Below, piece by piece: positions 1 to 64,000 of a stretch of DNA of 64,000 nt. The notes beneath the pieces were generated by a model. That model did no database searches. It was not told the DNA's origin and worked only from the letters and a program-made list of their open reading frames with translations. The position numbers and the translations under genes are program-made. This DNA comes from Mytilus californianus (Eukaryota): the NCBI RefSeq assembly GCF_021869535.1, contig NW_026262679.1, forward strand, positions 106,764,001-106,828,000, in the 5' to 3' direction. The number at the start of each line of letters is the position of its first letter. Position 1 is the first letter of the stretch.

Positions 1-3000
1 CCTCAGATAAATAAGCTTGCATGGATCTCCATAATGCTGTTATATTTCCTGATCCAAATCCTCTGGCTCCAAATCTTTGAATGATCTCAAGGAAAAATGT
101 CTTTTCATCAAACAATGGCTGTGTAAACTTTTGCATTAAATATCTGAAATAGTAAAAAATTAGTATGTCAATCAATGTAAGTAGAGAAGACTTTGTAAGT
201 TGAAAACTTATGTCTTATCTTTTCTAATTTTTCTTTTTCTGACATCAAAATATGTTTAAAGTAGTATCCATGTAATTTAGAGACAAATGATTACAAGCTC
301 CCATTGTGTCAACAATTTATAAATTTTTTAACATTCACCTGACTTATCTTTGTTTTATGTGATTTTTATGTCGGTGTCATCTTAACTCAAATATATACAT
401 TTGGGTAATTGATAGAATGTGTTAAAACCTACCATTTACATGTACATGTCATAACTAGTCGTTTAATTTATTTTGAAGCAGGACTAACTGTAGCAGTATT
501 TCTGTAGATTTTTCATTGTAAGTACTTTTACCTGTCAAGTTTTGTAGTCAATTACTAAAAACCAATCAATAGAGCTAAGCTGTAATTTTTCTATACTCTG
601 TATTAATCATTAAATATCAAAGACCAATCAGCATTAACTTTTTGAAGAGTTATTAATCTACCCAGGCTGATTTTCTTATTGCAGAACTTAGAATGTACAT
701 TGTACACACAAGTTTTAATATCATAATTAAAATACATGTTTAAAATTCAAAAGAACTCATCAGTAAACTTTCATTTTCAACATACACATTGTGTTGGGTT
801 TTTATTTTAAACTAGACGTGTTGAAATGACACACATGGCCCCTGCTCGCAAATTTTCAAAGTCCAAAGCCCATTATTTTGGCAAAAATTAGCTGAGTGAA
901 ACCAAACATAAACTTGATCTGTAACTCATCATAGTAGACTCACATACTAAAAATCAGCTCAATATGTGAAGGTGTTTAGAAAAAAAAGTCTGTATAACTG
1001 TTACTTTCACGAAATTTTCAAAGTCCAAAGCCCGTAATTTCCACAAAAATCGGTGAAGTGGAAACAAATGTGAACTTGATCTGTAACTAATAATCAAAAA
1101 TTAGGTCCAGTCAGTCAAATTGATTAAAAATCTAATATATTCTGGTACCAATGTCTGAAGTTGTCTTCATGACATCAGAAATATTCATGTGGTGCAATAT
1201 GAATAAAAAGATACCAAGATAAATGGTATTCATTTTAAATTGTGCACAGGTGTAAAATCAAATAAACTGTTATCACAGAGATATGTCTCGCCTTTTTGTA
1301 ATTTTGATAATGCAAATGTTGAAATTAAAAAAGGCAATACTTTCACATGTAAGTTATGCAAATATTCAAAGTCGATGAACCATGACTGAAGGTACATGGC
1401 TAAAAAATCTCCATGGAAATGAGATGTGCCAATGCTAATACAACTGCATACCAAATACCATTGACTTATTATAAGTCGTTCCCTTTAAACAAACCTTAAC
1501 ACAAACATTAACTTGTAAACTATGTAAAAGTTTCAAAGTCATTGAACCATGATCAGGGGTGGGGCTATATAATTTCCATGGAAACGATACTTGCCAGCCA
1601 AATTGCAAATGCCAATAAATTTGCATACCAAATATCATTGACTTAACATTAGCAGTTCATCTTAAACTGATATAATCACAAACTACTACATGTAAACTAA
1701 GCAAAAGTTTCAAAGTAGATAGACCATGACTGAGGGGGCGGGACCAAATATTCTCCATGGAAATGAGATGTGCTAATGCTTATACAACTGAACACCAAGT
1801 AACATTTGCCTACCACTAATGGTTCCCCTTGAACTGACCTAATCACAAACTAATACATGTTAACTTAGCAAAATTTTCAAAGTCTATAGACCATGACTAA
1901 GGGGACGGAGCCAAATAATCTCCATGGAAATGAGATATGCCAATGCTTATACAACTGCATACCAAATATCAATGACCTACCACTAGTGGTTCCCCATAAA
2001 TTGACCTAATCACAAACTAATACATGTAAACTATGATAAGTTTCAAAGTCAATAGACCTTGACTGAGGGGACAGGGCCAAATATCCTCCATGGTAATGAG
2101 ATGTGCCAATGCTAATACAACTGCATACCAAATATCATTGACCTACCACTAGTGGTTCACCATGAACTAGACCTAATCACAAACTAATACATTGTTGACC
2201 ACGCCGACGCCGCTGTCGCCGAAAAATCATAATTCTAAATAATTTATAACAATAATCTTGTGTTGATCTCAAGTATTTACTTATCTAAAATTCTAAATGC
2301 ATCATGAATGCTAAGATCAAAAATTATAATTATATAACAGTTGTATTTCTGTGCTATGCCTTTATTGTGTTGTTCTCTGTCTTCTGTCATTATTGTCATT
2401 GTATATTATGTTTTGCTATAACATTATGTTTGCTTAAGCAATAAAATCTTCATTCATTCATTCATTCATTCATACTTGAAGAAATAAAATTGAGAAACTA
2501 CTTAAACTTGAAGATGCTTGACAAAAGTACAAGGATTTCTGTCAAGTCAGGTATCCGTTTCTGTTCCAAGCTTTATGGCTATCAAGACAACATTCCATAT
2601 CAGAAAATGTGCTTTAAAACAAAAGTAAATTTTCTTCTCAGTTTATTATTGCGATAGTAAAGAGTATTATGCAAATGTTAATCCGTTGACATTCCTCACA
2701 TAAAATAATTCACTGTCAGTATACAAGTAAATGTCAGTTTAGGGAATCTATATATAAAGGGGTTGAAAAAATGTAGGGCTGGCTAAATTAAATTTTTGAA
2801 ATATCTGGGCATACAGCTACATACAAACACTGACCTTTGTTCAGAGGAATCAGTATCTGGATCAGCTTCATTGTCAACTAATATTCCATACTTTTTAAGT
2901 ACTTCTACATCCTCATTTATTTCTTCCATTTCCTTCAGTTTTCCAACCTGTTTTAATGAATGGAAAGAAACGGTGTTCTACATTTGGTTTAAAATCTATT

Positions 3001-6000
3001 AATCTATTTTAATGCTTTAATCTGTTTTTGACAAGAATAATATGTTCACCATGTTCACCAACAAGTTGTCAGTATGTAATAAATACAATTATACTAATAT
3101 TTCACTATTTTATCTTTGCATTTTGACCAGGTTCTGGCTATTATCAAATGGCAATAAATGTATATGTATTAGTTCTATACAATATTCATCAAATATTCAG
3201 AGGTATTGTGACACAGTTATCATTGCTGTGAAGAATGAGTAAAATATTCATCAATGAACAATCCAATATTTAAATTTTTGTATTGGCAAGCATGTTAGAA
3301 TATTGTAAATAGACTATTTTTAACAAAAGAAGAATGATATTGTTAGTCTTTACCAACATAAATTATAGAATTTTTTTCTCAATAACTCTTCAAATAATGA
3401 TAATGATGACCAACCATCTTAATATCAAACAATCAAATTACATATAGAATTTTCACCAGGAGATGGGGTACAGACCTGCAGCTTTAGTTTACCCCTCCCC
3501 CTCTTTTCAGCTAAAATAAAAGAGTTCAAGATAATGACTCTATCAAAATCTCACCTCTGTGTAGTAAGTATATGGTGGTTCAACAAAATTGACACCTTGT
3601 TCTTGTAATGTTGAAACAGCATTAACAATACTTTCTGTATGTAAACCAATATGTTGTATACCATCTCCCCTGTGTTCTTCTAAGAAAGTGTCAATCTGAT
3701 TTGGCCCTAGAAATATTAAAAATACTCATTTAGAGTGAACCATTTTCCAAAGTTTCTGAAATCAATTGATAAAGGGGTTGGATGGAATGTTTTTTACTTG
3801 TGAGACCAAAAACAAATCCTAAATTTTATGTCTAAATAATACATAAATACATGCAGTTTGACAAAAAATATTGGAATATTTTAAATGAGAATTTGTACAT
3901 TGACTATTGCATCGTACATTTGTACTAATAAGAATTTGTACGTTGACTATTGCATTGTACATTTGTACGTTGACTATTGCATTGTACATTTGTACTTTAC
4001 CTTGTCCTTCAAGTGCTTCAGCTATTACAAATTTAAGACTGTTATCTGGACCCTGCGAATATAGACCTGTTTCAGCACATTTCCAGTACTCAAAGGCTTT
4101 CAAGCGTATTCCAATATCCTCAGTGTCAATGACAAAGCCGTCATCTATATCTTCATCACTAAAAAAACAAACCGGTACAAGTAAGATGTTAACATGTATC
4201 AACAAATGTTTACTGCTAATAAACAAATGTATCTTAACTTAAAATAACAAGCATTCTGTGAGTATTGCATGGCAATACATAGTCCCCTACCAGTTATAAA
4301 TTCATTGTAATGGAACGAAATTCTAACTTAATCTATAACTTGTCATGGTGTAAACTACATAAAAATATCAAGTCAAAATCTTCAATCATGACGAAAAAAA
4401 CTGTTGAAAACTGATTAATTAAGTGAATTTTCTATGTCAAAAGACCATAACTTTGCACAAATTATCAGACTGGAACAAAATTCCAACTTGATCTGTAACT
4501 TGTCATGATAAAACTATATACTAATTATCAAATCAATATCTTCAAGAATGACAAACAAACCTACCACTAAATTCTTCAAACAATTTACCAAAGAAAAGGA
4601 AAAAAATCCAAAATGTCATTTTGTCTTTTAAAAAATTAGTTATTTCCCTTTGAACAGAAATCTTCTAATTAATAAGTATTTTATCAAAAATTTAATTCTA
4701 GGGAAAGGGCTTTAACTGAACAAAGAGAAAAGCTAAAATCGTGAAAATTGAACTTGACCTGTAACTTGTCATGATAAATCTATAAACCAAATATCAAATC
4801 AATATCTTCAAGCATGAAGAAAAAACGTCTGGAAAACTGATTTGCCAGACTGACAGATGGACAGACAGACGGACAGAGTGCAAACCTAAAGTCCCCTTCG
4901 ACTTCGTCGGTAGGGGACAAAAAACATGTGTACATGAAGCAAACAAGAGAAATAATACAGGGTTTTTTCTAATTTAAACGTTTATTCCTGATTCATATAT
5001 TGCTAAATGCGGACAATCTCTTGATCTTAAATCAATTAATTCATTTCAATGGAAAATATTGATTTTCATTTTACATCACATACGTTTTATGAAACAATAT
5101 GCCCAGGAAATTGAACTTATAATAAAAAAAAAATGATATGGTTGTTTTATGTTTTTTTATTTAGAGGATTAGGTGTTGATTGCAGATCTTCGAGTCTGTT
5201 TAATTTATTCACAACTTTTTAAATTTGAAGTGGTATTATATTTACATCTCACACCTGTCTATTGTTGTAGATTGTATGTTGCCCTCTGTATGTCATTTGG
5301 TAATGTGTTTCATTAACACATACCATTTATCTCCCTTAATTGATGAGTACAAGTATATCAACTTATCCAAGGCAATAACTTATGCAAAGCAAACATTTAC
5401 CATGTGTACTATTTAAAATACACAGTGAACAATCATAACAGATGCTGCTTTCCAAAAAAAAAAAAAAAAAAAAAATTAATGATTAATACATGTATACATG
5501 TATATGGTTGTACATGTAATACATTTGTATATTCAGAAACCCCATACATGTAAATGATGTAATGCATATAATTACAAAAGCAGCTTGCTCTGATTTCATT
5601 TTTTTTACATCTACCACTTATCCACACTTTATGATGTAAACTTAGATACAGTGTCTTAATGTCTTATTCTTCTAAAAAAATATAGTATAATCTAATGGTG
5701 GATAAACTTTTTTTTTGTCAAATTCATTAGGTATTACAATTAATAGTTAGAAAGGTGATTTAGTGATCACAGATACCTCGTCCCAGCAACTCAGAGATCA
5801 TGATTTTGTTAAGTGGTCAAAATATTTTATTAAAATTGCAATCAAATTCTTTCAATCAATTTCAATACCTAGAAACCAAAAAAATTGAATTTTTCCAACA
5901 ATCAAATACCATAACTCTGGAAAAGTAATAATTAAAAAGACATAAATCATAATTAACCTGTCTTTAGTGGTCCAAAACATTCCATTAAAATTTCATTTCA

Positions 6001-9000
6001 ATTTTGAATAAACTGCCTCGCTGAGTGCAGCTGGATACGCCCGCAGAGGTCCAACCCTGAACAGTTGGGGCAAAAATGGACACAATATTCAAGCTTGATA
6101 CAGGTCTGAATTTGGATTGTAATTAAATACTTGACATATTATAGGTTTCTGAATAAATGTAGTCAAAGAACTTGAAATTGGTTATATGAATTGAGTTTAT
6201 ATTCAAATTAAGATTTCTTCTTCTTGTGCAATACACTGTGCTGTTGCTCAATACTTAGTAAATCTGTTGTCAGACTATATTATAAACAAATAAGGTTTAA
6301 TAACTTCTCAATGTTATATCAGAAATTTATAAAAAACTAAAGGGAGGTTATCTTAATAGATATAAATCAGTCATCAAAGTTTAATGAAAACTGCTCTAAG
6401 CACTTAAAGGATATTGTCCAAAAACTGATAAATCCCCTTTTTGTAATGAATAAAACCCCATAAATCGTAAACTTATAGTCTAAAATTTATAAAAATCAAA
6501 AGGGAGCTCATGTCGATAGAAATAAACAATTCACCAAAGTTTCTTGCAAATTGGTGAAATTGTTTTTGAGTTATTGTCCGAAAACTGGAAAATCCCCCCT
6601 TTTTTGATGAATAAAACCCCAAAACTCTGAAACGGTACATCAGAAATTTATAAAAAACGAAAGGGAGCTCACGTCAATAGAAATAAACAATCCACCAAAG
6701 TTTCTTGCAAATTGGTGAAATTGTTTTTAAGTTATTGTCCGAAAACTGGAAAATCACCCCTTTTTTAATGAATAAAACCCCAAAACTCCGAAACAATAAA
6801 TCCGAAATTTACAAAAAACGAAAGGGAGCTCATGTCAATAGATATAAACATTTCATTAAAGTTTCATGCGAATTGGTTAAAGCATTTTTGAGTTATTGTC
6901 CGACATGTTGACGACAGACGGACGGATGGCCAACGGTATACCATAACACGTCCTGTAAACGGGCGTATAAAAACATGAAAAAGGGGTTCTCAATTTATTA
7001 TCTGGGATAAAAAAAAAAATTCCAACAATCAAGTTCCATAACTCTGGACAGGTAAAAATAATAAAAATCAAACTTAACTTGTCTTTAGTTAGTGGTAAAA
7101 AACCTTCCATTTTAATTAATTAATTTCAGATGGGTTTTCTATTAATTATCTGGAAAAGTGTGATGGATGGACGGACAGACCGAAATTTACAAAAAACGAA
7201 AGGGAGCTCATGTCAATAGATATAAACATTTCATTAAAGTTTCATGCGAATTGGTTAAAGCGTTTTTGAGTTATTGTCCGACATGTTGACGACAGACGGA
7301 CGGACGGACAACGGTTTACCATAATACGTCCCGTAAACGGGCGTATAAAAACATGAAAAAGGGGTTCTCAATTTATCATCTGGGATAAAAAAAAAAATTC
7401 TAACAATCAAGTTCCATAACTCTGGACAGGTAAAAATAATAAAAATCAAACTTAACTTGTCTTTAGTTAGTGGTAAAAAACCTTCGATTTTAATTAATTA
7501 ATTTCAGATGGGTTTTCTATTAATTATCTGGAAAAGTGTGATGGATGGACGGACAGACGGATACAATGATTCTTATATACTCCTGATTCTGTCGAGCATA
7601 GGTATAAAAGTGCATCTGTTATATATGAAAAAAAGAAGATGTGGTTTAATTGCCAATAAGACAACTTTCCACCACATAATGTACAAAAAAATAGTATGTT
7701 GAGAGAGTCCAATACCCTCTGCATGTTAAAGAACCCTTGAAAAAACTCTGAGAGAGATCTGTACATTTGCAGGTTGCCTGTTATAAGGTTTAATTTCTGC
7801 TCCTATCCAACATACCCTATTGCCTCAGTGGTATTCCAAATTACCAGTCTTACATTGTAGCTTAATGAATTGTTTAAATTGTTCTTGTTCTGAACGTATA
7901 TTTTTCAGCAAGCAACAATCAATCAATGATTTCAACTGTCATGTACGTATGTGAGCCATCTAGTAACTCAACTTAATTATAAGTTAAAATTCTAAGTTCT
8001 TCTATATTACAACTGTATTGTAACATTTCATCTAGCTTTGAAAAGCACATATTTATTCTTTTTTGCAACATGTGTAATGAAAAAGGCATTTAACTTGCCA
8101 TATTGACTGCAGAGGGGCTCATACAATTTCATGGTGGCAAATACATGTATAACATACATGTTTATAAGATTTAAAATGTACTTTTAAAGACTTGGACAGT
8201 AAATTATACAAATGTGTGTCATTGTATGTTTTGATTTTACACCTCCCTGAAGAATTAGGGTTCTCACAAGGATTTTTGTAGGCAGCAAGTCCAGGGACTC
8301 ACCATTTTTGTCCAGGGGGAATCCAGGAACTCACAATTTTTGCCATGACAATTCACACAGTGTGGAGAAAAATTTTTGAAATTCTTGAAAAAAACTTGTT
8401 TGACATATTTTGATAAATTATTACGATACAAGATATTTTTGCATGGCGTTATCTGTCTTTTCTAATGCTTATCTGTGTTGTGTTTGTCTTTTTTCTATTG
8501 GCAATTGTGTTGATTGGCTTTCTTCAACCTTTGATTTGTATAGCATAGTCCCCTTGATTTTTATTGTTATTCTAAAATTACCTGTTAATATAAAATCTGT
8601 TCATTCCAAGATTGTTCTCATACCATTTTAATACTTTTCCTGAAGCACCAAGAGCACATGCAAATGTTACATGATCAATATGAGTGACTAAAGGATTTTC
8701 ACAGCTACTGCATGGATTGTCCACATCTTCAAAACCTGGTAAAAAGCTTCCCTTATATTTACTGTCATCAACAATAGTATGTATAACATTTCCGATACAA
8801 GACTTAATAATGGCTGTTTCTACTGAACCGTTAATGTCTGAGATCACATTTGGGGGCTTCAATACCTCTCCACCTGCCTGACATACTCTATGTACACAAT
8901 GCTTGACATCTTTGACCTTCAAGGCTATGTTGCTAATTGTGTTCACAAATGTCTTTGGAGCATTTGCAATGTTGACAGCACTGTTTATGCCTAATGATAG

Positions 9001-9246
9001 ATACTGGTTTGAAATATATGGATCTACTAAGTGATCTTCTGTACATGTAATTGCATCAGAAACGTCAAATGTCTTGGGTTGTGTAATCAAAAATTTTGCA
9101 TTTCCAGAACAAAGTACCCACTGATTATGCGATTTGATTGAACGTTTTGCAATCAAAGCAAATTTGTATTTGCTTGTAAGATCTCGAGTTAATTTTTCGC
9201 CGTCACTGACATAAAATTCTGCGTGATGAAGGCTATAACTATCCAT
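1..9246 (-). CDS. HPDL: 4-hydroxyphenylpyruvate dioxygenase-like protein; minus-strand exons 9246-8582, 4158-4001, 3706-3555, 2947-2835, 143-<1 (3' end outside window)
   Basis: Manual splicing gives GT-AG introns with matching phases (2,1,0,2). N-terminus [13 protein letters not shown] aligns with HPDL. The three iron-ligand motifs are present: [23 protein letters not shown]. The C-terminal [33 protein letters not shown] is HPDL-type. Confidence 0.92.
830..2225 (+). repeat. Interspersed composite repeat with about 167-bp internal core repeats (HPDL intron 4)
   Basis: Anchor ccatggaaatgagatgtgccaatgc-like motif recurs at about 1411, 1576, 1755, 1922 and 2089; the element ends in cgccgacgccgc. 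An inverted related copy lies at about 23180-23960. Confidence 0.7.
4240..4922. mobile_element. Non-autonomous HINE/Helentron-like repeat with GACA/GACG microsatellite and terminal hairpin
   Basis: Internal core repeats, gacagatggacagacagacggacag, then agtccccttcgacttcgtcggtaggggac hairpin. Confidence 0.5.
6260..7560. repeat. Core-repeat complex (aaagggagctcatgtcaatagatataaac...) containing a 378-bp direct duplication (about 6802-7179 / 7180-7557)
   Basis: Near-identical text at an offset of 378; ORFs 6877..7110 and 7255..7449 are near-identical translations. Confidence 0.75.
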
Positions 9247-9249
9247 TAT

Positions 9250-9390
9250 AAGCCGGCTTTTTTCTGAAAATAAAATATCGGCTGCTACCGGATGTACTCT
9301 TCTTTTCTATCTCTAAGTCATTTGAATGTTTAGAATATTGAGTTTTCATTGATAATCAAATCTCTGTCATTTCAAAGCTTTCAGGTAAAC
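9250..9390. promoter_or_regulatory. Candidate shared HPDL/ALLC promoter core with an ETS-type site ACCGGATGT at 9287-9295
   Basis: Small CpG-containing patch just upstream of the HPDL ATG. A plus-strand donor (ttcag|gtaaac, 9384/9385) could end a non-coding ALLC exon 1, because the ALLC ATG exon is preceded by an acceptor at 11467. Confidence 0.4.
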
Positions 9391-10494
9391 AAGACTGTGC
9401 CCAGGGGGTTGTTGCATAAATTAATCGAATATTTATTACACCATATATGTAATAGTACTATTTTTATCTCTATTCATGTCGTATTACATATGTCTCTGTA
9501 CTTGTAACCTGATTTGAGGGGACATGAAGATAATACAAATAAAACTTTGGGAGGCTATTTTTTTTTCATTTTCCCCTCCACCACAAATATAAAGTTTTGG
9601 GTGATATTAAGGATCAGTCCTCTCCGTCTGTTGGTCTTTTTATCTATCTGTCTATGTGCCTATTAAGTGCAACCCTTGCGTAACGATTAGACAGACATTG
9701 ATAAACTTTGCACAGTACTTTCTAAAAGATAATCCCTTCACTTCATGTTACAGGGGAGATAATTGAACTAACATTTAATATTGCAATATGTTTAAATTAT
9801 GTTATAATTTTCACAGACCCTATTGAAATCTGCTGCAATGTAAACTTAAGATATTAATTTCCAGAAAAGCACAGTTTTTTTCATTGTTTAACTTTTGACA
9901 AAACTTAATGTTATTGACTTTTCATATTGCAAATCATATATATGTAGCCACTTTTTACTCAATAAGTTATTTTATGCTCTTAAAGCACAATTAAATAGTT
10001 CATTTGTAAAAAGAATGTTATACATTTTATATATAAGATATTTTTTCAAAGTTGAAAGTGATATAAATCAAATATTTATTATTCCAACAGTGGACATTTA
10101 CAAGCAACAATTGTAATTAGATGCATACACAATATAAGCAACAAACATGAGCAGAGGCGTTTTTAGGGGAGGGGCTGCCCCCCCTCCATTTGGAGCTACA
10201 TATATGGTCAATGCATAGAATTTTTACATATCCCACTCCAAACGATGCCTAGTTTGGGGTCCCAGGCCCCCTTTTTCAAAATCCTGGATCTGCATTTGAT
10301 GATACATTCTACAGTATCATATAATGTGACAGATATATGTATGATATTGAATAACATTGATGTGATTAAAAAAAAAACTGTAACCAGTTAATCAATTTGT
10401 TTCGATATATACCTCATGCATGTACAACAGCACTTTGTCATGTTTGTGATCTACTAAAACATAAATGAGCTTTATCTGTATACATACATGTATA

Positions 10495-10701
10495 CTGTGG
10501 ATTCATTATTATTCGTGGGGTACCAATTTTCGTTGATTTCTTGGGTATAGGTGAACCACGAATTTCAAGGTTCGACGAAGTATAAATTCCTAAAGGCTTG
10601 TATGCAGACTTTGGCAAAACCACGAAATCAAATGTCCACGAAAATACTATATTTCCTCAATCCTCGAAAATTGATACCCACGAAAATAAATGAAACCACA
10701 G
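10495..10701. mobile_element. TA-flanked MITE (Tc1/mariner-pogo-like termini)
   Basis: TA|ctgtggattcatt...attcgtggggtaccaattttcg and cgaaaattgatacccacgaaaataaatgaaaccacag|TA form imperfect TIRs with TA on both sides. Confidence 0.65.
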
Positions 10702-11477
10702 TATACTATGGATTCATAATTATTGAGCACAATGCACTAATTAAAAATGTATATTCCTGCTCTCAAAGGAGAGGGGGTATACTGGTTTACGTCTGTCCAT
10801 CCTTCCCTCCATATGTCTATCAGCAGTCCGTCCCATAAAATGTTGGTCACTCTTTTCAAAGGAACTTCCAAACAGATCTTCCGGATATTTTTGTATTAAG
10901 CTTCATGTGAGCATGTTATACTGTGTAATGCATTTTTAGATCTATTGCTCATCTGGTTCTTGTTTACCGATACTTCTATATTTTAACACATAATGACCAT
11001 GTTTGAAATTTTTGTCACCTTTTTCTCGGGAACAAATCAAAGCTTTCTCAAAGTTGGAAAAACCTTCATGTGATTGATTGATTGATTGGTGTTTAACGCC
11101 ACTTTCAACACTATTGTGCTATTACAGAACCTTCATGTGACATGCTATATGTATACTGTGTGATGTGTTTTTACATTCATCATTTATCACTTTCCTATCA
11201 AACTAATACTTAACATGCTTAAAAAGGGGTATCATTATTGAGAAATAGCTCATAGTTCCACTTGTTTTATTAGGTGAAGGTCAACCGCAGATTAAAGTGT
11301 TTGACGAAAACAAATTTCAAGTAGACTGGCATGCAGAATTTCTTCAAACCATGACATTAATTATCTATGAAAGTACAATTTTTCTTAATCGATAAAATTG
11401 ACACCCATGAAAGTAATCTTATCCACAGAAACAACAGTATATTCCTACAAAAAAAATTTACTTACAGATTTTAAAAG

Positions 11478-26984
<15,507 letters not shown>

Positions 26985-29900
26985 TTCACAGTTTTCTCAT
27001 ATTGTCAGGATAACTCGTTTCTGTAAAGTGATTATTTTCTCAGAGTTTTAAATTCATAATTTCTAAGACTGAATCTGCTGTACGTCCTGCTCGCAAGGTT
27101 TTGTTTTCACATCCCCTCCCCTGATTCAGAACTTCCTCAAAGATCAAATTGTATAACACAAGGGGATATTTGCTCAATTTTATCTTCATTGTGAACTTCT
27201 TTACATTACTATAATATCTACTTACCAAAGATGAAACAATCTGTATTTATATGTTCTACATTTTATTACCAAAGAATGAATCAATCCATTTTTATAAATA
27301 CTACATTTTATTCTATAATAGTTAAAATGAATTAAACTTAGTTAGATATATAAACACAAATCTTACATTTTATCACAAAGAATGAAACAATCTATTTTTA
27401 TAAATACTATATTTTATTCTGTAATAGTTAAAATGAATTAAACTTAGTTAAATATATAAACACAAATCCTATATTTTACCCTTTTTCTTTTGACCTTAAA
27501 TGAACCAAGTTGAATATATAAATAGAAATCTTACATTTTATCCTCTCTCTGTTGAACTAAAATGAACTTATTTGAATATAGCAGAAATACTACACTTAGT
27601 TTTCTTTTTAATTGAGTGAAATTGAACTAAGTTTAAAAGTTTTAGAAAATTGTCTTATCATTACAACAATAACTTAGTTATGGTATTGCAGGTGAATGGG
27701 ACACAATTATGTCATTTCATTTACATTGTTCTATGGATATTTAGATTGGAAAAAAAAACACAAAAGAAATGTTTATTACTTTTCCAACTTATATTTTACC
27801 CACATATCCATCTCATCAAGGAACAGTGTGAAAGAAGATAATGTGGATATTTGAAGGAAAACTCCAAATTCTTTTGTGATTTTTTAAAAGCTAAAACTGT
27901 ATCAAAAACATTCAGATGTGAACATGGAGTTATTTTCATTTGTTGGAAACGGTAATGCATTGAGAATTCGTTGTTATATTCATTATATATACTTATCTTT
28001 AGTTTTTTTTGTGAAAGGGAAAAGGGAAGGGGATGTAGCTCTTTGTTCAAATAGATTCCTAAAAAGTTATGTTATTGCTGGTCCCTAATTGACATAATCC
28101 TGGTTTAATATGAATAATTGATATTACATGCACAATTTATAAATTAACTTTGATGCTTTTTTTACATGTGTATAATATATACAGTTGCTTTATATAATCT
28201 ATACCAAATAAATGATCTGCTAGTCTTTTATGATCTGGATTTATTTGTTTTTTTATTGAATTATTGTTACTTATTATTAATTTGTAATAATTGTTTATTA
28301 TAGTCTAATAAATTATAATTCATATTTATTTCATATTGTGAGGCATTTAGTTTAGTTTTTTTTTTACTTTGACTCTCTTTTTTCAACTTGCCAATATTTA
28401 GACATTTACTGAAATAAAGACAATCCCTTTGTTATGAAGTATTATCTTACCTCCTATACATTTCTAGGAATATGATTGGTTAAAAGCAACCTTGTAGAGA
28501 CTGTGTATATTCCATATTGGGTTAGTAGGCGGGGCTTATTTCAATATATGGTTAGTAGTGGTGTTACGTCCTTTATAAAAACAACACGGTGTTGGGGACA
28601 ATCTTATAGGTTTCAACAGACGAAGAAATTGAGGATGAACGATTGAAATAAATTCATAAGACGCATTTAAAGCTAACAAGTTGTTATTGCTGGCATTTGT
28701 TTTTTGTATAGGCCAATGGAAGTAGGTTCTGAATACTAACGGTATTGAAGACTTGATCACTTTGATAGGCCACTAGTCTAAATACCACATGTTAAGATAG
28801 TCGGTAAGATAAATTCGTTACATAGTGTTCTAGTGACCTAATACGATATAGGTCACTAGTGCACTATGTAACTAATGTTATTTGTTTAATCATTTTAATG
28901 AATATCTTGCATCCAAATTATACAGGTGTTTACTGATATCCTTGCAATTGGTCAGTCAAATTTTAGTTTTTACAAATGTCAGGTATTAACATTGATATTC
29001 ATATATGGTAAAATAGCTTGTTTCAGGTGATTCAGGAGTTTTATTAAAGAATTTCTACTTGAGTACTTGAGCAATTTTTTTTTAAATGCAGATCTTCTTA
29101 GTTAGGAATTAACCAGTTGAAAGACAAAGTAAACACATTTGTAAGTTGGAATTTAATGTTTGGATTTCTATTTATTTGCCAGATCTGAATTTATATATGC
29201 ACATGTATTTATATACTTTATTCAAACAAAGCTTTAATCAAACAGTATCATTGTTATAGGCTTGCTGATCGAGATTTCAATGTAAATGTCTAAGAATATG
29301 TTGTATCATTTCAAATTTAAATAAAGGGAAATATGGGTAAGAAGACATCACAATGAAACAAAAAACTGAAATGTCTAGATATCACTGTATGGTCTTTAAT
29401 GGATTTCTACAAATGATGTCATTGCAGGCATAGTTTTTGCTTCATTTATCTAATTTTACATTTATGTGTGTGTAAAAATTCAATTTTAATGAATTTTTCT
29501 TCTATTTAATTGTGAGAAACAGATATAATGTTAGTAACGTCAGGATATTCACTTTTTACTGATATTCAGATGTAAACATTAAGCTACTAAAAAAAAAGAA
29601 TTTTTAAATGTTTGTTCGAAAATATTGGCTCAGGATGGGGTTATTGTAAGCCTAAACAAATACTTATCAACCTTTTTGTCTGTATATTCCCTAAACAATC
29701 AAAGTTTACAAGACAGTATATTTTAAGTGCATTTTGATATCAATTTCATTATCTCCACAGTCTAAACGTTTATTACAAAATTTAATTTCAGTCATTTGGC
29801 ATCTTTTCTTACAAAAATATGTTCAAGCATTTACAACACTTATCACATTTGGATTCATAGATCTTTGAATATGCATAATTATGTAAAATTTCTTTCAGTT

Positions 29901-31726
29901 TCAGTGCTGTGTGTAATTGGGTGCATAATAGAAGTTAAAATGAATATATAAATGAGAATTTGTTGACTTTTTAATGGATCTATAATACTAATAGTATGTA
30001 AAAATGTCTTCAAATATGTGCTTGTTGTCTGATTCTGAATTTTTTAATAGAAAAATGTTTTGAAAATGAATATAAAACTATTTTTATAATTTTTAATTTG
30101 TTATTTCTTGTTTATGAGGGCATATTGATTAAAAATTTTCATTTAAAGAAGACAAGAGTTACTCTTATTTAATAGATTCACCAAAAAAAAAATAGAAGTT
30201 GTTATTCAATAACAATAATAAAATCTGCTAAAGATATTCATTGTATTTATTGAAAAGATAGAGGCAATTCACAATGTTATTGCATAAATCTGTCAATGCC
30301 TTTCAAACTTTTCTTGATATTTATTTTGGTTGCAGGTAGTGACATTTTTTTGTCTATAAAGAGTATTAACGGAAGGATTGCATTGTAATCATCCAAATTC
30401 TTAAGCTCTTTTTGCCAAATATGAGCTTTTTTTATTTAGGGGCCAGCTGAGGACCACCTCCGGGTGCGGGATTTTCTCGCTGCGTTGAAGACCCATTGGT
30501 GGCCTTCGGCTGTTGTCTGCTCTTTGGTCGGGTTGTTGTCTCTTTGACATTTTCCCCATTTCCATTCTAAATTTTATTTTGTTCTTGCTTTGGATTTATT
30601 TGGTATGAATATTTCTTATATCAGAAGACTTGACAGAAAGAAAATTTATCATTTAAAACCAAAAAAGATAATAGGATTTGGGTGAAATTTCTGCCCTAAA
30701 TTTTATAAAACTGAAATAACATTAACTGAGTATATTCTAATTGATTACATTTAAGAACTGTTACATTAGTTGATTTGCTGTTATTGGATGAATTTGTATT
30801 TGATCTTGCTTATTCAATTTTCTGCTATTCAATTATTACATATGTAATACATGTATCATTTTATTTCCCCAATATTATGAAGTTATTATGTTTTCTGGTC
30901 TTTGCATCCATCAATCTGTTTGTTAGTCTGTTGGTTTGTCCATCAAGTATCGGGTAAAGTTTTAGTTAAGGTAGTAAACGTCAAGGCCTGATCACATCAA
31001 CTTTAAACTTAGTACACATGATCATTTTAATTTAGTGTGAACATTTTAAAATATCTGCCAGATTAAGGTTTTGACCTAGAATTTGGATTTCATAGAAGCT
31101 GGTAATGTGAAAGTGTGAGTGGGGCATGGTGTCTTGATGACATATTGTTGTAAATGTGTATAAAAAGGTTGAAATGAAAAATATTTGAAAAAAGAGTTGG
31201 AGATTTTGTGAGCTTTCTGATGTCACAAAATCAGTTCAAACCATTCAAACCAAACTCAACAACTTCATCCATATTAAAGGTATCTACTTCAAATAAATAT
31301 ATTCCATGATGTTGCTGAACAACCAGCATGTACTATAAATAAAACATATATAAGGCTTAACTTGCCCTACATTTTCTGAAACTTATGTAGATTATGAGTC
31401 ACAGTTAGTTAGCCCTTTGGTAGTCCCTTTCAGAATTGCTATGGATACTTCCATATGACAAATCAATATGGCCACCATTACAAATTAAAAAAAATGGCAA
31501 GCTTTACTGTCTCCTTGGAGCCACTAGTTTGATCACCTGGCATGAAATACCAGTGTGAACTTTTGCCATTTCTTCACAATTTGTTATTTATTTAAAAAAT
31601 CGTTTCCTCTTAAAATACTATGACACTTGGAACCAGATTTTTTTACAACCAATAAAGTTGGTATTTAGTTTCAACATTATATCAAAACAACATATGGCCA
31701 TAACACTTAAATAAAACATGGTAAAA

Positions 31727-33146
31727 ACTCATCAAAGATACCAGGTTTATGGTTGATATGCCAGATGCCTGTCATCTACATAAGACTCATCAAAGATACC
31801 AGGTTTATGGTTGATATGCCAGGTGCACAGTCATCTACATAAGACTCATCAAAGATACCAGGTTTATGGTTGATATGCCAGGTGCACAGTCATCTACATA
31901 AGACTCATCAAAGATACCAGGTTTATGGTTGATATGCCAGATGCACAGTCATCTACATAAGACTCATCAAAGATACCAGGTTTATGGTTGATATGCCAGG
32001 TGCACAGTCATCTACATAAGACTCATCAAAGATACCAGGTTTATGGTTGATATGCCAGATACACAGTCATCTACATAAGACTCATCAAAGATACCAGGTT
32101 TATGGTTGATATGCCAGATGCACAGTCATCTACATAAGACTCATCAAAGATACCAAGTTTATGGTTGATATGCCAGATGCACAGTCATCTACATAAGAAT
32201 CATCAAAGATACCAGGTTTATGGTTGATATGCCAGATGCACAATCATCTACATAAGACTCATCAAAGATACCAGGTTTATGGTTGATATGCCAGATGCAC
32301 AGTCATCTACATAAGACTCATCAAAGATACCAGGTTTATGGTTGATATGCCAGATGCACAGTCATCTACATAAGACTCATCAAAGATACCAGGTTTATGG
32401 TTGATATGCCAGGTGCACAGTCATCTACATAAGACTCATCAAAGATACCAGGTTTATGGTTGATATGCCAGGTGCACAGTCATCTACATAAGACTCATCA
32501 AAGATACCAGGTTTATGGTTGATATGCCAGATGCACAGTCATCTACATAAGACTCATCAAAGATACCAGGTTTATGGTTGATATGCCAGGTGCACAGTCA
32601 TCTACATAAGACTCATCAAAGATACCAGGTTTATGGTTGATATGCCAGGTGCACAGTCATCTACATAAGACTCATCAAAGATACCAGGTTTATGGTTGAT
32701 ATGCCAGGTGCACAGTCATCTACATAAGACTCATCAAAGATACCAGGTTTATGGTTGATATGCCAGGTGCACAATCATCTACATAAGACTCATCAAAGAT
32801 ACCAGGTTTATGGTTGATATGCCAGATGCCTGTCATCTACATAAGACTCATCAAAGATACCAGGTTTATGGTTGATATGCCAGATGCCTGTCATCTACAT
32901 AAGACTCATCAAAGATACCAGGTTTATGGTTGATATGCCAGATGCCTGTCATCTACATAAGACTCATCAAAGATACCAGGTTTATGGTTGATATGCCAGA
33001 TGCACAGTCATCTACATAAGAATCATCAAAGATACCAGGTTTATGGTTGATATGCCAGGTGCACAGTCATCTACATAAGAATCATCAAAGATACCAGGTT
33101 TATGGTTGATATGCCAGATGCACAGTCATCTACATAAGACTCATCA
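31727..33146 (+). repeat. 59-bp minisatellite, about 24 copies (some 58-bp variants)
   Basis: Unit actcatcaaagataccaggtttatggttgatatgccag(a/g)tgcacagtcatctacataag; period measured between 31785 and 31844. Confidence 0.97.
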
Positions 33147-33164
33147 GTGGTCCTCTTATCAAAA

Positions 33165-33401
33165 CAGTTGTAGAGCCAAATCAGATCCCAAATAATAATA
33201 GTTTTCTCTACAGTTGTAGAGCCAAATCAGATCCCAAATAATTATAGTTTTCTCTACAGTTGTAGAGCCAAATCAGATCCCAAATAATAATAGTTTTCTC
33301 TACAGTTGTAGAGCCAAATCAGATCCCAAATAATTATAGTTTTCTCTACAGTTGTAGAGCCAAATCAGATCCAAAATAATAATAGTTTTCTCTACAGTTG
33401 T
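33165..33401 (+). repeat. 46-bp minisatellite, 5 copies
   Basis: Unit cagttgtagagccaaatcagatcccaaataat(a/t)atagttttctcta starting at 33165, 33211, 33257, 33303 and 33349. Confidence 0.95.
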
Positions 33402-34321
33402 GGTCTTTTTAAGCTATTGTTTGCCACTTGATGGCAAGCAATTAGTCAGAATTCTTATGCATGCCATCCAAGATAATCATTATTAATATAAACAGAGGGT
33501 ATGCAGGTATAATAAAGCCACATGTTTGCCCCCTTGAATTTAAACATCAACAAGTTTCATTAATCTACCAAGAAGTGTCCCTCAGATATTACAAGACATT
33601 AGTCTGTGGGATATCAGTATTTATTTATTTGCATTAGGGCTTCAAACTATGTGGCATTTACTCCTGAAAAACAGTCTCATTTTGAGTTCATGTCATGAAC
33701 AAAGGCCTTACCCAAAAAGATATTTTTGCTACACAGTGTTTTATTAAAAGATGTTAATGTATCTAATTTGTCCGAAAATTCTGTAGATAGTGGACATTTT
33801 AAGTAAAATATACTAAATTCGACAAAGATTCCCTATTTGATGTTGATTAGGTGACATATGTGGCAGCGATGATTTCGCATAGATTACCATAGGACCGTGT
33901 TGGAATCCCCCATTACTTTTTTTGCTATGAAAAGCATGCATCAATTATAGATTCAGCTGCATTTTATTGCAATACACATTTTTATCTTTTTCTCTTAAAC
34001 TGTAAGGCCAGTCTGGAGCAAAACTTACACAAGGTCATGTGTTTCTCCGACTGTTTATGACGTCTTTACATTCGTTGGATGTGTACTGATTGATACCGTT
34101 TAGTCTAGGAGAAAATGGTTTATTAGTTGTTATTGGCTTTGCGCTAGATTTTATTAACTGCAAGTATTCTTATATCGGTTCTTTGTGCATTTTGTTTTTA
34201 TGTTAGTTATTTTTTTGGTGTTTTTTTTTTGGTGGTGCTTCGTATTGATCTATTGAGTTAAGCCATTTGCAACTGATTTTTACTGTTATTCTTGCGTTGT
34301 ACTGTTCATCACTGTCGCAGG

Positions 34322-36456
34322 CACTACAAAAGTCAAAAAGTCTGAAAAGACCAGTTTTTGTCTGAATTTGCATGAATTTTTACTCGACATTCTTAATTTG
34401 TCTGAATAATTTTTAAAAATTCTTGACATAGTATGAATTTGTCTAATAAGGTTCTTGATTTTTCTTGACAAGTGTCTTGACAGTATGAACATTGTCTTAA
34501 AATTTCTCGACACTTCCTGTGTCATCTGATAAGAGTCTGGATTAGTCTCGACCAATTCTTGACTGTCTTAAATTTGTCTCGATCTGTCTTGACATATTCT
34601 TGACATTCTTAATAATGTCTGAATATGTCTCGACATATTCTTGACATTCTAAATAATGTCTGAATATGTCTCTACACATTCTTGACAGTCTTAAATATGT
34701 CTTGACACTATCTCAACAGTATAAATTTCGCCTGAAATGTGAACTTATTCTGCACTGTTTATGACATTCTATTGCTGTTATATACTCCTTTTTATTATGG
34801 CTAAACTAAACTTTGAAGAATCAAGGAGTAATTTGGTATAGTAAGATACCCTTTTGGTGCAACTAAGTTGGAATACCCTGAATAATCCCCCATGTAGTTT
34901 AATTTTGATTTATTTTTATTAAACATTTAAGTAATTGTTTTCACTTGGAATATAAGTCGAAGGTATTGACAAACAGCATTTAGATTTTTGCCGTTTGAAA
35001 AAACTGCCAGTCAAATTGGCTTTACTAAAATAGGTGTCTTGTATCTCTTTTTGACCCCACAATTCATCTTTTGGGTTTGTGTGGCTAAAAAAAGAGGGGG
35101 GGGGGGCTTTCGCTTAGGTCAAAGAATTTGTTCCCATCTTGATTCAAAACCCTTATTCATTTTTTAGAACAACCCAAAAACATTTTTTATTCAAATTTGA
35201 GTGTTGAATTTTATAATTTTTTATCAAAAATAAATATTTGTGATAACTCCTTCCTGAAAAGAAAAAATTGTTAAGATCTATATTATGCATGTCTGTTTGA
35301 GAACCATTTCATAAGACTGATGATTTCTATAGAAATCATTGATGGGACCCATTATAAATACATTTTTTTTATTATTCCTTGAGTAGATAATAATTTTCTT
35401 TTAATCTTTGGGAATTATTCAATTTGTTTTTATGTTAAAATAATTAACTTCATAATTTTGATGAAGAAAATCCATTTCAATTAAATTTTTTTTCATCAAA
35501 ATGATGATTTTCATTTTCATCTATCAACAAACTTTTTAAATTGTAGTGGCATGGTCGGTCAACTTAGAAGTTGTATGGCTGATTACAGGTAAAGCAATAA
35601 CTTCTATTTGACAGTTGCGTGTACTCTGGGGTGTGGAATACCTTAATTTTATGGGGAACATCCTGTCCATGTGTAATACTTAATATATTCCAACAGATGA
35701 CATTACACAAATTTTTCTTCTGTTAAATGAATGATTTGTATATCATCATAATTTGCTATTTATATAAACCACATTTTGGTATAATAATTATTTACCATAT
35801 CAATTGAATATTATGAATGTAGAATGAAATATGTCTACAGTATGATTGGTTTGAATCATTTAATTTATAAGATTTAGGAATCAAAATTTGTGATTATTTA
35901 AAAACCCACATTGAAATTGTTTTATATCAACACACCCACATTTGAATTATTTTATACTTTAGATTTCATAGCCATATTTGCATTTGTAAAAATATTTATA
36001 TACCCAAATTTTCAATTATTTTACATGCCCAACTTTTATTTTTGTTGTAAAGAAGTGTAACTTGAAACAACAGTATATCATATAAAGAGAAATAAAGATT
36101 AAAGTTATATCATGAATATTGGTCATGATTTGTAAAACTCAGAACTGTCAAGTAAATTTAAGACACGATTCAAAATGTTCAGAATATGTCAAGCCATACT
36201 GAGAAAAAATAAGAATGTCGAGAATATGTCGAGAAATTTCAAGACAGTATTCAAATGTCAAGAATTTGTCAAGAAATTTTAAGAACATATTCAGAATGTC
36301 GAGAATATGTCGAGTAAATTTCATACAAATTTAATATAAATGAGAATTTGTCAAGAAAAATTAAGACACAAGTCATACTTTTGGAGAATGTCGAGTAAAA
36401 GTTCATGCAAATTAAGACAAAAACTGGTCTTTTCAGACTTTTAGACTTTTGTAGTG
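34322..36456. mobile_element. Non-autonomous CACTA (CMC-EnSpm) DNA transposon, 2135 bp, 3-bp TSD AGG
   Basis: Termini CACTACAAAA...TTTTGTAGTG; 71-bp TIR with 3 mismatches (34322-34392 / 36386-36456); AGG at 34319-34321 and 36457-36459; subterminal arrays of tct(t/c)gaca (left) and tgtc(a/g)aga (right). Confidence 0.88.
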
Positions 36457-38196
36457 AGGTTAGGGGATGGTCGTGCTCTCACAAACAAAGTCAACCCTTC
36501 CACATTCATTGTGTACCTGTCCCAAGTCAGAAGCCAATAATTCAGTGGTTGTCGTTGGTTCATGTCTGTCATATTTGTTTTTCGGTCTATCATATTTGTT
36601 TTCCTAGATTGTATTGTTATACGTTAAACAGTTAGTTTAAATAATTGTTCTCATGAAGTATGATTCACAAACATATTTTTAAAAGACAGGGATTCGGAAA
36701 GGATATGATCTATTCAATCTAATTAAAATATAGAACTCGGATATATGTAGTATAACGAAATCCGAGTTCTATATTTCAATTAGATTGTGATCTATTTTAG
36801 TCGGGATTATTATCTCGTGTGGGGTTAGGGATTTTATGCTAATTCAATATGTGTCAGTGTGTGAAAAATGAAATTAACACTTTATAAATGCCGTGCGTCA
36901 CAAGTGCATTTAGTATTTACCCTCATTGGGAACGATCAGTTAAAACATTTGAAAGCCAGGGATGCGTAAATACGCTGCAACGTTAGGAGCTATGAGGAAA
37001 CAGGACCAAATTCGTTTAAGGTCAACTTTTCCTTAGGGAGTTCTTCATTTATGAGCGGATTATTTTAAATAAGTACATGTTATAATCATATCATATCATA
37101 TCATGTAAGCACCGAGTCATGATTTCAGGCTATCTAAGTGTTGATTACAGAAAGAAAAAAAAACATGTGAAAGAAGTTTTACTATAACTACAACATGGAG
37201 GATAGGAGACGTAGAATAGTTGATACCAGACAGTGGCAGTTGTGATGCAACACAAACTTTGCTTCCGAACTTTGACCAATAACAACACCAAAAATCATTT
37301 TGTAATGTGTGTTTTGACCATTGTTTGAATTGATCTCTGTCAAAGTTTTCTAGTATTGTTTGATATAAAATGTCTTGAGCGTACACGAGGAATATGGAGA
37401 AACAATATTTTTGGGTGTTGATGGCAAATATTTGGTTGTTTCTGTTTTTATTCATAACTTTTAAATGTAGAATCGGGACGATTGGGGCTTGACATATTGT
37501 GTGGACACATGTTTATTGTTGAAAACTGTATGGTGCTCTCTATGTTTTTATGCCCCATTTATGACCATTATGTTTTTCGGTCTGTACGTCCGTTCGTCTG
37601 TCCCGCTATGGGTTAAAGTTTTTGGTCAAGGTAGTTTTTAATGAAGTTGAAATCCAATCAACTTAAAACTTGGTACACATGTTCCCTATGATATGATCTG
37701 TCTAATTTTAATACCAAATTAGAGTTTTGACCCCAATTTCACGGTCCACTGAACATAGAAAATGATAGTGCGAGTGGGGCATCCGTGTACTATAGACACA
37801 TTCTTGTTTTTTTTATAGTCGGGTTGCTATATCATTGACGTAAACCCTGTCTTTTTATTCATATATCATAATGCATCAAAAAACGAAGTATATCCCAAAC
37901 CTGTCATGTTGGTCAAACTGTTTTAACTATCATACATTATACAAATCATGTTTTATAATCTCGTGTAGATGTAGTAACTACGGGTACAAAGAAATTGAAC
38001 AAAATCAAAATACTAGAATGAAACCTTTTATAAGCATATTTCATTCACTCTACAGACATAACAATTTAACAATAATTAGCTTTATACAAACACAATGTAG
38101 CACTATCATATATTTTCAGCTGTTTACAATCATATTGTCAATATTTATGAGTTTTTATTGCCACTGTATAGCGAATAATATCAGAGGAATGAAAGT

Positions 38197-39021
38197 CTAG
38201 CCGTGCGATGCCTTGTGACGAAGCATGTTACCAGACTGTGCAAAGGATTTACCACAGAACGAACAGACGTACGGACGCTCACCGGTGTGGATTCTGGAAT
38301 GCTTGGTGAAAGTTGAGAAGTCTGCAAAACTTTTCGGACAGTAGGTACAACTGTATGGCTTCTCCCCAGTATGGATACGGACGTGTGTACGGAGTGTTGA
38401 CTTCTGGGTAAAACGCTTTCCGCAGTAATTGCACTGATGTGGACGCTTGTTCTCCTGGTGAGACTGAAGGTGAACTTTCAAGTTTGGTTTCGAGCTGAAA
38501 ATCTTGTTGCAGTAGGTACATACAATAGGCTCTTTTGGTTTCTGTGTTGACTTGGAACGTGTAGCTGCAGACGACAAGGCTTGCTCCAGTAAGTCGGACA
38601 CACGGTCATAAGCAACTGGTGTAGATGAACATTGCAATGGAGACTGTTCTGGGTTATGAAGTGTAGAGACGGGTTGCTGCAATGATGAAGGACACCTGGT
38701 GTCAAATTCTTCTTGCATGATATCAGAAGCGATGTTGGTCTCGTATGGTTGACGTTCGGAGTAACTATTAATAGCTTTAGAATCGTACAAACAAGAGCTG
38801 AGTTGTGGTTTCTGTTGTTGGTTGTTGCCAATCATGTTGCTGAGCTCTGGAAAGGTACCAAGAATCTGACTAAAGATGGATGACCTGAGTTCATTCTTGT
38901 TGTATGATAGTGGTTTGTTGTCGTCTGTCAATGGCTTTGGTAGTATTGTAGGTTGAACGTATGGTATGTAGGTTGGTGACGGAAAGAACATTCCACTTGG
39001 ATGCAGATACTGGGAGGACAT
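38197..39021 (-). CDS. C2H2 zinc-finger transcription factor with 4 C-terminal fingers, Glass-like; about 274 aa in one coding exon
   Basis: ORF 38197-39102 has four C-x2-C-x12-H-x3-H fingers with TGEKPY/TGERPY linkers. Likely start is MSSQYLHP at 39021, just after a splice acceptor (ttttccattttcag-like tract, exon start 39031). AATAAA on the minus strand at 38154-38159. Confidence 0.85.
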   Translation of the reverse strand: MSSQYLHPSGMFFPSPTYIPYVQPTILPKPLTDDNKPLSYNKNELRSSIFSQILGTFPELSNMIGNNQQQKPQLSSCLYDSKAINSYSERQPYETNIASDIMQEEFDTRCPSSLQQPVSTLHNPEQSPLQCSSTPVAYDRVSDLLEQALSSAATRSKSTQKPKEPIVCTYCNKIFSSKPNLKVHLQSHQENKRPHQCNYCGKRFTQKSTLRTHVRIHTGEKPYSCTYCPKSFADFSTFTKHSRIHTGERPYVCSFCGKSFAQSGNMLRHKASHG

Positions 39022-41657
39022 GTCTGCTGGTCTGAAAATGGATAAAATAAATGTTACAACGCATGCATGTTTATGAAATTTAGACAAATTGATAAATGTC
39101 ATGATTTGTCAAGTTAAAAATATTGTTGGTATAAATTCAACTTATTTCACATCACCAAGTTTATCGACGGCATTTGTAGACTTAAACAATTTAGATCTTG
39201 ACGTATTGTATAGACACGTGCTTAATGTTGAATATGTATGTTGCCCTTTAGATGTCTTTTGGTTATTTTTGTCGTAAGATTGCTTTCTTATTGACGTATA
39301 CCATTCACATTTGTTTCAGTCAACGGTGAACAAAAAAAATGTTCACATTAAGGTTACTAAAAGGCAATTGTGGAACTTATACATTATCAATGTTTTTTTT
39401 TCTTTATATTTTGCGAAATTTAGTCAAAACAGATAGCATACATGTATAACGACTCTTATATGACACCGATTATCACACAGAACGGTCTTTTTGATTTGTT
39501 CATACATTTTAATTTGTATTTGTTGATGTTTGTTAGATCAGTACCAAGTATTTTAATGCACATACCTTTGTTCTTGGACTGGAAATGTCGGGTAATAAAA
39601 TGGCATGTATGGTAGTTCCATATCTGAAAAAAAAACAACAAATAGAATAAATTACAACCAATATGTATTTCAAGAAAGCCTATACAAATATACTTACCAT
39701 AAGATGTTTTTGAGTTTTCGATGGAGTTATAAGTTTAAACGAAACCGAATTAAATTGTAGACATTTTAAACACGCATCCTCCGAGATCAAATTTGGTATG
39801 TAGTCGAGCTTCCATATGTGGTTTTTATTCCAAAATGATATTATCCATATAAAACTTGAATTAAAAAAGTGTAATACATTGTATCTAGGACGTATAACTA
39901 ACAAATATAAGTCCTTGATTGTATCAAAATTCCCATTTTTTTAAATAATCAGCAAACAAATTTTGAGTTATTACACCATTATCATTGTTATAAGGGCTGT
40001 CAGTAAAATGTTAACAGGTTTAATAAATTGCTGATACATTATTTATAAGACATTATTTACTTTCGCTATAAAAGCATATGTATCACTCCCAAACTAACAG
40101 TCATCAACAACTTAGGTATGTAAATAAATTTCAATATATTTTATTTTAGTTATTTTTTAAGAATAGCTATTTCACAACAGTCTGCATTAGTGTAAGAAAG
40201 AAAAATAAAAAAGACAACTTACCTATATGATCTGAGAAATTTGTTTGTAACAGAAACGTTTTTGAGTAACAATTGCTTTCAGTCCGAATGGCTTCCAACT
40301 AATATGTTCAAATTTTGAAAAAATGCAGATTTATTAAATATTTTTCACTTTTTCTGAATAAAACAATTTGCTATTGGTCAATTACTTTCAATTTGTTTTT
40401 ACAAGATACCGTTATGCACCTCCTCCTAGAAGCCACTCTGAGAAATTATTTAACACCTTTTGAGTTGTTTTAATGGTTTCATTATTAATTAACAATGTCT
40501 TTAACACTCTGATCAAAGATGAGCTTTGATCAATCAAAAAGTTCTTTGATGTTTTCGGCGTGGATAGTTTTTGAGTTGTCATAATTTTACATATTATAAT
40601 ATTGTGCAATCCCAATTAAATAATCAAAGAAATTAATTTATTAATAAAATTTTTGAATACACAGAAAATGTAAGAATTGTTGCACCCACGTAGCAAACTA
40701 AGATAGCTTTTTAATAAACGACAACATAATAAACCGTTGGTTAATTTTGTTTAATAAATTACTTTCTTAAACTCATGGGTTTTCAAGAACTTCCACCAAT
40801 AGGAATACTAGAGCAACTGCTTATAATTTTTAGGTTCCAAATGTAAAAGGTATAGAATCTTCTTTCTTTTTCAGTGGTATTAAAAACCTGGAATGTTTTG
40901 CCAGATCATGTAAAAGGTATCATGTGAATTCAAAAATAAAGTTTCAGTTTGAAAGTAAAGATAAACCTAATGAGTAATCTCAGGTCAATGTCAGATGCAG
41001 CTTTTATATTTTATTCGATTGGTTTTTTTTTATACGACTGTTTTAAGCTGAGATTCATAAATACTTTTTATTGCTATAAAATTGAATGAGAATATTTTTT
41101 TTTTATTATGCACACTATAAGGACCCTGGGACTATTATACCAACATATAATATTCCCAGAAGGACCCGGTTGGAAATAAGTTTTTTGCTTTCATGGGTCA
41201 TCCTTGGGTTAAGGCATAAGTTGTACCTAAAGTCACAACCATTACTATATCTTAAGGTTGTATTTAGCTAAGTTTCTATATCTTATTATGTATTTGCATA
41301 TATTGCCTTTAAATATACATTATAATTATTATTAGTTACTTATTCGGACTGCATATATGTTACCACCTAATTTAGATTTCATTCACTGCTTGTTCAAAAT
41401 GTCTCAATAATCTGTAAAGTTTTACTTAGCAAACATACCAATGACCAAAACCAGCTCACAACTAAAAAAACAAGCGACACGTGATTAGTAGGTCAAAGGT
41501 TCAAAACACCAGGAAAGACGCTTCCTAAACTTTCAAAGAAGAAGAAGCTTGTTCACAACAATTTGAGAGAAAAACACAACAAATAGATAAGAGAGAGAAG
41601 AATCAACCAAATATTTTATTTGATGATCTGACATATATATGAAATAAGTTGCAAACC

Positions 41658-42612
41658 GTAGAGACTCTTAAGAGCCTGTGTCGCTCATTTAGGTCTGTGT
41701 TCATCTTCAACAATGAACACTCTCCAACATTGTAGATTAGAAATGACTGAAATCTCTCGTTTGTTGATTTTGTATTGCTGATCATTTTTTCTATTTAATT
41801 TATCTTTATCTTCCATAGTTTTTGCTTAAAACACAAAAAGGGTAAAACAAATCGTCATTTAAGGGCAATAACTCCTATAAGAAGACAAATGTCAATTTCA
41901 TCTACTAGTATGCTGACCTATTTGCAGATCTTGTTGATATTTTTGCTTTTTTATAATAATATTCAAAACAATCATACAAGGAGTCATCTATCGATTTCAG
42001 CAATATTAACATATTTGTAGATCTTATCTTGCTGATTATGTTTGCTTTTAAAGTTTTTATCTATTTATTATAGTTTTCAAGATAATAGGCAAACATGCCA
42101 AAAATGATTAAATCTTCATAAAAGGGCAATAACTCAAATCAGAAGTCAACTGACGAATTCGACACTTTGACTTATTTGTAGATCTTGTGTTGCTGATCAT
42201 TTTTGCATAATTTAAGTTTTTTGAATCTATCATAGCTTTGAAGGTAATAGACAACAATGAAAAATAAAATGGTAAAATTCGTCATTCAAGGGCAGTTTTG
42301 ATATAAATTGACAATATGTAGCTCTACGGATTTTTTTCCTTTGTCAGTTTTTCTCTATCTATAGCGGTTTTCAAGATAATATACAAAACTTGCACTATAC
42401 CCCAATGATTTATTATTAGCGATGTCAGCCATGTTGGTTGGCAGGCGGGTTCATCGAACTATTTTTTTTAAACTAGATACCCTAATGATGATTGTCACCA
42501 TGTTTGGTTAAAGTTGGCCCAGTAGTTTCAGAGGGGAAGATTTTTGTAAAACTTGACGGACGACAAATGAAAAAGGCTGATTTGATTGACCCTTTGGGCC
42601 AGGTGAACTAAC
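41658..42612 (-). mobile_element. HINE/Helentron-like element, same family, reverse orientation
   Basis: gagactcttaagagcctgtgtcgctca (reverse 3' end) at about 41661 and gggccaggtgaact (reverse 5' end) at about 42600. Confidence 0.55.
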
Positions 42613-43133
42613 AAAAATGCTTACAGATGGCAAACACTGCAATTTTGATGGATATGGGCATATTTTGAACACTAATCTCGAAATATGATAGAGACAACAT
42701 TCGAAAAACCATTGGCAAGATTTCGTGTAAATTGGAACTATGCGTTAAATACAAATTAGCTCATTTTGGTTTCAGATTTCCAGCAATGTATTTACATGAA
42801 ACCAAATTACTGTCTTTAAAAGCAATGTGTAGGACTGATAAACATTTATACATCAATTTTATATATAGATGTTTTTAAAAGATTTCTTAGTGACAATTTC
42901 TCTGCTTATTTCAGAACGTGAGAGTTAATGATCATAAACACTTTTTAGTACGAATAAAATCTATAATAGTAATACCAAGCATTTCTAAACCAAGATGAAA
43001 AAAATATATTATCGACACCCTACCTCATAATATAACGCAAATACTACAGTATACATAACAAATGGACCTTCTCCTTTAACGCACACAAATAAAAAAAAAC
43101 AGAGCTCTGCAGTGTTTATTAAACAGACTAACG

Positions 43134-46100
43134 CTATGTCACAGAGTTTAATTCTACATAAAGATTGGTGTAAGACGTAATGTCTGTGTGAAAACTATGT
43201 TTTCTTTCGACAAATCCCTCCGCTCCAGCCACTGCTCGTGACATTGTAACACTGAATCTTGGATTATTTTCATAAGTATCACCATAACTACTTGTTTCCA
43301 ATCGAGAATCGAAGATACTGGTAGCGACTCTTGTAAATTCAGACTTCTGTGTCGGGTGACGTCTGTTCCCGCCAAATATATTATGTGTTGTTAACGCATG
43401 ATCGTAATTTTCATGACCCTTCATTCGGGTCTTGGTCGGGGAAAACTTGATGGTTTTATTTTGAAGGAACATTTTATCTCCGTGAGTGAGAAAATGTACC
43501 ATTACATTGTCAATGTTGAAATATTTGGTGCTGGTGTCTATATGGGATCTAGAAACGTCTGCAACAAATACACCATTCTCCCCTATAATCTGAGTAGATA
43601 GTAAGACAAACATAGGTAACGATTTTCAAAATACCAATCACAATCGATAAAATAATTCATTAATTTCGTTTTGATATATATATATATATGTGTGTGTATA
43701 TTTTTATTGTCAGACGTTATCATTTAAATCATTAGAATAATTTTTTATAAAGGCTTAATGTTAAAATTTAAAGCAAACCTAGATATATTGGGTAAACGTT
43801 AATAAGAGAGAAACCTTAACAACACAATAAAACGTAAAAGGGATTGCGAGATTAGTCATTATATGCGCTTCACACAATATTGCATGCTTCCAATGTTCAT
43901 TGTTGAAATGTTTAAGATGACACTTTTTTATTCATAGTTTTGTAAAATGTTTTCATGTTATCTAAAAATGCTATATAGAATCGATATCCATACTAATAAA
44001 TGTAACTTCTTTACCTCTCCTTTAGCTTGAATAGTTCCAGCATGCATTATTACGAGTGCAGTATTTTCATCCACACCAATACCCCAGGCTACACCATGCT
44101 TTAAACTACGGGTGTCTGACAACAACCTGATGAGACGACCTTCTCGTCCACGCTGACTAAAATTTAAGGAATAAAAAAAGGAAACATTAAAATGTCAATT
44201 GTTGGTGAACAATTGAGAGGTCTTTCCTTTTCGTAATGTAATATATATGCTTAAATAGGCGTAGAATGCATTGAAAAGCTCCAAAACACACATAAAACCC
44301 TCAAAATATGGTAAAAAACACATATAATTTGCAATTTGGGAAATGACCTTGATTTTTTACCTTATGACCTTTGTCAAGGTCATTAGTCCATGATATCATT
44401 ACAAAAGACCCAACAAGGTTTAAGGTCAAAGGTCAAGGTCAACGTAACAATTTGACCTTGTGGTATTTTTAAGGCCACATGAATTGATGATCATTGGTGA
44501 AGATCCTAGGCTACGACTTACGGTTTCTGAGTTTAAGTGGCCAACTGACATCGGTTAATTTTCAAAGGGCATAACCTTACCAATGAGTCGTTGAATCTTG
44601 TTGATCCAAATGTAACGAAGAACCAGGGTTTGGTCCTGAACAAATTCCAATCTTCAGTTTTTTTTCTACCTACTATGGTTACTGTGTTTGAATGATAACA
44701 TAGTTTTCGGTGTTAGGGGAGAACACCGCTATTGATAAAGGAAATGTTACGACGTGGTGCTATAACCACAAGCTAGCTTTTGGTCAACCGATACTTGATA
44801 CCTAATATCATTTCAACATGTCGCGTACTTTTTATGGGAAATGTCGTTAAAGTTTGGCAGAAAAAAGAATAATAACCAGAAGAAATAATACAGTAAGGTC
44901 TTTCCTATAGTGATTGTAGATATAATTTTCAAGAGTAATGCATTGTTTACGTATAATTACATAAGGTGTAGCGTTCTTCTTTTTTCATTGGTTATAACGA
45001 TCACGTGATTCGGAGGGTATTTAACAATTATGGACTTTTGACGAGGTCAATACGTTAGATATGGACCTGTTCGGATTAAATTGACCGAGGACAAGTCCGA
45101 ACATGTCCATATATAACGTATTGACCTCGTCAAAAGTCCATAATTGATAAATATAGTTCCATGATATCCAAAGTTTATTTATTCAGAACATGATTTATGT
45201 AAGTACGTAATGTGTATTTCTATAAAGTTATTTTCTAGCTTTGTTCTCTCGATGTGCATTTAGATAAAGTTTTTTTGTTGGATTGCTGTCTTTTTCAAGC
45301 TACAACAATCGTTTTGTCGCCATGGGGAAGAATAGGAAATTGCATCTTTGATTCACTACTCGATCAACCGTGTTACATATTTTTTTCAACAAAATACACT
45401 AATGCTTATCAGAAACTTCATTTTCTTTAACCCGAATGAGGATTGGTACTGTCTAGAAATGTTCCTCTAGATACATTGCATATCGAAAATATAAAATGTT
45501 ATGCCAACAATAGTTAGAACAAACCTGAAATGTGTGTCAAAGATAAAACCATCCAACATACCAGTTCCGCCATCTTTGTTGTATATCAAATTATCAGGAT
45601 GATCTTTGCTTTCAGATTGAAAAGCCCCATATCGCAAACCATCCCAACTCATCCCACCTTTAATATAAAAGATATAGGCTTAAACGAGAACTGATTTAGC
45701 TAATCAGTGAGAGATGGAGAGAATCAGAACTTATTTACTGTTAAGACAGAACACGAAAACTTAGGTTTGTATCACTTTTTGTCGTCTGATATGGGACTTG
45801 AACACTTTCAGAAATTACGAAAACTTTAAAGGAACAATGCATCATGGAACTTATTTTGTTGTCCGGGTACCGAATACAGATTACATATACACACGATGGT
45901 AGTACGTAGTTCACATGATTAATTTTTGCTGGTGAAAATAGTTAGATAGTACCCACCGTATGTTTATGTGCCTTTCCTAGGTATGAATATCGTCACTGGT
46001 GGTCACTGGCTGTTTTAAACACTTGTTTTTTTATTGTTTGGTCATCCTCTTGAGTGAATGAGACTCGGGGATCATTTTAAAACATACAGTAATTTGTACA

Positions 46101-48775
46101 CTTGTCCAGCTCTCTATTTAGTTACGACTTGTCTTGATCAAGGACGTATAACTAACACATACGTCATTGTATTGATGGACTTATATCGTCTCTCATTACG
46201 CTTTAGCACAAAACATGATCGACCTTTATCGAAGACCTATATGGAAGAAATGATGTAAATAATTTCAAACTGACCTCTGATCATAATAGCTGACGGTTGG
46301 CAAGCAGTACCTGCACTTGTGCCAGCTATAACGGCGCCAGCATCAAATTGCTCCTTGATCGCTGTCATTGCTGGAGATTCTACGTGACCACTTAGAAAAA
46401 ACCTATAATGATGCGATTCGGCAAATAAAGCATAGATCATTTTTTACAAAAAGTAAAAAAATGTTCCGTTACCAAGGATCTGCTTACCCTTCCGGAGCAC
46501 CTGTGATCACCCCGTTTTTGCCATGGCATTGTAAGTTCCATTTCGACTTATGAGTTTGATTTTTTGCTTAGGTATAGCTTTCGCCCCTCTTTTTCAAATC
46601 ATACAGCAGAATCGATTACCGACTAATGCCGATTCTGGTAAATTGTCAGTCTCCGAGAATACAATTTGTTAAGTAGTCAATGCCTAAATTGTAAATTGTG
46701 GGAATAATAGCATGATTTAAATGATACACGGTGCATGACAATTGCATGCTAATTTGACAAAAGACTGTTTTTTATCTGTTTGATCCTCCCACAAGGTTTG
46801 TGTATTTTTTTCAGTAATCTGGCCCTACGGAGGTTATTGTATCAAACATAGGTACTTGGGGACAGGACAATTTATTTTAGCCCTCCGCCTTTTTTTCCAA
46901 AATCCGTTATTTTTTGTTTTCTATCAATTTCAATTATTTTCGCGTTTTTTGTTTGTTTGGTATCATATGAACATAAATATGCTAGAAATAACTAGTATTT
47001 GCTATTTACTATCAATTCCAAGTTTACTATCCACAGCGGTCACTGATATATTATATAGATATAATAGGGCTAAAAAAATGTTCTGTCCCCATGTACCTAT
47101 GATATCAAACACTTGTTATATGCACTTAAATTGGTACCGTAAACGTATTGTATTATACAAATCAAAACTATTACTTAGTAATTGAAATCTCTTTTACCAG
47201 GAGAAAAACATTTGTAAAGAGTAAAAATATCCGTCTTACGTATCAATAATTCTCTGTTGGTCTCCACCTCCAAAGAAGAATCCTGTTTGTTGTTTTATTT
47301 TGCCCACAATACTCTGATTCGAATTTTTGGAAATATGATTGACGTCTATTGGTATACAATAGACAGAAAGGGCCTTATAACGATGCAGAAATAAGTCGGA
47401 ATAATAATAACAGCTGTCCGCGGGATCAGCAGAGGCCGCAGTGACGATCCCAATCTTGGCACGCGTTACTCCTCCCTAAAATGTTAAAAGGTGCAAAATC
47501 AAAAGCTGATTTATATAGTTTTACATACGTGGACAATAGTATGTAGTACCCCGTCACGTCAACTCTGTGTTTTTGTTAGATGAATTTCTGCTTTGGATCG
47601 ATCTGATGAGTAAAGCCCTTTTCAACTGACTTTTATAGTTTGTTCTTATGTTGTACTGTTACACCACTGTCCCAGGTTAGGGGAAGGGTTGGCTCGCCTT
47701 GAAATTAATTTAACCCCGTCACATTCTGTATGTGCCTGTCCCAAGTCAGGAGCCTGTGACTCAGTGGTTGTCGTTTGTTGTTGTATATCATATTTGTTTT
47801 TCGTTCATTATTTTGTACTAGTCAGGCCGTTAGTTTTCTTGTTTGAATTCATTTCGGGACCTTTTATAGCTGACTATGCGGTATGGGTTTTACTCATTGT
47901 TGAAGGTCGAACGGTGACCTATAGTTGTTAATTTCTGTGAGTTTTTGTTAGATGTATTTCTGCTTGGTCTTTTGGTCTCTTGTGGAGAGTAGTCAATCAT
48001 ACCACATCTTCTTCTTATTTTTATACAAACATATAAAAATGAAATTATTGGCTCTAGCCAATGGATGGCTTGTTTAATATGGAGTAAATCTAATGTTCAC
48101 GTATTGCTGTCATTATATATATATATATATGGAATATTTTAATGTTCATTTATTTTTGTAATTATAATTAGAGCTTATACTCACAAAAAATGAATTGAGC
48201 AGATACATATCAATTATAAATAAACGGAGATGTTGGGTATACGTCCATGAAACAGAGACTTATTGAGTAATAAACCAATAGACTTCTTTGATGAAAAAAA
48301 AAAGTTTTGGAACCACATATTCTGTTGTTGTGAAATATTGTTTAATTCTCATAGTTTATTTATATTTTGTGTTTTATCTGTTTTATGAAATATCTGTGGG
48401 CGGTATACGTCAATCAGACAGCAACCCGACAACACTGAAAACAAACAAACAAAAGACAAAAGACATTTTTAGAGGTCAAATATTACAACGATCTTGTGTT
48501 TTGTCTCTGGATTTTGTTCATTCACTGAGGTGTCTTCTGTACTCTCAAAGTGTAAAATCGCCAAATGTCATTATCCAGACAAGTTCTATCACAAAAACAT
48601 TTAAAGAACTTACAGCAAGTTTAACGATGCTGCTATAGATTTCTGTGTTGTTTTCATCCAGATGGCCGCCAACCAAAACCAAGCTTTTACCATAAGAATT
48701 ATATTGAGGTAATTTATCGTTTACCAAGAAAGCCTGCGCAACTGGCAACGAAAGCAATAAGCACAAAGCCGCCAT
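43134..48775 (-). CDS. Secreted cyanophycinase-like serine peptidase (family S51), 418 aa; exons 48775-48614, 47475-47240, 46402-46275, 45657-45525, 44156-44015, 43589-43134
   Basis: Six exons splice in frame (1257 nt; phases 0,2,1,2,0; all GT-AG). Motifs: signal peptide MAALCLLLSLPVAQA, SLVLVGG, IVTAAS, GFFFGGGDQ, IAGTSAG, FDTHFSQRGREGRL, GIGVDENTAL, VHFLTHGD. AATAAA on the minus strand at 43115-43120. Confidence 0.9.
45025..45150. repeat. Long hairpin element in cyanophycinase intron 4
   Basis: caattatggacttttgacgaggtcaatacgtta...tcgga, spacer, tccgaa...taacgtattgacctcgtcaaaagtccataattg. Confidence 0.75.
47540..47990 (+). repeat. Dispersed repeat family (cactgtcccaggttaggg...gtgcctgtcccaagtcaggagcc...); other copies at about 24420-24690 (minus) and about 34240-34321 plus 36457-36630 (split by the CACTA element)
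   Basis: Three recognisably homologous copies within the window. Confidence 0.7.
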
Positions 48776-48923
48776 ATTTTTATAAGTTGATATCTATGAT
48801 AAGATATACACCAAACGTAAAATGACCTAGATTACAGTGATAACCTATGTGATGGAACTTTAGAATAGATTTGAAATGGGATTTTCCGATACAATCATTG
48901 CCTCTTCAAACGGGAAGAAGATA

Positions 48924-50499
48924 TGTAAACCTCAGATCTGTGTACGGCCTCAAATCTGTGTCCGTTTCTCAAATCTGTGTCCGTTTCTCAAATCTGTGCC
49001 CCATCGTGACGTCAATCGCTAATTTATGTCCGTTAAAAAAGATACGGCCTCAAATCTGTGTCCTATTTTCAAATTCGTTTTCAATCGTGACGTCATTCGC
49101 AAATCTATGTTCGTTTAAAAGATACGGCCTCAAATCTGTGTTCTTTTCTTAATTTTTTTTCCAGTTTGTTTTGCCATGCGCAAATTTATGCCAGTCTAAT
49201 AAGTACGGCCTTAAAGGATTTTTGTTTTATTAAGTCATTTCCCATAATTCAAGGTTAAGTTGGGATGTGTTCTCCATGTGTGTGCTTCAAAATTTTACAT
49301 GCGTGTGTAATTATTGTATGATCTACATGTTATTGTAAAACTACAACATTTTCAAATTGTTTGCTTTTCTTGATCCCGTGTTTAATTGTTCTGTAGTAAT
49401 TATCGTTACTTCCCTTTACTCATTATGTCTTGGTAACAAATACGAAATATAAGTTAATAATTTAATTTTGGATGTAACGCGTCTTCTGATTGGCTGACGT
49501 TGTTTTGTTTATCAGCTCATAGACATAATTTTGTCATGTGACCGTGACGTCATCAACGTTTTTTCATGGTTTACTACGGTTTAAAACAATTAAATTATAA
49601 GAAATGACTGTAATATTTTTTCTGTCTATTCGAAATAACATAAAAAATGTGGTGCACACTTTAAAATTATTCAGTGTGCACCACATTTTTTATGTTATTT
49701 CTTCATAGACAGAAAAAATATTACAGTCATTCCTATAATAAACAACCTGAGACAAAACCACATCTGTATACAAGCAACTAAAGATACATGTATGGCCTTC
49801 AACAATGAATTGAACCTATTCTGTATCGTAATCTGTAAACACATACAACTATTTGTTCAATGTCTCAATGTATAGGTACCACATAAAAATGTTTAGGGTA
49901 TAATTTATTGCCGGTTTAACAACGACATTTTGTGCCACTATCTTATTAAAAAAGTTTTTTTCTGGTGAAACTATTTCGGATTCGAATCTATGTATTTTTT
50001 AAAATCCATTGTGTACCATGACATCAACATTCAACAACCACAACATAGTTCTGTGTACACATTATTGGCCAAACGAGCATACATGTTACTTTATTAATGT
50101 GCCTTCAAGAATGAAACTACACATATTGTTTTACTTGATTACGTCTTGCTATGTCTTACGTCACCACATTTCGATAAAGGACATAGATTTGTGACAAAAA
50201 TAGCCATAGATTTGAGTTAATAAAGGACATAGATTTGAGACAATATAGAACATAGATTTGAGACAATAAAAGACATAGATTTGAGACAATAAAGGACATA
50301 AATTTGGAACGTCTATGACGCAATATTAAAAAGGACATAGATTTGAGACAATATAGAACATAGATTTGAGACAATAAAAGACATAGATTTGAGACAATAA
50401 AGGACATAAATTTGGAACGTCTATGACGCAATATTAAAAAGGACATAGATTTGCGGAAAAGACATAGATTTGAGGCTGGACATAGATTTGAGGCTTACA
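48924..50499. mobile_element. About 1.58-kb TIR element with subterminal repeat arrays and a candidate 4-bp TSD (GATA)
   Basis: GATA|tgtaaacctcagatctgtg... and ...catagatttgaggcttaca|GATA. Left arm has ctcaaatctgtgtcc repeats; right arm has inverted ggacatagatttgag repeats including a 108-bp duplication. Confidence 0.6.
49600..49735. repeat. Long hairpin (about 60-bp arms) inside the 48924-50499 element
   Basis: aatgactgtaatattttttctgtctat...aaaaaatgtggtgcacact / agtgtgcaccacatttttt...atagacagaaaaaatattacagtcatt. Confidence 0.8.
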
Positions 50500-52353
50500 G
50501 ATATAAAGGGTGTATAAAAAAAAGGTTACAACAACTCTGGTAAAAAAAGGAAAAGACAAACAGATTGTGACTTGGATGGAGAGTTGTCTCATTGGCACTC
50601 ATACCACATCTTCTTATTTTTATAAACACCAATAAAAATTAAAATCAATACAGAAAACGAAAAATCGAGTAACATGGAAAAAACTAGGGTAACTAACGTG
50701 CTGTAAAAGAGTAAACAGTTTCTGATCCACTAGTGACACCAGTCGTGTTGCATGGCAAGTAAATATCCGGTGGTATGTCGGATCCGTTGATGTCACAATC
50801 GAGCAAAAGAGGACGTAATTGTGGCTCAAAACATGTTTGTTCTGTGAAATAATGTAAGGAAAACAATCTTTAATCAATCTGAAATGCATGACCGTAGGCC
50901 GACATGAACAGTTCCTTTTCTTGTGAACTCTATTGAAAAGTAGGATATGAGAGAATCTCTTAGGAATTTACAATGGTCTCAACGAATATTAATTGAATTA
51001 TGTTCAGCTTCAAATGTATTGATTAGAATAGCTTTATTTATTTACGACAATATGATATCTTTTCATAAAATTTGATATGTTGAATTCATGTTGGAGAAAT
51101 TTTGAAAACTACAGCAGTAAAACCGCAGTTTTTCGATATAATTATGTGTGAAGATTTGGCACCATCGAAATAAAAAAGCCACCACTCTAAGCTTTCTTGA
51201 TTCAATTTTCTCCTGTTCGTCGGCAAAAAATGTGTCCGTTTATTCAAAACAATATATGGTTTATACATTGTGAATTCTGGCAAATCTGTAACTACTGAAA
51301 TTCAGTTCCCTTTTGGTCTTATACACCATTGGCTTTTGAATGTTTAGTTAGAAGTTAAATACAGAAACACGCTACGGATGCACACAATCAATATTAAGTG
51401 TTATTTCCATTCCACAATTATAAGATCTCATAAAATATCACTCTTTAATAACAACAATTAAAATGCAAATACAATTTTATTGACACAATATTTTTTCAGA
51501 ATCTATAAACACATAAATTAATATAAGTAACACATAAATAACCGAGTTACTGTTTCCAGTAACAAAAAACTAGAAACAAAGACAGTAAACCTCAATTATG
51601 CATCTAACAGTGCAGTGCTTGACTTGATAGAATGCATGCAAAGATCTTAAATATATAAAACTGACTCTAGTTCGCTCAAATTTTGAAATTGCATATAAGA
51701 CTGACAAATTCTTCTTACAGTCATTCTTTAAGTGCAGCTTAGTATAATTAAACACAAAACCACAGGGCATCATGATCACCTTTGTTGAAACAACATGTAG
51801 ACAAAGAAGAGTAAACACTTTTGCTCATCTTTGAAGGTCGTACGGGTACCTGTAGTTGTTCACACCCTTGCCATTTGGTCTTCGGTGGAAAGTTGTCTAA
51901 TTGGCAATCATACAACATCCCTTTTTTGCATCTAAAATCTTTTTATATCGCCAACTCATGCCTTTGCGCATATAAGATAAGGCGATGTGGTATGATTGCT
52001 ATTGAGACAACTTTTTTACCCTAGATCAAATGACGTAGAAGTTAGCAACTATATGTCACCATACGGCCGTCTATAAGCACCTTGTTTACTACCATCTTTG
52101 TAAATTTTCATTAAAAAATACGGTAAATCCATCTAACTAGATTTGAAAAGATTGTTAATGGACAGAAGTCAGGATAATTCCTGTTAACCTATAACTTACG
52201 TTTACCGGGTAAAGGGAAGGAGATGTAGAAGGGGAACACTGTTGTATTACAAGTATATCTAATCCATATACATGTACAAACCTTATTTGTTTGAGATAGG
52301 ATTATATCTTTTTAGGGATAAAAGAAGAAAAAAGATCAAATATTGCAAAAAAC

Positions 52354-55300
52354 TTAAGCATGATGTTCAAAAGTTGGATTGTTCACTCCATGATATCTTC
52401 CCGCTCTTTGATTTCTGTCTTTTGGAACATTTATATAGTATGGTCCATCACCCTGAAATTTATTAGGTCTGTTTTCTGGACGATCCCATTTTGCCTTCTG
52501 TGCCTTTATTTGGTACCGCAATGTTCGCGAAACACACATGATGAACATCTGTTAAAGAAATATTTTATAACATTTGTTACACAATTATACCCACGTCATC
52601 TGTTATATAATTTTGAGAACTTAATCAATGACACTTGTGTTATCAAGAATGTTGTCAAAGGTTTTACATGGACATGTAAAATACTTTTAAGAAAAGTTTT
52701 TTTTCAGAGTTAATGTCAAAAAAGATTAATTAAAAAAAAAAAAAAACAAAAAAAAAAAAAAACTTTTGTTTTAGTTAAATCTAAAAGCTGTCATTTGGCA
52801 CCGTTCGTTTTGTTGAAACAGTCATAAGAGTTAACCATTTCTATATATTCCTTAGAAAAATATTGGTAATGATTTCGCGTTAGAGGGATCACTTAATTTT
52901 ATATATGAATTCCCAAATAAAAGTGATACCCTACGCGATTTGATGTCAACATGTATTATAATCTATTGAAAGTAAATATAAAAAGACAACACAATAAGGG
53001 ATGGGAGGCTGATGAAGAAGGAACTCTTTTATGTCAATTAAAAGAAAGCGGATACAAATCCTGTTTCAGGTGTTTTTCTCATTACTTTCATTTTATCTCT
53101 TTATATAAATATATTGAATCTTGACTCGTAACATTTCTTGAAAAAAGTAAGCTACTTTATTAAAAAACCTGGATCCGTCATTGAAATTGCTAAATTGTGT
53201 TTGTATATTTTGTCAAACACTGATACAGTAAATCAAAGTATGATAACAGTTTGATTATCAAGGAAATAAGAGATTATGAAATTCATTCGACCGACCGACC
53301 ATATTAATGATTGTTTTCAAGTGCTTTTATTTGCACTCCCTTCGCTATTGCTTTTGAAGAATATTTTATTTTTAACGAAGTTGGTTTATATCACGTGCAT
53401 TCATCCTTTGCTATTCCTAACCTGAGGTACCAGAATTCCTAACAAAACACCACCTGCTACTAAAGCATTAGAATTAATCCAGTTGCCAAGAGCCTTCAGA
53501 CAACCAACTGTGTAAATCTTATCCACATTTGCTCCAGGGGAAACAGAACCATCTGGCTGAAATAATATTTAAATAATTTGATTATATTGTTCAAAAGCGT
53601 ATATATGAATAAGAAATATATATGATTATACGCATTATTTTTAACTTTTAACATATTAATTTTTGCTTTTGAAGCGTTTGTTGAAAACTCCGGAACCTAT
53701 TACACCACGCCAATTGTCACTAACAGAGCAGGAGCTGCTGGCCCTTCATGATGACCTAGGTTTCATGTTGCTGAATCTTAAGTTTGTTTCAATCTTTAGC
53801 TTTTTCTGTAGGGTTATGTGTAATGTTGTTGAAAATTTTTCCGTCTCTTTTTACCATGGTTTTGTCTTTCTTTTGATTCTTGGTATATTCTGCAACTTGT
53901 TATAGGTTGGACAAAAGTTGCAAGTTGACTATGTCAATCAGATACATTTGGTACAATTATTCAACGTTTTATACTATGTCAATCAGAAACCCTGGTACAA
54001 TTATTCAACGTTTCAGACTATGTCAATCAGATAACCTTGGTACAATTATTCAACGTTTCCGACTATGTCAATCAGATACACTTGGTACAATTATTCAACG
54101 TTTCAGACTATGCCAATCAGATTCACTTGGTACAAATATTCAACGTTTCAGACTATATCAAATCAGATACACTTGGTACAATTATTCAACGTTTCAGACA
54201 ATATCAAATCAGATACACTTGGTACAATCAACGTTTCAGACTATATCAAATCAGATACACTCGGAACAATTATTCAACGTTTCAGACTATATCAAATCAG
54301 ATACACTTGGTACAATTATTCAACGTTTCAGACTATATCAAATCAGATACACTTGGTACAATTATTCAACGTTTCAGACAATATCAAATCAGATACACTT
54401 GGTACAATTATTCAACGTTTCAGACAATATCAAATCAGATACACTTGGTACAATCAACGTTTCAGACTATATCAAATCAGATACACTCGGAACAATTATT
54501 CAACGTTTCAGACTATATCAAATCAGATACACTTGGTACACTTATTTAACGTTTCAGACTATGTCAATCAGATACACTTGGTACAATTATTCAACGTTTC
54601 AGACTATGTCCATCAGATACACTGTACAATTATTCAACGTTTCAGACCATATCAAATCAGATACACTTGGTACAATTATTCAACGTATCAGACTATATCA
54701 AATCATATACACTTGGTACAATTATCTAACGTTTCAGACTATGTCAATCAGATACACGGTACAATTATTCAACGTTTCCGACTATGTCCTTCAGATAGAC
54801 TTGGTACAATTATTCAACGTTTCAGACTATAGCAAATCAGATACACTTGGTACAATAATTCAACGTTTCAGACCATATCAAATCAGATACACTTGCTGCA
54901 ATTATTCAACGTTTCAGACTTTGTCCATCAGATACACTTGGTACAATTATTTAACGTTTCAGACTATGTCCATCAGATACACTTGGTACAATTATTCAAC
55001 GTTTCAGACTATGTCAATCAAATACACTTGGTACAAATATTCAACGTTTTAGACAATGTCAATCAGATACACTTGGTACAATTATTCAACGTTTCAGACT
55101 ATGTCCATCATATACACTTGGTACAATTATTCAACGTTTCAGACTATGTCCATCATATACACTTGGTACAATTATTCAACGTTTCTGACTATGTCCATCA
55201 GATACACTTGGTACAATTATTCAACGTTTCAGACTATGTCAATCAGATACACTTGGTACAATTATTCAACGTTTCTGACTATGTCAATCAGATACACTTG

Positions 55301-58300
55301 GTACAATTATTCAACGTTTCATACTATGTCAATCAGATACATTTTGGTACAGTTATTCAACGTTTTTTTACTATGTCATTCAGATACACTTGGTACAATT
55401 ATTCAACGTTTCTGACTATGTCCATCAGATACACTTGGTACAATTATTCAACGTTTCAGACTATGTCAATCAGATACACTTGGTACAATTATTTAACGTT
55501 TCAGACTATGTCAATCAAATACACTTGGTACAAATATTCAACGTTTTAGACAATGTCAATCAGATACACTTGGTACAATTATTCAACGTTTCAGACTATG
55601 TCCATCATATACACTTGGTACAATTATTCAACGTTTCAGACTATGTCCATCATATACACTTGGTACAATTATTCAACGTTTCTGACTATGTCCATCAGAT
55701 ACACTTGGTACAATTATTCAACGTTTCAGACTATGTCAATCAGATACACTTGGTACAATTATTCAACGTTTCTGACTATGTCAATCAGATACACTTGGTA
55801 CAATTATTCAACGTTTCATACTATGTCAATCAGATACATTTTGGTACAGTTATTCAACGTTTTTTTACTATGTCATTCAGATACACTTGGTACAATTATT
55901 CAACGTTTCGGACTATGTTAACTAGATAACCTTTAACTTTACAATTGTTCAACGTTTAAGACTATTTCAATCAGATAACCTTTAACTTAACAATTATTCA
56001 ACGTTTCAGACTATATCAAATCAGATTCACTTGGTACAATTTTTCAATGTTTCAGACTATGTCAATCAGATACACTTGGTACAATTATTCAACGTTTCAT
56101 ACTATGTCAATCAGATACACTTGGTACAATTATTCAACGTTTCAGACTATGTCAATTAGATAACCTTTAACTTAACAATTATTTAACGTTTCAGACTATG
56201 TCAATCAGATAACCTTTAACTTAACAATTATTTAACGTTTAAGACTATGTCAATCAGATAACCTTTAACTTAACAATTATTTAACGTTTTAGACTATGTC
56301 AATCAGATAACCTTTAACTTAACAATTATTCAACGTTTCTGACTATGTCAATCAGATACACTTGGTACAATTATCTAACGTTTCAGACTATGTCAATCAG
56401 ATACACTTGGTACAATTATTCAACGTTTCAGACTATATCAATCAGATACACTTGGTACAATTATTCAACGTTTCAGACTATATCAAATCAGATACACTTG
56501 GTACAATTATCTAACGTTTCAGACTATGTCAATCAGATACACTCGGAACAATTATTCAACGTTTCAGACTATATCAATCAGATACACTTGGTACAATTAT
56601 TCAACGTTTCAGACTATATCAAATCAGATACACTTGGTACAATTATTCAACGTTTCAGACTATGTCAATCAGATACACTTGGTACAATTATTCAACGTTT
56701 CAGACTATGTCAATCAGATACACTTGGTACAATTATTCAACGTTTCTGACTATATCCATCAGATACACTTGGTACAATTATTCAACGTTTCTGACTATAT
56801 CCATCAGATACACTTGGTACAATTATTCAACGTTTCAGACTATGTCAATCAGATAACCTTTAACCTTACAATTATTTAAAGTTTCAGACTATGTCAATCA
56901 GATAACCTTTAACTTAACAATTATTCAACGTTTCAAGCTATGTCAATCAGATGACCTTTAACTTTACAATTTTTTAACATTTCAGCTACGAAGAAAAAAT
57001 ATATTAGACTTACCTTTGGATCCATGACATTTTTTCCACACAATATATTCCTAATATCACCCTAAATAAAATTACAAAATTTTTAATTTCAATTACATAT
57101 TAAGTTAGGCATATTATTTTTAATTGTTACCAATAGTAGCCTTAAACATTATACAGCTAGTCGTTTTGGTGGGATTTTTGTTAATGATTTTATACTCATC
57201 AAATTACCTATCTTTTTTCTAAAAATACTGAAACATCACAAATAACTTCAGAAAAAAGCACGATGTAACACTCTTTTTGGCAAATTAGGCAACCAAGATG
57301 AAATTACACAGTGACTGTTTAAATATTTTTTTCAAGAGTTGATTGATTTGCAAACATTGTAATATGACAAATGCAACAGAGAGTCATTTAATTAACTTAG
57401 ACGTTGCCGTATACTGATGGTTTTTGAACAAAGTTTATACATATTTTGGAATCACGATGAAATATGTCTGATGGATCTCTCTTATCAACCAACAATATGA
57501 TTTTTTCAGAATTGAAATACAAAATGCTACCGAAATAAATATCTGATAATCTATTATAATAGTAAGTGTTCGATATGCAATCATACATATTTCTAAAAAC
57601 TTAACTATCTTATACAGTCGCTTTAACATTTCATTTTGATGTCCGAATTTTAATAGTTCCTACAATATTGTCTAACCGAGAAATATCTTATACATGTATC
57701 AATATTGTTAACCAAGTTATGTTCACTTATATCCCTCTCTTGTCGACGTCGAGGCTATTTATTTTCGAGATTTTTAACGTACTCGAAGAAATTTGACATA
57801 TTCTCGTTTTTTTCTGTTTGCAATGGTCGCGTTTGTAAATCAGTCACTTTATACTATTTATAACTGTACATACCGCTTTGATCTTACAACACGATGCTGG
57901 AACGGAACATCTTTCTGGAGATTTACTGGTAGTGGTACAATTGTAATACATGTTGTCGTTCCAGTCAAGGAATCCGTCTTCCTTGTCTCCAAGTCCACAA
58001 CATTTCAACTACAAGTAAAAGTTCAAAAGGTATTTATGATATAATAATTCATTATTGCCACTACACGTTGAGCAAGAAGGCATTATTTTAAATTACAGTT
58101 TGAGAATACATGTACATGAATTCATGGTAATAATGTTTAGCATTTCTTTACTAGAGAACTACACATTTTCAGCATTTTTTGCTCACCTGGCCCAAAAGGG
58201 CCAAGTGAGCTTTTCTCATCACCTGGCGTCCGTCGTCCGTTAACTTTTACAAAAATCTTCTGCTCTGAAACTACTGGGCCAAATTTAACCAAACTTGGCC

Positions 58301-61300
58301 AAAATCATCATTGTGGTATCTAGTTTTAAAAATGTGTCCGATGACCCTGCCCACCAACCAAGATGGCCGCCATGGCTAAAAATAAAACATAGGGGTAAAA
58401 TGTAGATTTTGGCTTGTATCTCTGAAACCAAAGCATTTAGAGGAAATCTGAAATGGGTTAAAATTGTTTATCATGTCAATATCTATCTGCCCTGAAATTT
58501 TCAGACAAATCAGACAACCTGTTGTTAGGTTGATGCCCCTGAATTGGTAATTTTAAGAAAATTTTGCAGTTTTTGGTTATTATCTTGAATATCATTATAG
58601 ATAGAGATAAACTGTTAACAGCAATAATGTACAGCAAAGTAAGATCTACAAATATGTCAACATGACCAAGTGGTCAATTGGCCCCTTAAGGAGTTATTGC
58701 CCTTTGTAGTCAATTTTTAACAATTTTTTGTAAATTTTTGTAATCTTTTACAAAAATCTTCTCCTCTGAAACTACTGAGACAAATTTAACCAAACTTGGC
58801 CACAATCATCATAAGGGTATCTAGTTTAAAAAATGTGTTCGATGACCCCGCTTACCAACCAACATGGCTGACATGGTTAAAAATAGAACATAGGGGTAAA
58901 ATGCAGATTTTGGCTTATATCTCTGAAACTAAAGCATTTAGAGCAAATCTGACATGGATTAAAAATGTTCATCAGGTTTAGATTTATCTGCCCTGAAATT
59001 TTCAGACAAATTAGACAACCCGTAGTTGGGTTGCTGCCCCTGAATTGGTAATTTTAGGAAGTTTTGCAGTTTTTGGTTATCTTGAATATTATTATAGATA
59101 GAGATAAACTGTAAACAGCATGTTCAGCAAAGTAAGATCTACAAATAAGTCAAACATGACCAAAATTGTCAATTGACCCCATAAGGCGTTATTGCCCTTT
59201 AAATTAAATTTTTCACATTTTTTCGTCAATTTCTGTTATCTTTTACAAAAATCTTCTCCTCTAAAACTACTGAGACAAATTTAACCAAACTTGGCCACAA
59301 TTATCATTAGGATATCTTGTTTAAAAGATGTGTCCGATGACCCCGCCTGCCAACCAACATGGCCGACATGGCTAAAAATAGAACATTTGAGCTCTACCAA
59401 CTGTCTATTTACGTCAAAATTGTCAGACGACTTCTTATAGGAATTATTGCCCTATATTTTACCTTTTTTCATTTTTGCCTATTATCTTGAAAACTATAAT
59501 AGATACATAGAAACATTAAATTGCAAAAATGATCAGCAAGATAAGTTCTACAAATAAGTTTCTTTGTCAAAATCGTCAGCCTACTCTTTATGAGAGTAAT
59601 TGCCCTTTGATGATGATTTTTACAATATTTTGCGTTTTTGCCCTATTTCTTAAAAATTATAATAGATAGATAGAAACTTAAACAGGCAAAAATGATCAGC
59701 AAAACAATAGCTACAATTAAGACAATAAAGAGGAAATCGTCCGATCTACTAACAAGTCACATTTTGCTGATAAAGGTAGTAGGCTGTCACTCTTTATAGG
59801 AGTGATTGCCCAGCCTCTTAAATAAGGATTGTTTTAACCCCCTTTTGTGTTTTGAGCAAAAACTAAAGAAGATAGAGAGAAACTAAACAGCTAAATGATC
59901 AGCAATACAAGATCAACAAAACAGAGATTTTTCTCATGAATTCTATTCATGTCTTCAATGTTGGAGAGTGTCCTTTGTTGAATATGAACATAGACCAAGG
60001 TTGACACAGGCTCTTTAGAACCTCTAGTTCCTTTCAAAATTAACACAAAAAAAAAAGACTATGTTTCCATATAACACCATGCCTTGCTTACACTATCACA
60101 TTTCCATGTAATGTGAACTGTGAATTATAAGTTGAAATCCTAGTTTTGCATATATTCAAAAACGTTTACATCATAACGTGTAACAATTTTCAAGTTGAGG
60201 TGACCAAAAATTCATGGTAAACTAGCTTAAATCAAAACTTTAACCTGATTACGAGATAGTCAAAAGAATAGATGGACAGACAAATTAATAGATGTACAGA
60301 CAAATTGATAGATGGACAGACAAATTAAAAGATGGACAGACAAATTAATAGATGGACAGACAAATCGATAGATTGGCATACAAATTAATAGATGGACAGA
60401 CAAATCGATAGATGGGCAGACAAATTAATAGATGGACATACAGATCGATAGATGGGCAGACAAATTAGTAGATGGACAGACAACAAATTGACATTATACA
60501 CTCTAAGGCCGGGCAAAAGGCTTAAACTTACTTTGTTGTATGGAAAGTCTAAATTAAAAATTAACAAACATACTTCAGTCACAACTTACTTTAGTCGACT
60601 GTCAGTTCAAAGCTCATTCGAATGAGAATCCGTCTAACTTGACCAATTTCAGGGGCAAAGTGTAAACACTGCTTACATTTATCAATGTCTACTATCAAGA
60701 AAGCAGAGAAGAACTAACCGTTTGCTGTATATTATCTATGAAGTTGACCATATCATCATCGTCTACTACACCATATTTTATAATTGCCTCATGCATAGAC
60801 TTTTCAGGAAATAAACCAAGTTGTTCTCGAGCATCCGGTACAAAATAAAATACAAACACAAATATCACAAAGACAATTTCTCCAACGAACATGAATGTTA
60901 CCAAATAGTTAAACTGAAATAAACAATAAAAAATAAATAAATTTGAAGTTCAGTACCTGATAGTTTGAATTGCACACAATAAATAATCGCTTTATGGTTA
61001 TTTTCAATACACTGTTCTTATGTTTTGTATTTATGACTACATTGATTTTTTGGTCTACCTTTTCGAAATGGTCTTGATTTAAAAATGTCAATGTCTTTTA
61101 GTCATATTGTATATTGTCTCATATCTTAATGTTATTTTCGTAGACACCCACCAATGGTTGAAGACACTATGTAGTCATTTTGGGATATAATTTGGTAATT
61201 TGTGTCGTTAGCTTGTTGTCTCGGCATGGACGTATGCTTCGAATCTCTTTTTATTCAAACTTTAAGAAGATAACAATTTCATCTGTAATCTATTTGACAT

Positions 61301-63238
61301 GGTTTCAAACCATTCAAACATATTTTACCGGTGCAAACGTAAACAGTTTTAAAGTATTGGTTTTCATTTTGATTTGAATGGAATCTTTTTTGGATGATTT
61401 TTATACTGTTCACACTTAACGAGTATATTTTCAAATTATTAACTTACTATTTTCATCGTGGTTTCAAACTATTTAAACTGATGTTAATGTCAAAGTTTTA
61501 TTGCAGTTTTTGTTATAAAACTGGTGTGTTTTCTTCTTGTATACATAATTAAGTTACTTACAAACTGTAAAAAACATGTATTCTCTCTCAAAGCACCCAT
61601 ACAACCAAAGAATGCTACAAATACAATGACTGCTCCCGCAGTACACATAATAGTGGACGGATCCAAGAAGAAATCAAACGTATCTTTCACAACTTTATGT
61701 TTCAGAATAAGAATGTACGTTCCAAGAATTGTAAAGGCGAGACCAAGAATCTAAAAAAATCAAAATATAAATATACAATTGAGAAGAAGGAAATACAGAT
61801 CTCTTGTATAAAAATGAAAATCGAGTCATTTTTTTTAACATCCCCAATAAGATAATTTTTGGCTGTCCATTGTCCTAACTATGCGTTGTTGGATTAATTT
61901 TAAAGCGAGGATCATGACGCAACAGACGATTTTTATTTTATCTTGCCAATTAATCAAGCATCCTATTCTGTGTACTAGTATATAATTTTCTTTATTAAAT
62001 TCGATTGCCCTTTATTGAACGTTATAGTCATCATTTTACAATACATGTACATGTTGCTCTTAATTACTAATTGTTTTTACAAATATCTAGTTTTTGTTCA
62101 CCTTTGTTTAATTTATTAGCATTACCTTCCTCTAATGATTATGATTGAGTGAGATGTACGAGAAAACATCGAGACAAAAATAACATATTTCTTGTTAATG
62201 CACATCAAACAACAGATCAAGTAATTCATCACAAATACCAGGCTTAAAATTGTGTACGCCAGACACGCGTTTCGTCTACAAAAGACTCGTCAGTGACGCT
62301 CGAATCAAAGAAGTTAAATAGCCCAAAATAAAGTCCGAAGTTGAAGAGCATAGAGGATCAAGCAGTCCGAATTTACGGAAAGGTTTTGCAAAATACAGCT
62401 AAAGTAATCCATTCCTGGGAAGAACATCATTACTATTTGAAAAATTAAAAGTTTTGTAAACAGTTAACTTATAAGTTTGACCATTCAATGATTCATGTCA
62501 ACATAGAAATGTTGAAGACACTTCTAAATTAACTGTTGACTCTAGCGTAGACTGGTGTCTCTAATGGGACAGATTTAGACATAGAATAAGGAGATGTGGT
62601 AGGATTGACAGCCAAGGAGACAAATATCCAACAGAGTCCAAATGACGCGCATAGTCTGCTTTAAAAGGACCCGACATGACAAAGTTCAACTCTTCGTTAT
62701 TTCTCCACTTTATTAAATTTGGCAAGATTGAAGACCTGTTTCATATTTTAGCCTGATTGTATGTCCTAGACATTTGACTAATTGTTTTTTTATGAGACTC
62801 ATTAATAAATTGGAGGCAGGTCTTAGACCGCTCAAGAGGGCTCAATAAATGTAGTAAAACGAGATGACTGGCAAATGAAATTTCACTCTGACAAATGTTT
62901 TTATCATGATGTATTATTGGTTTCATATTTCTGCATTAACGCCTTATGCTCAACTTGCTTTCATTTTGAGGGTATTATATCAAAAACACTACCCAATACC
63001 GACTATTAGTCTCTGTAAGAACAACAATTTTAGGCTTGCTTTAGATATATATATATATATATATTTTGTCTCGACAGTATGATCATTTACATAACTGTGT
63101 AACCTGGTACTATTGAACCTATAATACTAATAATACAAATAGTTGATAAATTACTCTTACCCAGAAAACGAAATTTAGAGAGAACAATAAGTATTTAACG
63201 ATTGGATTAATTTCCGATTTTTCCCGCCTGCGTGCCAT
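52354..63238 (-). CDS. Tetraspanin of the TspanC8 subgroup (TSPAN5/14/15/17/33-like), 324 aa; exons 63238-63161, 61750-61562, 60913-60719, 58008-57874, 57061-57014, 53556-53422, 52548-52354
   Basis: Seven phase-0 exons join in frame (975 nt). Motifs: [13 protein letters not shown] (TM1), [37 protein letters not shown] motif, eight cysteines in the large extracellular loop (CC, C, C, CC, C, C), QIKAQKAKW after TM4. Confidence 0.92.
53927..56986 (+). repeat. 45-bp tandem array of about 3 kb (roughly 65-68 units, with 46- and 49-bp variants) filling tetraspanin intron 5
   Basis: Unit gactatgtcaatcagatacacttggtacaattattcaacgtttca; period measured between 55201 and 55246. Confidence 0.97.
58178..60029 (+). 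mobile_element. HINE/Helentron-like element, same family, with expanded internal core repeats (tetraspanin intron 3)
   Basis: 5' gctcacctggcccaaaagggccaagtgagc, cgtc microsatellite, repeated aaaatcttctcctctgaaactactg cores, 3' acacaggctctttagaacctctagtt. Confidence 0.65.
60268..60485 (+). repeat. 20-bp tandem repeat (atagatggacagacaaatta), about 10-11 copies
   Basis: Visible periodic repeat in tetraspanin intron 3. Confidence 0.85.
62224..62365 (+). repeat. Dispersed repeat (ataccaggc...acgccagacacgcgtttcgtctacaaaagactcgtcagtgacgctcgaatc)
   Basis: Single dispersed-type copy whose 61-bp segment is homologous to the 59-bp minisatellite unit. Confidence 0.6.
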
Positions 63239-63319
63239 CTCATCATCTCCAAATTAGTTTTCTTGTAGAATGAAATTTATAGGCGGTTATCCTGATCCGA
63301 ATTAAACAAAAACAAAGTG

Positions 63320-63345
63320 TCTCACGTCATCCCGGAAGTCCTGAT
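63320..63345. promoter_or_regulatory. ETS motif CCGGAAGT (63332-63339) next to TCACGTCA, upstream of the tetraspanin ATG
   Basis: Exact class I ETS consensus about 95 bp upstream of the ATG in a CpG-richer patch; a second CCGGATGT at 63664-63671. Confidence 0.35.
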
Positions 63346-64000
63346 ATTTTTGTGATTTACTGTCGAATTTCAAGATAACAGTGAATGTAAATATAACCTT
63401 ACATAAATTGATCGATAACGATATAGACTGTGAACAACATGAGGCAATTGGTTGTTAGAACTGTAAATTTTACACTTTTGGAAATTGATAACAAGCCTTG
63501 CGCGTTTTGCTTTAACGTATTTGGGTCGGTGAATATTTTTAACCAGATCGATTAAAAAACACAATATGTAAAATATACAATCAAAATCATGATTTGTGTG
63601 TTATTACAACATGTATTACGATATCATCAATCTCGATTCGTCCTTCCTTCTTCGTTGAGGAGGCCGGATGTTACTTTTCTCTGACGTTTTAGCTAGGAGT
63701 ATCATGTCGAAAGTTCAGCAAGATTTTATTAGCTTTCCGAAGCACATATATAAGAGTTGCTGTAAAATACTCTAATATTCTATATGTAGGGAACGGTCCT
63801 TGGGATAGAAACCGATACAACCGTTGACAGTACACTTACAAACGACTAAGATAAAAGGTTTTTTGTATGGAATTGACGAAGGTTAACTTTGCAATTGTGT
63901 TTTACACGAGCGACATACAAATCTAACGCAGCAAAGTGAAAGATCTTATCTTAACCAAACTGGTTTACTTTACCTCAGGAAGTTGCAATCTTGGGATGTT

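Follow-up and report, generated by a model that had tools for sequence, protein, structure and literature searches.

The best described enzymes related to the gene considered here are the bacterial cyanophycinases of peptidase family S51, which degrade cyanophycin, a polymer that stores nitrogen, and occur in a short and a long form. CphB of Synechocystis sp. PCC 6803 (structures 3en0 and 7uqw) represents the short form: it is cytosolic, comprises about 270 aa and has neither a signal peptide nor a C-terminal extension. Mutagenesis of CphB marked Gln101, Asp172, Gln173, Arg178, Arg180 and Arg183 as critical residues of the pocket (PMC3235067). The long form, CphE, is represented by the enzyme of Pseudomonas anguilliseptica BI (Q8KQN8, CPHE_PSEAG) and by CphEal of P. 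alcaligenes DIP1. CphEal has a length of about 420 aa including a 24-aa Sec signal, and carries Gln136, Ser171, Asp222, Thr223, His224, Arg228, Arg230, Arg233 and Glu251, with Thr replacing Gln173 of CphB (PMC3235067). Such extracellular cyanophycinases scavenge cyanophycin from the environment (PMC9974463). In animals, dozens of genomes already contain genes that were automatically named 'cyanophycinase-like', and the literature searched contained neither a paper on such a gene nor enzymatic data for any animal member. A 64-kb window, i.e. the whole stretch of mussel DNA that was analyzed, contains a single copy of a gene of this kind.

Gene structure and transcription

The coding sequence runs from 48775 to 43134 on the minus strand and consists of six exons with a total of 1257 nt, encoding 418 aa. 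The exon model agrees in this with the original prediction, and all five introns follow the GT..AG rule, with phases 0, 2, 1, 2 and 0. Exon 1 (48614..48775) begins with the ATG at 48775-48773 and encodes residues 1-54, comprising the predicted signal peptide and a sequon at N42, before it ends at a GT donor in phase 0. Exon 2 (47240..47475; residues 55-133) contains the sequon N107 and the GGGDQ motif with the pocket residue Gln127 (47259-47257), followed by exon 3 (46275..46402; residues 133-176), in which the GTSAG motif supplies the nucleophile, Ser162 (46317-46315). Exon 4 (45525..45657; residues 176-220) ends with D216-T217-H218-F, in which the catalytic His lies at 45532-45530, and exon 5 (44015..44156; residues 220-267) provides Arg222, Arg224 and Arg227 as well as the catalytic Glu250 of GVDENTA (44068-44066). 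Exon 6 (43134..43589) encodes residues 268-418, including the last strands of the S51 fold, the sequon N311 and the C-terminal extension, and closes with the stop codon at 43136-43134. An AATAAA polyadenylation signal (43115..43120, minus strand) is found 14 nt past the stop codon, and in run X1 the RNA contig terminates at 43095.

Splicing, which had been proposed as a check of the gene model, is documented in RNA of a close relative (run X1), where a single 643-nt contig joins exons 2, 3, 4 and 5 exactly at the predicted junctions. At two RNA junctions there is an offset of 2 nt, which is explained by the GT at the beginning of exons 3 and 4, since introns begin with these two letters as well. 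The run also covers exons 1 and 6, and the depth over introns is zero. For the window species itself, one RNA run (X21) was sampled to approximately 6%, and no exon reads were found in this portion. At the DNA level, contigs of about 45x span exons and introns with even depth over exons and flanks, and the introns contain high-copy host repeats. A dN/dS of 0.29-0.30 against the Mytilus orthologue indicates purifying selection. The locus is a genuine spliced mussel gene.

Sequence motifs and family assignment

Every motif named in the original prediction is found in the spliced protein. The N-terminus resembles a signal sequence, MAALCLLLSLPVAQA followed by Phe16, in which residues 2-12 make up a hydrophobic core (mean Kyte-Doolittle value of at most 2.7) and residues 13-15 are A-Q-A, which places Ala at positions -3 and -1. 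Residues 1-15 (48775-48731) therefore constitute a putative signal peptide with cleavage after A-Q-A, a call that applies hydrophobicity and the -3/-1 rule only and that is accompanied by hydrophobic N-termini in the orthologues. Three sequons are present (NNT at 42, NQS at 107 and NKT at 311), a hydrophobicity scan of the protein revealed no membrane-like segment besides the N-terminus, and no retention or sorting motif can be recognized, including at the C-terminus (...ELNSVT). The catalytic triad comprises Ser162 (GTSAG), His218 (DTH) and Glu250 (GVDENTA), which align with Ser132, His174 and Glu201 of CphB and with Ser171, His224 and Glu251 of CphEal. The stretch DTHFSQRGREGR carries D216, T217, H218, R222, R224 and R227. 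Together with Gln127, these residues supply equivalents of CphB Gln101, Asp172, Arg178, Arg180 and Arg183, so that the alignment upholds the claim of an intact triad and CphB-type pocket residues. The position of CphB Gln173, a sixth pocket residue that the original prediction left out, is occupied by Thr217, as it is by Thr223 in the active CphEal.

Profile searches assign the protein to family S51 and point to the cyanophycinases. For PF03575 (Peptidase S51), orthologues score 33.4, 39.6 and 25.5 bits (P0173, P0115 and P0159) against a cutoff of 23.9, and exon 3 of the window gene alone yields 18.2 bits (E 0.002). For the cyanophycinase model TIGR02069, the window protein was scored exon by exon, and the collinear matches of exons 2, 3 and 5 reach 34.6 (model positions 27-97), 19.7 and 22.6 bits (exon 5, model positions 168-205), to be read against an equivalog cutoff of 126.6 bits that applies to a whole protein. 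This cutoff is passed by the Mytilus orthologue (131.3) and by that of oyster (131.4); it is narrowly missed by those of lamprey (111.9) and Daphnia (119.7), as well as by a CphE-type protein from Pseudomonas (122.2). The Mytilus orthologue matches collinearly over the full length (676 bits, 81% identity), much better than chance would allow, and the identity is 56% for oyster and 44% for lamprey. Among characterized enzymes, CPHE_PSEAG matches with 42.8% identity over 369 aa (E 2.6e-86). Its similarity continues into the C-terminal extension (approximately residues 312-418; 43457-43137), where 40.5% of 84 aligned residues are identical, and this extension aligns across animals, protists and bacterial long-form cyanophycinases, a clade with a support of 100/99 in the tree.

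By sequence, the protein belongs to the long, extracellular CphE-type S51 cyanophycinase family and not to the short CphB type. The original prediction was thus right about the family, but CphB was the less suitable comparison, as 43% identity, length, extension and the Thr in place of Gln173 all fit CphE. CphE and the window protein have in common a length of about 418-420 aa, a secretion signal (predicted in the mussel protein), an S51 domain, a C-terminal extension of about 100 aa and the same nine-residue signature Q-S-D-T-H-R-R-R-E, in which a Thr specific to CphE precedes the catalytic His. They differ in small insertions, which lengthen the distance between Ser and His by 3 aa and that between His and Glu by 5 aa in the window protein. 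Unlike the bacterial genes, the mussel gene belongs to an animal lineage, in which it has been vertically inherited for hundreds of millions of years. It is interrupted by five introns, and its product has a predicted signal peptide of eukaryotic type as well as sequons for N-glycosylation.

Structural comparison

For fold comparison, a model of the Mytilus orthologue of the window protein (pLDDT 94.3) was used. Its best PDB matches are the cyanophycinase structures 7uqv, 7uqw and 3en0, with TM scores by target of 0.85-0.88. The proposed superposition on Synechocystis CphB bore out a common fold, giving a TM score by target of about 0.85 for 3en0 and 7uqw at about 23% identity in the structural alignment. 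Among Swiss-Prot models, the best match is CphE (Q8KQN8), which aligns to residues 20-422 (TM 0.77/0.79), whereas models of CphB align to residues 20-327 only. The C-terminal extension is modeled confidently (pLDDT 94.4), and a fold search with it returned no match in the PDB. The top PDB match overall, 7uqv from Pseudobacteroides cellulosolvens (TM by target 0.88, rmsd 2.4 A), is a short-form protein of about 275 aa, unlike the window protein, and retains GGDQ, GTSAG, DQHFxxRGRxGR and GIDEDT. Its depositors' title, 'pseudo-CphB', denotes that it is not a true cyanophycinase, and its authors reportedly found it inactive on cyanophycin. Since 7uqv retains both motifs and fold, these features alone do not guarantee activity.

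Proposed function and alternative readings

On balance, the gene is probably a functional mytilid host gene for a long-form CphE-type S51 cyanophycinase that chiefly digests the cyanophycin of ingested microbes. The 15-residue signal peptide would direct the protein into the secretory pathway, where N-glycosylation is probable. The S51 domain would then act through Ser162-His218-Glu250, residues that are present in the sequence, with a pocket of Gln127, Asp216, Arg222, Arg224 and Arg227 that is predicted to hold the beta-Asp-Arg unit of cyanophycin. Homology strongly implies that the mussel protein hydrolyzes cyanophycin: the identity of 43% and the conserved triad and pocket suggest that the poly-Asp backbone would be cut to beta-Asp-Arg dipeptides, as it is by Pseudomonas CphE and Synechocystis CphB. 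The most likely role would be the digestion of cyanophycin from ingested cyanobacteria or other bacteria, either in the gut lumen or in the endolysosomes of digestive cells. Cyanophycin is resistant to proteases and passes through the mouse gut intact unless a cyanophycinase is given (PMC5399006). A digestive role is plausible because ordinary proteases fail on this polymer. Mice absorb beta-Asp-Arg, yet its Arg is not bioavailable for want of a suitable dipeptidase (PMC5399006). The proposed recovery of nitrogen therefore requires a second enzyme, presumably a separate isoaspartyl dipeptidase that would release Asp and Arg.

The site of action could also be entirely intracellular. According to this reading, which we consider unlikely but realistic, a true cyanophycinase acts not in the gut lumen but in endolysosomes or phagosomes of digestive-gland cells or haemocytes, serving intracellular digestion or immunity. 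Bivalve digestion is largely intracellular, the predicted signal peptide and the sequons suit lysosomal as well as secreted proteins, and homologues exist in phagotrophic amoebae (Anaeramoeba, Pelomyxa and Willaertia). Sequence does not discriminate between the two sites, as neither a retention or sorting motif nor a second hydrophobic segment is present, and the bacterial relatives are extracellular enzymes (PMC3235067).

Equally improbable, in our estimation, is an S51 enzyme of cyanophycinase fold that does not act on cyanophycin, because this activity was lost or never existed in animals. Such a protein would be a pseudo-enzyme or a peptidase of other Asp/Arg-rich or isoaspartyl-containing substrates, endogenous or microbial, for example acidic matrix proteins or bacterial wall peptides. 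The case of 7uqv, whose name implies the absence of cyanophycinase activity despite the same fold and motifs, speaks for this view, as do the TIGR02069 scores of lamprey and Daphnia below the cutoff and the loss of pocket residues in some family members, such as a Mytilus paralogue (P0003) with GGEP and DAH. The window protein, however, matches characterized CphE at each of the nine positions of triad and pocket and resembles CphE along the whole enzyme, extension included, and a genuine Pseudomonas CphE-type protein likewise scores below the TIGR02069 cutoff. Purifying selection and the maintenance of the Arg-rich pocket for more than 500 My argue for a conserved, specific substrate.

A PepE-like alpha-aspartyl dipeptidase is very improbable. 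Enzymes of the PepE/aad-a type (Salmonella, Xenopus and Drosophila CG-type) belong to the same family PF03575, have a serine nucleophile in a GxSxG-like turn and include S51 alpha-aspartyl dipeptidases of animals (Xenopus and Drosophila). Nevertheless, these cytosolic alpha-Asp-X dipeptidases of about 230-240 aa rank far behind the cyanophycinases in the fold comparison (TM approximately 0.38-0.40, 13-18% identity), cover at most model residues 30-327 (most end near 285-290) and lack the C-terminal extension, and their genes are separate from the cyanophycinase-like family. PepE and aad-a enzymes are not known to have an Arg-rich DxHFxxRGRxGR pocket.

Age and distribution

The original prediction can be refined in that the mussel gene is not singular but belongs to an ancient bilaterian family. 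Genes named 'cyanophycinase-like' in RefSeq and UniProt (Mytilus, Magallana, Haliotis, Lottia, Capitella, Daphnia, Branchiostoma, Petromyzon and others) are orthologues with the same architecture and intron positions; the window gene does not differ from them in kind, and their names are computed only. Among the matches listed, orthologues occur in molluscs, an annelid, crustaceans, hemichordates, a brittle star, amphioxus and lampreys, and the homologues in Anaeramoeba, Pelomyxa and Willaertia belong to bacterivorous or phagotrophic amoebae. Mytilus, oyster and lamprey agree in position and phase at all five introns. Five of the five are also found in amphioxus (one shifted by a column), four in a hemichordate and two in Daphnia, and the position of intron 1 is common to every animal orthologue examined. 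In the tree, both molluscs and crustaceans come out as monophyletic (100/99 in either case), the mollusc clade follows species relationships, and all sampled bacteria are grouped apart, in a clade with a support of 87/99.

That bacterial DNA contaminated the assembly, or that the gene moved recently from a bacterium to the mussel, is barely conceivable and can be dismissed: the family is overwhelmingly bacterial and the closest bacterial proteins among the matches listed (Tumebacillus, Ktedonobacteraceae and Pseudomonas) are about 40% identical, but the introns conserved in oyster, lamprey and amphioxus, the host repeats within them, the even DNA depth, the spliced RNA contig and the position of the sampled bacteria apart from a mollusc clade that tracks species rule it out. 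According to these comparisons, the gene existed, introns included, before protostomes and deuterostomes diverged. An origin by very ancient transfer, into an early animal or other early eukaryote, may have preceded this stage; the tree, which is unrooted within the long-form clade, is compatible with it.

Carriers of orthologues comprise suspension and deposit feeders as well as grazers, and the gene also occurs in at least one carnivore, the whelk Babylonia; a link between feeding mode and gene presence is anecdotal. Because the gene and its introns are common from oysters to lampreys, many aquatic animals may digest cyanophycin themselves. More broadly, and as a tentative proposal that we would not yet call probable, the CphE-type cyanophycinase could be a digestive enzyme of great age that has been overlooked in phagotrophic and microphagous eukaryotes. 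Its gene, with the introns, would go back to the ancestor of Bilateria and would have been retained by aquatic animals that graze or feed on suspended or deposited matter, from molluscs to lampreys with their filter-feeding larvae. If this is true, cyanophycin would represent a direct trophic route by which animals obtain fixed nitrogen, as Arg and Asp, from bacteria, with no gut microbes in between.

Gene structure and transcription

The original prediction of a six-exon gene encoding a 418-aa cyanophycinase-like protein was reproduced on the minus strand, 48775-43134. The exons, all on this strand, lie at 48775-48614 (exon 1), 47475-47240 (exon 2), 46402-46275 (exon 3), 45657-45525 (exon 4), 44156-44015 (exon 5) and 43589-43134 (exon 6). 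Joined, they yield a reading frame of 1257 nt that is translated into 418 aa; all five introns are bounded by GT..AG, with phases 0, 2, 1, 2 and 0, and an AATAAA is found 14 nt past the stop codon. The 64-kb window contains one copy of the gene.

Public sequencing runs with exon 6 form two groups, one from an organism that matches the window near-exactly and represents its own species (organism B), the other from a close relative with many RNA runs (organism A). In RNA run X1 of organism A, a single 643-nt contig aligns consecutively to 47238-47396, 46273-46400, 45525-45655 and 44015-44156 and joins exons 2 to 5 where predicted; the offsets of 2 nt in this alignment are an ambiguity, because exons 3 and 4 start with GT. 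Depth in X1 is zero over the unique parts of the introns; exons 1 and 6 have coverage as well. The spliced transcript called for by the original prediction was therefore recovered for the exon 2-5 junctions in the RNA of the close relative, but X21, the sole RNA run of organism B, gave no exon reads in the ~6% that was read. For the close relative at least, the RNA confirms transcription and the predicted splicing. DNA contigs of organism B extend across exons and introns alike with uniform depth (~45x), and host high-copy repeats are located inside introns 1, 2 and 4. Over 47531-48121 (intron 1), 46349-46545 (intron 2) and 44182-45166 (intron 4), the summed DNA-contig depth reaches up to millions; these stretches, which show many loose ends, also turn up in RNA runs and represent host high-copy interspersed repeats.

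Immediately upstream of the start codon, an 81-bp unit is repeated 2.2 times (48968-49141). Two of its copies carry the perfect palindrome TGACGTCA, a CRE/ATF-type consensus; one site (49007-49014) precedes the ATG by ~230 bp and the other (49088-49095) by ~315 bp. These sites could be promoter elements or merely repeat content. Elsewhere in the window, a 301-aa ORF (38197-39102, minus strand) encodes four C-terminal C2H2 zinc fingers (Pfam zf-C2H2, E 6.8e-23); it lies ~4 kb from the 3' end of the cyanophycinase gene and probably belongs, as an exon, to a gene for a zinc-finger transcription factor. A 45-bp minisatellite of ~66 copies with 90% matches spans 53927-56952; the repetitive long ORFs on the plus strand at 53880-56879 are its product and thus no evidence of a gene. 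A Pfam search with a 222-aa ORF (8578-9246, minus strand) returned no match.

Assignment to the CphE type

All motifs quoted in the original prediction were found in the spliced protein. The N-terminus reads MAALCLLLSLPVAQA, followed by F, and combines a strongly hydrophobic core with small residues at -3 and -1; the proposed signal peptide is thereby upheld as a signal-like N-terminus, according to hydrophobicity and the -3/-1 rule rather than SignalP. Elsewhere the sequence has nothing that resembles a membrane segment, and its C-terminus does not look like a retention signal. The pocket motif GGGDQ (Gln127) and the nucleophile motif GTSAG (Ser162) are accompanied by DTHFSQRGREGR, which carries Asp216, Thr217, His218, Arg222, Arg224 and Arg227, and by GVDENTA (Glu250). 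N-glycosylation sequons are located at Asn42, Asn107 and Asn311.

The queries for family, PDB and database searches were individual exons or, in place of the whole window protein, its Mytilus orthologue (81% identical); exon 2 was used to pull family members, which were then compared with the spliced protein. In exon-wise profile searches, exons 2, 3 and 5 match the NCBIfam cyanophycinase equivalog TIGR02069 collinearly and exon 3 matches Pfam Peptidase_S51. Sub-threshold Pfam matches of exon 6 to Dishevelled and Tna_leader were rejected as chance. Identity to the window protein is 81% for the 427-aa Mytilus 'cyanophycinase-like' orthologue (P0112/P0173), 56% for the oyster and 44% for the lamprey orthologue. 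As whole proteins, the Mytilus and oyster orthologues score 131.3 and 131.4 bits on TIGR02069 (cutoff 126.6), and a Pseudomonas CphE-type protein scores 122.2 bits.

The window protein is 42.8% identical over 369 residues (E 2.6e-86) to UniProt CPHE_PSEAG (P0391), the extracellular cyanophycinase of P. anguilliseptica, which has been characterised. The related enzyme of P. alcaligenes is encoded by a 1260-bp gene, has a 24-residue Sec signal and a proposed Ser171-His224-Glu251 triad, and conserves the critical pocket of the short intracellular CphB (Gln136, Asp222, Arg228, Arg230, Arg233), with Thr223 in place of CphB Gln173 (PMC3235067). The same nine residues, Thr included, recur in the same order in the window protein (Q127, S162, D216, T217, H218, R222, R224, R227, E250), and this signature of triad and pocket is complete in 40 of the 63 aligned family members. 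Furthermore, a stretch of ~100 residues beyond the CphB core can be aligned among animals, actinobacteria and Pseudomonas. The original comparison with CphB thus stands for the pocket and triad residues, but the overall identity, Thr217 and the C-terminal stretch place the window protein in the CphE type and not the CphB type. As a side observation, the last ~40 residues of the deposited P0391 do not align with the family, unlike those of the A. alcaligenes protein, which aligns to its end; judged from the sequences, the 2002 entry seems to contain a frameshift close to its 3' end.

The AlphaFold model of the Mytilus orthologue (pLDDT 94.3, pTM 0.91) is best matched among solved structures by the cyanophycinases 7uqv, 7uqw and 3en0 (TM by target 0.85-0.88) and among Swiss-Prot models by CphE, over residues 20-422 (TM 0.77/0.79), while CphB models end near its residue 327. 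Exons 2 and 5, each queried alone against the PDB, gave no match. A reading as PepE, the alpha-aspartyl dipeptidase activity also present in family S51, was rejected, since PepE-type enzymes trail in the Swiss-Prot comparison at TM of only ~0.4. The CphE-specific C-terminal extension (residues 312-418; 43137-43457, minus strand, within exon 6), modelled alone from the window's exon 6, folds into one helix and a five-stranded sheet (pLDDT 94.4), for which the PDB offered no significant fold match (best E 0.25, TM under 0.3). One guess is that it binds insoluble cyanophycin.

Distribution and age of the gene

Among the matches listed, carriers include bivalves, gastropods, a chiton and the annelid Capitella; branchiopods, a copepod, an amphipod and crabs among arthropods; two hemichordates, a brittle star, three amphioxus species and several lampreys among deuterostomes; and the amoeboid protists Anaeramoeba, Pelomyxa and Willaertia. 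Most of these listed carriers live by suspension or deposit feeding, by grazing or on bacteria, in keeping with a dietary role, although a carnivorous whelk also carries the gene. The family is locally expanded in several filter feeders: three tandem S51 cyanophycinase-like genes lie within 5.6 kb in Daphnia pulex (locus L084), and Sinanodonta and Dreissena each have two copies on one contig. A further, divergent copy (P0003/P0111, ~50% identical) is present in Mytilus outside the window; it has lost the pocket Gln (GGEP, not GGDQ), has Ala before the catalytic His and may be a paralogue whose specificity has changed.

Exact exon models were derived from the genomic loci of orthologues and compared for intron position and phase. 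All five window introns are shared with Mytilus, oyster, sea lamprey and amphioxus, in the last with one displaced by a single alignment column; four of the five are shared with a hemichordate and two with Daphnia. As these positions and phases are common to molluscs and deuterostomes, the introns predate the protostome-deuterostome split. A maximum-likelihood tree supports the long-form clade, the molluscs (chiton, gastropods and bivalves) and the crustaceans, each at 100/99, and unites all sampled bacteria with Anaeramoeba and Willaertia in a separate group (87/99). Relative to this group, the animal sequences form a basal grade within a long-form clade that has no root, and their inter-phylum order is not resolved. 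Compared with Mytilus, the window gene has a dN/dS of 0.29-0.30 at a dS of ~0.35 and is under purifying selection. Both contamination and recent horizontal transfer were rejected as explanations for its presence; it is an old animal gene, and with its conserved introns it illustrates clearly that an enzyme may look 'bacterial' and yet belong to animals.

Proposed function and significance

At the sequence level, the window gene is not new in kind but a CphE-type cyanophycinase, and animal genes are already automatically annotated as 'cyanophycinase' or 'cyanophycinase-like' in RefSeq and UniProt. Its product has a signal-like N-terminus, a triad and pocket identical to those of active CphE and the CphE architecture, and is deeply conserved in a spliced host gene. 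By homology, the enzyme would cut the poly-Asp backbone of cyanophycin and release beta-Asp-Arg. Here, caution regarding function from motifs is advised by PDB 7uqv, which is titled 'pseudo-CphB' although it keeps the same motifs. Secreted CphE is used by bacteria to scavenge environmental cyanophycin (PMC9974463). Given its context, the animal enzyme may act in digestion, either in the gut lumen or inside digestive cells, within their endolysosomal system; this role is proposed because cyanophycin is resistant to ordinary proteases and survives passage through the mouse gut when no cyanophycinase is supplied (PMC5399006). Mice do take up beta-Asp-Arg but, lacking a suitable dipeptidase, cannot make use of its Arg (PMC5399006), so that nutritional use would require a second enzyme.

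In the literature, cyanophycin is treated as a purely bacterial nitrogen store and its breakdown in animal guts is ascribed to microbes (PMC3235067, PMC7980309), as for the gut cyanophycinase of filter-feeding carp (PMC7980309), and a published survey of cyanophycin genes was confined to bacterial genomes (PMC10206079). Our literature search brought up no paper devoted to an animal cyanophycinase; the sole mention found is one table row in a transcriptome study of abalone growth, where the transcript is more abundant in large animals (PMC4661900). The window gene opens a clear, cheap and unexplored hypothesis to testing. If the family is active, many aquatic animals own an enzyme for a polymer untouched by ordinary proteases, and the digestive physiology of invertebrates would gain a dedicated enzyme. 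Such activity would be relevant to the nitrogen gained from cyanobacterial blooms by grazers and filter feeders, would matter for aquaculture feeds with cyanophycin or beta-Asp-Arg, and would provide biotechnology with a source of eukaryote-adapted, glycosylated cyanophycinases.
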